Assembly (NCBI RefSeq): GCF_009931435.1
Contig: NZ_CP043414.1
Strand: one strand, 5' to 3'
DNA: 64,000 nt
Source of the DNA: Escherichia coli
GTDB lineage: Bacteria; Pseudomonadota; Gammaproteobacteria; Enterobacterales; Enterobacteriaceae
In this document: positions 1 through 64,000 of the stretch, one piece after another
How positions within the stretch are numbered: position 1 is the first letter of the stretch
How the letters are laid out: each line of letters starts with the position of its first letter
Made by a program: the position numbers and the translations under genes
Notes under the pieces: model-generated
Told to the model about the DNA's origin: nothing
The model's input: the letters and a program-made list of their open reading frames with translations, nothing else
The model's database searches: none

Positions 1-9940: not shown

Positions 9941-11071
9941 TTAGCGAGTCAGGTCGTCGAAAAACTTCTTCACACCATCAAAGAAGCTCTTTGAGCGCGG
10001 GCTGTTGTGCTCGCCGGTTGGGCCACCGAAGCTTTCTTGCAGCTCTTGCAGCAGCTGTTTCTGCTTCTCGTTCAGGCCTACCGGTGTTTCGACGACAACG
10101 CGGCACAGCAAATCACCCTGTGCGCCACCGCGGACAGACTTGACGCCTTTACCGCGCATACGGAACAGCTTACCGGTCTGGGTTTCGCCAGGCACTTTCA
10201 GTTTGACGCGACCATCAAGAGTCGGTACTTCGATTTCGCCACCCAGCGCCGCCATAGCGAAGTTGATCGGGACTTCGCAATACAGGTTGTTGCCTTCACG
10301 CTCGAAAATCGGGTGCTGTTTAACCTGAACCTGAACGTACAGATCGCCTGCCGGTGCGCCATGCTCGCCCGCTTCACCTTCGCCCGCAAGACGGATGCGG
10401 TCTCCAGTGTCCACTCCTGCCGGGATTTTAACGGACAGCGTTTTGCTGCGCTCAACACGACCATGACCATGACATTTGTTGCACGGATCTTTGATCAGCG
10501 TACCGCGGCCCTGACAGTGTGGACAGGTCTGCTGTACAGCGAAGAAGCCCTGGCGCATCTGCACCTGACCAGAGCCATGACAGGTCGGACAGGTCTGCGG
10601 CTGTGTACCTGGTTTTGCACCGCTACCGTGGCAAACGTCACACTCTTCCAGAGTCGGAATGCGGATCTCTTTGGTCACGCCACGTACAGCTTCTTCGAGG
10701 GTGAGCTCCATGTTATAGCGTAAATCAGCACCGCGCGCCGCACGTTGACGACCACGTCCGCCGCCAAAAATATCGCCGAAAACGTCACCAAAAATATCGC
10801 TGAAGTCTGCGCCGCCGCCAAAACCGCCGCCGCCCATGCCGCCTTGCTCAAACGCAGCATGACCATACTGATCGTATGCCGCACGTTTTTGCGAGTCGGT
10901 CAGAACTTCATAAGCTTCCTTGATCTCTTTAAATTTCGCCTCGGCCTCTTTGTCACCCTGGTTACGGTCCGGGTGGTATTTCATGGCCAGGCGTTTGTAG
11001 GCCTTTTTGATTTCACGCTCTTCCGCTGTTTTGGAAACGCCTAAAATCTCGTAATAATCTTGCTTAGCCAT
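9941..11071 (-). CDS. dnaJ: Hsp40 co-chaperone DnaJ
   Basis: [38 protein letters not shown]-domain, Gly/Phe-rich region, four CxxCxGxG zinc-finger repeats; 376 aa. Confidence 0.97.
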
Positions 11072-11159
11072 CTTTTTTAAATTGCCCCTAGATGAATGCA
11101 CGGGCGGAGAGGAAATTCCCCTTCGCCCGTGTCAGTATAATTACCCGTTTATAGGGCGA

Positions 11160-13076
11160 TTATTTTTTGTCTTTGACTTCTTCAAATTCAGCGTCGACAA
11201 CATCGTCATCTTTCGCGTTGTTTGCAGAAGCATCAGCACCGGCAGTCTGCTGCTGGGCATGTTGCTGCTGGGCGATTTCCATCAGTTTCTGGGAAACCTG
11301 TGCCAGTTCCTGCATTTTCGCTTCGATAGCGGCTTTGTCTTCACCTTTCAGAGCAGTTTCCAGTGCAGTCAGCGCAGACTCGATAGCAGTTTTGTCGTCA
11401 GCCGGCAGTTTGTCGCCTGCTTCTTCAACCTGCTTACGGGTGCTGTGCAGCAGATGGTCGCCCTGGTTGCGAGTCTGTACCAGCTCTTCAAACTTACGGT
11501 CAGCTTCGGCGTTAGCTTCTGCGTCGCGTACCATTTTCTGGATTTCATCTTCGTTCAGACCAGAAGAAGCCTTGATGGTGATCTTCTGCTCTTTACCGCT
11601 GTTTTTATCTTTCGCGGAAACGTGCAGGATACCGTCAGCATCGATATCGAAGGTAACTTCGATCTGCGGCATACCGCGCGGTGCCGGGTTGATACCATCC
11701 AGGTTGAACTGACCCAGAGATTTGTTATCAGCTGCACGTTTACGTTCACCCTGCAGCACGTGGATGGTTACCGCAGACTGGTTATCTTCAGCGGTAGAGA
11801 ACACCTGGCTGTGCTTGGTCGGGATAGTGGTGTTTTTCGCGATCAGCGTCGTCATCACACCGCCCATGGTTTCGATACCCAGAGACAGCGGGGTAACGTC
11901 CAGCAGCAGTACGTCTTTTACGTCACCAGTCAGAACACCACCCTGAACAGCAGCGCCGATTGCTACAGCTTCGTCCGGGTTAACGTCTTTACGCGGCTCT
12001 TTACCAAAGAATTCAGCAACTTTCTTCTGAACCATTGGCATACGAGTCTGACCACCCACGAGGATAACGTCGTCGATATCAGATACGGACAGGCCAGCGT
12101 CCTGCAGTGCAACTTTCAGCGGCTCAATGGAACGGTTTACCAGGTCTTCAACCAGGCTTTCCAGTTTCGCACGAGTCACTTTGATGTTCATGTGTTTCGG
12201 ACCGGTCGCGTCTGCAGTGATATACGGCAGGTTAACGTCGGTCTGCTGAGCGGAAGAAAGTTCGATTTTCGCTTTTTCTGCCGCTTCTTTCAGGCGCTGC
12301 ATTGCCAGCGGATCGTTGCGCAGGTCAATGCCCTGATCTTTCTTGAATTCTTCAACCAGATAGTTAATCAGACGGCTGTCGAAGTCTTCACCACCCAGGT
12401 GGGTATCACCGTTGGTTGCCAGAACTTCGAAGGTTTTTTCGCCGTCAACTTCGTCGATTTCGATAATAGAAATATCGAAAGTACCACCACCCAGGTCATA
12501 AACCGCGATAGTACGGTTGCCAGTACCTTTGTCCAGACCATAAGCCAGCGCAGCTGCGGTCGGTTCGTTGATGATACGTTTTACTTCCAGACCAGCGATA
12601 CGGCCTGCGTCTTTGGTTGCCTGACGCTGAGCATCGTTAAAGTATGCCGGTACGGTAATAACAGCTTCAGTTACCGGTTCGCCCAGGTAATCTTCCGCGG
12701 TTTTCTTCATTTTTTTCAGCACTTCAGCAGAAATCTGCGGCGGTGCCATTTTTTGGCCTTTAACTTCGACCCAAGCGTCGCCGTTATCAGCAGCAATAAT
12801 TTTGAACGGCATGATGGAAACATCACGCTGTACTTCTTCGTCCTGGAAGCGGCGGCCAATCAGGCGTTTAATCGCAAACAGGGTGTTTTGCGGGTTCGTC
12901 ACTGCCTGACGTTTAGCCGGCTGACCAACCAGAGTTTCACCATCCTGGGTATAGGCAATGATAGAAGGCGTGGTGCGATCGCCTTCGGCGTTCTCCAGCA
13001 CTCGCGGAGTGGTGCCATCCATAATCGCTACACAAGAGTTGGTAGTACCCAGGTCGATACCAATTATTTTACCCAT
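11160..13076 (-). CDS. dnaK: Hsp70 chaperone DnaK
   Basis: [21 protein letters not shown] ... EEVKDKK; 638 aa. Confidence 0.98.
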
Positions 13077-13119
13077 CTAAACGTCTCCACTATATATTCG
13101 GTCATCATGTGGTTGTGAG

Positions 13120-13230
13120 TCTGTAATAGGGGCGAAACGTCTGGTTTCAACTGCCCAATTTCATTTTTTTGCAGACTCACTCACTGCGGTTGACTACTAA
13201 ATGGGGTCGTAACCCACGTCATCAAGGGGG
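13120..13230 (-). promoter_or_regulatory. dnaK sigma-32 heat-shock promoters P1/P2
   Basis: Minus-strand CTTGATG...CCCCATTTA and TTGAAAC...CCCCTATTA elements matching sigma-32 -35/-10 consensus upstream of dnaK. Confidence 0.7.
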
Positions 13231-13451
13231 AGATGCAAAAATTTTTTGTGCTTTTGCGCAGAAATTTCGCGATATGCCAGAACAAGACACGAAACTGACA
13301 GCAATTTTATTCATATAAAGAATGAATGGCAGCCAAGACATTCATAGAAAAATTGTAATAAAAAGAAAATATTACGTACCTGAATCTTCTCTTTATCAGC
13401 AGTAAACTAGTGGGTATTCATCCCCTACCTCTCCCCACTAAGAGAATACTT

Positions 13452-13856
13452 ATGAAATCCGTTTTTACGCTTTCCGCCAGCCTGGCAATTAGCCTGTTGC
13501 TTTGCTGCACAGCGCAGGCAAACGACCATAAAATCCTCGGCGTCATTGCCATGCCGCGTAACGAAACCAACGATCTGGCGCTGAAACTTCCTGTTTGTCG
13601 CATTGTTAAACGCATTCAACTCACTGCCGACCATGGCGATTTACAGTTAAGTGGTGCATCGGTTTATTTCAAAGCCGCCCGTAGCGCCAGTCAGAGCCTG
13701 AATATTCCTTCAGAAATAAAAGAAGGGCAAACCACTGACTGGATCAACATTAACAGCGATAACGACAATAAACGCTGCGTCTCAAAAATCACCTTTTCCG
13801 GCCATACGGTGAACTCATCGGATATGGCCACGCTGAAAATTATCGGCGACGACTAA
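13452..13856 (+). CDS. yaaI: DUF2541 periplasmic protein YaaI
   Basis: 134 aa with signal peptide [23 protein letters not shown]; conserved position next to dnaK. Confidence 0.85.
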
Positions 13857-13881
13857 CGCCAGAATATAGAAGCCACAAAAA

Positions 13882-14595
13882 ATGAATGTTAATTACCTGA
13901 ATGATTCAGATCTGGATTTTCTCCAGCATTGTAGTGAGGAACAATTGGCAAATTTCGCCCGGCTGCTCACCCATAATGAAAAAGGCAAAACTCGCCTCTC
14001 CAGCGTACTGATGCGCAACGAACTGTTTAAATCGATGGAAGGACATCCCGAGCAACATCGCCGCAACTGGCAGCTGATTGCCGGAGAATTACAGCATTTT
14101 GGTGGCGATAGTATCGCCAACAAACTGCGTGGACACGGTAAATTGTATCGGGCCATTTTGCTCGATGTTTCAAAACGATTGAAGCTGAAAGCCGACAAAG
14201 AGATGTCTACGTTTGAAATTGAGCAACAGTTACTGGAACAATTTCTGCGTAATACCTGGAAGAAAATGGACGAGGAACATAAGCAGGAGTTTCTGCACGC
14301 GGTCGATGCCAGGGTGAATGAGCTGGAAGAGCTGCTGCCGCTGCTGATGAAAGACAAATTATTGGCAAAAGGCGTGTCGCATTTGCTTTCCAGCCAATTG
14401 ACCCGCATTTTACGCACCCACGCAGCAATGAGCGTACTTGGGCATGGTTTGCTGCGCGGCGCGGGGCTGGGAGGCCCTGTAGGCGCGGCACTAAATGGGG
14501 TTAAAGCGGTCAGCGGCAGCGCCTATCGCGTGACGATTCCAGCCGTACTGCAAATCGCCTGCCTGCGCCGGATGGTTAGTGCCACTCAGGTCTGA
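13882..14595 (+). CDS. yaaW: UPF0174 protein YaaW
   Basis: 237-aa ORF in conserved position between yaaI and satP. Confidence 0.85.
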   Translation: MNVNYLNDSDLDFLQHCSEEQLANFARLLTHNEKGKTRLSSVLMRNELFKSMEGHPEQHRRNWQLIAGELQHFGGDSIANKLRGHGKLYRAILLDVSKRLKLKADKEMSTFEIEQQLLEQFLRNTWKKMDEEHKQEFLHAVDARVNELEELLPLLMKDKLLAKGVSHLLSSQLTRILRTHAAMSVLGHGLLRGAGLGGPVGAALNGVKAVSGSAYRVTIPAVLQIACLRRMVSATQV

Positions 14596-14743
14596 TACCG
14601 GAAACCGGGGAAAATTTTCATTTTCCCTTCAAAAGATCGTAGACACTGCCCCACTGGCTGATTATTATGCCGCGCCCTGAAAACACTACAGTTATTCAGG
14701 GAAATTATTTCACCATTCATTCGATGATGATTTTTGAGGAATT

Positions 14744-15310
14744 ATGGGCAACACTAAGTTGGCTAATCCGGCACCGCTGGGCCTGATGGGCTTCGGCATG
14801 ACCACCATTCTGCTTAACCTGCACAACGTGGGTTATTTCGCTCTTGACGGTATTATTCTTGCAATGGGCATTTTCTACGGCGGCATCGCGCAAATTTTTG
14901 CTGGTCTGCTGGAGTACAAAAAAGGCAATACTTTCGGTTTAACCGCATTCACCTCTTACGGTTCTTTCTGGCTGACGCTGGTTGCGATTCTGCTGATGCC
15001 GAAACTGGGTCTGACCGATGCGCCAAATGCACAGTTCCTTGGTGTCTACCTTGGTCTGTGGGGCGTATTTACGCTGTTTATGTTCTTCGGCACGCTGAAA
15101 GGCGCACGCGTTCTGCAATTCGTTTTCTTTAGCCTGACCGTGCTGTTTGCCCTGCTGGCGATCGGTAACATTGTCGGTAATGCCGCGATCATCCACTTTG
15201 CCGGCTGGATTGGTCTGATCTGCGGTGCCAGCGCAATCTATCTGGCGATGGGTGAAGTACTGAACGAGCAGTTTGGTCGCACCGTTCTGCCGATTGGTGA
15301 ATCCCACTAA
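14744..15310 (+). CDS. satP: acetate/succinate:H+ symporter SatP (YaaH)
   Basis: 188-aa six-TM protein MGNTKLANPAPLGLMGFGMTTILLNLHNVGYF. Confidence 0.93.
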   Translation: MGNTKLANPAPLGLMGFGMTTILLNLHNVGYFALDGIILAMGIFYGGIAQIFAGLLEYKKGNTFGLTAFTSYGSFWLTLVAILLMPKLGLTDAPNAQFLGVYLGLWGVFTLFMFFGTLKGARVLQFVFFSLTVLFALLAIGNIVGNAAIIHFAGWIGLICGASAIYLAMGEVLNEQFGRTVLPIGESH

Positions 15311-15320
15311 TTGTTTTGAG

Positions 15321-15347
15321 ATCCCCCCGCTCGGGGGGATTTTTTTA
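15321..15347 (+). terminator. satP rho-independent terminator (overlaps mog stop)
   Basis: atccccccgc-tcggggggat hairpin followed by a T7 run. Confidence 0.7.
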
Positions 15348-15932
15348 TTCGCTAACTTCGCGTCTTGCACTCTTCGGTCTGAATGCTGCAACTACTTCCG
15401 GTGCCGTTTCAACGTATGGCCCTTCCAGCAACTGAATGCAGTACGGTACGCTGGCAAAAATACCGTGTACCACAACGTTACCCTCTGCATCCTTCACCCC
15501 TTCCAGCGTCTCTTTAATAGACTTCGGCTGACCGGGTAAGTTAAGGATTAGTGCTTGTTTGCGAATCACGCCCACCTGGCGCGAAAGGATCGCGGTTGGA
15601 ACAAAATGCAGGCTAATTTGGCGCATCTGTTCACCAAAGCCCGGCATCTCGCGGTCCGCTACTGCCAGCGTCGCATCGGGCGTTACGTCACGACGCGCCG
15701 GGCCAGTTCCGCCCGTGGTGAGCACCAGATGGCAACTCATTTCATCCACCAGCTCACACAACGTTTGCTCGATGATCGCCTGCTCATCGGGGATTAAGCG
15801 GGTTTCCAGTTCAAACGGCGTGGTTAGCGCCGATGTCAGCCATTCTTCCAGCGCTGGGATGCCTTTATCCTGATAAACGCCGCTGGATGCGCGATCAGAG
15901 ATGGAAACTAAGCCAATACGTAAAGTATTCAT
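15345..15932 (-). CDS. mog: molybdopterin adenylyltransferase Mog
   Basis: 195 aa MNTLRIGLVSISDRASSGVYQDKGIPALEEW. Confidence 0.95.
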   Translation of the reverse strand: MNTLRIGLVSISDRASSGVYQDKGIPALEEWLTSALTTPFELETRLIPDEQAIIEQTLCELVDEMSCHLVLTTGGTGPARRDVTPDATLAVADREMPGFGEQMRQISLHFVPTAILSRQVGVIRKQALILNLPGQPKSIKETLEGVKDAEGNVVVHGIFASVPYCIQLLEGPYVETAPEVVAAFRPKSARREVSE

Positions 15933-16012
15933 CAAGATTTTTCCGTTTAAACAGTCTCGTTAAACAGAATGATACACTGCGAAGGGAGTGACAGACAGGC
16001 TTCAGAAGAGGT

Positions 16013-16038
16013 AGCGTGACCGACTTCCCGGTCACGCT
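16013..16038 (-). terminator. talB terminator hairpin
   Basis: agcgtgaccg-N6-cggtcacgct inverted repeat just after the talB stop. Confidence 0.5.
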
Positions 16039-16046
16039 AAGAATGA

Positions 16047-17000
16047 TTACAGCAGATCGCCAATCATTTTTTCCAGTTTTTCCTGGTCAACAGCAAACTT
16101 ACGGATACCTTCCGCCAGTTTATCTACTGCCATTGGATCCTGGTTGTGCTGCCACAGGAACTCGGACTCAGTGATACGCGCCGGACGCGCTTTCACTTCG
16201 CCGGTGTAAGACAGTTTACGCTCGATAGCCCCTTCGCTCTCAGCCAGCTCTTTCAGCAGTGCCGGTGCGATGGTCAGACGGTCGCAGCCTGCCAGTTCCA
16301 GAATTTCGCCGATGTTACGGAAGCTTGCGCCCATCACCACGGTTTCATAACCGTGCTCTTTGTAGTACTGGTAGATTTCAGATACAGAAACCACGCCCGG
16401 ATCTTCTGCCGGAGCGTACTCTTTCTTATCAGTATTCGCTTTGTACCAGTCAAGAATACGGCCAACAAATGGCGAGATCAGGAACACGCCTGCTTCCGCA
16501 CAAGCACGAGCCTGAGCGAAGGAGAACAGCAGGGTCAGGTTACAGTTGATACCTTCTTTTTCCAGCTGTTCTGCAGCACGGATACCCTGCCAGGTAGAAG
16601 CCAGTTTGATCAGAATACGATCGTTGCTAATACCTGCATCGTTGTAGAGTTTGATCAGGCGTTTTGCTTTCGCAATTGACGCTTCGGTGTCATAGGAAAG
16701 ACGCGCATCAACTTCAGTTGAGATACGGCCCGGAACCAGTTTCAGGATTTCCAGACCAATATTTACTGCCAGTTTGTCGGTCGCGTCCACGATCTGCTGC
16801 GCGCGATCGTTGCTCTGCTGTTTCGCCCAGGCGACAGCATCATCAATCAACTTACGATATTCCGGAATCTGCGCTGCGTTAAGAATGAGAGAAGGGTTGG
16901 TTGTGGCATCCTGCGGTTGATACAGCTTCATTGCCGCGATGTCCCCAGTGTCGGCCACTACGGTGGTGTACTGACGAAGGGAGGTCAATTTGTCCGTCAT
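16047..17000 (-). CDS. talB: transaldolase B
   Basis: 317 aa [60 protein letters not shown]. Confidence 0.97.
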
Positions 17001-17278
17001 GATAGTATTTCTCTTTAAACAGCTTGTTAGGGGGATGTAACCGGTCTGCCCTGATGATATCACGACGCAACGTCAGCGCAACCGCCGACAAGACGGTTAT
17101 CGCCAGGCGAGACTGTTTCAGATTTCTGACACTGCGTTGATATCGCCCGCCATTTTTATACAAAACCTCATGTATGCTACGCAGAAGTTATCAAGTACCT
17201 CGTAGCGTATATACTTCTTAAACAATTGGTAACGTTTACACAGGAAAGTCATCGCGACCGGCAATAAGAGGGATATGC

Positions 17279-18709
17279 ATGCCAGATTTTTTCTCCTTTA
17301 TTAACAGCGTCCTTTGGGGATCGGTAATGATTTACCTGCTCTTCGGCGCAGGTTGTTGGTTCACTTTTCGCACCGGATTTGTGCAGTTTCGCTACATCCG
17401 CCAGTTTGGCAAAAGTCTTAAAAATAGCATTCATCCACAGCCAGGCGGTTTAACCTCATTTCAGTCATTGTGTACCAGTCTTGCGGCGCGCGTGGGGAGT
17501 GGCAACCTGGCCGGCGTTGCACTGGCAATTACCGCCGGTGGACCTGGAGCCGTCTTCTGGATGTGGGTTGCCGCGTTTATTGGCATGGCGACTTCTTTTG
17601 CTGAATGCTCCCTCGCACAACTTTATAAAGAACGTGACGTCAGTGGGCAGTTTCGCGGCGGGCCAGCATGGTATATGGCGCGAGGACTGGGGATGCGCTG
17701 GATGGGCGTTCTGTTCGCCCTCTTTTTACTCATCGCCTACGGCATAATTTTCAGCGGAGTTCAGGCGAACGCCGTTGCCCGCGCTCTGAGTTTTTCTTTC
17801 GATTTCCCTCCGCTGGTGACAGGTATTATTCTCGCTGTCTTTGCTCTGCTGGCGATTACTCGCGGTCTTCATGGCGTCGCCCAGCTCATGCAGTGGTTTG
17901 TCCCGTTGATGGCGTTAATCTGGGTACTGACCAGTCTGGTGATTTGCGTAATGAATATCGGGCAACTTCCCCACGTCATTTGGTCTATTTTTGAGAGTGC
18001 TTTTGGCTGGCAGGAAGCGGCAGGCGGCGCGGCGGGATATACCTTAAGCCAGGCGATTACTAACGGTTTTCAGCGCAGTATGTTTTCCAATGAGGCGGGA
18101 ATGGGGTCGACGCCAAACGCGGCAGCGGCAGCTGCGTCCTGGCCTCCGCATCCCGCAGCGCAAGGGATTGTCCAGATGATTGGCATTTTTATCGACACCC
18201 TGGTCATCTGTACGGCAAGCGCCATGCTGATATTACTGGCGGGTAACGGCACAACCTACATGCCGCTGGAAGGTATTCAGCTTATCCAGAAGGCGATGCG
18301 GGTGCTAATGGGCTCCTGGGGTGCGGAGTTTGTTACCCTCGTGGTTATTCTGTTTGCCTTCAGCTCCATCGTTGCCAACTACATTTATGCCGAAAACAAT
18401 CTCTTCTTCTTACGCCTGAACAACCCTAAAGCGATCTGGTGTCTGCGAATCTGCACCTTCGCAACGGTCATCGGCGGCACCTTGCTAAGTCTTCCGCTGA
18501 TGTGGCAACTGGCAGATATCATAATGGCCTGCATGGCTATTACCAATTTGACCGCCATATTACTGCTCTCGCCTGTGGTTCATACCATTGCCAGTGATTA
18601 TCTACGCCAGCGTAAACTCGGCGTGCGCCCGGTGTTTGATCCGTTGCGTTATCCGGATATTGGTCGCCAGCTTTCTCCGGACGCGTGGGATGATGTTTCG
18701 CAGGAGTAA
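17279..18709 (+). CDS. yaaJ: alanine/sodium symporter family transporter YaaJ
   Basis: 476-aa polytopic membrane protein in conserved position between talB and yaaA. Confidence 0.9.
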   Translation: MPDFFSFINSVLWGSVMIYLLFGAGCWFTFRTGFVQFRYIRQFGKSLKNSIHPQPGGLTSFQSLCTSLAARVGSGNLAGVALAITAGGPGAVFWMWVAAFIGMATSFAECSLAQLYKERDVSGQFRGGPAWYMARGLGMRWMGVLFALFLLIAYGIIFSGVQANAVARALSFSFDFPPLVTGIILAVFALLAITRGLHGVAQLMQWFVPLMALIWVLTSLVICVMNIGQLPHVIWSIFESAFGWQEAAGGAAGYTLSQAITNGFQRSMFSNEAGMGSTPNAAAAAASWPPHPAAQGIVQMIGIFIDTLVICTASAMLILLAGNGTTYMPLEGIQLIQKAMRVLMGSWGAEFVTLVVILFAFSSIVANYIYAENNLFFLRLNNPKAIWCLRICTFATVIGGTLLSLPLMWQLADIIMACMAITNLTAILLLSPVVHTIASDYLRQRKLGVRPVFDPLRYPDIGRQLSPDAWDDVSQE

Positions 18710-18778
18710 TCACAACTATCGATCAACTCATTCTCTTTTTTTGCTAAAGTCGGCATAAATTTCCTGCAAGGACTGGAT

Positions 18779-19555
18779 ATGCTGATTCTTATTTCACCTG
18801 CGAAAACGCTCGATTACCAAAGCCCGTTGCCCACCACGCGCTATACGCTGCCGGAGCTGTTAGACAATTCCCAGCAGTTGATCCATGAAGCGCGGAAACT
18901 GACGCCTCCGCAGATTAGCACGCTGATGCGCATCAGCGACAAACTGGCGGGTATCAACGCCGCTCGCTTTCATGACTGGCAGCCAGATTTCACGCCAGAG
19001 AATGCCCGACAAGCGATTCTGGCATTTAAAGGTGATGTCTATACTGGCTTGCAGGCCGAAACCTTCAGCGAAGACGATTTCGATTTTGCCCAACAACATT
19101 TGCGAATGCTTTCCGGCTTGTATGGCGTACTGCGCCCGCTCGATTTAATGCAGCCTTATCGTCTGGAAATGGGGATCCGTCTTGAGAATGCCCGAGGGAA
19201 AGATCTGTATCAATTCTGGGGAGATATCATCACCAACAAGCTGAACGAGGCGCTCGCAGCACAAGGCGATAATGTGGTGATTAATCTGGCGTCAGATGAG
19301 TATTTTAAATCGGTGAAGCCGAAGAAATTGAATGCCGAGATTATCAAGCCAGTGTTCCTCGATGAGAAGAACGGCAAATTTAAGATAATCAGCTTCTACG
19401 CTAAGAAAGCACGCGGTCTGATGAGTCGTTTCATTATTGAAAATCGGCTGACCAAACCAGAGCAACTAACTGGCTTTAATAGCGAAGGTTACTTCTTTGA
19501 TGAAGCTTCCTCCAGTGATGGGGAACTGGTGTTTAAACGCTACGAGCAGCGTTAA
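18779..19555 (+). CDS. yaaA: peroxide stress protein YaaA (UPF0246)
   Basis: 258 aa [28 protein letters not shown]. Confidence 0.93.
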
Positions 19556-19568
19556 GTTTGCAGTAAAT

Positions 19569-19672
19569 GCCGGATGCGGCGTGAACGCCTTATCCGGCCT
19601 ACAAAAGCATGCAGATTCAATATATTGCAGAATTAACGTAGGCCTGATAAGACGCGCCAGCGTCGCATCAGG
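19569..19672. repeat. REP/BIME element (pair of inverted REP palindromes)
   Basis: gccggatgcggcgtgaacgccttatccggcctac and inverted copy gtaggcctgataagacgcgccagcgtcgcatcaggc. Confidence 0.85.
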
Positions 19673-19707
19673 CGCTGAATGCCGGATTGTTACCCGGCAT
19701 TTGTCAT

Positions 19708-20004
19708 TTAGCGGTGATGTTTGCCTGGACCATGACCGCCGTGATGATCATGAGGAGCTTTCTTATGGTGGCGCGGCGGTGGCGGCGGTCCGTGTGGGTG
19801 CCAGCGATTGCCTCGCCATTCATAATGTTGTTTCCACCAGCCGTGGTCGCGCCAGTGACCGCCATCCCAGTAATAGCCACGATTATCACGATCGCCTATC
19901 TGTAATTTTACTGACGGGACTAACGTAATTTCCGCAGCCTGTGCTGCCATGGGAGCGACCAGAACCAGGGAAAGTGCGAGTACGATAGATTGCATCTTTT
20001 TCAC
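19708..20004 (-). CDS. yaaX: His/Gly/Trp-rich secreted protein YaaX
   Basis: 98 aa [23 protein letters not shown]...[14 protein letters not shown]. Confidence 0.9.
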
Positions 20005-20217
20005 AGGTTACTCCTTTTATCATTGCCCGTTATGGGTCGATATCCGGAGATTACGCGATGAGAACGGCGGTTGTTATTCTCCGCAATCCTAATCTCTAAG
20101 TTACCGCATTTATTGAGAATTTCTCCTTTTTTCCTGTCGTTTTTCTCCATATTTTCTTCATAAAAAAGCCGGGCTGTATAAAAGCAAACCCGGCCTGATT
20201 GAGATAATGAATAGATG

Positions 20218-21504
20218 TTACTGATGATTCATCATCAATTTACGCAACGCAGCAAAATCGGCGGGCAGATTATGCGAAAGCAAGGGTAAATCAGCACGTT
20301 CTGCCAGCTCTTTTGGCAGATCCAATGTTTCACCGAGAATCGCTTCCACGCTCTCTTTAAATTTCGCCGGATGCGCGGTGCCGAGGAACAAGCCATATTC
20401 GCCTGGATGCAACTGGTCACGCAGCGCACGATAAGCTACGGCAGCGTGCGGCTCCGAGGTATAGCCCAGCGCTTTTAACTCACGCATTGTCTGTTGCGTG
20501 GTTTCATCATCTACGGCTGCATAACCCAGCTCTTTCAGTTGCCAGATTTTGCGGCGGAACAACTCTTCCACACGCGGCCAGTTGTTCGGTTGACTCACGT
20601 CCATCGCGTTGGATAACGTCGCCTGAGTCGCTTTAGGGGACCACTGCCCGTCGTGCAGGAAACGCGGCACTGTATCGTTCACGTTAGTGGCAGCGATAAA
20701 ACGCTTCACCGGCAGGCCAAGAGATTTCGCCAGCAGGCCCGCAGTCAAATCGCCGAAGTTACCGCTCGGCACCGAGACAACCAGCTGGTTGCGCGCTTCC
20801 TGCGGCAGCTGCGCAACAGCTTCAAAGTAGTAGCAAATCTGCGCCAGCAAACGGCTGATGTTAATGGAGTTAGCAGAGTTTAGCCCCAGCGCCACTTTCA
20901 GTTCTTCATCATCAAACGCCTGCTTCACCAGCGCCTGACAGGCATCGAAATCGCCGTCGATGGCAACAGTTTCAATATTGCCGCCCAATGTACAGAACAG
21001 TTTTTCTTGCAGTGGACTGATTTTGCCTCTTGGATAGAGGATAACCACTTTCACATTCGGTAAACCGTAGAAAGCATGAGCCACTGCCGCTCCAGTATCA
21101 CCGGAGGTCGCGGTCAGAATGGTCACTGGCTTATCGCCCGCAATATGGGTCAGCATTTGTGCCATAAAGCGACCGCCGAAATCTTTAAATGCCAGTGTTG
21201 GCCCATGAAACAATTCCAGACAACCGACATCGCTTTCAACATTGGCGACCGGAGCCGGGAAGGCAAACGCCGCGCGCACGCGCTCTTCCAGTATTTCCTG
21301 CGGGATCTCATCACCAATAAACGCCGAGAGGATCTTCGCACTGCGGGTGACAAAATCCAGCTTCAGCATCTCATCAATTTCAGTCAGGCTGAATTCCGGC
21401 AGGTCGTGCGGGAAAAACAGCCCCTGATTTTTGCCCAACCCCTGGGTTACGGCTTGCGCAAAGCTGACCTGCTCATTGTGATCTTTCAGATTGTAGAGTT
21501 TCAT
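20218..21504 (-). CDS. thrC: threonine synthase
   Basis: 428 aa MKLYNLKDHNEQVSFAQAVTQGLGKNQGLFFPHDLPEF. Confidence 0.98.
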   Translation of the reverse strand: MKLYNLKDHNEQVSFAQAVTQGLGKNQGLFFPHDLPEFSLTEIDEMLKLDFVTRSAKILSAFIGDEIPQEILEERVRAAFAFPAPVANVESDVGCLELFHGPTLAFKDFGGRFMAQMLTHIAGDKPVTILTATSGDTGAAVAHAFYGLPNVKVVILYPRGKISPLQEKLFCTLGGNIETVAIDGDFDACQALVKQAFDDEELKVALGLNSANSINISRLLAQICYYFEAVAQLPQEARNQLVVSVPSGNFGDLTAGLLAKSLGLPVKRFIAATNVNDTVPRFLHDGQWSPKATQATLSNAMDVSQPNNWPRVEELFRRKIWQLKELGYAAVDDETTQQTMRELKALGYTSEPHAAVAYRALRDQLHPGEYGLFLGTAHPAKFKESVEAILGETLDLPKELAERADLPLLSHNLPADFAALRKLMMNHQ

Positions 21505-22437
21505 TTAGTTTTCCAGTACTCGTGCGCCCGCCGTATCCAGCCGGCAAATATGAACAAAACCTTCCTGATTTTGCAGGTAGTTCTTACCCAACCAGTCGGC
21601 AACGCGCTGGGCGGTATCCGGCTTGTCACACAGAGCGAACAAAGTCGGGCCGGAGCCGGAGATACCGCTCGCTACCGCGCCGATTTCCGCGACCGCCTGC
21701 CGCGCCTGCCGGAAGCCTGGCAGTAACCGTTCACGGTAGGGTTCAGCGATAACATCTTTCATCAGCTTCGCGGCAAGCTCAGGCTGACGGGAATAGCAGG
21801 CGTGAATGAAGCCTGCCAGATGTCGCCCGTGCGCAATGCAATCCTGGCGGCGATACTGCGCCGGTAAAATCGCCCTGGCTTCTGCCGTCGAGACTTTAAT
21901 CCCCGGATACGCCAGAACCCACAGCCACTCATCAAACCCTGGCACTTGCTGGCTGATGATGTCGTTTTCTTCGATCATCAACTGCATACCACCAAGAAAA
22001 CACGGTGCCACGTTGTCGTAATGAATGCTGCCGGAGATACGCCCTTCCAGCTCGCCCATCAAAGCCAGCAAACGAGTGTCATTAAGCGGCTTGCCGCAGT
22101 GTTCATTCATCGCCATCAGCGCCGCGACCACCGAACAGGCACTGGAGCCTAAGCCCGAGCCGATCGGCATATTCTTTTCCAGCGTCATTGCCACTGGAAT
22201 TTGCTTGCCCAGCTCCTGGCAAAAACGCTCCCAGCACTGATAAACGATATTTTCCCGTGGTTCTGACGGCAGCTTATCGGCAAAACGTCCGAGATTGTTG
22301 AGACTGAATGTCTCTGCCGCCTCAACCGTGACTACATCTCCGAGCAATGCACCATCAACAGGTGTCACCGCCGCCCCGAGCACATCAAACCCGACGCTCA
22401 TATTGGCACTGGAAGCCGGGGCATAAACTTTAACCAT
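21505..22437 (-). CDS. thrB: homoserine kinase
   Basis: 310 aa [34 protein letters not shown]. Confidence 0.98.
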
Positions 22438-22438
22438 G

Positions 22439-24901
22439 TCAGACTCCTAACTTCCATGAGAGGGTACGTAGCAGATCGGCAAAGACACCAGCAGCTGTAA
22501 CGTCATTGCCCGCGCCATATCCGCGCAGAACCAACGGCAGCGGCTGATAATAGTGGCTATAGAAGGCCAGGGCGTTTTCGCCATTTTTCACTTTGAACAG
22601 CGGATCATTGCCATCCACTTCGGCAATCTTCACGCGGCAGATGCCATCTTCATCAATATTGCCAACATAGCGCAAAACTTTGCCCTCATCACGAGCCTTC
22701 GCCACGCGTGCGGCAAAGAGATCGTCGAGCTGTGACAGATTCGCCATAAAAGCTGCAACATCACCCTCTGCGTTAAACTCTGCGGGCAGCACAGGTTCAA
22801 TTTCAATATCCGCCAGTTCCAGTTCACGTCCCGTTTCACGGGCGAGAATCAATAGCTTACGCGCCACATCCATACCAGAAAGATCATCTCGCGGGTCCGG
22901 TTCGGTATAACCCATTTCCCGCGCCAGCGTGGTCGCCTCGGAGAAACTCATGCCTTCGTCTAACTTGCCGAAGATATAAGAAAGCGAACCGGAAAGAATG
23001 CCGGAGAACTTCATTAATTCATCACCTGCGTTGAGCAGATTTTGCAGGTTCTCAATAACCGGTAATCCAGCCCCAACGTTAGTGTCATAGAGGAATTTAC
23101 GCCGCGATTTTTCCGCCGCATAACGCAACTGATGGTAGTAATCCATCGACGAGGTGTTGGCCTTTTTGTTTGGCGTAACCACGTGGAAACCTTCGCGCAG
23201 GAAGTCAGCATACTGATCCGCCACCGCCTGGCTGGAGGTACAGTCGACAATCACCGGATTCAGCAAATGATATTCTTTCACCAGGCGAATTAAGCGCCCG
23301 AGGTTAAACGGCTCTTTGGCTTGCGCCAGTTCTTCCTGCCAGTTCTCCAGATTAAGGCCATGCACATTGGTGAGCAGAGCCTTTGAGTTGGCAACGCCGC
23401 AGACACGTAAGTCGATATGTTTATTCTTCAGCCAGCTTTGCTGGCGCTTCAGTTGCTCCAGCAGCGCACCGCCAACACCACCGACGCCAATCACAAACAC
23501 TTCGATAACCTGATCGGTATTGAACAGCATCTGGTGGGTAACGCGCACGCCAGTGGTCGCATCATCGTTATTTACCACGACAGAGATTGAGCGTTCAGAA
23601 GATCCCTGAGCAATGGCGACAATGTTGATATTGGCGCGGGCCAGCGCGGCAAAGAATTTCGCCGAGATCCCACGCAAGGTGCGCATACCATCACCTACCA
23701 CCGAGATAATGGCTAGCCGTTCCGTCACCGCCAGCGGCTCCAGCAAGCCTTCCTTCAGTTCAAGATAGAACTCTTCCTGCATCGCCCGTTCAGCTCGCAC
23801 ACAGTCGCTTTGTGGAACGCAGAAACTGATACTGTATTCAGAAGACGATTGCGTAATCAGCACCACTGAAATGCGAGCGCGTGACATCGCTGCAAAGACG
23901 CGCGCCGCCATGCCGACCATTCCTTTCATCCCCGGGCCGGAAACACTGAACATTGCCATATTATTCAGATTGGAAATGCCCTTGACCGGTAATTCGTCTT
24001 CATCACGGCTGGCGCCAATGAGCGTACCTGGTGCTTGAGGATTTCCGGTGTTTTTAATCAGGCAAGGGATCTGGAACTGAGCGATGGGGGTAATGGTGCG
24101 GGGGTGAAGAACTTTAGCGCCGAAGTAGGAAAGCTCCATCGCTTCCTGATAGGACATCGACTTCAACAACCTCGCATCGGGCACCTGACGCGGGTCGCAG
24201 GTATAGACCCCGTCAACGTCCGTCCAGATCTCGCAACAATCGGCGCGTAAACAGGCAGCCAGTACCGCGGCGGAGTAGTCGGAACCGTTACGTCCAAGCA
24301 CCACCAGTTCGCCTTTTTCATTACCGGCGGTGAAACCTGCCATCAGCACCATGTGGTCAGCCGGAATGCGGCTTGCCGCAATACGGCGGGTGGACTCAGC
24401 AATATCGACGGTAGATTCGAGGTAATGACCGACTGCCAGCAGTTTTTCGACCGGATCGATTACGGTAACGTTGTGACCACGCGCTTCTAACACGCCGGCC
24501 ATAATGGCGATCGACATTTTCTCGCCACGGCAAATCAGTGCCGCGTTGATGCTATCCGGGCACTGCCCTAACAAACTAATACCATGCAGGACATGTTTAA
24601 TTTGGGCAAATTCCTGGTCGACGAAAGTTTTCAGCTGCGCCAGCGGGAATCCCGGCTGAGCGGCGGCGAGTCCCGTCAGAAGTTCGGCAAAAATACGTTC
24701 GGCATCGCTGATATTGGGTAAAGCATCCTGGCCGCTAATCGTTTTTTCAATCATCGCCACCAGGTGGTTGGTGATTTTGGCAGGGGCAGAGAGGACGGTA
24801 GCCACCTGCCCCTGCCTGGCATTGCTTTCCAGAATATCGGCAACCCGCAGAAAACGTTCTGCATTTGCCACTGATGTACCGCCGAACTTCAACACTCGCA
24901 T
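22439..24901 (-). CDS. thrA: bifunctional aspartokinase I / homoserine dehydrogenase I
   Basis: 820 aa starting [31 protein letters not shown] (supplied ORF begins 14 codons upstream at an alternative start). Confidence 0.98.
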
Positions 24902-24926
24902 GGTTGTTACCTCGTTACCTTTGGTC

Positions 24927-24964
24927 GAAAAAAAAGCCCGCACTGTCAGGTGCGGGCTTTTTTC
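24927..24964 (-). terminator. thr operon attenuator terminator
   Basis: Minus-strand aaaaaagcccgcacctgacagtgcgggctttttttt hairpin plus U-tract between thrL and thrA. Confidence 0.85.
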
Positions 24965-24981
24965 TGTGTTTCCTGTACGCG

Positions 24982-25050
<69 letters not shown>

Positions 25051-25260
25051 TGTTGTGTACTCTGTAATTTTTATCTGTCTGTGCGCTATGCCTATATTGG
25101 TTAAAGTATTTAGTGACCTAAGTCAATAAAATTTTAATTTACTCACGGTAGGTAACCAGTTCAGAAGCTGCTGTCAGAGACTCTTTTTTTAATCCACACA
25201 GAGACATATTGCCCGTTGCAGTCAGAATGAAAAGCTGAAAAATACTTACTAAGGCGTTTT

Positions 25261-25947
25261 TTATTTGGTGATATTTTTTTCAATATCATGCAGCAAACGA
25301 TGCAACATTGCCGTGTCTCGTTGCTCTAAAAGCCCCAGCCGTTGTTGTAACCAGTCGACCAGTTTTGTGTCATCTGCCACTGCCAGGGTCGTCAGCAATG
25401 ACATGGCTCGTTCGCGTAAAGCTTGCAGTTGATGTTGGTCTGCCGTTGTGTCACTTTTGGCCGGTTGTTGTATTAATGTTGCTAATTGATAGCAATAAAC
25501 CATCACCGCCTGTCCCAGATTCAGCGAAGGATAATCTGCCACCATCGGGACACCAGTAAGAACGTCAGCCAAGGCTAACTCCTCGTTAGTCAGCCCGGAA
25601 TCTTCGCGACCAAACACCAGCGCTGCATGGCTCATCCACGAGGATTTTTCCTCTAACAGCGGCACCAGTTCCACCGGCGTGGCGTAGTAATGATATTTCG
25701 CCCGACTGCGTGCAGTGGTGGCGACAGTGAAGTCGACATCGTGTAACGATTCAGCCAGAGTTGGGAAAACTTTAATATTATCAATAATATCACCAGATCC
25801 ATGTGCGACCCAGCGGGTAGCTGGCTCCAGGTGTGCCTGACTATCGACAATTCGCAGCTCGCTAAACCCCATCGTTTTCATTGCCCGCGCCGCTGCCCCA
25901 ATATTTTCTGCTCTGGCGGGTGCGACCAGAATAATCGTTATACGCAT
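25261..25947 (-). CDS. lasT: SpoU-family RNA methyltransferase LasT (YjtD)
   Basis: 228 aa MRITIILVAPARAENIGAAARAMKTMGFSELRIVD. Confidence 0.93.
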   Translation of the reverse strand: MRITIILVAPARAENIGAAARAMKTMGFSELRIVDSQAHLEPATRWVAHGSGDIIDNIKVFPTLAESLHDVDFTVATTARSRAKYHYYATPVELVPLLEEKSSWMSHAALVFGREDSGLTNEELALADVLTGVPMVADYPSLNLGQAVMVYCYQLATLIQQPAKSDTTADQHQLQALRERAMSLLTTLAVADDTKLVDWLQQRLGLLEQRDTAMLHRLLHDIEKNITK

Positions 25948-26582
25948 ATTGTCACTCTTCTTGACCTAATAACCGCGCACAGGGTGATCATTGTCAACTT
26001 ATTACGCGGATCGAATTTACAAACCCTTAACGTAAGTCGCAGAAAAAGCCCTTCACTTAACTTAAAAAAGGCTAAACTATTTCCTGACTATACTAATGGT
26101 TGAATTGTTAAAAAATGCTACATATCCTTCTGTTTACTTAGGATAATTTTATAAAAAATAAATCTCGACAATTGGATTCACCACGTTTATTAGTTGTATG
26201 ATGCAACTAGTTGGATTATTAAAATAATGTGACGAAAGCTAGCATTTAGATACGATGATTTCATCAAACTGTTAACGTGCTACAATTGAACTTGATATAT
26301 GTCAACGAAGCGTAGTTTTATTGGGTGTCCGGCCCCTCTTAGCCTGTTATGTTGCTGTTAAAATGGTTAGGATGACAGCCGTTTTTGACACTGTCGGGTC
26401 CTGAGGGAAAGTACCCACGACCAAGCTAATGATGTTGTTGACGTTGATGGAAAGTGCATCAAGAACGCAATTACGTACTTTAGTCATGTTACGCCGATCA
26501 TGTTAATTTGCAGCATGCATCAGGCAGGTCAGGGACTTTTGTACTTCCTGTTTCGATTTAGTTGGCAATTTAGGTAGCAAAC

Positions 26583-27299
26583 ATGCAGACCCCGCACATT
26601 CTTATCGTTGAAGACGAGTTGGTAACACGCAACACGTTGAAAAGTATTTTCGAAGCGGAAGGCTATGATGTTTTCGAAGCGACAGATGGCGCGGAAATGC
26701 ATCAGATCCTCTCTGAATATGACATCAACCTGGTGATCATGGATATCAATCTGCCGGGTAAGAACGGTCTTCTGTTAGCGCGTGAACTGCGCGAGCAGGC
26801 GAATGTTGCGTTGATGTTCCTGACTGGCCGTGACAACGAAGTCGATAAAATTCTCGGCCTCGAAATCGGTGCAGATGACTACATCACCAAACCGTTCAAC
26901 CCACGTGAACTGACTATTCGTGCACGCAACCTGCTGTCTCGTACCATGAATCTGGGTACTGTCAGCGAAGAACGTCGTAGCGTTGAAAGCTACAAGTTCA
27001 ATGGTTGGGAACTGGACATCAACAGCCGTTCGCTGATCGGCCCTGATGGCGAGCAGTACAAGCTGCCGCGCAGCGAGTTCCGCGCCATGCTTCACTTCTG
27101 TGAAAACCCAGGCAAAATTCAGTCCCGTGCTGAACTGCTGAAGAAAATGACCGGCCGTGAGCTGAAACCGCACGACCGTACTGTAGACGTGACGATCCGC
27201 CGTATTCGTAAACATTTCGAATCTACGCCGGATACGCCGGAAATCATCGCCACCATTCACGGTGAAGGTTATCGCTTCTGCGGTGATCTGGAAGATTAA
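26583..27299 (+). CDS. arcA: aerobic respiration control response regulator ArcA
   Basis: 238 aa [41 protein letters not shown]. Confidence 0.98.
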
Positions 27300-27316
27300 T
27301 CGGCTTTACCACCGTC

Positions 27317-27348
27317 AAAAAAAACGGCGCTTTTTAGCGCCGTTTTTA
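27317..27348. terminator. bidirectional terminator between arcA and creD
   Basis: A-run, acggcgc-ttttta-gcgccgt hairpin, T-run. Confidence 0.75.
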
Positions 27349-27358
27349 TTTTTCAACC

Positions 27359-28711
27359 TTATTTCCAGATACGTAACTCATCGTCCGTTGTAACTTCTTT
27401 ACTGGCTTTCATTTTCGGCAGTGAAAACGCATACCAGTCGATATTACGGGTCACAAACATCATGCCGGCCAGCGCCACCACCAGCACACTGGTTCCCAAC
27501 AACAGCGCGCTATCGGCAGAGTTGAGCAGTCCCCACATCACACCATCCAGCAACAACAGCGCGAGGGTAAACAACATGCTGTTGCGCCAGCCTTTCAATA
27601 CCGCCTGCAAATAAATACCGTTCATTAACGCCCCAATCAGACTGGCGATTATCCATGCCACGGTAAAACCGGTATGTTCAGAAAGCGCCAGCAAGAGCAA
27701 ATAAAACATCACCAATGAAAGCCCCACCAGCAAATATTGCATTGGGTGTAAACGTTGCGCGGTGAGCGTTTCAAAAACAAAGAACGCCATAAAAGTCAGT
27801 GCAATCAGCAGAATGGCGTACTTAGTCGCACGGTCCGTTAATTGGTATTGATCGGCTGGCGTCGTCACTGCGACGCTAAACGCCGGGAAGTTTTCCCAGC
27901 CGGTATCATTACCTGAAGCAAAACGCTCACCGAGATTATTAGCAAACCAGCTGCTTTGCCATTGCGCCTGAAAACCAGACTCGCTGACTTCCCGTTTGGC
28001 TGGCAGAAAATCACCTAAAAAACTGGGATGCGGCCAGTTGCTGGTTAAGGTCATTTCGCTATTACGCCCGGCAGGCACCACAGAAAGATTGCCGGTACCG
28101 CTTAAATTCAGCGCCATATTCAGCTTCAGGTTCTGCTTCTGCCAGTCCCCTTCGGGTAAAGGGATATGCACGCCCTGCCCGCCTTGATCTAACCCGGTAC
28201 CGGGTTCAATGGTCAGCGCCGTTCCGTTAACGTCAGGTGCTTTCACCATACCTATACCGCGCGCATCCCCGACGCCAATCACAATAAATGGCTTGCCTAA
28301 GGTGATATTTGGCGCATTGAGTTCGCTAAGACGCGAAACATCAAAATCGGCTTTTAGCGTTAAATCACTGTGCCAGACCTGACCGGTATAAATCCCAATC
28401 TTGCGTTCTTCCACGTTCTGATTGCCATCAACCATCAATGACTCAGGTAACCAAAAATGGATAAAACTTCGTTTCCGCTCCACGGTTTTATCCTCTTCCT
28501 GCACCGTATAAAGCTCGGTCACAGGAATAGCGATGAGCGGCCCAACGAGTTTTTGCGGCCCGCTGGTACTTTGGCGAATCGCATCTTCCACATCGCTACG
28601 GTAATCGGCACGTTCGACAATCACCTGCCGAATCAGCATTATCGGAATCAACAACAGCAATACTGCAGCAAACAGGGTGGTCATTTTCCAGAACAGGGGG
28701 GATTTCAACAT
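27359..28711 (-). CDS. creD: inner membrane protein CreD
   Basis: 450 aa MLKSPLFWKMTTLFAAVLLLLIPIMLIRQ. Confidence 0.93.
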   Translation of the reverse strand: MLKSPLFWKMTTLFAAVLLLLIPIMLIRQVIVERADYRSDVEDAIRQSTSGPQKLVGPLIAIPVTELYTVQEEDKTVERKRSFIHFWLPESLMVDGNQNVEERKIGIYTGQVWHSDLTLKADFDVSRLSELNAPNITLGKPFIVIGVGDARGIGMVKAPDVNGTALTIEPGTGLDQGGQGVHIPLPEGDWQKQNLKLNMALNLSGTGNLSVVPAGRNSEMTLTSNWPHPSFLGDFLPAKREVSESGFQAQWQSSWFANNLGERFASGNDTGWENFPAFSVAVTTPADQYQLTDRATKYAILLIALTFMAFFVFETLTAQRLHPMQYLLVGLSLVMFYLLLLALSEHTGFTVAWIIASLIGALMNGIYLQAVLKGWRNSMLFTLALLLLDGVMWGLLNSADSALLLGTSVLVVALAGMMFVTRNIDWYAFSLPKMKASKEVTTDDELRIWK

Positions 28712-28768
28712 AGTCTTCTCCTTTGCAATGACCGCAGGTTACAAAGGCTATGTGGGTAGAATTTGAAG

Positions 28769-30193
28769 CTATGTGAAGTGACGGTGAAGTCGAAGCGAAG
28801 CCAGCACACCGCCTTGTGGCACGTTGCACAGTGTGACTTCGCCATTAAGCAAACGGGCAACCTCACTGACGAACGCCAACCCCAGACCACTACTTTTTTG
28901 CCCATTCGCACGCGGCAAAGAGTAAAAGCGCTCAAAAACACGCGACAGGGCGTAGTCAGGAATACCACTACCGGTATCCAGCACCTTAAGCGTAACGTGT
29001 TCATGATCCACTTCAGCGCTTAGCGTTATGCTACCGCCCTCGGGGGTAAAATCGATGGCGTTATCCAGTAAATTCCCCAGCGCCTGCTCCAGTAACGCCG
29101 ATTCAGCAGCAACGTTAACCTCGGTGGGCATAACATGTAGAGTGATGTTTTTTTCCGCCAACTGCACGGTGCGCGCTTCGCTGATGCGGCGAAATAATGC
29201 CGTCACATCAACAGCAGTCAGAACGACTTCCTGACGATTCTCCAGTCTTGCCTGGCGTAGTAACGTTTCCACCAGCGCCTGCATTCGCGCATTTTGTGTC
29301 AGAATGTTGTCAGTAAAACGAGCCACCACTTCCGGCGGCGGACCTTCGCGTAAAATTTCCGCCGCACCACGAATCGCCGCCAGTGGGCTTTTTAGCTCAT
29401 GAGTTAACGCATAAACATACTGCTCAATATAGTTTTTCCCTTCCAGCTTCACGCGCATACTTTCCAGCGCCTGCGCGAGTTTACGCAGCTCGCTACTACC
29501 GAGATCGGGGAGAGGAACGGGCTTATTGTCAGTGACAGAATCAGCATAGCGAGTGAGCCGGGCAATGGAGCGGTTGATCCACCAAACCATGCCTGCGCCA
29601 ATCACCAGTGCAATCCCCAACAAAATGGCGCTGGCCCATAAAATTCGCCGCTCGCTGCGCTTAATGACCGGAGCCATCGCCGCGTTCGGTTTGCCTACGC
29701 TCAAAACGCCAATAAGCCGCGAGCCGTCCATAATTGGCGCGGCAACATACATCACAGAACTTTCGGGATCGTCAGGATTTTGCAACGTGCTGCGCGCACC
29801 ATACTGACCACGCAACGTTAGCCAGACGTCATTCCAGCGCGAGTAATCCTGTCCAACGGCTTTATTTGCCGAATCGAACAATACTTTGCCCTGCGCATCA
29901 GTCATGTAGACATGATATTCATTGCGCACTTTGTGAATGCCACCGATATTGGCGCGAAACGGGCGATGTTGTAGCTGATTAAACGCCTGCGCCAGTTGCC
30001 CATGCGTTGGGTCCCCAGAGAGCAAATCGGGACGCGCCAGCTCCGCCAGCAACGTTGCGGTGTCGATCAACGTTCCCTCCGTTGCTCTTCGCACGCCCGG
30101 TTTAACTTCTTTGACAAAAATTGCCAGTACGAACCAGGCCGCCACTGCCACCAGTAAAAAATAGCCCAGCAACAACCTCATGCCGATACGCAT
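28769..30193 (-). CDS. creC: sensor histidine kinase CreC
   Basis: 474 aa, two TM segments, H-box ALTHELKSPLAAIRGAAEIL and ATP-binding domain. Confidence 0.93.
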   Translation of the reverse strand: MRIGMRLLLGYFLLVAVAAWFVLAIFVKEVKPGVRRATEGTLIDTATLLAELARPDLLSGDPTHGQLAQAFNQLQHRPFRANIGGIHKVRNEYHVYMTDAQGKVLFDSANKAVGQDYSRWNDVWLTLRGQYGARSTLQNPDDPESSVMYVAAPIMDGSRLIGVLSVGKPNAAMAPVIKRSERRILWASAILLGIALVIGAGMVWWINRSIARLTRYADSVTDNKPVPLPDLGSSELRKLAQALESMRVKLEGKNYIEQYVYALTHELKSPLAAIRGAAEILREGPPPEVVARFTDNILTQNARMQALVETLLRQARLENRQEVVLTAVDVTALFRRISEARTVQLAEKNITLHVMPTEVNVAAESALLEQALGNLLDNAIDFTPEGGSITLSAEVDHEHVTLKVLDTGSGIPDYALSRVFERFYSLPRANGQKSSGLGLAFVSEVARLLNGEVTLCNVPQGGVLASLRLHRHFT

Positions 30194-30882
30194 CACAGTC
30201 CCCTCAGGCTATATCCCATGCCGCGATGAGTATTAATCGGGGAAAGATCGGGGTTAATGGCGCGCAGCTTGGCACGCAGCGTTTTAATGTGGGTATCGAC
30301 GGTGCGATCGTAGGTGTCCTGCGCATCTTCCCACACGCTATCCATCAGTTGCTGGCGGGACCAGACGCGGCCCGGCGACTTGAGTAATGTTTTCAGCAGC
30401 AAAAACTCATACCGCGTCAGCGTTAATGGCGTGTCAAACCAGCTAATCTGCGCCGCAGGTTCATTCAATTCAAAATGACCAATACGGATAACGGGAGACG
30501 GCGTCGAGAACTTCCTCACCCGACGCAGTAAGGTGCGCACTCTGGCGCACACTTCGCGAGGTGAAAACGGTTTAGCCACGTAGTCGTCAGCGCCAATTTC
30601 CAGCCCAAGCAGGCGATCGACCTCTTCACTTCGGGCCGTCAGGAACAGTACAGGTAACGCCGGATGGAGCGCCAGTAACTGGCGGCACAATTCAAAGCCG
30701 CTGATATCAGGCAAACCAACATCGAGAATCATGACATCGGGAACCTGCTGGCGAGCTTTATCCAGCACCGGCAAGCCTCGCTCAAAGAGCTCGACGTCAA
30801 AACCTTCCTGCTGCAACATGTAGACCAGCGTGTCGGCTATCCCTTGCTCGTCTTCTACTAACCAGACCGTTTCCCGTTGCAT
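30193..30882 (-). CDS. creB: response regulator CreB
   Basis: 229 aa OmpR-family receiver plus winged-helix domain. Confidence 0.93.
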   Translation of the reverse strand: MQRETVWLVEDEQGIADTLVYMLQQEGFDVELFERGLPVLDKARQQVPDVMILDVGLPDISGFELCRQLLALHPALPVLFLTARSEEVDRLLGLEIGADDYVAKPFSPREVCARVRTLLRRVRKFSTPSPVIRIGHFELNEPAAQISWFDTPLTLTRYEFLLLKTLLKSPGRVWSRQQLMDSVWEDAQDTYDRTVDTHIKTLRAKLRAINPDLSPINTHRGMGYSLRGL

Positions 30883-30894
30883 AGATCGCCTCTG

Positions 30895-31368
30895 TTATTG
30901 CCGCCACGGCATGACAGGAACCGCGCTAATCGCATTTTTCGGCGAACCTTCTACAACTTTGTCGGAGTAAGCCAGGTAAGCGAGCGCGTTGCGTTTAGCG
31001 TCATAAAAGCGTACGACCTGTAACGACTTAAAGACCAACGACGTGCGTTTTTTGAATACTACCTCGCCCTGAGCTTTGCCGTTTTTAATGCGATCTGACA
31101 GTTCAATCGGCCCGACTTGCTGACAAGAAATAGCCGCATCGGAAGTATCTTCCGCCAGGCCCAATCCCCCTTTAATACCGCCGGTTTTCGCCCGGCTCAC
31201 ATAGCAGGTGACATTTTTCACATCGGGATCGTCAAAGGCTTCCACAACAATTTTGTGATCAGGGCCGATCATTTTAAATACAGTGTCGACCGAACCAATC
31301 TCTTCTGCATGAGCCAACGGCCCCAGCATTATCAGGCTTAAAGACAGAATCAAATGCTTGTATTTCAT
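30895..31368 (-). CDS. creA: periplasmic protein CreA
   Basis: 157 aa with signal peptide [21 protein letters not shown]. Confidence 0.9.
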
Positions 31369-31578
31369 ATTGTTACCATTTTTATCTATTACATGAGCAA
31401 TTAGTTCACCACGATAAATAACATATTGATTAAGAACAAAATCTCAATACTTTTATTTCCGTCAAGACCTAAAACATACTCGACTAAGAAAAAAACACTG
31501 AATGCTAAAACAGCAAAAAATGCTATTATCCAATTACCTGATGTCAGGTGCTCGTTGTTGAAAGGATGAGGATATTTT

Positions 31579-32448
31579 ATGGATCAGGCCGGCATTATTC
31601 GCGACCTTTTAATCTGGCTGGAAGGTCATCTGGATCAGCCCCTGTCGCTCGACAATGTAGCGGCGAAAGCAGGTTATTCCAAGTGGCACTTACAGAGAAT
31701 GTTTAAAGATGTCACTGGTCATGCTATTGGCGCGTATATTCGTGCTCGTCGTTTGTCGAAATCGGCGGTCGCACTACGCCTGACTGCGCGTCCGATTCTG
31801 GATATCGCGCTGCAATACCGCTTCGACTCTCAACAGACATTTACTCGCGCATTCAAGAAGCAGTTTGCCCAAACTCCTGCTCTTTACCGCCGTTCTCCTG
31901 AATGGAGCGCCTTTGGTATTCGCCCGCCGCTGCGTCTGGGTGAATTCACCATGCCAGAGCACAAATTTGTCACCCTGGAAGATACGCCGCTGATTGGTGT
32001 TACCCAGAGTTACTCCTGTTCGCTGGAACAAATCTCTGATTTCCGCCATGAAATGCGTTATCAGTTCTGGCACGATTTTCTTGGCAACGCGCCGAGCATT
32101 CCGCCTGTGCTCTACGGCCTGAATGAAACGCGTCCGAGCCAGGATAAAGACGACGAGCAAGAGGTGTTCTATACCACCGCATTAGCCCAGGATCAGGCAG
32201 ATGGCTATGTATTGACCGGGCATCCTGTGATGCTGCAAGGCGGTGAATATGTGATGTTTACCTATGAAGGTCTGGGAACAGGCGTGCAGGAGTTTATCCT
32301 GACGGTATACGGAACGTGCATGCCAATGCTTAACCTGACGCGCCGTAAAGGTCAGGATATTGAGCGATACTACCCGGCAGAAGATGCCAAAGCGGGAGAT
32401 CGCCCAATTAATCTGCGCTGTGAACTGCTGATTCCGATCCGTCGTTAA
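31579..32448 (+). CDS. rob: AraC/XylS-family regulator Rob (right origin-binding protein)
   Basis: 289 aa MDQAGIIRDLLIWLEGHLDQPLSLDNVAAKAGYSKWHLQRMF. Confidence 0.97.
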   Translation: MDQAGIIRDLLIWLEGHLDQPLSLDNVAAKAGYSKWHLQRMFKDVTGHAIGAYIRARRLSKSAVALRLTARPILDIALQYRFDSQQTFTRAFKKQFAQTPALYRRSPEWSAFGIRPPLRLGEFTMPEHKFVTLEDTPLIGVTQSYSCSLEQISDFRHEMRYQFWHDFLGNAPSIPPVLYGLNETRPSQDKDDEQEVFYTTALAQDQADGYVLTGHPVMLQGGEYVMFTYEGLGTGVQEFILTVYGTCMPMLNLTRRKGQDIERYYPAEDAKAGDRPINLRCELLIPIRR

Positions 32449-33092
32449 CGCTGCAGCTCATCTAATGCAGGGGCGTCCAGATGCGAGATGTCCCCTGCGG
32501 TTTCAACCACCCAGCCAGACGCCAGCCACAAGCTTTCCTGATAATCCACGCGCGAAATAGAACAGTTACGCAGACGTAAGCGACGCTCTGCCCATGCTGG
32601 TAATCCGAGAATCGTACTCACCAGGCATCCCAGTGCAATACCGTGGCTCACCAGCAGCGGTCGGCTTCCCTGCGGTAATTCCCGACAAGATTCCAGTGCC
32701 GCATTGACACGATCGCTGAGCTCCTGCATAGACTCGCCTTCAGGAATACGTCCGTCGACAGTGCCATTGACCAGTTGGCGACGCCAGTTTTCTTCTTCTT
32801 CGGTGAGTGAATCGATATTTCTTGTTTCCAGTACACCCATATTTAATTCACGCAGGCGAGAATCAAAGATGATGTCACAGCCGCAGGCCTGGGCGATGAT
32901 TTCCGCCGTGCGGCGGGTGCGCCCTAAATCGCTACTGATGATATGCGTAATGCCAAGCTCTTTGGCACGGGTCGCCACCTGCATCGCCTGTTGCTCACCT
33001 TTGGCAGTCAGCGGGCTGTCAGACTGGCCCTGAATACGTCGCTCGGCGTTCCACTGCGTTTCACCGTGGCGGACTAGGTATACCTGTAACAT
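32445..33092 (-). CDS. gpmB: histidine-phosphatase family protein GpmB (YtjC)
   Basis: 215 aa MLQVYLVRHGETQWNAERRIQGQSDSPLT. Confidence 0.93.
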   Translation of the reverse strand: MLQVYLVRHGETQWNAERRIQGQSDSPLTAKGEQQAMQVATRAKELGITHIISSDLGRTRRTAEIIAQACGCDIIFDSRLRELNMGVLETRNIDSLTEEEENWRRQLVNGTVDGRIPEGESMQELSDRVNAALESCRELPQGSRPLLVSHGIALGCLVSTILGLPAWAERRLRLRNCSISRVDYQESLWLASGWVVETAGDISHLDAPALDELQR

Positions 33093-33131
33093 GCTTTTTT
33101 TCCGTATACTGCTGTAACGTTAATTTTCTGA

Positions 33132-33994
<863 letters not shown>

Positions 33995-34068
33995 TTAGCG
34001 GGGGAAGCAAAATGCCTCCCCCGGTTGTACTCGCTAAAGAGTACGATAGCATATCATAAACGTGCGGA

Positions 34069-36006
34069 TCAGTAACGACGTCCCCATTCCGTGGCGCTCA
34101 TCAACGTTGGTTTATCCCCCATGAAATAGCGGTAGTAAGCGTCATAAGCCAGCACGTTCTTCACATAACCGCGCGTCTCAGAGAACGGAATACTCTCGAC
34201 AAATGCCACTGCGTCGATACGACCAGCGCTGTTGCCAAGCCAGGTGCGCACTCGTCCAGGTCCGGCGTTATAAGCTGCTGAGGCGAAAATACGGTTATTG
34301 CCAAACTGCTGATAAACATATTGCAGGTAACTGGTGCCGATGTTGATGTTCGTTTCCGGATCCAGCAATTGCCCAGGGCTGCTGTAGCCAGGAATAGAGA
34401 ACATCTTCACCGTATGGGTCGCCGTACCAGGCATAATCTGCATCAGCCCGCTGGCCCCTACCGGTGACTTCACTTTCGGATTCCAGGCGCTCTCCTGACG
34501 GGCAATCGCCATCGCATAGCTTTGCGGGATCTCCTTACCGCTGGTGTAACGTTTGAAAAAATCGTTGTAGGCCAGCGGGAATCGTTCTTCCAGATGATCC
34601 CACAACTTCCCGGCGATCGTCGCCTGAACGCTGAGATCCCACCATTGGTTGTTGAAAGCATACCGTGCCAGCTGTGCCTGCTCTGTTTTTGACTTGCTCT
34701 TCACCAGATTGGCCCACTCGCTACGCGCGGTGTTATCGAGATTCCAGTACATCAACTCGCGCACGCGCGCCATCTCCGGCCCCTGAGTCAGGGTGCTGTC
34801 AACATTCTGCGGCGCTTTATCAATCTTCAGCTCATACTCTTCGCCGATGCGCTGTGCAGCAACCATCGGGTAGAAACCACGCTGTTGCATGAGTTGATGC
34901 AGAATCTCTTTCGCTTCAGCTTCACGTCCGCGTTCCAGCAATAAATCGGCCTGCCAGTAACGCCATTCATCTTTCTCTTTCGCTTCCATCGGCAAACGCG
35001 CCAGCCAGGTATTCAGGCCACGCCGATCGCCAGTACCAAGCGCCATCCGCACTCGGCGTTCAATCAACGAGGTGGATTGCGAGCGCATAATGGCGTCATC
35101 GCGCCATTTCGCCTGCTCGTCGGTGACATCGTTGCCCATCAAACGCCAGGCGACGATATCGCGCAGTTCCTGAATCTGATCTTCATTAAGCTGCTGTGCC
35201 TGAGCAAGCGATGGAATCATCAGCCGTGCATTTTCAGCATCCTGCCGTGCCACGCTGGCAAACGCCACCGCCGCCATTTGACGGGTAAAATCGGTCGCAC
35301 CGGTTGTACGCGCGAAGGTCAGTACCGTATTAGGGTTGTTCGCCAGAGAAATAATCGCCGAGGCGATAGTCTGGTAATCAGCAGGCATCTGACCTGCCAG
35401 CACTGTCACCAGACCCGTGTTACCCGCTTTCATCGCCAGACGGATACGCTCTAAATACGCCAGCGGATCTTGTTTGCCTGACGCACGCCAGACACTAAAT
35501 AACTTGTCACAAGCGTTAGGCTGGCTCTTGCCGGTTAGCCACAACTCTTTCGCCCCTTGCCAGGCTTCTTCACTCTGCCCGGTGTTCCATTTCGCATAGT
35601 AGTAATTACATTGCGCTTCGGTAGTTCCGGGCTTTTCCGGGCTAAAGGCTAACAAGCCACGCCAGTCTTCACGCCGCGCCAGTTCATTGACGAAACGAGA
35701 TTGCAGCGTGCGAGCGGGAGGAAGCGTGGGGTTAGCGCGAACAAAGTTAGTGACCGTCACCGCCGGTTGATTCATCAGGTCATCGGTGATCTGACGGTAT
35801 TCCAGGTAGGGATAAAGCGGATAATCTTTCAGTCCAGGCATCATTTGTTCGACCACATCCATTTGTCGATTATCCCAGGCCTGCTTAATTTGCGCGTAAC
35901 GGCTACGCTGCTCATCCAGTGAGTCGGCTCGCGCCACGCTGCTGACCGTCAGCAGACAGACACCGACAGCCAACAGCCGCCAGGTAACGTGTTTGGCTTT
36001 TTCCAC
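34069..36006 (-). CDS. slt: soluble lytic murein transglycosylase Slt70
   Basis: 645 aa with signal peptide, superhelical repeats and C-terminal lysozyme-like domain (ESAWNPKVKSPVGASGLMQIMPGTA). Confidence 0.96.
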   Translation of the reverse strand: MEKAKHVTWRLLAVGVCLLTVSSVARADSLDEQRSRYAQIKQAWDNRQMDVVEQMMPGLKDYPLYPYLEYRQITDDLMNQPAVTVTNFVRANPTLPPARTLQSRFVNELARREDWRGLLAFSPEKPGTTEAQCNYYYAKWNTGQSEEAWQGAKELWLTGKSQPNACDKLFSVWRASGKQDPLAYLERIRLAMKAGNTGLVTVLAGQMPADYQTIASAIISLANNPNTVLTFARTTGATDFTRQMAAVAFASVARQDAENARLMIPSLAQAQQLNEDQIQELRDIVAWRLMGNDVTDEQAKWRDDAIMRSQSTSLIERRVRMALGTGDRRGLNTWLARLPMEAKEKDEWRYWQADLLLERGREAEAKEILHQLMQQRGFYPMVAAQRIGEEYELKIDKAPQNVDSTLTQGPEMARVRELMYWNLDNTARSEWANLVKSKSKTEQAQLARYAFNNQWWDLSVQATIAGKLWDHLEERFPLAYNDFFKRYTSGKEIPQSYAMAIARQESAWNPKVKSPVGASGLMQIMPGTATHTVKMFSIPGYSSPGQLLDPETNINIGTSYLQYVYQQFGNNRIFASAAYNAGPGRVRTWLGNSAGRIDAVAFVESIPFSETRGYVKNVLAYDAYYRYFMGDKPTLMSATEWGRRY

Positions 36007-36216
36007 AAGCGCATCCTCTAAGTGTCAATACATCAATGCAGCGTCATGCCGCGTAATAGATTTATGCTAACCAGTCATTGCCGTTTACGCCACGTTACGG
36101 ACACTTTTTTACTTTTACTGCGAGGGTGATCGACCGGCTGGGATTAGATAAGGAAACAGGCTACACTTCGCCTTTGAAAAATCATCATCACGATAAACAT
36201 AGAGGCGAAGTCCAAC

Positions 36217-37884
36217 GTGGCTCAATTCGTTTATACCATGCATCGTGTCGGCAAAGTTGTTCCGCCGAAACGTCATATTTTGAAAAACATCTCTCTGAGT
36301 TTCTTCCCTGGGGCAAAAATTGGTGTCCTGGGTCTGAACGGCGCGGGTAAGTCTACCCTGCTGCGCATTATGGCGGGCATTGATAAAGACATCGAAGGTG
36401 AAGCGCGTCCGCAACCGGATATCAAGATTGGTTACCTGCCGCAGGAACCTCAGCTGAACCCGGAACACACCGTGCGTGAGTCCATTGAAGAAGCGGTTTC
36501 TGAAGTGGTTAACGCTCTGAAACGTCTGGATGAAGTGTATGCGCTGTACGCCGATCCGGATGCCGATTTTGACAAGCTGGCCGCTGAACAAGGCCGTCTG
36601 GAAGAGATCATTCAGGCTCATGACGGTCATAACCTGAACGTTCAGCTGGAGCGTGCGGCGGATGCGCTGCGTCTGCCGGACTGGGACGCGAAAATCGCTA
36701 ACCTTTCCGGTGGTGAGCGTCGTCGCGTGGCGTTGTGCCGCCTGCTGTTGGAAAAACCAGACATGCTGCTGCTCGACGAACCGACCAACCACCTGGATGC
36801 CGAATCCGTAGCGTGGCTGGAACGCTTCCTGCACGACTTCGAGGGCACCGTGGTTGCGATTACCCACGACCGTTACTTCCTCGATAACGTTGCAGGCTGG
36901 ATCCTCGAACTTGACCGCGGTGAAGGTATTCCGTGGGAAGGTAACTACTCCTCCTGGCTGGAGCAGAAAGATCAGCGTCTGGCGCAGGAAGCTTCACAAG
37001 AAGCAGCGCGTCGTAAGTCGATCGAGAAAGAGCTGGAGTGGGTACGTCAGGGAACTAAAGGCCGTCAGTCGAAAGGTAAAGCACGTCTGGCGCGCTTTGA
37101 AGAGCTGAACAGCACCGAATATCAGAAACGTAACGAAACCAACGAACTGTTTATTCCACCTGGACCGCGTCTGGGCGATAAAGTGCTGGAAGTCAGCAAC
37201 CTGCGTAAATCTTACGGCGATCGTCTGCTGATTGATGATCTGAGCTTCTCGATCCCGAAAGGGGCGATCGTCGGGATCATCGGTCCGAACGGCGCGGGTA
37301 AATCAACCCTGTTCCGTATGATCTCTGGTCAGGAACAGCCAGACAGCGGCACCATCACTTTAGGTGAAACGGTGAAACTGGCATCTGTCGATCAGTTCCG
37401 TGACTCAATGGATAACAGCAAAACCGTTTGGGAAGAAGTTTCCGGCGGGCTGGATATCATGAAGATCGGTAACACCGAGATGCCAAGCCGCGCCTACGTT
37501 GGCCGCTTTAACTTTAAAGGGGTTGATCAGGGTAAACGCGTTGGCGAACTCTCCGGTGGTGAGCGTGGTCGTCTGCATCTGGCGAAGCTGCTGCAGGTTG
37601 GCGGCAACATGCTGCTGCTCGACGAACCGACCAACGACCTGGATATCGAAACCCTGCGTGCGCTGGAAAACGCCCTGCTGGAGTTCCCGGGCTGCGCGAT
37701 GGTTATCTCGCACGACCGTTGGTTCCTCGACCGTATCGCCACACACATTCTGGATTACCAGGATGAAGGTAAAGTTGAGTTCTTTGAAGGTAACTTTACC
37801 GAGTACGAAGAGTACAAGAAACGCACGCTGGGCGCAGACGCGCTGGAGCCGAAGCGTATCAAGTACAAGCGTATTGCGAAGTAA
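36217..37884 (+). CDS. ettA: energy-dependent translational throttle ABC-F protein EttA (YjjK)
   Basis: 555 aa, two ABC cassettes (GLNGAGKST / GPNGAGKST, LSGGERRR / LSGGERGR). Confidence 0.97.
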   Translation: MAQFVYTMHRVGKVVPPKRHILKNISLSFFPGAKIGVLGLNGAGKSTLLRIMAGIDKDIEGEARPQPDIKIGYLPQEPQLNPEHTVRESIEEAVSEVVNALKRLDEVYALYADPDADFDKLAAEQGRLEEIIQAHDGHNLNVQLERAADALRLPDWDAKIANLSGGERRRVALCRLLLEKPDMLLLDEPTNHLDAESVAWLERFLHDFEGTVVAITHDRYFLDNVAGWILELDRGEGIPWEGNYSSWLEQKDQRLAQEASQEAARRKSIEKELEWVRQGTKGRQSKGKARLARFEELNSTEYQKRNETNELFIPPGPRLGDKVLEVSNLRKSYGDRLLIDDLSFSIPKGAIVGIIGPNGAGKSTLFRMISGQEQPDSGTITLGETVKLASVDQFRDSMDNSKTVWEEVSGGLDIMKIGNTEMPSRAYVGRFNFKGVDQGKRVGELSGGERGRLHLAKLLQVGGNMLLLDEPTNDLDIETLRALENALLEFPGCAMVISHDRWFLDRIATHILDYQDEGKVEFFEGNFTEYEEYKKRTLGADALEPKRIKYKRIAK

Positions 37885-37894
37885 TGCATAAAAT

Positions 37895-37925
37895 GCCGGA
37901 TGCGGCGCGCCAGCATCGCATCCGG
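37895..37925. terminator. REP-like hairpin between convergent ettA and antitoxin gene
   Basis: gccggatgcg-N11-cgcatccggt inverted repeat. Confidence 0.5.
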
Positions 37926-37939
37926 TAATAGTTAAATGA

Positions 37940-38224
37940 TTAATGGGAGGCAAGTTCCCGGAAAAAGGCAGGATTTTCTTTAATTGTGGCAAGTACTTTT
38001 GCAGCCAATCCCGTAGGATTTCTTCGCTTCGATTCCCAGCTTTTAATGGTATCCACACTGGTTCCCAGAGCTTTTGCCATCTCACTTTGCGAAACGTTGA
38101 GTTGCTCACGAATAGCTTTAACATCCGCAATTTCGTAGCGGGTCACCCGTGCAGGTTCTTTTAAACCTTGTTTAATCTCGACAGCCTCTTCCAGAGAGGT
38201 TTTCAACTCATCAAAAAAACTCAT
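37940..38224 (-). CDS. HigA2-like XRE-family antitoxin
   Basis: 94 aa MSFFDELKTSLEEAVEIKQGL...IREQLNVSQSEMAKALGTSVDTIKSWESKRRNPTGLAAKVLATIKENP; C-terminal HTH; SD GGTGAGG; start 2 nt after toxin stop. Confidence 0.8.
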   Translation of the reverse strand: MSFFDELKTSLEEAVEIKQGLKEPARVTRYEIADVKAIREQLNVSQSEMAKALGTSVDTIKSWESKRRNPTGLAAKVLATIKENPAFFRELASH

Positions 38225-38225
38225 T

Positions 38226-38558
38226 TTATACCTCACCTTTGAGCAGTTTCGTCAACTTCTTTAGTTGAGCTTTTTCCGTATCTGTCAGACTGTCTTTGGC
38301 ATTCTTCGGATAGGCCATAATCAAATAAATAATCTCTTCCGTCGCCAGAAAGTAAATTATTCTGACACTACCACTTTTTCCCTGTGAACCCGCAGCCATT
38401 CGGACTTTACGCAATCCACCAGTCTGCTGAATGAGATCACCTTTATCGGGAGTTCCGATGAGTTCTTTTTGCAATTCCTTTAATTCATCATCGGTTGCAA
38501 TCTGCTTGATCTGACGCGTAAACATTGGCGTCTCTATAAATATTATCGCCTTGCCCAT
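38226..38558 (-). CDS. HigB2-like (RelE/ParE superfamily) toxin
   Basis: 110 aa MGKAIIFIETPMFTRQIKQIATDDELKELQKELIGTPDKGDLIQQTGGLRKVRMAAGSQGKSGSVRIIYFLATEEIIYLIMAYPKNAKDSLTDTEKAQLKKL; resembles Vibrio HigB-2; SD GGGAGGGG upstream. Confidence 0.8.
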   Translation of the reverse strand: MGKAIIFIETPMFTRQIKQIATDDELKELQKELIGTPDKGDLIQQTGGLRKVRMAAGSQGKSGSVRIIYFLATEEIIYLIMAYPKNAKDSLTDTEKAQLKKLTKLLKGEV

Positions 38559-38574
38559 TACCCCTCCCTGGCAG

Positions 38575-38607
38575 GTACATTGTACACCAAAATGGAGTAC
38601 TAAGTAC
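38575..38607 (-). promoter_or_regulatory. putative operator/promoter of the toxin-antitoxin pair
   Basis: Two GTAC-containing palindromes (GTACATTGTAC and GTACTAAGTAC) 20-50 bp upstream of the toxin start. Confidence 0.45.
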
Positions 38608-38649
38608 ACTTTTGAATCAGTAATATCACTCAACATCTTATAAAGATGA

Positions 38650-39882
38650 TTATCCCTGCTCCCCCATCATCTCCCGCACCAACTCCACGCAGCGCAGGAA
38701 ACGGCTGTCGTAATCGTCCTCTTCAACCCGCACAAATTCGATATTGTTCTCTTCCAGCATCTCCACCAGCAAGTTCTGGAACTCTTTGCGATCCACCGAA
38801 CTGCCGAGACTGCGTAAACCATCCGCCACCCACGGCGTGTTGTTCTCCAGCAGAATCACCAGATCAAAACGGTATTCATCGATCAGCGCCTGTACGAACG
38901 GATGCTCGCGCCCTTCGTACTTTTTGCAGAACGCCTGAGTTGTCACAAAATCGGTGTCGATAAACGCCACTTTATTGGCATATTTTACTGCAAAATCAAT
39001 ATATTGAGCGTGTCCAAGTGCGATTTTATCGTAGTCGGAATACTGCAATGCAATCTCATCGCCGCCAAGATGCGAAAAGACATAATCGCGACCATATTCC
39101 CATGCACTGGTAGTGTTGAAGATATTGGCAAGTTTGTTTACCAGGGTGGATTTACCGCTCGACTCGCCGCCGAGGATCGCCACGGTGCGCACAAAGAACG
39201 GCTTCACTTCGGTAGGAATATATTCCCAGTAGCGGAACGGATTTTCGCGGATCTGCGCACCACTGATACTCATAAAAGTACGTTTCGGATCGACCAACAC
39301 CGTTTCGATCCCCAGATGCTCCATATACTGCGGCGCGTCGGCTTCTTCCGAGGTGTAGATCAGATCCGGCTGGATCCCTTTTTCAGCCATAAACTTTTTG
39401 ATGCCGTTGCTCCACACATCCCAGCCATGCGGATACGGCTCCATGCCCTCTTCGTTGAAGGCATGAATGCGAATATTTTTCTGATATTTAAAAGTTTGCA
39501 ATAACCAGCGCAGACGATCCGGCACCGTGGGCTGCTGCGACATGGCGCTGTCTTCGAACAACGCGCGGTCGCGGGTATCGTCAAAGCCCATAATGATATG
39601 CAGCTCGTCAACCTGACTACAGGCACGCTGGATAAGGTAGATATGTCCGGTATGCAGCGGGTAAAACTTACCGAATACAACACCAATAGTTTTCTTCTGC
39701 CGGGGAAATTCAAGTCCCAAATAACGGTGCAACGCCTCCAGCTTTTGCGCGCTGGGGCTTTTAATTTTGGCATTCAGTAACTGGCTTAAATACCCTTTGG
39801 TCATACCGCTGGCATCAGCCACCTGCTGTAGCGTACAGCCCTGTTGCTTGATGGCAGTTTTCAGATAATCAAATGACGACAT
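38650..39882 (-). CDS. nadR: bifunctional NMN adenylyltransferase / ribosylnicotinamide kinase / repressor NadR
   Basis: 410 aa MSSFDYLKTAIKQQGCTLQQVADASGMTKGYLSQLLN; HTH plus nucleotidyltransferase plus P-loop kinase domains. Confidence 0.96.
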   Translation of the reverse strand: MSSFDYLKTAIKQQGCTLQQVADASGMTKGYLSQLLNAKIKSPSAQKLEALHRYLGLEFPRQKKTIGVVFGKFYPLHTGHIYLIQRACSQVDELHIIMGFDDTRDRALFEDSAMSQQPTVPDRLRWLLQTFKYQKNIRIHAFNEEGMEPYPHGWDVWSNGIKKFMAEKGIQPDLIYTSEEADAPQYMEHLGIETVLVDPKRTFMSISGAQIRENPFRYWEYIPTEVKPFFVRTVAILGGESSGKSTLVNKLANIFNTTSAWEYGRDYVFSHLGGDEIALQYSDYDKIALGHAQYIDFAVKYANKVAFIDTDFVTTQAFCKKYEGREHPFVQALIDEYRFDLVILLENNTPWVADGLRSLGSSVDRKEFQNLLVEMLEENNIEFVRVEEDDYDSRFLRCVELVREMMGEQG

Positions 39883-39902
39883 ATCTCCCTCCGTATCTCT
39901 CA

Positions 39903-41285
39903 TTATAAGTCGTCGAACACGCTAAGCGCGTCGGAGAGTTTTTTAACGCCAAAAATCTGCATCCCTTCCGGCGCTTTTTTCGGCACGTTGGCTGCCGGAA
40001 CAATCGCCCGCCGAAAACCATGTTTCGCCGCTTCAGAAATCCGCTCCTGGCCGCTGGGCACCGGGCGGATCTCCCCTGCCAGCCCGACTTCACCAAACAC
40101 CACCAGATCCTGCGGTAGCGGTCTGTCGCGCAGGCTGGAAACCATCGCCAGTAGTAACGCTAAATCGGCACTGGTTTCCGTCACCTTCACGCCGCCGACC
40201 ACGTTCACAAATACATCCTGATCGGCCATTTGCAGACCACCGTGACGGTGCAACACCGCCAGCAGGATCGCCAAACGGTTTTGCTCCAGCCCCACTGCCA
40301 CGCGGCGCGGATTCGCCATCATCGAGTGATCGACCAGCGCCTGGATCTCCACCAGCAGCGGACGAGTTCCTTCCCACACCACCATCACTGAGCTGCCGGA
40401 GGTCACTTCATCGCCGCGACTTAAGAAAATTGCCGAAGGGTTACTGACTTCACGCAGCCCCTGCTCGGTCATCGCAAATACGCCCAGTTCATTTACCGCG
40501 CCGAAGCGGTTTTTATGGCTGCGCAGGGTGCGGAAACGGGAGTCGGCATCGCCGTCCAGAAGCACCGAGCAGTCGATACAGTGTTCCAGCACTTTAGGGC
40601 CTGCCAGCGAACCATCTTTGGTTACGTGCCCCACCATGACAATCGCCACACCGCGCGTTTTGGCGAAGCGCGTCAGATAAGCCGCCGTTTCACGCACCTG
40701 TGCCACGCTGCCAGGCGATGATTGTACATCCGCCATATGCATCACCTGGATGGAGTCAATGACCATCAGCTTCGGTTGCTCTTCTTCGGCAATCAGGCAG
40801 ATCTGTTCGATGCTGGTTTCCGACAACATATTGAGATTGTCAGTCGGCAGGCCGAGGCGATGAGCGCGCATTGCCACCTGTTGCAGCGACTCTTCGCCAG
40901 TGACATATAGCGTTTTCATCTGCTGCGCCAGTTTGCACAGCGTTTGCAGTAGCAGCGTGGATTTCCCGGCTCCTGGGTTACCGCCAATCAGAATAGCGCT
41001 TCCTGGCACTACGCCACCGCCTAATACGCGGTCGAACTCTTTAAATCCGGTGGAAAAACGCGGCAACTCCTCAAGGCTGATATCGGAGAGTTTCTGGACT
41101 TTTGCCACCCCGGCGCTACCGGCATAGCCACTGAGACGCTCGTTACGCGCCACCGTTGGCGACGCAGCAAGACGCACCTCGGTGATGGTGTTCCAGGCAT
41201 GGCAGGCGCTGCACTGCCCCTGCCAGCGCGGATAATCGGCCCCGCATTCATTACAAACAAAGGCGCGTTTTGGAGCTTTTGCCAC
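39903..41285 (-). CDS. radA: DNA repair protein RadA (Sms)
   Basis: 460 aa from GTG; C4 zinc finger (FVCNECGADYPRWQGQCSACHAWN), Walker A GGNPGAGKST, Lon-like C-terminus. Confidence 0.96.
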   Translation of the reverse strand: MAKAPKRAFVCNECGADYPRWQGQCSACHAWNTITEVRLAASPTVARNERLSGYAGSAGVAKVQKLSDISLEELPRFSTGFKEFDRVLGGGVVPGSAILIGGNPGAGKSTLLLQTLCKLAQQMKTLYVTGEESLQQVAMRAHRLGLPTDNLNMLSETSIEQICLIAEEEQPKLMVIDSIQVMHMADVQSSPGSVAQVRETAAYLTRFAKTRGVAIVMVGHVTKDGSLAGPKVLEHCIDCSVLLDGDADSRFRTLRSHKNRFGAVNELGVFAMTEQGLREVSNPSAIFLSRGDEVTSGSSVMVVWEGTRPLLVEIQALVDHSMMANPRRVAVGLEQNRLAILLAVLHRHGGLQMADQDVFVNVVGGVKVTETSADLALLLAMVSSLRDRPLPQDLVVFGEVGLAGEIRPVPSGQERISEAAKHGFRRAIVPAANVPKKAPEGMQIFGVKKLSDALSVFDDL

Positions 41286-41333
41286 GGTGTACCTCGTTAA
41301 TACTGTGCCGCCCGCAGGATGACGGGCGGACAA

Positions 41334-42302
41334 TTACTTCTGATTCAGGCTGCCAGAGAGGATGCAGAATACCCCCATCAGGTCAGCGTGACGGATGGTG
41401 ACTTCCGTCTTTTCATTCACTTTTGGCTTGGCATGGTAGGCAATCCCCAGACCTGCCGCTTTGATCATCGGCAGGTCGTTGGCACCATCGCCAATCGCCA
41501 CGGTTTGCGCCAGCGGGATTTCATACTCCTGCGCCAGGCGGGTAAGGGTTTTCGCTTTATACTGAGCGTCTACAATGTCGCCAATCACATTACCGGTAAA
41601 TTTACCGTCCATGATCTCCAGTTCATTGGCTACTACGGCGGTCAGGCGCAGCTTATCGCGCAGGTATTCGGCAAAGAAGGTAAAACCGCCGGAGGCAATC
41701 GCCACTTTCCAGCCCAGCGTTTCCAGTTTGAGTACCAGCTGCGTTAAGCCTGGCATCAGCGGCAGATTTTCCCGCACCTGTTGCAGAATGTTCGCGTCAG
41801 CGCCTTTCAGCGTCGCCACGCGGCTGCGCAGGCTGGCGGTAAAATCGAGTTCGCCGCGCATCGCCCGCTCGGTTACTTCCGCCACCATCTCGCCGGTTCC
41901 GGCCAGTTTGGCAATTTCGTCAATACATTCAATCTGAATGGCGGTGGAATCCATGTCCATCACCAGCAGACCTGGCGTGCGCAGATGCGGAATTTTCCCC
42001 AGCGGCGCGACATCCAGTTGTGCTTCATGGGCCAGGCGCGTAGCCCGGGCGGTAAGCGAACCTGCCAGACGAATCACCTGATAATCTTCCACGCACCAGG
42101 CGGCAACAATCACCATCGCCGCGCCCAGTTTGCTTTGGTACTGGGTCAGACGTTGTTTATCCAGCCCACGACCATACAGCAGCCAGCCGCTACGACCTGC
42201 GTGGTAATCCAGTGGCATCACTTCATCACCACTTAATGAAAGAGGCAGACCAGGCCATAAAGAGACATCTTCAGGCAGGTCGCACCAGGTAATGTTAGGC
42301 AT
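41334..42302 (-). CDS. serB: phosphoserine phosphatase
   Basis: 322 aa MPNITWCDLPEDVSLWPGLPLSLSGDEV; HAD motif DMDSTAI. Confidence 0.96.
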   Translation of the reverse strand: MPNITWCDLPEDVSLWPGLPLSLSGDEVMPLDYHAGRSGWLLYGRGLDKQRLTQYQSKLGAAMVIVAAWCVEDYQVIRLAGSLTARATRLAHEAQLDVAPLGKIPHLRTPGLLVMDMDSTAIQIECIDEIAKLAGTGEMVAEVTERAMRGELDFTASLRSRVATLKGADANILQQVRENLPLMPGLTQLVLKLETLGWKVAIASGGFTFFAEYLRDKLRLTAVVANELEIMDGKFTGNVIGDIVDAQYKAKTLTRLAQEYEIPLAQTVAIGDGANDLPMIKAAGLGIAYHAKPKVNEKTEVTIRHADLMGVFCILSGSLNQK

Positions 42303-42407
42303 TAAGGCTCCTGTAAAATCGTTCGAAGCAGGGAAAATAACGCATGAGGCTACCTTGTATCCATTGCTTCTGGCAACATTAAGTCTCAAATTTTCAAAGG
42401 GTGGAAG

Positions 42408-43052
42408 ATGGCTCGCACAAAACTGAAATTCCGGCTGCATCGGGCAGTGATTGTCCTGTTCTGTCTTGCCTTGTTAGTGGCGCTGATGCAGGGGGCATCA
42501 TGGTTTAGTCAAAACCACCAGCGACAGCGTAATCCACAGCTGGAAGAACTGGCCCGCACCCTGGCGCGGCAGGTAACGCTGAACGTTGCGCCGCTGATGC
42601 GCACCGACTCGCCGGATGAAAAACGTATTCAGGCGATCCTCGATCAGTTAACGGATGAAAGCCGCATCCTCGACGCGGGCGTGTATGACGAACAAGGCGA
42701 TCTTATCGCCCGTTCTGGCGAAAGCGTCGAAGTGCGTGACCGGCTGGCGCTCGACGGTAAAAAAGCGGGCGGCTATTTTAACCAGCAGATTGTCGAACCC
42801 ATTGCAGGGAAAAATGGTCCGCTTGGCTATCTGCGCCTGACGCTCGACACCCATACGCTCGCCACCGAAGCTCAACAGGTGGATAACACCACTAACATTT
42901 TACGCCTGATGTTGTTGCTCTCGCTGGCAATCGGCGTGGTGCTGACCCGCACGCTGCTACAGGGTAAACGCACCCGCTGGCAGCAATCCCCCTTCCTGTT
43001 AACCGCCAGCAAACCGGTGCCGGAAGAGGAAGAAAGCGAGAAAAAAGAGTGA
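42408..43052 (+). CDS. ytjB: membrane protein YtjB (Smp)
   Basis: 214 aa MARTKLKFRLHRAVIVLFCLALLVALMQGASWF. Confidence 0.9.
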   Translation: MARTKLKFRLHRAVIVLFCLALLVALMQGASWFSQNHQRQRNPQLEELARTLARQVTLNVAPLMRTDSPDEKRIQAILDQLTDESRILDAGVYDEQGDLIARSGESVEVRDRLALDGKKAGGYFNQQIVEPIAGKNGPLGYLRLTLDTHTLATEAQQVDNTTNILRLMLLLSLAIGVVLTRTLLQGKRTRWQQSPFLLTASKPVPEEEESEKKE

Positions 43053-43079
43053 CCCATTACTACAAGAAAGGAAATCGTT

Positions 43080-44096
43080 ATGTCCACATTACGCCTGCTC
43101 ATCTCTGACTCTTACGATCCGTGGTTTAACCTTGCGGTGGAAGAGTGTATTTTTCGCCAGATGCCCGCCACGCAGCGCGTTCTGTTTCTCTGGCGCAATG
43201 CTGACACCGTGGTGATTGGTCGCGCGCAGAACCCGTGGAAAGAGTGTAATACCCGGCGGATGGAAGAAGATAACGTTCGCCTGGCGCGGCGCAGTAGCGG
43301 TGGCGGCGCGGTGTTCCACGATCTCGGCAATACCTGTTTTACCTTCATGGCTGGCAAGCCGGAATACGATAAAACGATCTCCACCTCGATTGTGCTCAAT
43401 GCACTGAACGCGCTCGGTGTCAGCGCCGAAGCGTCCGGACGTAACGATTTGGTGGTGAAAACCGCCGAAGGCGACCGTAAAGTCTCAGGCTCGGCCTATC
43501 GCGAAACCAAAGATCGTGGCTTCCATCACGGCACCTTGCTACTCAATGCCGACCTTAGCCGCCTGGCAAACTATCTCAACCCGGATAAAAAGAAACTGGC
43601 GGCGAAAGGCATTACGTCGGTACGTTCCCGCGTGACCAATCTGACCGAATTGCTGCCGGGAATTACCCATGAGCAGGTTTGCGAAGCCATAACCGAGGCC
43701 TTTTTCGCCCATTATGGCGAGCGTGTAGAAGCGGAAATTATCTCCCCGGACAAAACGCCGGACTTGCCGAACTTCGCCGAAACCTTTGCCCGCCAGAGTA
43801 GCTGGGAATGGAATTTCGGACAGGCTCCAGCGTTCTCGCATCTGCTGGATGAACGCTTTACCTGGGGCGGCGTAGAACTGCATTTCGACGTCGAAAAAGG
43901 CCATATCACCCGCGCCCAGGTGTTTACCGATAGCCTCAACCCCGCACCTCTGGAAGCTCTCGCCGGACGACTGCAAGGCTGCCTGTACCGCGCTGACATG
44001 CTGCAACAAGAGTGTGAAGCGCTGTTGGTTGACTTCCCTGAACAGGAAAAAGAGCTACGGGAGTTGTCGACGTGGATAGCGGGAGCGGTACGGTAA
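43080..44096 (+). CDS. lplA: lipoate-protein ligase A
   Basis: 338 aa [57 protein letters not shown]. Confidence 0.96.
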
Positions 44097-44127
44097 CTCG
44101 CTGATTAAAATATCCAGGGAAGGAAAT

Positions 44128-44391
44128 ATGATCGATTTGAAGAACCAGGAACGGGAGATTATCAATTTAATGTTCAGCCAGGGTATATCCTGACTAACCG
44201 CCGTGCGTATCAGGCATAAACTATCACTTGCTGAAGTTAGTAAAATGTTGGGTATCTCGATTAATTCTCTAAAACAAATCGAAAAGACGGAACGGCTTAG
44301 TTCAAACATCAAAAACAAAATGGCAGGAATTTATGGTTGTCCGCCAGAGTTGCTGATATGCCCTTACTGGATGACGGCTGAACATAAATGA
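44128..44391 (+). pseudogene. short XRE-type HTH ORF interrupted by an in-frame TGA; occupies the position of yjjJ in K-12
   Basis: ATG at 44128 with strong SD (GGGAAGGA); frame reads MIDLKNQEREIINLMFSQGIS-TGA-LTAVRIRHKLSLAEVSKMLGISINSLKQIEKTERLSS...; TGA at 44191-44193; HTH-like helix pattern. Confidence 0.4.
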
Positions 44392-44489
44392 ATAGATTCG
44401 TGAATAGATACTCGAATGGATTTAATTTTCTATCTATATGAAAAATAATAGTAAATCTATAAATCAGTCGCTATTGATGAATAGATACT

Positions 44490-44519
44490 AAAAAGCCGGA
44501 GCGGTCTCCCGCTCCGGCT
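44490..44519 (-). terminator. deoD rho-independent terminator
   Basis: agccggagcgg-tctc-ccgctccggct hairpin followed on the minus strand by a U-run. Confidence 0.75.
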
Positions 44520-44551
44520 TCACACGACAATCGCCTTTCAGCGAAACACAA

Positions 44552-45271
44552 TTACTCTTTATCGCCCAGCAGAACGGATTCCAGTGCGATTTTGATCATG
44601 TCGTTGAAGGTGGTCTGACGCTCAGCGGCAGTGGTTTGCTCGTGAGTGCGGATGTGGTCAGACACGGTGCAGATGGTCAGGGCTTTCGCGCCAAACTCTG
44701 CAGCCACGCCGTAGATACCAGCCGCTTCCATTTCCACGCCGAGGATGCCGTATTTTTCCATCACGTCGAACATTTCGCCGTCCGGAGAGTAGAACAGGTC
44801 AGCGGAGAACAGGTTACCAACGCGAGCATCAATGCCCAGTGCTTTAGCTGCATCTACCGCGTTACGCACCATGTCGAAGTCAGCGATAGCTGCAAAGTCA
44901 TGGTCTTTAAAACGGATGCGGTTAACTTTGGAATCGGTGCAGGCACCCATACCAATCACTACGTCACGCAGTTTTACGTGCGGCAGAACTGCGCCACAGG
45001 AACCAACGCGAATGATTTTCTTCACGCCGAAATCGGTGATCAGTTCTTTAGTGTAGATGGAGCAGGACGGGATACCCATACCGTGGCCCATTACAGAAAT
45101 TTTGCGGCCTTTGTAAGTACCGGTGAAGCCCAGCATACCGCGAACGTTGTTCACTTCACGAGCATCTTCAAGGAAAGTTTCAGCAATATACTTCGCACGC
45201 AGCGGGTCGCCTGGCATCAAAACTACGTCAGCGAAATCGCCCATTTCTGCATTAATGTGTGGAGTAGCCAT
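44552..45271 (-). CDS. deoD: purine nucleoside phosphorylase
   Basis: 239 aa [36 protein letters not shown]. Confidence 0.98.
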
Positions 45272-45327
45272 CATTTTATCCTTTTTGTGACATATTAAAG
45301 GCGGAGTCACTGCTCCGCCCAAATCCA

Positions 45328-46572
<1,245 letters not shown>

Positions 46573-46602
46573 TCAAATTTAAATGATCAGATCAGTATAC
46601 CG

Positions 46603-47925
46603 TTATTCGCTGATACGGCGATAGACAGTTGGTGTGCTTTCCGGTGCTTTATCGGCAAGTTTAATTGCCGCTTTCACCGCTTTCGCCGCTTCCTGCCAGC
46701 TGTTTTCGTCTTTCGCGTGGATAACCGCCAGCGGACGCTGGCCGTCGACCTGGTCGCCCAGACGCGCCATATCAGTAAAGCCGACGCTGTAATCGATGGT
46801 GTCAGATGCCTGACGGCGACCGCCGCCCATTGCAACCACTGCCATTCCCAGCGCGCGGGTATCCATTTCACTGACAAAACCTTCGGTATCAGCATAGACT
46901 GCTTTCGTCAGCATCGCTGTCGGCAGATACTTCGCGTAGTTCTCAACGAAGTCGGTCGGGCCTTTTTGTGCTGCCACCATACGACCAAAGACTTCTGCCG
47001 CTTTACCGTTGTCCAGCACCGCCTGCAATTTCGCGCGCGCTTCGGCGTCATCTTTCGCCAGTTTGCCGGAGATCAACATCTCCACGCACAGTGCCATCGT
47101 GACATCAAACAGACGCGGGTTACGGTACTCACCTGTCAGGAACTGCACCGCTTCACGTACTTCAACCGCGTTACCGGCACTGGAGGCCAGCACCTGATTC
47201 ATGTCGGTGAGTAGCGCGGTGGTGCGCACGCCAGCGCCGTTAGCCACGCCAACAATCGCTTCGGCAAGGGCTTCAGAGAGTTCGTAGGTCGGCATAAATG
47301 CACCGCTACCCACTTTCACGTCCATCACCAGTGCATCCAGACCTTCCGCCAGTTTCTTCGCCAGGATCGAGGCAGTGATCAGCGGGATGGAATCCACGGT
47401 TGCGGTAATATCGCGGGTCGCATAGAAACGTTTATCCGCCGGAGCCAGTGAACTGGTCTGGCCAATAATCGCCACGCCAACATCTTTAATAATTTCGCGG
47501 AAACGGTTGTCATCTGGGAAGATGTCGAAGCCAGGGATGGATTCCAGTTTGTCGAGCGTACCGCCAGTATGGCCGAGGCCGCGACCGGAGATCATCGGAA
47601 TATAGCCACCGCAGGCAGCGACCATTGGCCCCAACATCAGCGAAGTCACATCGCCGACGCCGCCGGTCGAGTGTTTATCAACAATCGGGCCATTCAGATG
47701 CAGGCTTTTCCAGTCGAGAACGGTTCCTGAATCTCGCATCGCCATCGTCAGCGAGACACGCTCCGGCATTGTCATATCGTGGAAGAAAATGGTCATCGCG
47801 AGAGCGGCAATCTGCCCTTCGGAGATAGTGTTGTCGCGAATGCCGTTGATAAAGAAGCGAATTTCTTCATCGCTCAGCGCATGACCATCACGTTTTTTAC
47901 GAATAATTTCTTGTGCGAGAAACAA
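46603..47925 (-). CDS. deoA: thymidine phosphorylase
   Basis: 440 aa [52 protein letters not shown]. Confidence 0.97.
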
Positions 47926-47974
47926 GGTAACCTCCCGTGGAATAAGTTTGAAGGCGTTGTTGCCAGATGGCGGA

Positions 47975-48058
47975 TGTTGTTATTGCCTGATGCGATGCTG
48001 ACGCATCTTACAAGGCCTACACGGCACTCGACCCGTAGGCCGGATAAGGCGTTCGCGC
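47975..48058. repeat. REP/BIME element between deoA and deoC
   Basis: gcctgatgcgatgctgacgcatcttacaaggcctac plus inverted gtaggccggataaggcgttcgcgccgcatccggc. Confidence 0.85.
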
Positions 48059-48092
48059 CGCATCCGGCATCCACCCTCTGGCAAAAGGCAGC

Positions 48093-48872
48093 TTAGTAGC
48101 TGCTGGCGCTCTTACCGTCGCCGTGGCCCAGCGCTTTCAGCAAGCTTGCCAGCAGGCTGGAAGCACCAAAGCGGTAGTGACGCGCATCTGCCCAGTCAGC
48201 ACCGAAAAGTTCATCTGCAATCGCGAGATATTTCTGCGCATCTTCCGCAGTACGCACGCCGCCCGCAGGTTTGAAACCAACGGTTTTCTCTACGCCCATA
48301 TCACGGATCACTTCCATCATGATGCGCGCGCTTTCCGGCGTCGCGTTCACTGCTACTTTACCGGTAGAGGTTTTGATGAAATCAGCACCCGCTTTAATGG
48401 AGATTTCAGACGCTTTACGGATCAGCGCTTCGTCTTTCAGTTCGCCGGTTTCAATAATCACTTTCAGCAGTACGTTCGCTGCTGCGCAAGCCTCTTTACA
48501 GGCTTTCACCAGATCAAAACCAACCTGCTCGTTACCCGCCATCAGTGCACGGTACGGGAACACTACGTCAACTTCATCGGCACCGTAGGCGATTGCCGCA
48601 CGGGTTTCTGCCAGCGCGATTTCGATGTCGTCGTTACCGTGTGGGAAGTTAGTTACCGTAGCGATACGGATTTCCGGGGTGCCCTGCTCTTTCAGCGTTT
48701 TGCGAGCAATCGGGATAAAGCGAGGGTAGATACAGATAGCGGCGGTATTGCCGACCGGAGTTTTGGCCTGATGACACAGGGCGATCACTTTCTCGTCGGT
48801 ATCGTCGTCATTCAGGGTGGTCAGGTCCATCAATTTCAGTGCACGCAGGCTGCTTGCTTTCAGATCAGTCAT
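48093..48872 (-). CDS. deoC: deoxyribose-phosphate aldolase
   Basis: 259 aa [52 protein letters not shown]. Confidence 0.98.
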
Positions 48873-48916
48873 TTCATTCTCCTGGCTTGTCGCCAATAAA
48901 ATTCACCTTGCGAGTT

Positions 48917-48932
48917 TGTTAGTATTCTAACA
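48917..48932. promoter_or_regulatory. DeoR operator-like palindrome upstream of deoC
   Basis: TGTTAGTATTCTAACA, near-match to the DeoR 16-bp palindrome, 45 bp upstream of the deoC start. Confidence 0.65.
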
Positions 48933-49129
48933 TCGACTCCGCAACACACTTCGATATACATCACAATTAAGGAAATCTACTTACAAAATTGCATTACTGT
49001 AATGCGATCTGGTTCAAATAATTCACTTTCAAATGAATGCGTCAGTGGTGGCAAACGCATCAGGATCAAAGTGAACATCACGAAACTTCTTACAATGGCG
49101 CATCACCTTCGGCATAAAAGGAACAGAAG

Positions 49130-50680
49130 ATGCCCACTTCTCATGAAAATGCACTGCAACAACGTTGCCAGCAAATTGTCACCAGCCCGGTACTTAGCCC
49201 GGAGCAGAAACGCCATTTTCTGGCGCTGGAAGCAGAAAACAATCTGCCTTACCCGGCGTTGCCTGCCGAAGCCCGCCGCGCGCTGGATGAAGGTGTAATC
49301 TGCGATATGTTTGAAGGTCATGCGCCGTATAAACCGCGCTATGTCTTACCCGATTACGCCCGTTTTTTGGCCAACGGTTCCGAATGGCTGGAGCTGGAAG
49401 GCGCAAAAGATCTTGATGACGCACTCTCTCTGCTGACCATTCTTTACCACCACGTTCCTTCGGTCACATCGATGCCGGTCTACCTGGGGCAACTGGATGC
49501 GTTGTTGCAACCGTATGTTAGAATTCTAACACAAAACGAGATCGATATTCGAATAAAACGTTTCTGGCGTTACCTCGACAGAACCCTGCCAGACGCCTTT
49601 ATGCACGCCAATATTGGCCCGTCTGATTCACCCATTACCCGTGCGATTTTACGCGCAGACGCAGAGCTGAAGCAGGTTTCACCGAACCTGACTTTTATCT
49701 ACGATCCTGAAATCACCCCTGATGACCTGCTGCTGGAAGTGGCGAAAAACATCTGTGAATGTAGCAAACCGCACATCGCCAACGGTCCCGTGCATGATAA
49801 AATTTTCACAAAAGGGAGCTACGGGATTGTGAGCTGTTACAACTCACTGCCGCTGGCGGGTGGTGGCAGTACGCTGGTACGCCTCAACCTGAAAGCCATT
49901 GCCGAGCGCAGCGAATCGCTGGATGACTTCTTTACGCGCACTCTACCGCACTACTGCCAACAGCAGATCGCCATCATCGATGCGCGGTGTGAATTCCTCT
50001 ATCAACAATCACACTTCTTTGAGAATAGCTTCCTGGTGAAAGAAGGGCTGATTAACCCTGAACGTTTTGTGCCAATGTTTGGCATGTACGGACTGGCAGA
50101 AGCGGTTAACTTGTTGTGTGAGAAAGAAGGAATTGCCGCACGTTACGGTAAAGAAGCCGCTGCGAATGAAGTGGGTTATCGCATTAGCGCGCAACTGGCG
50201 GAGTTTGTCGCCAATACCCCCGTGAAATATGGCTGGCAAAATCGCGCCATGCTACACGCACAGTCGGGGATAAGTTCCGATATCGGCACCACGCCGGGCG
50301 CGCGTTTGCCGTATGGCGATGAGCCAGATCCGATCACCCATCTGCAAACTGTCGCCCCGCATCATGCTTATTATTATTCCGGCATCAGCGACATTTTGAC
50401 GCTCGACGAAACCATCAAACGTAATCCGCAGGCGCTGGTACAGCTTTGCCTCGGTGCCTTTAAAGCCGGAATGCGTGAATTTACCGCCAATGTCAGCGGT
50501 AACGATCTGGTTCGCGTTACCGGTTATATGGTGCGTTTGTCGGATTTAGAAAAATATCGTGCCGAAGGTTCACGTACCAATACCACCTGGCTGGGAGAAG
50601 AAGCCGCACGCAACACTCGTATTCTGGAACGCCAGCCGCGCGTGATAAGCCATGAACAGCAGATGCGCTTTAGTCAGTAA
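49130..50680 (+). CDS. yjjI: glycyl-radical-enzyme-like protein YjjI
   Basis: 516 aa; C-terminal glycyl-radical-type motif LVRVTGYMV; followed by its cognate radical-SAM activase. Confidence 0.9.
49505..49520. promoter_or_regulatory. DeoR operator palindrome located inside the yjjI coding region
   Basis: Perfect 16-bp palindrome TGTTAGAATTCTAACA, 588 bp from the deoC-proximal site. Confidence 0.65.
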
Positions 50681-51515
50681 GATTATCCCCTTCTCCTGCG
50701 TTGACGGGCCAGGCAGTCGTCTGGCTCTGTTTTTACAGGGCTGCAATCTGCGCTGCAAAAACTGTCACAATCCGTGGACGATGGGGCGCTGTAATGATTG
50801 CGGTAAGTGCGTGCCACAGTGTCCGCATCAGGCGTTGCAGATTATTAACAGCAAAGTAGTGTGGAACGCAGCCGTCTGCGAGCAGTGTGATACCTGTCTG
50901 AAGATGTGTCCGCAACATGCCACGCCGATGGCGCAATCCATGAGCGTGGATGAGGTGCTTAGACATATCCGCAAAGCGGTGCTGTTTATCGAAGGGATAA
51001 CGGTAAGCGGCGGCGAAGCCACGACCCAGCTGCCGTTTGTGGTGGCGCTTTTTACTGCCATCAAAAACGATCCGCAACTGTGCCATCTCACCTGTCTGGT
51101 GGACAGTAACGGCATGTTGAGAGAAACCGGCTGGGAAAAATTGCTCCCGGTGTGCGACGGCGCGATGCTCGATCTCAAAGCGTGGGGAAGCGAATGTCAT
51201 CAGCAGCTAACCGGACGCGATAATCAGCAGATCAAGCGCAGCATTAGTCTGCTTGCCGAGCGCGGCAAACTGGCAGAACTGCGTTTGCTGGTAATCCCAG
51301 GCCATGTGGATTATTTGCAGCATATCGATGAGCTGGCGGCGTTTATCAAGGGACTTGGCGATGTTCCGGTACGCCTGAACGCGTTTCATGCTCACGGCGT
51401 GTATGGCGAGGCGCAAAGCTGGGCGAGCGCCACGCCGGAAGACGTTAAGCAATTGGCTGATGCGTTACGGGAGCACGGGGTGAGCCGATTAATATTTCCG
51501 GCGCTGTATTTGTGA
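50652..51515 (+). CDS. yjjW: glycyl-radical enzyme activating enzyme (radical SAM) YjjW
   Basis: 287 aa; CNLRCKNC (CxxxCxxC) radical-SAM cluster motif plus ferredoxin-like Cys clusters ([24 protein letters not shown]). Confidence 0.9.
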
Positions 51516-51740
51516 CATGGCGGATGCAGCCTACGGTTCGGCACAGACCTGTAGGCATGATAAGACGCGTCAGCGTCGCATCAGGCATTGTGCGCCAACT
51601 GCCGGATGCGGCGTGAACGCCTTATCCGGCCTACGGTTCGGCACAGACTTGTAGGCATGATAAGACGCGTCAGCGTCGCATCAGGCATTGTGCGCCGACT
51701 GCCGGATGCGGTGTGAACGCCTTATCCGGCTTACGAAGGG
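51516..51740. repeat. BIME cluster with two tandem 100-bp REP-containing units
   Basis: Unit cctacggttcggcacagac(c/t)tgtaggcatgataagacgcgtcagcgtcgcatcaggcattgtgcgcc(a/g)actgccggatgcgg(c/t)gtgaacgccttatccgg repeated at 51531-51630 and 51631-51730. Confidence 0.9.
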
Positions 51741-51744
51741 CAGA

Positions 51745-52527
51745 CTACCCACGAACGTTAAACACCGCATACGTGTTATTAAGCAACACTTCGGCAATCT
51801 CATCCGCGGGTTCCGGGCGTAACTCGCACAGCACGGCAAACACACGGGCGGCCTGTTCAGGGCGATTAGGCTGCCCCTGAAAACCATTGAGCGGCATATC
51901 CGGTGCGTCGGTTTCCAACAACAACGATGCCAACGGTAATTTTGCGATGACATCGCGGGTTTTACTGGCGCGTGGATAGGTGATAGTACCGCCTACGCCA
52001 ATTTTGTAGCCCAGCTGCACAAACCGTTCGGCCTGTTGCTGGCTGCCAGAAAAACCATGAACCACACCAGTGCGTGGCAAATTTTGGCGTTTAAGATGCA
52101 TCGCCAGTTTGTCGTGCGTGCGCCGTGAATGAAGGATCACCGGCAGATCGTAGCGTTTCGCCAGTTTCAGTTGTTCATCAAGCAACCTCTGCTGCCTCTC
52201 AAATTGCGGATCGTCACCAAAGAGATCCAGGCCGATCTCCCCCACCGCCACCACCTTCGTCGGACGTCTTTCCAACGCCTGCTGTAATTGATCCAGCGAT
52301 GCATCGTTATGTTTTTCCAACATCCCCGGATGCAACCCTAAAGCGGCATACAGTGGTTGATAATTTTCCGCTAACGCCTGCACACGGGCAAAATTTGCCG
52401 CCTCGGTGGCCGGAACAATGATCTTGCCTACGCCCGCTTGTGCCGCGCGTTGCAGGCTGGCCTCTTCATCGCCACTAAACGGCGGGAAATCAAAATGGCA
52501 GTGGGTGTCGATAAAACGGCAAATCAA
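51745..52527 (-). CDS. yjjV: TatD-family metal-dependent hydrolase YjjV
   Basis: 260 aa MICRFIDTHCHFDFPPFSGDEEASLQRAAQAGVGKIIVPA. Confidence 0.92.
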   Translation of the reverse strand: MICRFIDTHCHFDFPPFSGDEEASLQRAAQAGVGKIIVPATEAANFARVQALAENYQPLYAALGLHPGMLEKHNDASLDQLQQALERRPTKVVAVGEIGLDLFGDDPQFERQQRLLDEQLKLAKRYDLPVILHSRRTHDKLAMHLKRQNLPRTGVVHGFSGSQQQAERFVQLGYKIGVGGTITYPRASKTRDVIAKLPLASLLLETDAPDMPLNGFQGQPNRPEQAARVFAVLCELRPEPADEIAEVLLNNTYAVFNVRG

Positions 52528-53597
52528 GCCAAATCCTCATTGTTAAATGTCGGGTCGTTCGCCTGTGGAGCGTCTATCACCTCGGTAACCAGCGTATCGT
52601 TGGCGACGGGTGCAGGCGGAATAACGATCGACTCCGGCGTCACCACCGGCACCAGATGGCGGCTCAGCGGCGCTTTTTCAGTCAATAACTTACCGACCGT
52701 TGCCAGAAAATAACGCCCGCATAAACGCCCAAGTTTATAGTCTTCACGCAGCGCCGGAATCCGACTGCCGAGCGCGATACTATGTAATGGCTTCGGCGGA
52801 TAAATTTCGAATATCCTCAACTGGCCCGGTGGTTTCTCAATAAATTGCTGAATCTCACGATAGCTGGTTTCATGATGCTGCACCAGATTGACCAGCGGCT
52901 GCAGGCTACTGTCACCCAACCAGCGTTCCATGCGTTTGAACCACTGCGGCGTATAGTACATTTGTGACGGCACAGTGCGGATGACGACCAACGTTTTTGC
53001 GCCCTGCCTTGCCGCCTCTTTAACCGGGATCGCATCACTGATCCCGCCATCCAGGTAATTAATGCCTTCCAGCGACACTCCGCTACGATAAAAGCCAGGT
53101 ATTGCACTGGAGGCGCGAATCACATCCAGCCAGTTCTGTTTGGTTGGCAAAAAGTAATTCGGCGCATAGTCATCCTGACGACAAGCGCACATATAAAACG
53201 ATTTGCCGCTGTCAAATAGCCGCGCTGCGGTGTCCATTTGCAACGGCATCTGGCTTGCGGTGGCCTCCACCAGCCAGTCGAGATCGATAAGATTTCCTCC
53301 ACGGACAAAGCGCAATGGATCGAAAAATTCGCGTTTTGTGGTATAGCGCATGATGACTTTGCGCGCGTAACCGGGCTGATTGCAGATATACGCCGAGAGG
53401 TTCTGCGCCCCGGCAGATGTGCCGAGATAAAGATCGAAAGGATTAAACTGCGCGCGCATAAACTCATCCAGCACGCCAGCTGTGAAAATTCCACGCTGCC
53501 CGCCGCCTTCGCACACCAGAGCTATTCGTCCAGGCTGGAACGGCCTTAGCGACAACGGCGCAATATTACCAAGCGTTACAGGTATTCGCTGCCCCAC
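52524..53597 (-). CDS. yjjU: patatin-like phospholipase YjjU
   Basis: About 357 aa; patatin motifs GGGQRG and GTSAG; start codon uncertain (GTG). Confidence 0.88.
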   Translation of the reverse strand: MGQRIPVTLGNIAPLSLRPFQPGRIALVCEGGGQRGIFTAGVLDEFMRAQFNPFDLYLGTSAGAQNLSAYICNQPGYARKVIMRYTTKREFFDPLRFVRGGNLIDLDWLVEATASQMPLQMDTAARLFDSGKSFYMCACRQDDYAPNYFLPTKQNWLDVIRASSAIPGFYRSGVSLEGINYLDGGISDAIPVKEAARQGAKTLVVIRTVPSQMYYTPQWFKRMERWLGDSSLQPLVNLVQHHETSYREIQQFIEKPPGQLRIFEIYPPKPLHSIALGSRIPALREDYKLGRLCGRYFLATVGKLLTEKAPLSRHLVPVVTPESIVIPPAPVANDTLVTEVIDAPQANDPTFNNEDLA

Positions 53598-53718
53598 CTC
53601 TGCCTTCCTGTTTTTGTTGTGAAAGAATGACAAAGTAACGCAATTTATTATTCGCTAAAACCGCAAAAGCCAGTCCGCTGGACTGGCTTTGGATAAAATT
53701 TTCTTAATGGTCTGAAAT

Positions 53719-53880
53719 CTAGGGTCGTTTTCGGCCCATGAACAAACTCACCAGGAACAGAATAATCCCGACGACAAAGACAATTTTAGCTGCGCCCGCA
53801 GCGGTACCGGCCAGACCACCAAACCCAAGTGCGGCGGCGATTAACGCGATAACCAGAAATATGATGCCCCAACGAAACAT
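53719..53880 (-). CDS. ytjA: small membrane protein YtjA (UPF0391)
   Basis: 53 aa [53 protein letters not shown]. Confidence 0.88.
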
Positions 53881-54008
53881 ATAAGCGTCTCCTTTACCAT
53901 AGTTAATGTCACCGCTTGATATGAGCGTGAAAATCACTCAATGCGATATTTTTAGTGTGGTGCACATCGCGCCTCCCGACAAAGTTCGGGAGGTCGAATT
54001 ACGACGAA

Positions 54009-54614
54009 TTACTTAGTTTTCAGATCATTTTTAACGCTTTTCACACCATCTACCGCTTTGGCGATACTTTCAGCACGGTCACTTTGTGCCTGAGAATCTA
54101 CGGTACCGGAGAGCTGAACCACGCCATCGGTGGTTTCAACTTTCACTTTACGTGAAGGGACGATATCGTCCGCCAGCAGCTTGGCTTTGATTTCACTGGT
54201 GGTGGCGGTGTCACCCGCGTAGCCCTTCACAGAACCTTCTTTAGCGTCGCGAACGTGCAGTTTGTCGCTGACAGAGGTCACGCCTTCAACGCCTTTCGCC
54301 ACTTTCACTGCCTCTTCGGCCTGGGCCTGGCTTTCAACGAAACCGCTCAGGGTCACGACTTTTTGATCGGTTTTGACAGAGATATCGGTGCTCTTGATGT
54401 TGTCATGATCCACCAGGGCCGCCTTCACTTTCGCGGTGATAGCGCTGTCATCCATGAAATTACCGACTTTATTCATAGAGCTATCGACTTTTTGCCCTGC
54501 GCTTTCATTGGTTGTGTGCGCGTTGTTTTCTGCGTAGGCAGAGCCGGTCGCGACGGCAGAGGTCAACATTACAGCCAGCAGAGTTTTCGAAATCTTCAGT
54601 CTTGTCATAGTCAT
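54009..54614 (-). CDS. osmY: osmotically inducible periplasmic protein OsmY
   Basis: 201 aa [28 protein letters not shown], two BON domains. Confidence 0.96.
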
Positions 54615-55006
54615 CGATTTATTCCTGTATGTTTGCTCGTAATTTGAGCCTGGCAACACGAGGTTGCATTGCTGAATAGGGAGAGACTTCACCCTCTACA
54701 GAAGTCAATGGTCGTTATCACAAAAGCGATGGCTGATGAATAACGACCATTACAGCCTCTGAATCAGTTATTAATATCGGTAGAATGACAATCGACGGCT
54801 TTAGATACTGATATCTACGCATTGAACGGTATTTAACGCCGTCAGAAATGTCATTACTTTGTTAAATATAGATCACAATTTTGAAACCGCTCGGGATATC
54901 CCCTAAAACATAAGCAAAAGTGAATGTTTTAAGAACATTCCGTAAGCGGCTAATAAGGAAGGGAAATTGACAGGGCGCAGCGGCTACCGCGCCCTGGAGG
55001 CAAGAA

Positions 55007-56596
55007 TTAATGCTCGCGAGTCTGGTGGAACTGAACGTCCGGATAACGTTCCTGCGCCAGGCGCAGGTTGACCATGCTGGTAGCGATGTAAGCGAGGTTA
55101 TCGCCGCCATCAAGCGCCAGTTGGCTTTCGTTCTTACGCTTGAACTCTTCGAATTTCTTCGCGTCCGCACATTCTACCCAGCGTGCAGTGGCAACGTTGA
55201 CTGACTCATACACTGCTTCAACGTTGTATTCGCTCTTCAGGCGCGCTACCACCACATCAAACTGCAGCACACCAACCGCACCAACGATCAGGTCGTTGTT
55301 GGAAATCGGACGGAACACCTGCACCGCGCCCTCTTCGGAAAGCTGTACCAGCCCTTTGAGCAGCTGTTTTTGCTTCAGCGGATCTTTCAGGCGGATACGA
55401 CGGAACAGTTCCGGCGCAAAGTTCGGGATACCGGTGAACTTCATCATCTCACCCTGGGTAAAGGTGTCGCCGATCTGAATAGTGCCGTGGTTGTGCAGAC
55501 CAAGGATGTCGCCCGGATACGCTTCTTCAACATGCGAACGGTCGCCCGCCATAAAGGTCAGCGCGTCGGAGATCACCACATCTTTCGCGGTGCGCACCTG
55601 ACGCAGCTTCATGCCTTTTTCATATTTACCGGATACCACGCGCATAAACGCCACGCGGTCGCGGTGTTTCGGGTCCATGTTGGCCTGAATTTTAAATACG
55701 AAGCCGGTAAATTTATCTTCGCTCGCCTCTACGGTACGGGTATCAGTCTGACGCGGCATCGGCGCAGGTGCCCACTCTACCAGGCCATCCAGCATATGAT
55801 CGACGCCGAAGTTACCCAGCGCAGTACCAAAGAACACTGGAGTGATTTCGCCCGCAAGGAACAATTCTTTGTCGAACTCGTTAGACGCGCCTTTCACCAG
55901 TTCCAGTTCGTCACGCAGCTGCTGTGCCAGATCTTCACCAACCGCAGCATCGAGATCCGGGTTATTCAGCCCTTTAACAATACGGACTTCCTGAATGGTG
56001 TGACCTTTACCACTCTGATAGAGATAGGTTTCGTCTTTATAAAGGTGGTAAACGCCTTTAAACAGCTTGCCGCAGCCAATCGGCCAGGTGATCGGCGCAC
56101 AGCCGATTTTCAGCTCGTTCTCAACTTCATCGAGCAGCTCCATCGGATCGCGGATATCACGGTCAAGTTTGTTCATAAAGGTGAGGATCGGCGTATCGCG
56201 CAGACGGGTAACTTCCATCAGCTTACGGGTACGATCTTCAACACCTTTTGCGGCGTCGATAACCATCAGGCAGCAGTCCACCGCCGTCAGGGTACGATAG
56301 GTATCTTCCGAGAAGTCTTCGTGCCCGGGGGTGTCGAGCAGGTTAACCAGGCAGTCGTGATACGGAAACTGCATCACAGAGGTGGTAATGGAGATCCCAC
56401 GCTGCTTTTCCATCTCCATCCAGTCCGACTTAGCGTGCTGGTTGGAACCACGGCCTTTTACTGTACCGGCAGTCTGAATGGCCTGTCCGAACAGCAGCAC
56501 CTTCTCGGTGATGGTCGTTTTACCGGCGTCCGGGTGAGAAATAATGGCAAAAGTGCGGCGCTTCGCCACCTCTTGCAAATAAGGAGACAACGTCAT
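55007..56596 (-). CDS. prfC: peptide chain release factor 3
   Basis: 529 aa [37 protein letters not shown]; GTPase. Confidence 0.97.
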
Positions 56597-56686
56597 AATT
56601 CTTTCTTCTTGAGTAAGCGGCATCGCGCCGCGCTTGTTGAAAACGAAAAATTGCGGCTATTTTACCCATCAACGGGGGGGAGGCAA

Positions 56687-57364
56687 TCAGTGTTTACACA
56701 GGAGCTGCTCCAGTTCGTGCAACGAAGAAACGGTCCAGGTAGGCGCGATGCCTTCTGGTTGCTCGCGATTGTGCGCATTCAGCCAGCAGGTCGCAAGCCC
56801 GGCGTTGATGCCACCGAGAATATCGGACTCGGCAGTGTCGCCAACCATCAGCACGCGTGAACGGTCAGGATTGCCCGCCTGTTCCAGCGCATAATCGAAA
56901 ATTTTCTTATTCGGTTTGGCTACGCCAACTTCTTCGGAAATCACCAACAAATCGAAATAATCACGCAGGCCCGTGCGTTCCAGACGCACTTGCTGCAAGG
57001 CGCTAAAGCCGTTGGTGATGATGCCGATTTTGGCGTTGCCGCGAATGGCATTAAGCAGGGAAACCGCGCCCGGCAGCGGCGTGCAAATTTCCGCCATCGC
57101 ATTAATGAAGGCCTCGTTGAGTTTACCTGGCTCGACGTTCAGCCGTTCGGCCCAGCTCTCAAAACGCCCGTGCTGAAGCTGTAATGAAGTGATCGCGCCG
57201 TTTTGATAATCCACCCACAGTGGCTTGTTAACGGCCTGATAGTCCTGAAAATCTTCAGCGGTAAAGGTGACGCTGTAATCAAGAAACATCCGCTGCAGGC
57301 CGGTGAATGAGTCAAAGGTAAACAGCGTTTCATCGGCATCAAAGAAAATCCAGTCCCACTTCAT
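56687..57364 (-). CDS. yjjG: HAD-family pyrimidine 5'-nucleotidase YjjG
   Basis: 225 aa [31 protein letters not shown]. Confidence 0.95.
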
Positions 57365-57378
57365 TATTCCACCTTGTC

Positions 57379-64000: not shown

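Follow-up and report, generated by a model that had tools for sequence, protein, structure and literature searches.

The long open reading frame (ORF) that runs antisense to yaaW in the stretch of Escherichia coli DNA analysed here is real, and it is already known and annotated as mbiA (formerly htgA, b0012), one of the very few textbook-style cases offered for bacterial gene birth by overprinting. We consider it probable, at roughly two chances in three, that mbiA is a by-product, or 'shadow', ORF of yaaW, possibly with low-level and near-neutral expression. An earlier note on this stretch had suspected that the frame might be an artefact, and it was right to be suspicious: the length of the frame lies within chance, and changes that would alter the MbiA protein are not depleted.

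The antisense frame and its K-12 counterpart

The window, that is, the whole stretch of DNA that was analysed, comprises 64,000 nucleotides. Its features at this locus are as follows.

13882..14595, plus strand: yaaW coding sequence, 237 amino acids, the 'mother' gene, with Ubiq_cyt_C_chap and DUF3944 domains; JukA family
13893..14417, minus strand: antisense ORF, the mbiA/htgA allele of the window strain; 174 codons, from GTG (14417-14415) to TAA (13895-13893)
13896..14522, minus strand: stop-free stretch of the mbiA frame, 209 codons, with an in-frame TAG upstream at 14525-14523
14406..14408, minus strand: start ATG annotated for mbiA in K-12, the fourth codon of the window ORF
13452..13856, plus strand: yaaI (DUF2541), a context gene upstream of yaaW and in its orientation, with 25 nt between the two

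These coordinates confirm that the 174-codon minus-strand frame lies entirely within yaaW, as the earlier note had stated. The gene order around it is dnaK, yaaI, yaaW, satP, mog and tal, with yaaI a probable operon partner of yaaW. A 1.7-kb piece of the window containing the locus has matches in 5,424 of 5,426 complete E. coli genomes, and its identity is 99.6% with strain MFDS1022581 and 97.7% with K-12-like records. In MFDS1022581, the closest complete genome, yaaA and yaaX are separated by an IS621 copy with a frameshift (19747..20726 in the numbering of that sequence); judged from ORF spacing alone (yaaA to 19555, thrC from 20218), the window has no room for IS621 at about 19600-20200.

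In the K-12 record, mbiA (b0012) occupies 10830..11315 on the opposite strand, inside yaaW at 10643..11356. This interval maps one to one to positions 13923..14408 of the window, on the same strand and in the same frame, and K-12 MbiA is identical to residues 4-164 of the window ORF at 159 of 161 positions (E = 1e-111). The mapping and the identity together bear out the proposal that the frame sits at the place of mbiA/htgA. Compared with K-12 mbiA, the window ORF begins three codons earlier, at a GTG without a ribosome-binding site; there is no ATG, GTG or TTG in the frame between the upstream TAG (14523-14525) and this GTG at 14417. It is also ten codons longer at its end, where position 13923 is C and not T: Leu14 of yaaW is encoded by CTC rather than CTT, so that the TGA of K-12 becomes a Trp codon. 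The mbiA ATG is formed opposite the last base of the yaaW Arg176 codon (CGC) and the AT of Ile177, and it was found in all 18 Escherichia sequences as well as in some relatives that do not have the ORF.

The 174 residues of MbiA include 41 serines (23.6%) and 16 cysteines (9.2%), with 1.1% glycine, no histidine and a pI of 9.6, so the description of the ORF as rich in Ser and Cys was accurate. In the mbiA-type antisense frame of 39 neighbouring genes, Ser makes up 17% and Cys 3.5% of the residues, and in the real proteins of the region 5.6% and 1.1%. Because antisense frames of this type are generally high in both residues, the composition of MbiA is the usual signature of the frame, exaggerated by the makeup of YaaW. 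MbiA had no family match in Pfam, NCBIfam or PADLOC, and a search of 5.8 billion protein clusters returned four matches, all of them E. coli yaaW loci. One of these, a 201-aa match with 53% identity (P0002), was considered as an independent homologue and ruled out, as its source is an indel-ridden E. coli B2 assembly in which the gene caller chose the antisense frame of the yaaW locus; matches P0003 and P0004 derive from that locus too, as chimeric or frameshifted fragments. AlphaFold2, run on MbiA without an alignment, returned a mean pLDDT of 28 and no secondary structure, which for a single sequence is weak evidence. Orphan proteins often model poorly.

With regard to yaaW itself, all the E. 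coli records examined carry the RefSeq/PGAP name 'msyB: acidic protein MsyB' for the gene. The source of the name is NCBIfam model NF007593, an equivalog (PRK10236.1) that aligns with the whole of YaaW at 520 bits. The model matched by the real MsyB (K-12 b1051, 124 aa) is another one, NF008544, and BLASTP shows no similarity between MsyB and YaaW (E = 2.6); YaaW is a basic protein with a pI of 9.4. NF007593 thus looks mislabelled and appears to be spreading a wrong gene name to thousands of genomes. Along its entire length, YaaW also fits the PADLOC models for JukA (E = 1.3e-57), the protein that acts as sensor in the 'jumbo phage killer' defence system. DUF2541 proteins, the family of YaaI, form putative operons with jukA (bioRxiv 10.1101/2022.09.17.508391); YaaI itself matched no PADLOC model.

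Length, distribution and end points of the frame

Computed from their coordinates, the yaaW and mbiA frames share their third codon positions, with positions 1 and 2 swapped. Because the third positions of the two strands coincide, antisense stops can arise at only two kinds of junction: where a yaaW Tyr codon (TAN) follows a codon that ends in T or C, and where a His or Gln codon (CAN) follows a codon that ends in T. YaaW, which is rich in Leu, Glu, Lys and Gln, contains 26 potential stop junctions, at 19 of which the preceding codon ends in A or G; many of those 19 preceding codons (Glu, Gln, Lys and Trp) are unable to end in T.

We held the YaaW protein fixed and redrew its synonymous codons from regional codon usage in 30,000 trials. 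The longest stop-free run in the mbiA frame had a median of 116 codons, and runs of at least 209 and at least 174 codons appeared in 5.0% and 13% of trials, respectively; permuting the synonymous codons of yaaW itself gave 11% and 26%. Antisense runs that reach 174 codons or more without a stop occur in ten of the 40 intact genes in the surrounding 50 kb: dnaK (639 codons), deoA (282), deoB (280), ettA (259), dnaJ (242), deoD (240), tal (210), yaaW (209), yaaJ (192) and arcA (174). With the exception of yaaW, these runs occupy the frame in which antisense position 3 faces sense position 1. In the frame that mbiA uses, the run of yaaW is the longest of the 40 genes, and the next longest are those of dnaK (183) and gpmB (162). 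Although among the longest for its frame, the ORF stays well within the range that the YaaW sequence predicts. The earlier note had called the length unusual for a chance antisense ORF, a view that fails both against resampling, by which the ORF is no longer than the mother-gene sequence predicts (P = 0.05-0.26), and against the neighbourhood (10 of 40).

Highly expressed genes such as dnaK also have long 'shadow' antisense ORFs opposite them, and there too the lack of stops follows from which amino acids and codons the sense gene uses. They differ from the yaaW ORF in that they mostly use the frame in which antisense position 3 faces sense position 1, whereas in the yaaW ORF the third positions coincide, a type of frame in which long stop-free stretches are less common and are governed by the surroundings of Tyr, His and Gln codons. 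The window also has a 678-aa ORF at 11082..13118 on the plus strand, which is antisense to and spans the whole of dnaK (11160..13076, minus strand).

When species-representative genomes were scanned with YaaW, 17 loci were obtained. In three divergent Escherichia lineages with 86-89% nucleotide identity, namely a cryptic-clade 'E. coli', Escherichia sp. E1V33 and E. albertii (86%), the frame is open for 199, 209 and 183 codons, respectively, and the stop-free frame measures 183-209 codons in all 18 Escherichia sequences except that of Nissle (143). In Salmonella, three Citrobacter, four Kluyvera, Pseudescherichia vulneris and two others, this frame is broken by 5-9 stops and its longest run is 59-102 codons; no sampled genus outside Escherichia has an open frame of mbiA length. 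One junction in yaaW bears directly on this distribution.

14095..14100, plus strand: yaaW His72-Phe73; Phe73 lifts an antisense stop, a precondition for the long ORF

Most non-Escherichia orthologues, among them those of Salmonella, Citrobacter and Pseudescherichia, have His72-Tyr73 (CAY TAY) at this place, which imposes an antisense stop under any choice of codons. In Escherichia this obligatory stop is gone because residue 73 is Phe (Y73F). Delaye et al. 2008 (PMC2268670) proposed that htgA originated in the Escherichia/Shigella lineage, and the distribution found here agrees.

Within E. coli, the end of the frame varies. In 15 strains chosen across the identity range, with lengths counted from the GTG, the 174-codon form is present in eight strains, O157:H7 among them, a 164-codon form of the K-12 type in three, a 148-codon form in two and a 108-codon form in Nissle 1917. 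The shorter forms correspond to base changes at three codons of the window ORF.

13923..13925, minus strand: Trp codon (yaaW Leu14 CTC / Gln15 CAG); C to T at 13923 creates TGA, with the loss of 10 codons
13971..13973, minus strand: Trp codon (yaaW Thr30 ACC / His31 CAT); C to T at 13971 creates TGA, with the loss of 26 codons
14091..14093, minus strand: Cys codon (yaaW Leu70 TTA / Gln71 CAG); A to T at 14091 creates TGA, with the loss of 66 codons

We counted these alleles in the 5,426 complete genomes using 35-mers centred on the stop-creating base and a 28-base word, such that a match was possible only if the allele was present. The change at 13923, which is synonymous in yaaW and ends mbiA in K-12, is present in at least 1,501 genomes; that at 13971, also synonymous in yaaW, in at least 248, plus E. 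albertii; and that at 14091, which is the substitution L70F in YaaW, in at least 154 in all, including Nissle 1917. Phe70 is also found in the YaaW of Salmonella and some Kluyvera. The counts of 1,501, 248 and 154 are lower bounds because each 35-mer represents one local haplotype, and it follows that the 174-codon form is present in at most about 65% of sequenced E. coli. The ORF is therefore shorter than that of the window in more than a third of sequenced E. coli; far from being intact across the species with rare nonsense alleles, it has four end points in 15 strains. All three truncations fall within the C-terminal 38% of the ORF, which makes a functional N-terminal core of about 108 residues possible. 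In the strain set examined, no stop was found in the N-terminal 108 codons, where about 0.9 was expected, and this absence is not significant.

Selection on MbiA and on yaaW

We classed every possible single-base change in the overlap by its effect on YaaW, by its effect on MbiA and as a transition or transversion, and compared the changes that are possible with those that segregate. In the 18 Escherichia sequences, changes that are synonymous in yaaW and silent in MbiA were observed at 69 of 161 possible transitions and 11 of 65 possible transversions. Those that are synonymous in yaaW and alter MbiA (amino acid or stop) were observed at 19 of 33 transitions and 12 of 78 transversions, which makes 31 events, compared with 27.3 expected under neutrality. 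The resulting ratios are listed below, together with those for the same antisense frame of yaaI and satP, which served as controls in the same strains and for which no gene is proposed.

MbiA, whole overlap, 18 Escherichia: ratio 1.13 (95% CI 0.77-1.61)
MbiA, N-terminal 108 codons: ratio 0.90 (95% CI 0.53-1.45)
MbiA, C-terminal 66 codons: ratio 1.68 (95% CI 0.92-2.82)
MbiA, whole overlap, 15 E. coli alone: ratio 0.81 (95% CI 0.32-1.66)
yaaW, changes silent in MbiA that alter YaaW: ratio 0.22 (95% CI 0.08-0.48)
Control, same antisense frame of yaaI: ratio 1.47 (95% CI 0.93-2.21)
Control, same antisense frame of satP: ratio 1.30 (95% CI 0.59-2.47)

The ratio of 0.22 for yaaW indicates that the test has power on these data. 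For MbiA, the whole-overlap ratio of 1.13 (0.77-1.61) gives no sign of purifying selection beyond the constraint of the mother gene; it rests on 31 events, which exclude ratios below about 0.75 for the whole ORF and are compatible with weak or strain-specific selection. Resolution is limited by the geometry of the frames, as the coincidence of third positions means that just 111 of 337 possible yaaW-synonymous changes alter MbiA. Changes that are synonymous in yaaW and create a stop in MbiA occur at the neutral rate (2 observed, 1.96 expected), and two of the three possible stop-creating synonymous transitions are segregating.

Excess constraint at synonymous sites of yaaW, which the earlier note had proposed as a test of the antisense frame, was absent. 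Synonymous segregating changes per synonymous site number 0.265 in the overlap versus 0.204 in the rest of yaaW, and MbiA-altering changes show no depletion, although the synonymous-site test is blunt because most changes silent in yaaW are also silent in MbiA; the corresponding values are 0.288 for yaaI and, for satP, 0.14 over its first 85 codons. Conservation in such a frame may echo the mother gene alone, as both Delaye et al. 2008 (PMC2268670) and Mir and Schober (PMC4182739) pointed out.

The inference of function by Delaye et al. 2008 (PMC2268670) was based on distant outgroups, with which yaaW copies that contain htgA came out as evolving more slowly. Our own relative-rate test used outgroups that are close (Pseudescherichia vulneris and strain ESNIH1), and Salmonella and Citrobacter represented the lineage that lacks the ORF. 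Slower evolution of yaaW where htgA overlaps was not reproduced with these outgroups, and the direction was opposite to the published claim: the private-change ratio (m1/m2) of Escherichia versus Salmonella/Citrobacter was 1.28 at the nucleotide level for yaaW nucleotides 1-408 (13882..14289) and 3.1 at the protein level for the first 136 codons (8.9 in Escherichia versus 2.8, significant in 12 of 24 triples). In the flanking yaaI and satP, the ratio was 0.8-1.05. YaaW is, if anything, faster-evolving in Escherichia, which could reflect the evolution of a phage-sensor protein.

Expression reports and competing readings

The signals for expression of the antisense frame were examined in the window.

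14415..14421, minus strand: GTGGGTG, the sole Shine-Dalgarno-like sequence before the mbiA ATG; pairing -3.9 kcal/mol, weak

On the same scale, pairing with the anti-Shine-Dalgarno sequence is -6.2 kcal/mol for satP, -6.4 kcal/mol for dnaK and -0.9 kcal/mol for the GTG of mbiA. A simple consensus scan of the minus strand found no consensus sigma-70 promoter from 14417 to 14800, and its sole minus-strand match, at 13892-13863, lies downstream of the ORF. An Rfam search of 12500-16000 at a permissive threshold had no match. Judged from these signals, a weak ribosome-binding site and a missing consensus promoter would be compatible with expression, and neither excludes it.

Strand-specific stop mutants made by Fellner et al. 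in 2014 reportedly altered biofilm formation, and the name mbiA presumably derives from that phenotype, as 'modifier of biofilm'. A citing paper gives this work (FEMS Microbiol Lett 350:57) as the description of an mbiA/yaaW phenotype in enterohaemorrhagic E. coli (EHEC) EDL933. Missiakas et al. 1993, as cited by Delaye et al. 2008 (PMC2268670), studied htgA by cloning, Northern blots, protein labelling and promoter mapping. The heat-shock role first ascribed to htgA is disputed: Delaye et al. point to a later study that saw no sigma-32 induction, mention a re-annotation of the start codon and state that the existence of the gene "remains controversial". An intragenic htgA/yaaW promoter was reported to be active in vitro (PMC2731890), ExcludonFinder lists yaaW-mbiA among the divergent excludons in E. 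coli RNA-seq (PMC12288877), and the mbiA locus is absent from the main text of the EHEC translatome study of Neuhaus 2016.

These findings are best accommodated if mbiA is a shadow of yaaW. Phe73 removed the lone obligatory stop in the Escherichia lineage and opened the frame; the remaining potential stops open and close with ordinary variation in yaaW, which has since shortened the ORF more than once. The MbiA sequence drifts freely wherever yaaW permits, as the ratios near 1 and the common truncations suggest. MbiA, if it is made, would be at best the product of a young, nearly neutral proto-gene. The published antisense promoter and mutant phenotypes mean that low-level antisense transcription, and perhaps translation, may occur.

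Delaye 2008 (PMC2268670) and, reportedly, Fellner 2014 proposed instead that MbiA is the product of a real gene, recently born by overprinting in Escherichia/Shigella and weakly expressed from its own promoter inside yaaW, and that the protein modifies biofilm formation or metabolism. In this reading, its N-terminal 108 or so residues would be functional and its C terminus dispensable and polymorphic. The frame is indeed open for 183-209 codons in the Escherichia sequences (143 in Nissle) and in no other sampled genus, the ATG does not vary within Escherichia, the N-terminal 108 codons showed no truncation, K-12 retains the annotation, and a phenotype and a promoter have been reported. We nevertheless regard this reading as unlikely. 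The ratio of altering to silent changes is about 1, as is that of the N-terminal part (0.90, 0.53-1.45), and cannot be told apart from those of the control antisense frames, stop-creating changes arise at the neutral rate, the length is within chance, and the argument from a slower yaaW was not reproduced with close outgroups. The composition is extreme (16 Cys and 41 Ser in 174 residues), no fold is predicted, the ribosome-binding site is weak, and sigma-32 induction was not confirmed, according to Delaye et al. (PMC2268670). Embedded antisense genes described in EHEC (nog1/citC, pop/ompA, asa, laoB and ano) resemble mbiA in being young, taxon-restricted and placed inside an older gene, with claims of weak expression and subtle phenotypes. 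For the mbiA ORF, the selection tests run here lend no support to a function at the protein level.

It is also conceivable, if improbable, that the antisense transcript matters and the ORF is incidental, with collision or pairing with the yaaI-yaaW mRNA tuning a JukA-family gene in an 'excludon'-type arrangement. The listing of yaaW-mbiA by ExcludonFinder (PMC12288877) and the promoter activity in vitro (PMC2731890) fit such a role, and missing selection on the amino acids would be expected if the function were at the level of RNA or transcription. However, synonymous diversity in the overlap is not reduced and so gives no sign of sequence constraint on an RNA, neither an Rfam match nor, in the simple scan, a consensus promoter was found, and pervasive antisense transcription is common and mostly has no known function. 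More speculative still, and in our estimate very improbable, is a newborn MbiA in which the first 108 or so residues are key, expressed within and competing with yaaW as a JukA-family phage-sensor gene, such that the two strands would form a mutually exclusive switch that links a defence gene to a surface or biofilm phenotype.

The window adds nothing new to the mbiA locus, as the ORF was already known. Re-examined with thousands of genomes that were unavailable in 2008-2014, the evolutionary case for a functional protein fails, because the length is expected from YaaW, the sequence drifts neutrally and the form found in over a third of sequenced E. coli is shorter than that of the window. What the locus offers is thus not a discovery but a caution against treating long antisense ORFs as candidate genes.

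Follow-up and report, generated by a model that had tools for sequence, protein, structure and literature searches.

The way in which toxin-antitoxin pairs of the HigB2/HigA2 family operate has already been worked out in Vibrio cholerae (VCA0468/0469; PDB 5ja8, 5jaa and 8a0x; PMC5416850, PMC11006873). The toxin of this pair, VcHigB2, needs residues R51, R64, Y82 and K84, as found by alanine substitution, and lies nearer to RelE than to Rts1 HigB, while residues 3-22 of the antitoxin HigA2 suffice for toxin neutralisation (PMC5416850). The operator footprinted for V. cholerae HigA2 has the form TGTACGC-N5-GCGTACA and overlaps the -10 element (PMC11006873).

In E. coli, a pair listed as TA30, or 'parE-3/yiaG-2', was reported in the AIEC strain NRG857c and also in CFT073 (Bustamante & Vidal 2020, PMC7232551), and was described there as a genomic islet missing in K-12 and HS, where the interval measures 307 bp. 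With genes of 333 bp and 285 bp between nadR and ettA, TA30 is the same locus as the one studied here. The pair is thus already known, being annotated in RefSeq and listed in a published survey of E. coli toxin-antitoxin systems. The locus was not among the targets of the UPEC study of Norton & Mulvey, the accessions of its two proteins appeared in no searchable paper, and the searchable literature yielded no experiment on the E. coli pair. At the corresponding place in K-12, a small gene, nadS, has newly been detected as expressed by PIRT-seq (PMC12350097).

We analysed a 64,000-nucleotide (64-kb) stretch of E. coli DNA, hereafter the window, in which the two genes occupy the interval between the end of ettA (37884, plus strand) and the stop codon of nadR (38650-38652, minus strand). 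A first-pass annotation of the region had given this interval as 765 bp and had described in it a minus-strand, toxin-first bicistron coding for proteins of 110 and 94 amino acids; both the interval and the two ORFs were found as described (Table 1). The toxin stop codon TAA is followed, after a single nucleotide, by the ATG of the antitoxin, whose Shine-Dalgarno (SD) sequence lies inside the 3' end of the toxin gene, so that the layout is 333 nt, 1 nt, 285 nt. Precisely these two CDSs are called by RefSeq/PGAP in near-identical E. coli genomes, under the names 'type II toxin-antitoxin system RelE/ParE family toxin' and 'NadS family protein', and the antitoxin is identical to PGAP protein WP_000007436.1. 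A mechanical list of ORFs also offers longer forms, of 136 amino acids for the toxin and 98 for the antitoxin, but the starts giving 110 and 94 amino acids are preferred because they agree with the SD sequence, the PGAP calls and the homologues.

Table 1. Features of the ettA-nadR region, with positions counted from the first nucleotide of the window.
Feature	Position	Strand	Basis or remark
ettA	36217-37884	+	convergent with nadR
REP-like perfect hairpin	37894-37927		lies where ettA and the antitoxin gene converge
Antitoxin gene, 94 aa, NadS family, HigA-2-like	37940-38224	-	NCBIfam NF041265, Pfam HTH_3, PDB 5jaa
Toxin gene, 110 aa, RelE-fold, HigB-2-like	38226-38558	-	Pfam RelE PF06296, PDB HigB-2
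Segment deleted in K-12-type genomes	38256-38646 (approximate to a few bases)		alignments, junction alignment
Toxin Shine-Dalgarno sequence, GGGAGGGG	38561-38568	-	read from the sequence; strong
Proximal operator site (putative), GGTGTACAATGTACC	38574-38588	-	GTAC-N3-GTAC at 38575-38585
Distal operator site (putative), GTGTACTTAGTACTC	38595-38609	-	GTAC-N3-GTAC at 38597-38607
nadR	38650-39882	-	convergent with ettA

Downstream of the antitoxin gene, the REP-like hairpin folds with -25.3 kcal/mol on the plus strand (z -4.0) and -20.9 kcal/mol on the minus strand (z -3.0). Since AUUUUAU comes next on the minus-strand RNA, transcription of the toxin-antitoxin pair probably terminates at this hairpin. 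K-12 has three REP copies here, which either replace the element or extend it. A scan of positions 36-40 kb with Rfam returned no RNA family. Over most of positions 33-47 kb, the window is only some 95-97% identical to K-12 and UTI89.

The toxin matches the Pfam family RelE (PF06296, E 5.9e-10), and also Gp49. Among solved structures, its significant matches are V. cholerae HigB-2 chains only (8a0x and 5ja8; E 7.5e-17, residues 6-102), with 38% identity over 97 residues. In the alignment with HigB-2, the residues R51, R64, Y82 and K84 correspond to R53, R66, Y83 and K85 of our toxin. All four are thus kept, and they are also kept almost throughout a set of 51 full-length homologues from other species (R53 in 51/51, R66 in 50/51, Y83 in 49/51 and K85 in 50/51). 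The antitoxin matches the NCBIfam NadS model NF041265 over its full length (positions 1-94 of 94) with 182.6 bits for a cut-off of 60. It consists of an N-terminal segment of about 32 residues, then a C-terminal XRE helix-turn-helix (HTH), which is recognized by Pfam HTH_3 (E 6e-10) and by the PDB entry of HigA-2 (5jaa; E 2.2e-6, 32% identity, residues 33-91). In the search against the PDB, the ~32 N-terminal residues showed no detectable similarity to the neutralising region of HigA2. These matches agree with what had been proposed at first pass, namely a HigB-2-like toxin of RelE/ParE fold and an XRE-HTH antitoxin.

The GTAC palindromes upstream of the toxin gene had been put forward as a likely operator, and this proposal gained weight from two sides. 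In all 64 kb of the window, there are just two matches to GTAC-N3-GTAC, both upstream of the toxin and 22 bp apart, for 0.34 occurrences expected from shuffles of the whole window. The motif also behaves as a footprint in relatives, for which we used 57 homologous loci (~8 kb each) from other Gammaproteobacteria, encoding a toxin 48-82% identical to ours. In about 50 of these, the motif is present 20-60 nt upstream of the toxin start, and it occurs almost nowhere else in the loci; in 56 of the 57, the toxin gene is directly followed by an antitoxin gene. A second site with equal spacing is found in Serratia and Enterobacter homologues (L004, L006, L010, L015 and L018). The scan for relatives listed no hit from E. 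coli or from E. fergusonii, even though strain ATCC 35469 of the latter encodes the toxin; for this reason, absence from the scan was not used as absence from a species.

The promoter itself is less easily recognized. A consensus scan returned no sigma-70 promoter over the operator. Assigned by eye, the best -10 candidate is TACAAT (38579-38584), within the proximal site; the -35 element is weak, and the distal site overlies the probable -35 region. In several of the related loci (e.g. L045, L023 and L051), the motif lies between a perfect -35 and a -10. Of the four residues with which V. cholerae HigA2 contacts bases, three are changed here according to our own mapping (R68 to D58, E71 to K61 and N72 to S62), and the recognition-helix positions D58, K61, S62 and R67 are near-invariant across the NadS family. 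Because these three contact residues differ, and because the half-sites are spaced by N3 instead of an effective N9, the geometry of the Vibrio operator cannot be transferred to this locus. GTGTAC-N3-GTAC may be taken as an operator consensus, testable, and common to the NadS family over many genera.

Altogether, the locus is very probably a chromosomal type II toxin-antitoxin operon of the HigB2/HigA2 (RelE PF06296 / NadS) family, with the working described here and the history described further below. One promoter, with its -10 candidate inside the proximal GTAC-N3-GTAC site, would serve both genes; translation of the antitoxin would probably be coupled to that of the toxin, given the single nucleotide between TAA and ATG and the SD sequence within the toxin 3' end, and the REP-like hairpin, which ettA shares, would terminate the transcript. 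As judged from its homologues, the toxin would be a ribosome-dependent, RelE-like mRNA endonuclease, and the architecture of the antitoxin suggests that its N-terminal segment neutralises the toxin. The dimeric C-terminal HTH would repress the operon via the two GTGTAC-N3-GTAC sites covering the promoter, and degradation of the labile antitoxin would set free a toxin that stops translation. The analysis demonstrates the homology, the conservation of residues and of the motif, the distribution among genomes and the make-up of the deletion, whereas toxicity, RNA cleavage, DNA binding, the position of the promoter and activation by proteolysis are inferred. So understood, this is an ordinary type II module.

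We then quantified how the locus is distributed, by searching 5,426 complete E. coli genomes segment by segment. The toxin and promoter were present in 672 genomes (12.4%), the 3' half of the antitoxin in 728 (13.4%), and at least the relic of the antitoxin 5' part in 4,960 (91%). Each copy of the toxin was on the chromosome, one per genome. The interval itself occurs in four states: the intact one, of 765 bp, as in the window, MS6198 and UTI89 (672 genomes); an orphan full-length antitoxin in 373 bp, as in AR_0077 (about 56 genomes, by subtraction); a stump of the K-12 type in 307 bp, as in K-12 MG1655 (about 4,230 genomes); and an interval of 120 bp with no detectable relic, as in Esc26 (about 460 genomes).

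Between the window and UTI89, the toxin gene is 97.9% identical, with 6 synonymous substitutions and 1 non-synonymous, and the antitoxin gene 99.3% identical, with 2 and 0. The flanking genes are 97.2% identical for ettA (43 synonymous, 1 non-synonymous) and 94.3% for nadR (70 synonymous, 1 non-synonymous). The divergence of the cassette (97.9-99.3%) is therefore not an outlier with respect to its flanks (94.3-97.2%) and, to judge from sequence comparison, intact copies are under purifying selection. It could be argued that such copies are nevertheless inactive fossils, intact in sequence and yet without a working toxin-antitoxin, for example with an attenuated toxin and a retained regulator, given that the locus is decaying across the species. 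We consider this improbable, as neither ORF is shortened, the catalytic residues, the SD and both operator sites are intact, substitutions are mainly synonymous, and distant strains have the antitoxin protein in identical form.

The fate of the locus is best followed in K-12. The first-pass annotation had given a K-12 interval of under 100 bp, into which the cassette would be inserted in our strain. The ettA-nadR interval of K-12 MG1655 is in fact 307 bp, the figure also given in PMC7232551, and part of the same cassette survives in it as a relic, at the identical site. The segment kept corresponds to window positions 38117-38255, i.e. the last 9 codons of the toxin, the SD and start codon of the antitoxin, and its first ~36 codons. 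The deleted segment contains toxin codons 1-101, the toxin SD, both operator sites and the promoter, and the 3' half of the antitoxin is replaced by REP copies. What remains is the K-12 'nadS' CDS, of 55 amino acids, 33 nt past nadR. At first pass, the idea of an insertion was to be given up if K-12 carried the same two ORFs; taken literally, K-12 does not carry them, but what this condition was aimed at does apply, the locus being an old one in the course of loss and not a new gain.

The junction left by the toxin deletion was identical in all six toxin-less genomes examined (K-12, UTME-7, AR_0077, 472, AR437 and D3), which points to one deletion event. The deleted allele may alternatively have spread by recombination instead of descent. 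Further damage is seen in the stumps: in AR437 and D3, the ATG has become ATA and 1 nt is missing, and in B1.H1.18 the ATG has become TTG, with 10 nt deleted. In strain HS-02, the copy of the cassette is degraded. The REP pair of the K-12 type is also found in the 120-bp interval of Esc26, so that the Esc26 state looks derived from the K-12 relic state. An apparent extra 840 bp in strain GN06667 was discarded as an artefact of joining pieces, and the locus is normal in that strain. With a relic in 4,960 of the 5,426 genomes, an intact cassette in 672, and one common junction, the trend within E. coli is loss of the cassette, not gain.

The converse scenario, in which a mobile 'genomic islet' recently entered a short and empty ettA-nadR interval in this strain or lineage, is quite improbable in our view. 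It would fit with the presence of the intact pair in just 12% of complete E. coli genomes, with the plasmid-borne and horizontally mobile character of the family across Gammaproteobacteria, with the description of the locus as an islet absent from K-12 and HS (PMC7232551), and with the existence of E. coli strains, such as Esc26, whose interval is 120 bp. But the relic in 91% of the genomes is in register and at the same site, toxin-less genomes have one junction in common, and the 'empty' Esc26 contains the REP pair of the K-12 relic. A clean, remnant-free empty site was not found in close relatives, relics being present in K-12 and in 4,960/5,426 genomes. No direct repeats flanking the cassette, integrase or IS were seen in the 765-bp interval, and the cassette haplotypes have diverged to a similar extent as the genes on either side.

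An interval without the cassette does exist outside the genus. Two non-Escherichia enterobacterial genomes, with ~80-84% nucleotide identity to the window, were examined: one has a nadR-ettA interval of 93 bp with no trace of the cassette, and the other an unrelated GerE-type gene between nadR and ettA. Although these two relatives could be invoked for a recent arrival, the lack of any trace of the cassette in them argues for an insertion that is old, single, and early in the Escherichia lineage. The type strain of E. fergusonii, ATCC 35469, carries the full cassette at the same site. It was first considered as a dating point and then rejected: the block corresponding to window positions 33-47 kb is 98-99.8% identical to the window, for 74-86% in the adjacent cre genes, and the cassette thus lies inside an interspecies recombinant block. 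Because this block recently crossed the species boundary, the E. fergusonii cassette cannot date the insertion.

For the preferred reading, a type II operon that is being lost, the history would be the following. The module would belong by origin to a family often met on small mobilizable plasmids of Col type, and would have entered the convergent nadR-ettA interval early in the Escherichia lineage. In most E. coli, a single deletion of 391 bp would then have taken the toxin and the promoter, after which REP/BIME elements would have replaced the antitoxin 3' half, giving the K-12 state; lastly, the relic would be gaining frameshifts and start-codon losses, or be gone entirely. The nadR-ettA interval can be read in this way as a decay series in four steps: intact, orphan antitoxin, REP-truncated stump, and empty.

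A relative is carried by 889 plasmid records. The closest ones, ~80% identical, are on Col-type mobilizable plasmids of 4-7 kb, and the hosts are Yersinia, Hafnia, Pectobacterium, Serratia, Citrobacter, Shigella, Enterobacter and Klebsiella. This raises the question of whether the chromosomal copy and its toxin-less derivatives, i.e. the orphan full-length antitoxin (~56 genomes) and the 55-aa peptide of the K-12 type, confer 'anti-addiction' immunity against the ~80%-identical toxins of Col plasmids. The K-12 peptide retains exactly the segment presumed to neutralise the toxin, its residues 1-22 being identical to those of the intact antitoxin, and it is reported as translated, from a position 33 nt past nadR; residues 3-22 are enough for neutralisation by V. 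cholerae HigA2 (PMC5416850). Against such a role, the relic has lost its start codon or suffered frameshifts in several lineages, and it diverges faster than its flanks, and we regard anti-addiction as quite unlikely.

Phage records with a relative were only seven, all below 60% identity. Some type II toxin-antitoxin systems protect against phages, and the locus had been labelled a possible phage-defence-type module at first pass. In PHROGs, phrog_5869 and phrog_2104 give full-length matches for the two proteins, with no assigned function, and such pairs do therefore occur in phage genomes. PADLOC, however, returned no meaningful match, only weak CARF or generic HTH ones (E >= 1e-5), which leaves that label unsupported. 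The pair is flanked by housekeeping genes and not embedded in a defence island, and loss in 88% of the genomes does not fit with a strong general benefit. That the pair was selected as an anti-phage (abortive infection) module, rather than for addiction or stress response, is accordingly very unlikely.

Finally, a ParE-type toxin acting as a gyrase poison, to which the CDD superfamily 'ParE_toxin' quoted in PMC7232551, the PGAP name 'RelE/ParE family' and the fold common to RelE and ParE might lead, is in our view extremely unlikely, the Pfam search having given RelE PF06296 and Gp49 but no ParE model at E <= 10, the nearest solved relatives being all HigB-2 mRNases, and the four RNase residues of HigB2 being conserved. 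From its sequence matches, the published 'ParE-3' label of this toxin is probably a misnomer at the level of the superfamily.

When compared with known systems, the type II operon described here differs from the published account of TA30 in two respects: PMC7232551 gives a ParE-like toxin and a K-12 without the genes, whereas we find a HigB-2/RelE toxin and, in K-12, a relic, which is absent from that account and is added here. The K-12 'nadS' small ORF is the stump of the cassette antitoxin. NadS of K-12 (55 aa, WP_000007444.1) comes from the same antitoxin gene and shares 35 of its 55 positions with it, but it is truncated before the HTH, runs into REP-derived codons, and has neither toxin partner nor operator.

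The Col-type plasmid pairs are the nearest in organization. Plasmid pYR5 of Yersinia ruckeri (NZ_CP098700.1) has the identical layout of 333 nt, 1 nt and 285 nt, and RelE/NadS pairs of Col-type plasmids show ~80% amino-acid identity and the same GTGTAC-N3-GTAC motif upstream. These plasmid pairs adjoin mob and rep genes, where a role in addiction is natural, whereas the copy of the window is chromosomal and single-copy. More distant are the HigBA systems of E. coli K-12 (ygjN-ygjM) and of Proteus Rts1, which are toxin-first with an HTH antitoxin, as here, but whose toxin belongs to another family (PF05015 for HigB); a Pfam search of our toxin gave no match to PF05015.

With V. cholerae HigB2/HigA2, the likeness extends to most of the organization. 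The operon is toxin-first in both; the toxin is of RelE fold and ~110 aa long, with the same four catalytic residues, a GKxG loop, prone to disorder, that joins strands beta2 and beta3, and an IIY(Y/F) strand; the antitoxin is of ~100 aa with a C-terminal XRE HTH; and half-sites containing TGTAC overlap the -10 element, which is a candidate in our case. Identity is nevertheless just 38% for the toxin and 32% for the antitoxin HTH, no similarity can be recognized in the N-terminal segment presumed to neutralise the toxin, and of the four residues that contact bases, three are changed. The putative operator has two GTAC-N3-GTAC sites 22 bp apart, where Vibrio has one TGTACGC-N5-GCGTACA. Lastly, the Vibrio pair forms one of the cassettes of a superintegron; the pair described here lies between core genes.

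Between trpR/slt and deoA (33000-47000), the window matches the type strain of E. fergusonii, ATCC 35469 (locus L070, CU928158.2 4565571-4585867), at 98-99.8% identity over a block of at least 14 kb. The adjoining creA-creD/rob region (28-33 kb) shares just 74-86% identity with this same strain, and K-12 and UTI89 are both about 95-97% identical to the window over the two regions. The segment from 33000 to 47000 looks like a recent recombination block common to the lineage of the window and to E. fergusonii.

The lplA-deoD gap differs in gene content between K-12 and the window. It is occupied in K-12 by yjjJ, a 1.3 kb gene for a HipA-family toxin, and is reduced in the window to 455 bp (44097-44551), with a short HTH-like ORF and no yjjJ. 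In E. fergusonii, too, a short ORF takes the place of yjjJ. This site is a second presence/absence polymorphism of the window related to toxin-antitoxin genes. Further along, the yjjI, yjjW, yjjV and yjjU region (50000-53000) is only 90-95% identical to most E. coli (5,162 records), the top match reaching 98.5%. The same query also matched a repeat present in 7-53 copies per genome, probably REP/BIME elements of the yjjW-yjjV gap.

Outside Escherichia, the nadR-ettA interval of one enterobacterium (GCA_038449125.1, L065 4186-4770) carries a 194-aa GerE/LuxR-type gene unrelated to the toxin-antitoxin cassette; that of another, L064, consists of 93 bp with two hairpins. The convergent nadR-ettA interval appears to have served repeatedly as a landing site. 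Among plasmid records, the toxin was found at 100% identity in a 4.9-Mb E. coli "plasmid" of PLSDB (NZ_CP134663.1), evidently a chromosome misfiled among plasmids.

In three homologous loci, from Enterobacter, Lelliottia and Pseudenterobacter, the toxin and antitoxin genes are 55-95 nt apart, and the putative operator motif GTAC-N3-GTAC lies between them and is absent 5' of the toxin gene. This position suggests that, in this sub-branch, the antitoxin has its own internal promoter and operator.

Position of the operator motif in homologous loci, and of the short ORF of the window
Feature	Sequence	Coordinates	Location
GTAC-N3-GTAC	L017	4022-4032	toxin-antitoxin gap
GTAC-N3-GTAC	L019	4353-4363	toxin-antitoxin gap
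GTAC-N3-GTAC	L050	4352-4362	toxin-antitoxin gap
HTH-like ORF, 62 aa	window	44203-44391	lplA-deoD gap

In K-12 MG1655, the ettA-nadR interval (L001 1786-2092) encodes a 55-aa small protein, "nadS", whose expression was reported as newly detected by PIRT-seq (PMC12350097). In other strains, the nadS start codon is gone or the reading frame is shifted. K-12 NadS itself has neither HTH nor toxin partner, and is the N-terminal stump of the cassette antitoxin, joined to REP-derived codons.

Follow-up and report, generated by a model that had tools for sequence, protein, structure and literature searches.

The gap between lplA and deoD measures 455 bp in the window (the whole stretch of 64,000 nucleotides of Escherichia coli DNA that was analysed), with lplA ending at 44096 and the deoD stop codon starting at 44552, as the first-pass annotation had it (Table 1). 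The neighbourhood (ytjB-lplA ... deoD-deoB) is core chromosome in all genomes. The 87-codon frame described earlier for this gap is present with its Shine-Dalgarno sequence, its ATG, an in-frame TGA followed by C, and a terminal TGA at 44389-44391; RefSeq labels this ORF 'helix-turn-helix domain-containing protein'. Homology to K-12-like strains, which carry yjjJ (also hipH) here, is lost at the lplA stop codon (44095/44096) and regained at 44383, the complement of the yjjJ ATG. From there the 169 bp upstream of the kinase gene (44383-44551), start codon included, are common to the window and the K-12 YjjJ/HipH locus, and it is this old hipH leader that supplies the last two codons and the stop of the HTH ORF. 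Of the deletion junction that had been suspected, the breakpoints are real (lplA stop codon and yjjJ ATG), but what they enclose is a replacement by 286 unrelated bp and not a deletion of the K-12 sequence.

Table 1. Features of the lplA-deoD interval and its flanks, in window coordinates.
Feature	Position	Strand	Remark
lplA (lipoate-protein ligase)	43080..44096	+	left flank
allele-specific segment, 286 bp	44097..44382	none	stands in for the 1,329-bp yjjJ/hipH CDS of K-12-like strains
Shine-Dalgarno GGGAAGGA of the small HTH gene	44117..44124	+	3 nt 5' of the ATG; read directly
87-codon small XRE-fold HTH gene, pseudogene here	44128..44391	+	intact form WP_000566247.1 in closest genomes
TGA nonsense codon, codon 22 (Trp22 TGG>TGA, G>A at 44193)	44191..44193	+	
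retained hipH/yjjJ start codon (CAT on + strand)	44383..44385	-	right-hand replacement junction
proximal box ATCTATTCA	44389..44397	-	-12 from retained ATG
proximal box ATCTATTCA	44401..44409	-	-24 from retained ATG
degenerate proximal box ATCCATTCG, 2 mismatches	44413..44421	-	-36; Salmonella has ATCCATTCA in the same slot
56-nt spacer	44422..44477	-	expected place of hipH promoter elements
distal box ATCTATTCA	44478..44486	-	-101; flush with T-run of deoD terminator
deoD intrinsic terminator	44493..44520	-	12-13 bp G+C-rich stem, then UUUUU; z = -4.3
deoD (purine nucleoside phosphorylase)	44552..45271	-	right flank; stop codon 44552-44554

A scan of the window for consensus promoters and terminators returned one weak plus-strand promoter-like site at the start of the ORF and missed the obvious deoD terminator, while promoter positions predicted in hipH leaders were inconsistent between genera, and no promoter is claimed for the window. 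An Rfam scan of 43900-44800 at E <= 1 gave only an unrelated, sub-threshold match to a Mycobacterium sRNA, lying on the terminator. On the minus strand, the retained hipH ATG opens a 27-codon ORF (44302-44385; MFSRHPVRAYQQLWRTTINSCHFVFDV) that is antisense to the HTH gene and unrelated to HipH; if the orphaned hipH leader were still transcribed, it would yield an antisense RNA to the HTH gene.

The two states of this slot were counted in 5,426 complete E. coli genomes, the HTH allele with a 61-bp piece from inside the ORF as the probe and the hipH allele with K-12 yjjJ. The HTH allele is carried by 4,073 of them (about 75%) and K-12 yjjJ/hipH by 1,348 (about 25%), and as these counts add up to 5,421, each allele excludes the other. 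The 455 bp of the window were matched in 4,925 of the 5,426 genomes, and in 4,037 the match covers 80% of the length or more. The interval had been rightly placed as the yjjJ position, in that the slot between deoD and lplA is the same, but the K-12 state that served as the reference is the minority one and the HTH allele the majority; the notion that the small ORF is a product of deletion from a K-12-like arrangement is not borne out by an allele of this frequency. The haplotypes of the surrounding lplA-deoD-deoB segment (43000-46000) are unusually deep for E. coli. Over these 3 kb, 2,831 of 5,424 genomes fall below 95% identity, and lplA dS between the window and other strains is 0.23-0.25, a depth which suggests that the alleles surrounding this polymorphism of hipH and HTH are old or introgressed.

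Is the small ORF nevertheless kin to yjjJ? It had been proposed to be the N-terminal HTH remnant of yjjJ after an internal deletion, and the shared position, the yjjJ ATG kept at its right-hand edge and the fact that YjjJ itself has an N-terminal HTH (PMC8262856) give that proposal some appeal. The two genes lie on opposite strands, however, and sequence comparison with seven yjjJ orthologues was negative throughout: BLASTP between the ORF protein and YjjJ returned only chance matches of 6-12 residues, and the allele-specific segment (44097-44382) showed no similarity to yjjJ of seven genera by blastn (word size 7) or tblastx (best E 0.31). No HipA_C (PF07804) match was found by Pfam in the ORF protein. 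The YjjJ HTH is of the winged type (ISQATFSRL...GKARATRYAL), whereas the ORF encodes a five-helix XRE fold, and translation of the minus strand from the retained ATG gives only the unrelated 27-residue frame. We regard descent of the ORF from yjjJ as next to impossible. What does persist of the yjjJ locus is its 5' regulatory region, with the ATG and the repeat array, so that the idea of a locus remnant stands for that part and fails for the ORF. A separate case, E. coli WB61 (L020:2449-2640), has the first ~47 yjjJ codons abutting lplA; its sequence contains Ns and it was not used as evidence, and what is annotated there as a partial 'transcriptional regulator' might be the true leftover of a yjjJ deletion, such as was first pictured.

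That the ORF codes for a small XRE-type HTH protein, as its letters had suggested, is supported by Pfam, by an AlphaFold2 model and by Foldseek. Pfam HTH_3 (PF01381) passes marginally, at 23.6 bits against a gathering cut-off of 23.0, and Sigma70_r4 scores 25.3 (cut-off 24.1) on the same stretch of the protein; in a distant orthologue (P0078) HTH_3 falls below its cut-off, at 20.6. The AlphaFold2 model (pLDDT 89.5) has a five-helix fold of the Cro/C1 type (helices 22-29, 34-41, 45-54, 59-69 and 73-76), and the top Foldseek matches in the PDB are all XRE proteins, namely CylR2, DdrO, SinR, 434 Cro, P22 c2 and restriction-modification controller proteins, with probability 1.0, rmsd 1.5-2 A over 53-60 residues and target TM-scores of ~0.7. 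Sequence search of the PDB found CylR2 only (E = 0.0055). Compared with small XRE/Cro-C1 regulators such as CylR2, 434 Cro, the N-domains of P22 c2 and SinR, and C proteins, the HTH protein shares the five-helix fold over residues ~22-76 and a similar size, but adds a helix at the N-terminus (4-18) and a tail at the C-terminus, and comes without a partner gene and without a recognisable operator of its own. The best family match is phrog_7241, a phage transcriptional regulator (E = 2e-9), of whose 122-residue profile only the C-terminal half is covered; phage relatives are 30-38% identical, and phage regulators are the nearest non-orthologous relatives. The small XRE gene of the replacing segment is likely of mobile-element ancestry. 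PADLOC assigned a generic HTH model only. The protein does not qualify as a HipB-type antitoxin either: BLASTP with a HipB sequence gave no alignment, and there is no Hip kinase gene in the HTH allele.

Orthologues of the HTH protein are confined to Escherichia/Shigella and one other enterobacterial genus. The distant one, an 87-aa metagenomic orthologue with 40-43% identity (L007), also lies between lplA (90% amino acid identity) and deoD, and a scan of genome contigs with peptide patterns recovered two Escherichia loci only. A further candidate of 69% identity (P0077; L005, L006) was discarded because of systematic changes of the C>T type (R>W, A>V, S>F/L, P>L); it looks like a database artefact from bisulfite-converted or damaged E. 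coli reads.

The in-frame TGA at codon 22 is peculiar to this strain. Over the 455 bp, the closest genomes reach 99.3% identity, and they have TGG at codon 22 and an intact 87-aa CDS; TGA at this codon occurs in none of the 5,426 complete genomes, 987 of which differ from the 61-bp query at the TGA base only. Trp22 is invariant in the family, including the syntenic orthologue of 40-43% identity. The W22* product is a 21-residue peptide in which the whole HTH domain is lost, and the HTH gene is therefore a pseudogene in this strain. A base-calling or assembly error, with the gene intact in the real strain, would equally produce a single G>A change private among 5,426 genomes, and an exact look-up of the 62-aa product downstream of the TGA found no record. 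The site has no homopolymer, however, and in nature this gene has very commonly been hit by independent nonsense and frameshift mutations, so that a real mutation is unsurprising. We consider such an error unlikely, and read the TGA as a private TGG>TGA nonsense mutation.

Programmed recoding of the TGA, by selenocysteine or by regulated read-through, was also weighed. The C that follows the TGA counts in its favour, as TGA followed by C is reportedly the weakest stop context in E. coli (a 1995 finding of Poole, Brown and Tate). So does the tryptophan that read-through inserts, which is the ancestral residue here (PMC10570021). Read-through of UGA by Trp-tRNA(Trp) amounts to 2-4% in K-12 (PMC10570021), and at a few per cent it would restore the wild-type Trp22. 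Yet the relatives have TGG without exception, among them the 987 genomes identical over the rest of the surrounding 61 bp, and none has TGA; no SECIS or other Rfam structure was found in 43900-44800 at E <= 1; and elsewhere among the strains the gene is broken at different codons, by TAG or by frameshifts. Recoding is accordingly extremely improbable. Set beside ordinary nonsense pseudogenes of E. coli and Shigella, the private nonsense mutation presents the same single-base TGG>TGA change and the same independent disruptions in other lineages, and differs in nothing of substance, the one nuance being the original Trp, which leaky decoding of UGA would put back. The first-pass annotation had counted this as the second accessory ORF of the window with an in-frame TGA followed by C. 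A crude and noisy coding-potential scan of the window flagged in-frame stops between coding-like segments at 20881-21063, 23588, 24719 and 55202, among them a TGA-C at 55202-55204, and one of these may be that other ORF.

Disruption of the HTH gene is by no means restricted to the window. A Q50* allele (TAG; annotated 'internal stop') is present as an exact match in 1,686 genomes or more, and of all carriers of the HTH allele at least 41% have an inactivated gene. Frameshifted, shortened and insertion-interrupted versions are also numerous in the protein database. In three database variants of 93 and 81 aa (P0037, P0041 and P0044) the ORF is broken after about codon 57 by unrelated sequence (REGANKQVISSQADSLIKISRIW...), which is probably inserted DNA and a further independent disruption. 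The dN/dS of the HTH gene is 0.1-0.3, rising to 0.66; that of lplA is 0.01-0.10. All in all, the HTH ORF is a real protein-coding gene that is under weak constraint and expendable.

The three direct repeats reported downstream of the HTH domain are real. The exact unit TGAATAGAT reads TGAATAGATTC at 44389 and TGAATAGATAC at 44401 and again at 44478, and a fourth, degenerate copy, CGAATGGAT at 44413-44421, stands in 12-bp phase with the copies at 44389 and 44401. Counting both strands, the whole 64-kb window has no more than five exact copies, of which three lie inside 98 bp; with the same sites conserved across genera, this clustering is not due to chance. The TGA of the box at 44389 also serves to terminate the HTH ORF. 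All of the repeats fall in the segment that is common to yjjJ-carrying strains, and are thus no peculiarity of the HTH allele. In the yjjJ orientation they form boxes at -12, -24 and -101 (exact) and -36 (two mismatches) from the retained ATG, a layout that has the registers seen in K-12, Salmonella, Kosakonia, Erwinia and Cedecea. The hipH gene that should adjoin this candidate operator array is absent from the window, where only its ATG remains, followed by 286 bp unrelated to hipH. The boxes in the window are the orphaned control sites of the missing hipH.

We therefore put at about 80% the probability that the interval is a non-hipH allele composed of two parts, a pseudogenised XRE insert (44097-44382) and the old hipH 5' control region (44383-44551). 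Under this reading the hipH CDS would have been swapped for a segment with a small XRE gene, leaving behind the hipH ATG, the four boxes and the deoD terminator. The replacement was probably a single event of long ago, as the distant orthologue L007 has the same junction, with its stop codon inside a degenerate box, TGAACAGAC. Relative to K-12 YjjJ/HipH, a monocistronic HipA-family kinase, the window has the same deoD-lplA slot and the same upstream 169 bp with the start codon, but lacks the HipH CDS and has in its place an unrelated ORF on the other strand and of one fifth the size. Two further Enterobacteriaceae loci, in which YjjJ is 69% identical (L010:1856-2823 and L011:201-692), have four REP-like repeats between deoD and hipH together with a 163-aa ORF resembling a REP-associated tyrosine transposase, which indicates that the deoD-hipH slot accepts other insertions too.

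Upstream of hipH itself, the -101/-36/-24/-12 layout recurs in seven genera, including Escherichia, Salmonella, Citrobacter, Kosakonia, Cedecea and Erwinia, the syntenic YjjJ orthologues outside Escherichia being 49-70% identical. With the window's own array counted, 27 of 32 box slots are exact. The spacer between the distal and proximal boxes is constant in length (54-56 nt), and its sequence is 45-60% identical between genera, about the identity of unrelated AT-rich DNA. A candidate array was accordingly defined as ATCTATTCA at 12-bp phase, ending ~3-6 nt before the ATG, with a distal copy ~65 bp upstream of the array. Metagenome contigs were scanned with an exact pattern of two boxes at 12-bp phase, which matched at least 120 loci. 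Among the 120 matches listed, 26-27 loci have a YjjJ/HipH homologue starting 0-36 nt after the last box; these homologues are mostly 34-57% identical to that of E. coli (two are of a near-identical E. coli type) and lie on contigs of 43-67% G+C. A distal box, 65-100 nt upstream, is also present in 16 of the 25 non-identical hipH loci among the matches listed. The exactness of the proximal boxes follows from the construction of the scan, so that only the adjacency to hipH and the distal boxes count as independent evidence. The metagenomic homologues share an N-terminal winged-HTH recognition helix of the (I/V)SQ(P/A)(T/S)xSR / SQPTVSR type. The remaining ~90 of the matches listed have unrelated downstream ORFs or none, and look like chance matches or minisatellites. 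Loci with the distant HipH homologues (34-57% identity) and their boxes include L024, L026, L041, L043, L044, L064, L066, L075, L080, L085, L090, L095, L107, L108, L117, L120, L121, L130, L136 and others.

By this distribution the boxes belong to hipH and not to the small HTH ORF. The first-pass annotation had offered a different use for them, as iteron-like sites of the small protein acting as a regulator, and one could extend this to hipH boxes taken over by an active HTH protein after the replacement. The gene does end in the first TGAATAGAT repeat, its stop codon being part of the box, deep lineages of the HTH allele have preserved the boxes well, and the predicted DNA-binding fold is a confident one. 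The boxes nevertheless accompany hipH in taxa that lack the ORF, down to 34% HipH identity, and there is no array in L007, the single distant orthologue, but one degenerate copy only. The sites lie downstream of the gene and not at a promoter that would be open to autoregulation; the usual target of XRE dimers is an inverted repeat and not a direct one; and the gene is dead in at least 41% of its carriers with no visible loss of boxes. Use of the repeats by the small HTH protein is thus very unlikely, and any DNA target of that protein is putative. Iterons of a replicon are likewise not what these repeats resemble, given a core chromosome context, the absence of a rep gene and their identity with the hipH leader.

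Some observations on the persistence of the boxes bear on hipH-less strains. The boxes are largely intact in deeply diverged HTH-allele genomes (dS up to 0.3), which would not obviously be expected of sites that are orphaned and nothing more, and this is the one observation that keeps alive the idea of their continued use by something. Some decay is visible all the same, in the degenerate -36 box and in the loss of a unit in two divergent Escherichia. One proximal 12-bp unit is missing in Escherichia sp. E1V33 (L008:3256-3412) and in E. coli SCPM-O-B-8794 (L009:3256-3411); lineages thus differ in how many tandem boxes they have.

In hipH-carrying bacteria, the boxes are most likely an operator bound by HipH's own N-terminal winged HTH, in a candidate autoregulatory arrangement. 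HipH is the presumed binder because the boxes and the recognition helix are co-conserved across homologues of 34-95% identity, although another conserved factor could bind them. Autoregulation by HipH would fit two published observations: the N-terminal HTH of HipH 'may bind DNA' (PMC8262856), and c-di-GMP acts on the promoter of hipH by way of a regulator that was left unidentified (PMC11452175). In the literature searched, no description of the ATCTATTCA motif or of a HipH operator was found, and searches for the locus tags and protein accessions returned nothing relevant.

The nearest precedent is the hipBA promoter, where four HipB-binding sites autoregulate an operon for a HipA-family kinase (PMC8262856). 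Like the hipBA operators, the hipH boxes are several short copies distributed across the promoter and leader region of a gene for a Hip kinase, the presumed binder is an HTH encoded in the same locus, and the proposed purpose is to keep a toxic kinase under autorepression. Unlike them, the hipH boxes are not palindromes but 9-bp direct repeats at 12-bp phase with a distal copy ~65 bp away, and the presumed binder would be the winged HTH fused to the N-terminus of the kinase, with no separate HipB, its binding having been inferred. In the window, the kinase gene itself is missing.

A broader hypothesis would join these strands, and as a whole it is doubtful. The array would be a HipH autoregulatory operator across Proteobacteria, with binding of c-di-GMP to HipH relieving autorepression; the hipH and HTH alleles would form an ancient polymorphism, in place before Escherichia diverged from one or more other enterobacterial genera; and in hipH-less strains the boxes would be kept by some factor, possibly the small XRE protein. 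If this were true, derepression of HipH by c-di-GMP would account for the reported induction of hipH at the promoter level.

The feature in the window is in itself ordinary, an annotated and often broken accessory gene whose TGA is an ordinary mutation. The wider consequences concern hipH, which has been tied to persister formation in biofilms of uropathogenic E. coli (PMC11452175). Three quarters of complete E. coli genomes are without hipH and have the alternative allele in its place, and results on hipH from K-12 or uropathogenic strains are therefore not transferable to most strains. The wider value of the analysis lies in this lack of hipH from most E. coli and in the candidate HipH operator, which is sharply defined and deeply conserved, and whose four-box layout on a 170-bp fragment makes autoregulation, and a possible link to c-di-GMP, testable.

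Follow-up and report, generated by a model that had tools for sequence, protein, structure and literature searches.

Two 16-bp palindromes in the region shared by deoC and yjjI, in a 64-kb stretch of Escherichia coli DNA (the whole of which is referred to here as the window), very probably represent deoO2 and deoO1 of the known three-operator DeoR looping system of deoCABD, together with deoOE as the third operator. This assignment, made by comparison at the sequence level, follows from the identity of both palindromes with the published operators, from the 599 bp that separate them, and from the presence of a third site at the place expected for OE. The operators and their looping are already known, and indeed textbook material, with nothing being added here to DeoR biology; the comparative analysis described below concerns the codons of yjjI, within which two of the three sites lie. 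The features of the locus, with the basis of each assignment in parentheses, are as follows:

48093–48872, − strand: deoC, deoxyribose-phosphate aldolase, first gene of deoCABD (open reading frame list; Pfam DeoC PF01791, E = 5e-49; RefSeq annotation of matching E. coli DNA)
48917–48932, no strand assigned: assigned as deoO2, the DeoR operator at deoP2 (equal to the published palindrome; same in K-12)
48950–49018, − strand: deoP2 control sites, with CRP-1 (TGTGATGTATATCGAA on the − strand) at 48950–48965, the CytR region, and CRP-2 at about 49003–49018 (conserved blocks)
49055–49096, + strand: predicted yjjI promoter, with an FNR-like half site (CGCATcaggATCAA, 49055–49068) and the −10 hexamer TACAAT (49091–49096) (conservation)
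49130–50680, + strand: yjjI, YjjI-family glycyl radical enzyme of 516 aa (Pfam PF11230, E = 3e-220; RefSeq annotation)
49516–49531, no strand assigned: assigned as deoO1, a perfect DeoR palindrome (published palindrome; K-12 identity; 599 bp from O2; frozen codons)
49544–49567, − strand: region upstream of the deoP1 −10, with a weak −35 and an A/T-rich upstream stretch, of inferred function (low synonymous diversity)
49795–49810, no strand assigned: deoOE, a third, weaker DeoR operator, candidate by position (mismatch-tolerant scan; synonymous constraint)
50652–51515: yjjW, the yjjI activase, adjoining yjjI on its 3′ side and overlapping it by 29 nt (Pfam Radical_SAM; RefSeq annotation)

The site in front of deoC, TGTTAGTATTCTAACA, was found at 48917–48932, its near edge 45 nt from the A of the deoC ATG (48872, − strand), just as had been reported in a first-pass annotation of this DNA. 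The perfect palindrome that this annotation placed within yjjI, TGTTAGAATTCTAACA, also exists and does lie in that gene, but at 49516–49531 rather than at 49505–49520, an error of 11 in the coordinate; the spacing, given there as 588 bp, is 599 bp from start to start. The accompanying suggestion that the spacing fits the DeoR looping arrangement of the deo promoters is strengthened by this correction, because 599 bp is the published value—that is, deoP1 and deoP2 lie 599 bp apart, and DeoR represses both via DNA looping (PMC3334521). The published DeoR palindromes are TGTTAGAA-TACTAACA for O2 and TGTTAGAA-TTCTAACA for O1 (PMC5326754), with which the reverse complement of 48917–48932 and the bases at 49516–49531, respectively, agree exactly. 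Elsewhere, the O1–O2 distance is given as ~600 bp, with OE ~300 bp further upstream of O1, loops between all sites being visible by electron microscopy and O1–O2 looping being predicted at ~72% at the native spacing (PMC8053113). The regulator gene itself, deoR, is located at ~882 kb of the K-12 chromosome (PMC8053113), as compared with ~4.617 Mb for the deo region.

Sequence comparison with E. coli K-12 MG1655 showed O1, O2, OE, and their spacings to be unchanged, with a DNA identity of ~96% over the compared 1 kb and with the substitutions scattered outside the operators. The K-12 sequence, identical at all three sites, is presumably the one used for the published DeoR binding and looping experiments. 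Of the 5426 complete E. coli genomes, 5423 contain the region. In the deo direction, each of the two main operators starts with TGT-TAGAAT and thus overlaps a promoter −10: deoO2, which reads TGTTAGAATACTAACA on the − strand, holds an extended −10 (TGT plus TAGAAT, from 48932 down to 48924), and the extended −10 of deoP1, also on the − strand, lies within O1 (TGT at 49531–49529 and TAGAAT at 49528–49523). A consensus promoter scan requiring a −35 match called neither P1 nor P2, a silence that is uninformative, because both are of the extended −10 type with a weak −35.

When the window was scanned with TGTTAGAATTCTAACA and up to three mismatches were allowed, just two matches were returned, with 0 and 1 mismatch. 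Matches at this tolerance do arise in shuffled versions of the window, with a mean of 0.26 and with two or more in 4 of 100 shuffles, which lends some substance to the idea that the palindromes are chance matches without a shared function. The two sites present, however, depart from the palindrome at no position and at one, keep the published distance of 599 bp, and stand in front of deoC, and the expected number of matches with at most one mismatch was directly calculated to be ~7e-4 per 64 kb. Furthermore, the palindromes are identical in K-12 and conserved over ~77 species against a saturated synonymous background. Chance is refuted by this conservation and by the identity with characterised operators, and practically no credence is left for it. 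At a greater tolerance, with 4–5 mismatches, the palindrome also matches TGTTAGTGT(C/T)CTTACG, present in each of three tandem tRNA-Leu(CAG) genes (59531–59852, leuQPV-like) elsewhere in the window; these matches were rejected as due to chance.

The candidate third operator, OE, reads TGATAAAATTTTCACA and matches the palindrome at 12 of 16 positions. At 4 mismatches the window contains four matches, and of these it is the one found exactly 279 bp beyond O1, which places it 878 bp from O2. We take 49795–49810 to be the position given for OE in the primary deo papers (279 and 878 bp). OE is not a strong palindrome; it lies in frame in yjjI, where it overlaps codons 222 (third position) to 227, and it is kept as TGATAAAATTTTCACA in at least 66 of 77 deo-linked sequences and as TGATAATATTTTCACA in nine. 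Viewed as a CRP site (TGTGA-N6-TCACA), its TCACA half is perfect and its TGATA half poor. The site is polymorphic within E. coli: in ETEC H10407 (NC_017633.1, ~5129266–5129281), OE reads TAATAAAATTTTCACA, a change of GAT to AAT that gives D223N in YjjI. Neither the presence of OE in yjjI nor that of the whole deoP1 promoter there had been part of the first-pass annotation, which also did not recognize the locus as a well-characterised textbook system.

Constraint on the codons of yjjI was examined with orthologues obtained by a YjjI scan of 100,044 species genomes, 80 of the 295 yjjI loci being taken, from Escherichia to Proteus. The 80 orthologues show 71–99% amino acid identity. Outside Proteus, 74 loci had sufficient flanking DNA upstream, and in all of them yjjI and deoC stand side by side in divergent orientation, a synteny maintained from Escherichia to Edwardsiella. 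A codon alignment was made of the 77 deo-linked yjjI sequences, in which the synonymous background is saturated. In the yjjI frame, O1 reads taT GTT AGA ATT CTA ACA, encoding Y129 V R I L T134 (codons 129 (third position) to 134), and the usage of these codons was as follows:

Tyr129, TAT: 74 of 74
Val130, GTT: 75 of 77
Arg131, AGA: 55 of 56 Arg
Ile132, ATT: 77 of 77
Leu133, CTA: 75 of 77
Thr134, ACA: 77 of 77

The flanking codons are free, Pro128 being written with four codons (30/31/11/5) and Leu126 with six. Conservation of the palindrome in related genomes and codon constraint in yjjI across species had both been put forward as checks on the intragenic site; the latter was strongly positive in the 77 deo-linked sequences, and with the O1 codons near-invariant in ~77 species, the former is borne out as well. 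A blind scan of the whole of yjjI for synonymous entropy, made over five codons at a time and normalised per amino acid, gave a gene median of 1.05. The lowest synonymous diversity in the gene was found at OE (49793–49813; relative value 0.024) and the second lowest at O1 (49514–49531; 0.071), a permutation minimum of ≤0.08 having P = 0.0015. The third-ranked zone, 49544–49567, showed values of 0.25–0.39, below the mean of the permutation minima (0.42); this stretch upstream of the P1 −10 overlaps yjjI codons 139–146, which include the rare codons CGA (in 64 of 77 species) and ATA (in 74 of 75). Third positions conserved at ≥95% make up 7% of the gene, and O1 is the sole run of six. Two weaker signals were also seen. 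At 50012–50035 (TTCTTTGAGAATAGCTTC, YjjI FFENSF), the synonymous constraint is weak, with values of 0.33–0.41 near the mean of the permutation minima (0.42), and synonymous diversity is reduced in the last yjjI codons (50652–50680), because these overlap yjjW over 29 nt.

The few changes seen at O1 in the linked species fall mostly at operator positions 5–6, with a few at positions 4, 7, and 11, and cost at most 1–2 operator matches; most of them alter the protein, replacing Arg with Lys, Gly, or Ile, and AAA and GGA forms occur in other genera. The O1 half that forms the P1 extended −10 (ATTCTAACA) is unchanged except in two Edwardsiella species, where it reads ATTTTAACA. When 24 representatives of the family were aligned, the residues encoded by the O1 and OE bases proved to lie in variable stretches with gaps, beside conserved motifs, and the operators therefore sit where YjjI tolerates change. 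In deo-linked species, the operators would thus appear, from these alignments, to fix both the codon and the residue of yjjI.

Loci in which yjjI is not accompanied by deoC served as controls, comprising four Proteus species and two distant loci, a set that is small, related, and phylogenetically narrow. In the four Proteus species, no deoC was found within ~3 kb upstream of yjjI; the O1 position carries 6–8 mismatches with free codon choice (for example, GTG GGT GAG CTC ACC), and OE is degenerate, reading AGATGCGGTTTTTGGT. The two distant yjjI-yjjW loci have neither a deoC neighbour nor any such site. In all four Proteus loci, a TGTAA(A/G)AA(T/C)TGTCACA-like sequence was noticed ~77 nt beyond the yjjI match, at a place presumably belonging to yjjW; with 4 mismatches to the DeoR palindrome, it probably reflects coding conservation.

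These data bear on the question of whether the codons are frozen by a need of yjjI itself, such as an mRNA hairpin formed from the palindrome or a pause at rare codons (AGA, CTA, CGA, and ATA). The palindrome could in principle form an RNA hairpin, the rare codons AGA, CTA, ACA, CGA, and ATA do cluster at 49520–49555, and synonymous constraint is by itself silent on which function is selected. Against this, the constrained bases are exactly those of the 16-bp palindrome, which is the published DeoR site and has a second copy, differing at one position, 599 bp off in non-coding DNA, and the second constrained patch, OE, is not a strong palindrome. The constraint is, moreover, gone in Proteus and in distant yjjI genes lacking a deoC neighbour, although the protein is conserved there, and where linked species do depart from the common codons, it is the residue that changes (R to K, G, or I), with the operator spared nearly in full. 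An origin of the frozen codons in yjjI itself is thus judged very unlikely. The reading of the sites as DeoR operators agrees with the earlier proposal that an operator is embedded in a coding region on the opposite strand as dual-use sequence, a proposal upheld by the in-frame position in a conserved yjjI, by the synonymous constraint, and by the loss of that constraint where deoC is not adjacent.

Weighing against the operator assignment, O2 in the intergenic DNA is less well conserved from genus to genus than O1 inside yjjI; the O2 half ATTCTAACA is conserved across genera. Also weighing against it, O1–O2 spacings of 567 to 626 bp occur in different species, with a mode of 599–603 and a spread of 596–604, so that neither the precise distance nor the phasing is maintained. 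Among E. coli genomes, the exact O2 32-mer was found in 5418 of the 5426 complete ones, and the exact O1 32-mer in 4665 genomes, with a further 167 carrying a synonymous CCA flank; a variant of the O1 32-mer with a CCT flank gave no match among the E. coli genomes. O1 is thus not invariant within E. coli, which likewise weighs against the assignment: in 327 complete genomes it reads TGTTATAATTCTAACA, a change of AGA to ATA (window position 49521) that gives R131I in YjjI. This form, present at NZ_CP038394.1 4560322–4560421, was first seen in an O55:H7 strain, the examples listed include O157:H7, and the carriers apparently belong to the O157:H7/O55:H7 lineage. The substitution may affect how tightly DeoR binds, or may give rise to a TATAAT hexamer oriented as yjjI is. 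Together, these counts of exact k-mers (32–36-mers) cover 4665 + 167 + 327 = 5159 of ~5423 genomes, with ~260 differing otherwise within the 32-mer.

In the intergenic region, an alignment of 71 species showed conserved blocks at O2, at CRP-1 followed by the CytR and CRP-2 region, at GGATCAAAG (49062–49070), and at TACAAT (49091–49096), the last two standing alone as strongly conserved blocks in the half nearer to yjjI. The centre of CRP-1, 48957.5, fits a P2 start near 48917, as do the positions of the deoP2 CRP sites, which we take to be −40.5 and −93.5. The ATCAA half site within GGATCAAAG and the TACAAT hexamer look like a class II FNR-type promoter for yjjI, predicted here from conservation. 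With the coordinate shift that we assume, the FNR ChIP peak at yjjI maps to ~49037 of the window. The promoter reading fits a published list in which yjjI appears as a direct target of FNR activation and has a ChIP peak (PMC3688515). If the promoter prediction is right, P1 (start near 49516, leftward) and the yjjI promoter (start near 49103, rightward) are convergent and ~413 bp apart.

CRP ChIP-seq data for ETEC touch on both parts of the locus. The CRP-1 sequence is the MEME site under the yjjI/deoC CRP peak (PMC4287617), and a further peak was reported inside yjjI (5129400), 544 bp from the intergenic one (PMC4287617). This distance is close to the ~566 bp between CRP-1 and O1, and the coordinate of the peak in yjjI falls between O1 and OE (~49450–49800 of the window). 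A real CRP site or cross-linking through the loop could account for this peak, which is not assignable to O1 or to OE, because the reported coordinates are offset by 150–215 bp from the motifs.

Whether the sites also regulate yjjI-yjjW, by a DeoR roadblock at O1 and OE, by enclosure of the yjjI promoter in the O1–O2 loop, and by derepressed P1 acting head-on, is a separate matter; such an arrangement, which would add to the main explanation rather than replace it, would couple an FNR-dependent enzyme to deoxynucleosides. The geometry favours it, in that the P1 −10 (49528–49523) points left, while the conserved TACAAT (49091–49096) and the ATCAA half site point right. Moreover, yjjI is FNR-activated (PMC3688515), O1–O2 looping is predicted at ~72% in vivo (PMC8053113), and the yjjI-deoC synteny extends from Escherichia to Edwardsiella. 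On the other hand, a literature search found no paper naming both DeoR and yjjI, the synteny may persist for no other reason than that P1, O1, and OE would not survive a separation of the two genes, and the yjjI transcription start is a predicted one. Regulation of yjjI-yjjW by these sites is accordingly regarded as possible but not probable. Somewhat more doubtful still is the proposal that DeoR and its inducer deoxyribose-5-phosphate may, through roadblock, loop enclosure, and convergent transcription, also control the orphan enzyme pair YjjI/YjjW. If true, this regulatory interlock would explain the neighbourhood of yjjI and deoC from Escherichia to Edwardsiella, and could hint at a role for YjjI in anaerobic deoxynucleoside or deoxyribose metabolism.

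For deoCABD itself, the three-operator system would work as described in the literature: multimeric DeoR would bind O1, O2, and OE cooperatively and loop out 599, 279, or 878 bp, such that both promoters are shut, and deoxyribose-5-phosphate would release DeoR, with P2 being also under the control of CRP and CytR. As P1, O1, and OE lie inside the divergently oriented yjjI, the same bases would serve both as promoter or operator and as codons 129–146 and 222–228. Selection on the DNA function would then fix not just codons, among them the rare AGA, CTA, CGA, and ATA, but residues as well, such as Ile132. To this scheme, the present analysis contributes the operator identity with K-12, the distances between the sites, their frame in yjjI, and the synonymous constraint with its disappearance without an adjacent deoC; binding, looping, and induction come from the literature.

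In a literature search, no paper was found to treat the overlap of the operators with yjjI or the evolutionary footprint of this overlap. The cross-species comparison merits a record, five to six codons per site, rare ones included, being unchanged across Enterobacteriaceae and Hafniaceae, and the locus provides a clean natural test case against which methods for finding regulatory elements within bacterial genes could be calibrated. It also calls for caution in codon-optimising or recoding yjjI, in the course of which deoP1, O1, and OE would be lost. To a specialist, this dual-use footprint is tidy but no surprise.

Of the known systems with which the locus can be compared, the deoCABD control region of E. 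coli K-12 is the closest, being the same locus with the same O1, O2, and OE, the same 599 and 279 bp spacings, and the same flanking genes, and without functional difference. The convergent promoters pR and pL of phage 186 likewise face each other, as P1 and the predicted yjjI promoter would at a distance of ~413 bp; pR/pL constitute, however, a transcriptional interference module, whereas the likeness of deo/yjjI to it is one of geometry, the yjjI start being predicted. In lac O2, located in lacZ, and gal OI, located in galE, an operator in a coding region likewise loops to a promoter-proximal operator, and the DNA has a dual use. Those operators are, however, auxiliary only and lie in the first gene of their own operon, whereas in the case of deo a whole promoter and two operators lie in another gene, on the opposite strand. 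Furthermore, the intragenic deo operator O1 is the perfect palindrome of the pair and is better conserved than its intergenic counterpart.

Follow-up and report, generated by a model that had tools for sequence, protein, structure and literature searches.

Which reaction is carried out by YjjI, the glycyl radical enzyme (GRE) that is encoded together with its activase YjjW in the Escherichia coli window analysed here, a stretch of 64,000 nucleotides? GREs typically perform chemically hard anaerobic steps that are relevant in the gut, e.g., the breakdown of choline, hydroxyproline, and sulfonates. The roles of PflB, TdcE, NrdD, and GrcA are long established. A recent study assigned YbiW and PflD to the cleavage of 1,5-anhydroglucitol-6-phosphate and 1,5-anhydromannitol-6-phosphate (PMC12441222). 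With these assignments, YjjI appears to be the last E. coli GRE without a reaction.

The first-pass annotation of the window held that the substrate of YjjI is not established. A full-text literature search agrees, as it returned no functional study and no reported substrate. What it did return on yjjI-yjjW was limited to expression data, ChIP data, and a single computational prediction, "nitrogen metabolism". The pair itself is an already catalogued entity (PF11230, TIGR04040, TIGR04041); the functional lead described below is new and testable.

The YjjI enzyme and its YjjW activase

The yjjI gene (49130-50680, + strand) encodes the catalytic GRE of 516 amino acids, and yjjW (50652-51515, + strand) encodes the radical-SAM activating enzyme of 287 amino acids, with matches to TIGR04041, PF04055, Fer4_12, and Fer4. 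The end of yjjI and the start of yjjW overlap by 29 nt (50652-50680, + strand), as had been noticed in the first pass, and translation of the two genes is probably coupled. Nearly every complete E. coli genome (5422 of 5426) carries the pair; it is conserved core rather than novel, as first described. YjjI is a full-length member of PF11230 (732 bits, cut-off 23) and of TIGR04040 (789 bits, curated cut-off 498), and members of its family occur in some 600 or more genomes. PF11230 is the sole Pfam family that it matches and is a separate family by sequence.

The glycine loop of YjjI is VRVTGYM (residues 461-467; 50510-50530, + strand), the C-terminal glycyl-radical-type motif picked out in the first reading. 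It has the RVxG[FWY] pattern of the GRE superfamily, and alignment places it opposite RVSGY of PFL. Both YjjI alignments (22 and 71 sequences) show R462 and G465 to be invariant. Conservation, the predicted model, and the PFL motif point to G465 as the radical site.

The Cys loop is composed of S235-C236-Y237-N238 (49832-49843, + strand), where C236 is the putative thiyl-radical residue based on conservation, the model, and the PFL alignment. C236 is the only Cys kept in all 71 diverse homologues and occupies the finger-loop position of the superfamily. The adjacent Cys pair of PFL is C418-C419 in literature numbering; in a profile match, S235-C236 aligns with this pair and C236 lies opposite its second Cys. 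S235 and N238 are each conserved in at least 95% of the 71 homologues. The same alignment has no second universal Cys and no conserved Cys column after residue 236. C58 is kept in 87% of family members and is His, Asp, or Tyr in some. Other conserved residues of YjjI include R70, Y71, D123, D150, H159, N186, K213, N218, R251, E305, H376, Q378, D384, and R392.

The predicted model of YjjI (pLDDT 92) has the ten-stranded α/β barrel common to GREs and ribonucleotide reductases (RNRs). Both radical residues are placed at hairpin tips: C236 on the β-hairpin E231-234/E238-241 and the glycine loop on the hairpin E460-463/E466-469.

YjjW scores 398 bits against TIGR04041 (cut-off 250), and its best PDB relative is PflA (5e-20). 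Like other activases of the TIGR04041 type, it has a CX3CX2C motif, a SAM-binding GGE motif, and two ferredoxin-type Cys motifs. The CX3CX2C motif (C31, C35, C38; translation CNLRCKNC; 50742-50765, + strand) is that of the SAM-cleaving [4Fe-4S] cluster. The two CX2CX2CX3CP motifs (C47-P58 and C76-P87; 50790-50912, + strand) are those of auxiliary clusters, and Fer4, Fer4_7, and Fer4_9 matches span residues 44-90. The first-pass annotation had named both kinds of motif, and both are present in the translation. Compared with NrdG, YjjW carries two extra ferredoxin-type clusters, and the GRE activase models that match it best are not NrdG.

YjjW was also described in the first pass as a dedicated activase, and its gene is an obligatory companion of yjjI. 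Among the matches listed, every untruncated Enterobacterales locus has the activase gene next to yjjI, as do 45 of the 50 distant groups left after dereplication, and the two genes usually overlap. Nearly all of the listed Enterobacterales loci retain the 29-nt overlap, and several distant loci have one of 4-11 nt. YjjI is identified as a GRE by the PF11230, TIGR04040, and TIGR04041 scores above cut-off, the invariance of G465, R462, and C236, and the hairpin-tip positions. YjjI and YjjW are very probably an active GRE and its activase.

Nucleoside genes in the neighbourhood of yjjI

A genome-context survey across Enterobacteria, proposed in the first pass, showed that activase adjacency is kept and that the pair is divergent from deoCABD in Enterobacteriaceae and Hafniaceae among the matches listed. 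Part of the deo regulatory region is located inside the yjjI coding sequence, including two DeoR operators, O1 and OE. Proteus and Providencia keep yjjI-yjjW with deo absent beside the pair. No recurrent nucleoside neighbours occur in these two genera, where the flanking genes are serB, smp, radA, and nadR and those for an amino-acid permease and PagP.

The 80 closest loci listed by the genome scan were all from Enterobacterales and therefore inform synteny only, so metagenome contigs were scanned with a non-enterobacterial alignment for distant context. The 80 metagenome loci obtained are the nearest relatives of a single Firmicutes-like query; they were dereplicated to 50 groups, which are thus not phylogenetically independent. 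A nucleoside transport or catabolism gene lies within 5 kb of yjjI, often in the same operon, in 16 of the 38 dereplicated non-Enterobacterales groups whose flank spans 4 kb or more. The top families among 122 co-directional close neighbours are ABC_tran (13), BPD_transp_2 (12), and Bmp/PnrA (11), followed by PNP_UDP_1, IU_nuc_hydro, and PfkB.

Several loci outside Enterobacterales place yjjI within operons for nucleoside uptake and breakdown. Locus L173 is composed of PNP, Bmp, YjjI, activase, NupABC, DeoC, adenosine deaminase, and phosphopentomutase. Locus L154 has YjjI, activase, NupABC, cytidine deaminase, and phosphopentomutase, and L113 has Bmp, YjjI, NupABC, PfkB, and pseudouridine-5'-phosphate glycosidase. 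Bacillus sp. B15-48 has, in this order, a Crp/Fnr regulator, NupC, YjjI, activase, pyrimidine nucleoside phosphorylase, and phosphopentomutase. Locus L092 runs from IUNH, ADP-ribosylglycohydrolase, PfkB, and PNP, through further genes, to YjjI, activase, MFS, and Bmp, and L088 contains adenosine deaminase, PfkB, activase, and YjjI.

A recurrent adjacency of yjjI to RNR genes was considered and rejected. A class II RNR lies directly upstream of YjjI at locus L125, and the large upstream genes elsewhere encode FtsK, CarB, an AddA-like helicase, and similar proteins.

YjjI could be an active GRE that acts on a substrate unrelated to nucleosides, e.g., another small polar metabolite, with the nucleoside link reflecting lineage-specific gene order. 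Most loci lack informative neighbours, the pair standing alone among unrelated housekeeping genes in more than half of those surveyed, and the sampling is biased to relatives of one query. Recurrent nucleoside neighbours are absent at L182, L179, L177, L094, L089, and the archaeal contig L082. (L177 does have PfkB paired with a pseudouridine-glycosidase, but at a distance of about 3 kb, too loose to count.) Against this reading, the nucleoside link recurs with varied transporters (Bmp-ABC, NupC, MFS), varied glycosidic-bond enzymes (PNP, Pdp, IUNH, PsuG), and varied gene orders, and it spans Clostridia-like metagenome contigs, one Bacillus, and Enterobacterales. An unrelated substrate is accordingly a serious contender, though a somewhat unlikely one, and a role for YjjI in nucleoside or pentose catabolism is modestly favoured.

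Relation to class III RNRs and other GREs

The closest solved structures to YjjI are class III RNRs, and YjjI is structurally nearest to these rather than to PFL. Searched against PDB chains, the YjjI sequence returned nothing below E 0.88, and the family profile gave only weak matches, to PFL, YbiW, and NrdD. Profile alignment with hhalign paired the YjjI family with E. coli NrdD at E 2.7e-6 (YjjI 17-439, NrdD 120-624), setting VRLNLKAIA against ISLNLPRIA and LHAQSG against LYSTPS. The NRDD model PF13597 has no match in YjjI at E 0.01 and faint or weak precomputed matches in many relatives.

YjjI could thus be read as a minimal ribonucleotide or ribonucleoside reductase that provides a second anaerobic route to deoxyribose compounds with formate or another external reductant. 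The class III RNR structures, the hhalign match, the nucleoside-related gene context, and the class II RNR at L125 are in keeping with such an enzyme, and C58 could in principle serve as a second redox residue. E. coli NrdD is the longer protein by about 200 residues (712 amino acids against 516). However, YjjI has no match to an ATP cone, its alignment starting only at NrdD residue 120, and no conserved C-terminal Cys, therefore no counterpart of the four-Cys zinc site of NrdD. The bottom-face Cys of E. coli NrdD, C175, has no partner residue in YjjI, being opposite a gap that follows the invariant R70-Y71. The Cys loop reads V-S-C where E. coli NrdD has M-G-C and thus lacks the Met at the second position before the Cys. 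The replacement of C58 by His, Asp, or Tyr argues for an acid/base rather than a redox role, nrdDG is already present in E. coli, and the RNR adjacency is a single case. A reductase is improbable.

The old annotation as a "putative pyruvate formate-lyase" would make YjjI a C-C lyase of the PFL kind that uses a 2-keto acid as substrate, with a coincidental nucleoside neighbourhood. PflB and TdcE, which work with PflA, have a catalytic Cys-Cys pair, whereas YjjI and all 71 homologues have Ser-Cys (Ser235-Cys236 in YjjI). YjjI is also about 240 residues shorter than PFL (759 amino acids), consistent with the much shorter length remarked on in the first pass. The PFL-like model PF02901 has no match in YjjI at E <= 0.01 and only faint or weak precomputed matches in relatives, and acyl-CoA, formate, and acetate genes are absent from the 25 most recurrent operonic-neighbour families. 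This lyase is very improbable.

GRE 1,2-eliminases possess a general-base Glu two residues after the Cys (Cys-x-Glu). In YjjI the corresponding residues are C236-Y237-N238, where Asn238 replaces the Glu of YbiW, PflD, CutC, the glycerol/propanediol and hydroxyproline dehydratases, and IslA. YjjI is also about 250-300 residues shorter than these enzymes. The Asn at this position counts against the elimination proposed below for YjjI.

Anaerobic expression and proposed function

A putative yjjI promoter was placed at 49056-49096 (+ strand) from conservation. It is composed of an FNR-like half-site, CGCATCAGGATCAA (49056-49069, + strand), assigned from a conserved GGATCAA block, and a probable -10 element, TACAAT (49091-49096, + strand), assigned from a conserved TAcAaT block. 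Across 13 genera these are the only conserved blocks from the deoP2 sites to the yjjI ATG; they are 21 nt apart, and the candidate promoter sits between the DeoR operators O1 and O2. Transcription would be predicted to start near 49103-49104. The region upstream of yjjI lacks a full FNR palindrome (TTGAT-N4-ATCAA, up to two mismatches); the one match in the intergenic region, at 48951-48964, is the CRP-1 site of deoP2. A generic sigma-70 scan of the upstream intergenic region found no promoter. The Rfam matches were confined to REP-derived naRNA4 elements located downstream of yjjW; yjjI and its upstream region had none.

Published data place the pair under FNR. FNR ChIP occupancy and FNR-dependent anaerobic induction were reported for yjjI (PMC3688515), and both yjjI and yjjW are FNR-activated (PMC2634741). 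In Yersinia, anaerobic induction is 4.3-fold (PMC3792023). A function in the anaerobic metabolism of nitrogen oxides (stress from nitrate, nitrite, or NO), suggested by narG co-expression, draws on this activation and on an E. coli/Salmonella bicluster with narGHJI in which FNR and NarL-like motifs were detected (PMC3228777), but it has very little probability, since any FNR-dependent anaerobic gene would give such co-expression and nitrate, nitrite, and NO families are absent both from the 25 commonest of the 122 operonic neighbours and from every individually annotated locus.

The reading favoured here, held tentatively, is that yjjI-yjjW is an FNR-induced anaerobic radical system that converts the ribosyl moiety of nucleosides or derived pentose phosphates by elimination, not reduction. 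It would consist of two proteins, an oxygen-sensitive glycyl radical enzyme and its activating partner, produced exclusively in anaerobic cells. YjjW, with its SAM-cleaving [4Fe-4S] cluster on C31, C35, and C38 and two auxiliary ferredoxin-type clusters, would reductively cleave S-adenosylmethionine, and the resulting 5'-deoxyadenosyl radical would abstract hydrogen from YjjI at Gly465. The glycyl radical formed there, which is stable, would generate a thiyl radical on Cys236, which would abstract a hydrogen atom from the substrate.

YjjI would represent a minimal barrel, most like that of a class III RNR, from which the ATP cone, the bottom-face reducing Cys, and the conserved C-terminal Cys have disappeared. 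Because of these losses, only the non-reductive part of RNR-like chemistry is proposed. The reaction may be a radical 1,2-elimination (water loss, or C-O or C-N cleavage) on a ribofuranosyl substrate. The substrate may be a nucleoside imported by the adjacent transporters, or its (deoxy)ribose phosphate, and the product would feed a deo-type catabolic route. Nucleoside catabolism is not known to need a radical enzyme, which counts against the proposed role. An RNR-like elimination on the ribosyl ring is doubtful on present evidence. It is likewise a speculative suggestion, rather unlikely to hold, that YjjI founded a catabolic branch of the RNR lineage, in which the first half of RNR chemistry, the abstraction of a ribose-ring hydrogen and the elimination after it, is run on imported nucleosides or their pentose phosphates.

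With the context survey, the candidate substrates come down to about a dozen nucleosides and pentose phosphates, all of them sold commercially, which makes the question directly testable. If YjjI does perform an RNR-like elimination, this would show reuse of the RNR scaffold for catabolism. A catabolic RNR branch, if real, would reveal an unrecognised anaerobic route for nucleoside carbon in gut and sediment bacteria and would assign what seems to be the last orphan GRE of E. coli.

The yjjI-yjjW gene pair

The yjjI open reading frame (49130-50680, + strand, 516 aa) and yjjW (50652-51515, + strand, 287 aa) are found exactly where the first-pass annotation placed them, on a common strand with a 29-nt overlap. 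The VRVTGYM glycyl radical motif it read in YjjI is present at residues 461-467, as are the Cys motifs it quoted in the YjjW translation. YjjI reaches E 3e-220 against Pfam PF11230 ("Glycyl radical enzyme YjjI-like") and 789 bits against NCBIfam TIGR04040 (cut-off 498). YjjW scores 398 bits against TIGR04041, "YjjW family glycine radical enzyme activase" (cut-off 250), and also hits Radical_SAM and a number of 4Fe-4S ferredoxin families. Both genes and their family are already catalogued, as is their glycyl radical enzyme (GRE) nature. The locus DNA is Escherichia (98.6% identity to the best E. coli genomes, 95-99% to most) and is present in 5422/5426 complete E. coli genomes (>=80% query coverage) under the RefSeq names yjjI and yjjW, in keeping with the earlier description of conserved core rather than novelty. 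The substrate had been described as not established, and none was found in the literature searched.

YjjI of the window is 97-99% identical to that of E. coli, E. albertii, E. whittamii, and a cryptic Escherichia sp. (loci L001-L005). YjjW is 98% identical to that of E. coli TUM9812 (L001) and only 92-94% in L002-L005. Farther out in Enterobacterales (L006 onward), the activase is the less conserved of the two proteins, e.g., 70% vs 88% for the enzyme.

YjjW contains a SAM-cluster motif, a SAM-binding GGE motif, and two ferredoxin-type motifs; among solved structures it is closest to PflA (5e-20). Among the matches listed, every Enterobacterales locus that is not truncated has a radical-SAM activase gene directly adjoining the YjjI gene, as do 45 of 50 distant groups after dereplication, which upholds the proposal of a dedicated activase. 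One of the 45 is an archaeal contig with flanking eIF-1A and eIF-2-beta (eIF-5/eIF-2B family) genes. Translational coupling of the pair is supported because nearly all Enterobacterales loci keep the overlap seen in the window and overlaps of 4-11 nt occur in several distant loci. YjjI and YjjW very likely form a functional GRE and activase pair.

Downstream, the yjjW-yjjV spacer is filled by two tandem ~100-bp REP/BIME-type units (51554-51631 and 51654-51731; Rfam naRNA4 matches of 79 and 71 bits on the - strand), which account for ~36 query matches per E. coli genome. The yjjV gene (51745-52527, - strand), convergent to yjjW in E. coli, encodes a TatD-family hydrolase. In metagenome locus L173, too, a TatD_DNase gene (2392-3177) is present upstream of the YjjI nucleoside operon, a few genes away. 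The presence of TatD near both may be chance or may point to nucleic-acid scavenging.

Genomic neighbourhood of YjjI

The YjjI family is small, with 542 clusters (50% identity) at E 0.001 among 1.84 billion representatives, many of them fragments. The genome-context survey across Enterobacteria that had been suggested finds the pair always divergent from the nucleoside catabolism operon deoCABD in Enterobacteriaceae and Hafniaceae. Proteus and Providencia keep the pair without deo, and the Proteus neighbours are smp, serB, radA, and nadR.

A non-enterobacterial alignment was scanned against metagenome contigs, and the best 80 loci, together with contigs from exact-protein look-ups, gave 50 groups at 80% YjjI identity. 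Close relatives have named hosts such as Clostridium spp., Lachnospiraceae, Fusobacterium, Breznakia, and Bacillus. In a tally of 122 closely spaced, co-directional neighbours, the Pfam families ABC_tran (13), BPD_transp_2 (12), and Bmp/PnrA (11) lead, which together make up the nucleoside ABC importer; PNP_UDP_1, IU_nuc_hydro, and PfkB come next. A nucleoside transport or catabolism gene lies <=5 kb from YjjI in 16/38 groups with >=4 kb of flank.

L173 encodes PNP, Bmp, YjjI, activase, NupA, NupB, NupC, DeoC, adenosine deaminase, and phosphopentomutase. L154 has YjjI, activase, NupABC, cytidine deaminase, and phosphopentomutase, while L092 has IUNH, ADP-ribosylglycohydrolase, PfkB, PNP, a sulfatase-like protein, YjjI, activase, MFS, and Bmp. 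L088 carries adenosine deaminase, PfkB, activase, and YjjI. Bacillus sp. B15-48 (L178) has a Crp/Fnr regulator, NupC, YjjI, activase, pyrimidine nucleoside phosphorylase, and phosphopentomutase. L113 carries Bmp, YjjI, NupABC, and a PfkB kinase paired with Indigoidine_A, a pseudouridine-5'-phosphate glycosidase (the pair at 8277-10095). In Clostridium estertheticum (L177), such a pair (3820-5825) lies ~3 kb away from yjjI. These pairs make pseudouridine a candidate source of substrate.

The association with a nucleoside importer and base-releasing enzymes, varied yet recurrent, is the sole functional signal. It spans Firmicutes-like contigs and a Bacillus, and the enzymes release base and (deoxy)ribose phosphate. 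Because it recurs and agrees with the deo synteny of Enterobacterales, this gene context modestly favors a role for YjjI in anaerobic nucleoside or pentose catabolism. A substrate unrelated to nucleosides is rather doubtful. In the remaining surveyed loci the pair sits amid unrelated housekeeping genes, and no second recurring functional theme was seen among YjjI neighbours in the surveyed loci.

Active site and possible chemistry

Residue conservation was judged from alignments of 22 and 71 diverse members. Invariant or near-invariant positions include R462 and G465 in the glycine loop and S235-C236-Y237-N238 in the Cys loop. Other conserved polar residues are R70, Y71, D123, D150, H159, N186, K213, N218, R251, E305, H376, Q378, D384, and R392. 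C236 is the sole cysteine common to all aligned sequences. A confident AlphaFold2 model built from the alignment (mean pLDDT 91.9, pTM 0.91) puts C236 at the tip of one beta-hairpin and G465 at the tip of another, the hallmark GRE arrangement.

A plain sequence search with YjjI detected no solved structure. Profile-profile comparison aligns YjjI 17-439 with 120-624 of E. coli NrdD, a class III ribonucleotide reductase (RNR), at E 2.7e-6. Class III RNR, whose reductive apparatus YjjI has lost, is also structurally nearest, followed by PFL-type GREs (PflD 28.0, IslA 26.9, CutC 26.3, PFL 25.9, and others). The ATP cone of NrdD has no counterpart in the alignment. The bottom-face cysteine that serves the reductive half-reaction in NrdD, Cys175, is aligned with a gap that follows invariant R70-Y71, and the C-terminal part of YjjI lacks conserved cysteines to form the zinc site. 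With all three missing, YjjI is a minimal GRE barrel nearest NrdD; that it is a true minimal reductase is unlikely. The family profile weakly matches pyruvate formate-lyase (PFL) and YbiW near the Cys loop, aligning S235-C236 with the adjacent PFL cysteines (C418-C419, literature numbering). YjjI lacks this defining Cys-Cys pair, and a PFL-like lyase is highly improbable. GRE eliminases have Cys-x-Glu, whereas YjjI has Cys-Tyr-Asn. YjjI thus fails the defining catalytic features of NrdD, PFL, and GRE eliminases.

The most economical chemistry would be a non-reductive radical 1,2-elimination on a ribofuranosyl ring, since the scaffold is NrdD-like without the reducing cysteine and position 58 is Cys in 87% of sequences and otherwise His, Asp, or Tyr, all protic. 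This would amount to the first half of RNR catalysis and is offered as a low-probability guess. Ring C-O cleavage, an analogue, is reported for YbiW and PflD (PMC12441222).

Anaerobic expression and the deo regulatory region

FNR occupies yjjI by ChIP, with FNR-dependent anaerobic induction (PMC3688515), and yjjI and yjjW are FNR-activated (PMC2634741). In Yersinia intermedia, anaerobic induction is 4.3-fold for yjjI and 2.1-fold for yjjW (PMC3792023). Nitrogen-oxide metabolism, guessed from co-expression in 2011, is a most improbable role.

The 258-bp deoC-yjjI spacer was aligned over 13 genera, and its deoP2 promoter elements are conserved: DeoR O2 (48917-48932), CRP-1 (48950-48965), a CytR-like repeat (48988-49008), and CRP-2 (49003-49018). 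The last three take up most of the spacer, with cross-genus conservation. The reverse complement of CRP-1, TGTGATGTATATCGAA, is the reported CRP ChIP-seq site for yjjI/deoC in ETEC (PMC4287617). From these elements to the yjjI ATG, conservation across the 13 genera is confined to two blocks, GGATCAA (49063-49069) and TACAAT (49091-49096), 21 nt apart. Their spacing fits a predicted FNR promoter of class II with a single good half-site. CRP-2 might serve both promoters, as its centre lies ~93 bp upstream of each start, that of deoP2 and that inferred for yjjI.

The upstream regulatory region of the deo operon lies within the yjjI coding sequence. O1, TGTTAGAATTCTAACA (49516-49531), is a perfect DeoR operator; it covers codons 129-134 (YVRILT) and stands exactly 599 bp from O2. 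OE, TGATAAAATTTTCACA (49795-49810), is operator-like but weaker and follows 279 bp beyond O1. A CRP-like site, CGTTCCTTCGGTCACA (49453-49468), also inside yjjI, matches an ETEC CRP ChIP-seq peak reported within the gene. O1 is at yjjI +386 in every deo-adjacent genome examined and is missing from Proteus and Providencia. Since O1 and O2 flank the putative yjjI promoter, a DeoR loop could control yjjI as well.

The RNR-nearest placement with loss of the reductive apparatus, the nucleoside-operon association, and the deo region inside yjjI were not found stated in the literature searched. Combined, these three results bring a long-standing orphan within reach of direct testing.

Follow-up and report, generated by a model that had tools for sequence, protein, structure and literature searches.

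BIME-2 elements, which were defined by Bachellier, Gilson and coworkers (summarized in PMC3333891), combine z2 and y units in multiple tandem copies separated by short linkers, and their number of copies at any one locus varies among strains (PMC3333891). BIME-1 elements are single copies in which Y is paired with Z1, with a long L linker that often holds an IHF site (PMC3333891). BIME-2 are enriched in sites of gyrase cleavage, which fall chiefly in the y units and do not depend on transcription, although not all BIME-2 are cleaved but a subset only (PMC6379681), and BIME-2 have been proposed as topological barriers (PMC10592627). REP325 was shown to terminate transcription in a partly Rho-dependent manner and also to stabilise mRNA, and where REPs lie between convergent genes, both genes tend, genome-wide, to be more highly expressed (bioRxiv 10.64898/2026.03.23.713779). 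REPs whose start is no more than 15 nt from a stop codon depress translation, according to a passage of PMC12306157 on the work of Liang, Rudd and Deutscher (2015). REP325 is also the source from which naRNA4 was first reported (PMC4550694), and the Rfam naRNA4 model was built on its Y+Z2 unit.

We find that the interval between yjjW and yjjV in an Escherichia coli genome (a stretch of 64,000 nt, hereafter the window) is occupied by a BIME-2 array, in which Y and Z2 REPs alternate in tandem with short linkers between them. The array is real but ordinary, and a BIME-2 at yjjW–yjjV is already known in K-12; the annotation of NC_000913.3 has no repeat feature there. Nearly all E. coli have a counterpart of the array at this site. 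We put a probability of roughly 0.88 on the joint explanation, that is, a BIME-2 array with a counterpart in K-12, a putative function as a two-way 3'-UTR, a possible gyrase site, and exchange of units between copies.

Organization of the yjjW–yjjV array

The gap between the convergent ORFs measures 229 nt (51516-51744), and the BIME-2 array lies wholly between the two stop codons. On the plus strand, yjjW encodes a glycyl-radical enzyme activase (50652..51515; 397.7 bits with NCBIfam TIGR04041, whose cut-off is 250.2), and on the minus strand yjjV encodes a TatD-family metal-dependent hydrolase (51745..52527; NCBIfam NF008522, 565.4 bits against 481); both assignments rest on the ORF, the family match and the RefSeq annotation of matching records. 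The array sets in directly past the yjjW stop (TGA, 51513-51515) and ends 10 nt short of the yjjV stop (TAG, read from 51747 to 51745). At matching E. coli loci, RefSeq annotation places yjjI and yjjW on one strand and yjjV and yjjU on the other. A preliminary description had located the repeat at 51516-51740 between yjjW and yjjV, a span that takes in nearly the entire 229-nt intergenic region, and both RefSeq and NCBIfam agree with that placement.

We note two further features of the surrounding chromosome. Over the 16 kb from 44000 to 60000, the window is 99% identical to the E. coli chromosomes 2020CK-00188 and R32_14_1F and about 96% identical to the remaining best-listed E. coli records, which places it in a somewhat divergent lineage filed under E. 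coli. In addition, K-12 yjjV contains a mapped intragenic sigma-54 binding motif, CTGGCATCGTTATTGCT (site IS56), and a second mapped sigma-54 site, IS57, lies inside K-12 yjjW (PMC4591121). The position equivalent to IS56 in the window (51917-51932, minus strand, inside yjjV) reads TGGCATCGTTGTTGTT; because the TTGCT of the motif is TTGTT here, this site may not bind.

Tandem Repeats Finder called a single array, to which no strand applies, at 51529-51735 (period 100, 2.1 copies, 96% matches, no indels, score 386), and a separate repeat search returned two 100-nt copies with a start-to-start distance of 100. In the best register, with unit starts at 51529-51531, the units differ at exactly three positions (51549 C/T, 51597 A/G and 51612 C/T). 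The remaining registers give 4-10 mismatches, because the array opens with a truncated REP and, on the right, runs out into unique flanking sequence. Both the repeat finder and the register scan thus bear out the two near-identical 100-bp units with three mismatches that had been reported initially.

From left to right, the array consists of a truncated Y, Z2, Y, Z2 and Y, five REPs in strict alternation and opposite orientation. Each unit holds one Z2 on the minus strand and one Y on the plus strand, in agreement with the inverted REP pair per unit seen by the preliminary description, to which we add a fifth REP, the internally deleted Y at 51519-51534. This first Y (GGCGGATGCAGCCTAC; 51519..51534, plus strand), recognized from its sequence and from comparison of loci, lacks the hairpin apex, and its predicted hairpin reaches only -4 kcal/mol. 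The first tail-side linker (16 nt, GGTTCGGCACAGACCT; 51535..51550, plus strand) runs from the CTAC tail of the truncated Y to the GTAG of Z2, and in a local fold prediction the CCUAC...GUAGG tails pair over it. The first Z2 (51551..51586, minus strand) reads GCCTGATGCGACGCTGACGCGTCTTATCATGCCTAC on the minus strand, with a predicted RNA hairpin of -15.3 kcal/mol on the plus and -14.8 kcal/mol on the minus strand. It is joined through the first head-side linker (14 nt, ATTGTGCGCCAACT; 51587..51600, plus strand), which holds no IHF consensus, to the first full Y (GCCGGATGCGGCGTGAACGCCTTATCCGGCCTAC; 51601..51634, plus strand), which has 0 mismatches, recurs as an identical sequence at 19569 and has predicted hairpins of -21.3 / -20.9 kcal/mol.

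The second unit follows the same plan. A tail-side linker (16 nt, GGTTCGGCACAGACTT; 51635..51650, plus strand) leads to a second Z2, found by motif scan at 51651..51686 on the minus strand and identical to the first, and a head-side linker (14 nt, ATTGTGCGCCGACT; 51687..51700, plus strand) leads to the second full Y (51701..51734, plus strand). The latter carries two substitutions (GCGGTG, GGCTTAC), and its predicted hairpin amounts to -19.8 kcal/mol on the plus and -15.6 kcal/mol on the minus strand. Between this last Y and the yjjV stop lies a non-repeat flank, GAAGGGCAGA (51735..51744, plus strand), common to some other strains and different in others.

Predicted RNA hairpins on either strand therefore cluster at about -20 kcal/mol for Y and about -15 kcal/mol for Z2. 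The fold of the whole gap was predicted at -120.4 kcal/mol for the plus and -110.8 kcal/mol for the minus strand, with z-scores of -6.3 and -5.5 relative to shuffled controls. The global minimum-energy fold consists of long-range pairing between Y and Z2 instead of individual hairpins, and the form that the array takes in vivo is consequently uncertain. Short ORFs of 42-55 aa that run through the repeats were rejected as by-products of the repeat; their conservation is impossible, as the number of units varies.

Alternation of Y and Z2, short linkers and tandem copies together fit the published definition of BIME-2. Indeed, the array is composed of Y and Z2 units in alternation, its linkers measure 14 and 16 nt, its tandem copies vary in number, and its site is extragenic. 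In 100 dinucleotide shuffles of the window, the number of Y or Z2 matches expected by chance was 0, while further copies of the motifs lie at 19569-19673, 48035 and 59361 of the window. A 651-nt query containing the array returned 184,497 matches in 5,425 of 5,426 E. coli genomes; the median of 36 matches per genome identifies a dispersed repeat family. The assignment to classical REP/BIME sequences made at the outset therefore stands, both on the recurrence of Y and Z2 in the window and on this median of 36 query matches per genome.

The regular spacing of short palindromic repeats gives the array a superficial likeness to a miniature CRISPR array, but no more than that. What separates the Y copies is Z2 with its linkers, which is itself repeated, so that unique spacers are missing; the 100-bp repeat is present dozens of times per genome; and the neighbours are yjjI, yjjW, yjjV and yjjU, with no cas genes among them. 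None of the CRISPR families in Rfam was matched. We accordingly give the CRISPR reading virtually no credence and regard it as refuted by the sequence, given the lack of unique spacers and of cas genes and the dispersed nature of the family; the preliminary description had already dismissed it, for reasons that the repeated inter-Y sequence and the neighbouring genes uphold. The RRS "replication risk sequences" (222-bp repeats; PMC10592627) were ruled out as well, their loci lying elsewhere, near dusC and lysO.

An early remark that such repeats can act as IHF sites turned out not to apply here. The array is a BIME-2 with no L linker, and the IHF pattern WATCAANNNNTTR gave 0 matches in it on either strand with up to one mismatch allowed. 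A second REP pair in the window has a different layout: a Y (19569-19602, plus strand) and a Z2 (19638-19673, minus strand) flank a 35-nt linker containing ATTCAATATATTG. Judged by its sequence, this linker resembles an IHF-binding L linker, and the linker region scores barely above the Rfam threshold for ES036 (38.7 bits versus 37.6). Single Y-type REPs occur at 48035-48068 (minus strand) and 59361-59394 (plus strand), with 1 and 2 mismatches to Y, respectively. Further Rfam matches above threshold in the window are a sok antitoxin RNA (9536-9688, plus strand, 116.9 bits), tpke11 (11072-11149, minus strand, 69.6 bits), the threonine operon leader (24927-25046, minus strand, 121 bits) and three tandem tRNA genes (59531-59849, plus strand), which are tRNA-Leu by the annotation of the closest relative.

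Variation of unit number among strains and species

The length of the yjjW–yjjV gap takes discrete values in E. coli, namely about 30 (33 in the case of a lone Y), 112, 213-231, 314, 414-419 and 515-518 nt, which correspond to 0-5 units. In a non-random sample, obtained by searching with the flanks only, listing 60 genomes down the ranking and retaining the 53 in which both flanks were joined, 0, 1, 2, 3, 4 and 5 units were present in 1, 11, 11, 4, 8 and 18 E. coli genomes, respectively, among the matches listed. The comparison of copy number among strains that the preliminary description had proposed as a check thus reveals a variable locus, with 0-5 units in the E. coli sampled.

The right junction also differs among strains. 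In K-12-type strains, the last Y has the yjjV stop codon in its CTAC tail, and the YjjV protein, of 259 aa, ends in NVP. In the window and in some other strains, the 10-nt flank GAAGGGCAGA intervenes before the stop, which again reads CTAC; YjjV then has 260 aa and ends in NVRG. At the left end, a full Y occupies the position of the truncated Y (51519-51534) in E. coli SCU-124 and in E. albertii.

Strains differ in the order in which the variants of the unit follow one another. Unit 1 of the window matches units 2 and 3 of DG351-2, an unrelated strain, at 100% identity, and unit 2 is 98% identical to unit 2 of near relatives as against 96% to unit 1 of the window. Since unit 2 is nearer to its counterpart in the relatives than to its own neighbour, the two-unit state is shared and does not reflect a fresh duplication. 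On this sequence evidence, units appear to have been shuffled by unequal exchange. The number of units would shift when the 100-101-bp units recombine unequally or slip, and the REP-associated transposase TnpA-REP may assist such changes.

In a scan of species-representative genomes, other Escherichia carry Y/Z2 arrays of 2.1, 3.9 and 10.9 copies at the same site; the last, in Escherichia sp. MOD1-EC7003, is the largest array found there, with 10.9 units in a 1117-nt gap. E. albertii has one unit together with its full leading Y. In Citrobacter, the site holds a different 84-bp REP pair, in arrays of 5.1 and 5.7 copies, or single REPs, while Salmonella enterica subsp. arizonae has a single REP pair. 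In all Escherichia, Citrobacter and Salmonella loci examined, a REP arm begins 2-4 nt past the yjjW stop. The degenerate pattern for the end of yjjW also matched many unrelated loci, which were left out of the comparison. Among them are five near-identical loci on five contigs of Citrobacter freundii MAG origin whose flanks are unrelated to yjjW but closely alike on either side of the match; from their sequence, these look like a multi-copy mobile or repeated element.

Such variability is what one would expect if the array were selfish or neutral repeated DNA with no function specific to the locus, its presence and size set by proliferation of REPs, through TnpA-REP activity and unequal recombination, at a site where insertions are harmless. 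Arrays in Escherichia span 0 to about 11 units and every class in between is common, the type of REP at the yjjW–yjjV site differs by genus, and the gap between two convergent 3' ends would be the least constrained kind of intergenic region; moreover, BIMEs are substrates for in vitro cleavage and recombination by TnpA-REP (PMC3333891). However, every Escherichia, Citrobacter and Salmonella locus examined has some REP in the gap, at a fixed start 2-4 nt past the yjjW stop, which suggests that the site has been occupied, and its occupation maintained, for a long time. The genome-wide link between REPs at convergent genes and raised expression likewise speaks against a purely neutral repeat. We regard neutrality as a serious possibility that falls somewhat short of probable, and we note that it and our preferred explanation, a BIME-2 array with effects on the flanking transcripts, are not mutually exclusive.

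The yjjW–yjjV gap may, on another view, have harboured REPs since ancient times, with selection preserving its occupation, and be one in which individual lineages amplified their own REP pairs independently. We consider this suggestion speculative and rather unlikely. Were there selection for a tunable barrier between yjjI-yjjW and yjjU-yjjV, be it topological or at the 3' ends of the RNAs, unit number would constitute a heritable expression dial and not the outcome of drift.

Possible roles at the converging 3' ends

Given the convergent arrangement, the yjjW mRNA would enter the array from one side and the yjjV mRNA from the opposite side, and both transcripts would end in the array or read through it. 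The hairpins, predicted at about -15 to -21 kcal/mol each, may block 3'-to-5' exonucleases and may also give partial, Rho-assisted termination, the array acting as a two-way 3'-UTR. By analogy with REP325, the most likely role of the yjjW–yjjV array is probably that of a two-way 3'-UTR block and partial terminator for both mRNAs. In the supplements of the REP325 preprint, yjjW occurs solely in a differential-expression table (bioRxiv 10.64898/2026.03.23.713779).

A scan of 51300-51950 for intrinsic terminators (a G+C-rich hairpin followed by a T-run) found 0 sites on either strand, and any termination would therefore be of the REP type, partly dependent on Rho. The terminator role that the preliminary description had offered among its general possibilities is narrowed in the same way: the intrinsic, T-run form is not present, which leaves the REP-type, partly Rho-dependent form as the sole remaining kind.

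In the DNA itself, the Y units may form a transcription-independent site of gyrase binding and cleavage. The array is thus possibly a DNA gyrase site, again by analogy with other BIME-2; neither yjjV nor yjjW is named in the available part of the supplementary files of the gyrase study (PMC6379681). Whatever the role, strains with a lone Y (33-nt gap) or with one unit exist. The array is therefore dispensable and could at most modulate.

The closeness of the outermost REPs to the stop codons raises the alternative that each gene is translated less because of the REP nearest its stop codon, the terminating ribosome stalling and inducing trans-translation. Geometry lends this some weight: on the yjjV mRNA, the last Y starts 10 nt past the stop codon, with its stem at about the 15th nt, and in K-12-type strains the yjjV stop codon sits inside the CTAC tail of a REP. 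In the window, however, those distances are borderline, and the Y in question forms the weakest minus-strand Y hairpin (predicted at -15.6 kcal/mol). Next to the yjjW stop lies the internally deleted copy of Y, which barely folds (predicted at -4 kcal/mol). We hold such an effect on translation to be improbable here, and prefer the reading of the array as a 3'-UTR block and partial terminator.

The units might also be genes for naRNA4-like nucleoid-associated RNAs, which with HU would bridge DNA cruciforms and condense the chromosome. In fact, each unit matches the Rfam naRNA4 model (RF02564) on the minus strand above the gathering score of 59.5, at 51554..51631 (79.1 bits) and 51654..51731 (71.4 bits), whereas the plus-strand scores of 54.7 and 51.9 fall below it. 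Because yjjV has the minus strand as its sense strand, the units would be transcribed as part of the yjjV 3'-UTR. Yet RF02564 models any Y+Z2 unit, and a match demonstrates a BIME-2 unit only; because the model was built on such a unit, the two matches independently confirm the unit type and not a separate RNA gene. No sigma-70 promoter consensus was found in or near the array in the scan of 51300-51950. In addition, the function of naRNA4 is itself disputed: according to a 2026 preprint, whose group counts one of the original authors among its members, REP325/naRNA4 causes no measurable nucleoid compaction and REP-REP contacts were not seen. We therefore judge it very unlikely that the units are naRNA4-like genes, and retain their identification as BIME-2 units within a putative two-way 3'-UTR.

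Comparison with described repeat systems

The main value of this work lies in correct annotation, as the label BIME-2/REP prevents the array from being confused with a CRISPR, a small-RNA gene or short ORFs. Beyond this, the locus offers a natural series for testing the effects of REP arrays, since E. coli strains have 0-5 units and a sister species has about 11, and the array could double as a strain-typing marker.

Among the systems described above, BIME-1 and IHF-binding (RIP-type) elements share with the yjjW–yjjV array an inverted REP pair that includes Y, but the array has neither the long L linker nor an IHF consensus. REP325/naRNA4, at the yjdM-yjdN locus, is likewise a tandem series of Y+Z2 units of about 77 nt, each followed by a linker. 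It comprises six units between co-directional genes, in contrast to the two units between convergent genes found here (PMC4550694; bioRxiv 10.64898/2026.03.23.713779).

A counterpart is the K-12 MG1655 locus, which has the same flanking genes, the same truncated Y past the yjjW stop, the same Y/Z2 unit and the same linkers. It differs in having four units of 101 bp in a 419-nt gap, as opposed to two units of 100 bp in the window; the Z2 loop of the window, GCGTCAGCGTC, has one base fewer, which accounts for the length of 100 bp instead of 101 bp. Compared with BIME-2 in general, whose alternating and opposite Y and Z2, short linkers, tandem and extragenic arrangement, good conservation among the tandem copies of a locus and strain-dependent copy number at a locus are all present here, we see no difference of substance, the minor ones being the 100-bp units and the internal deletion in the first Y.
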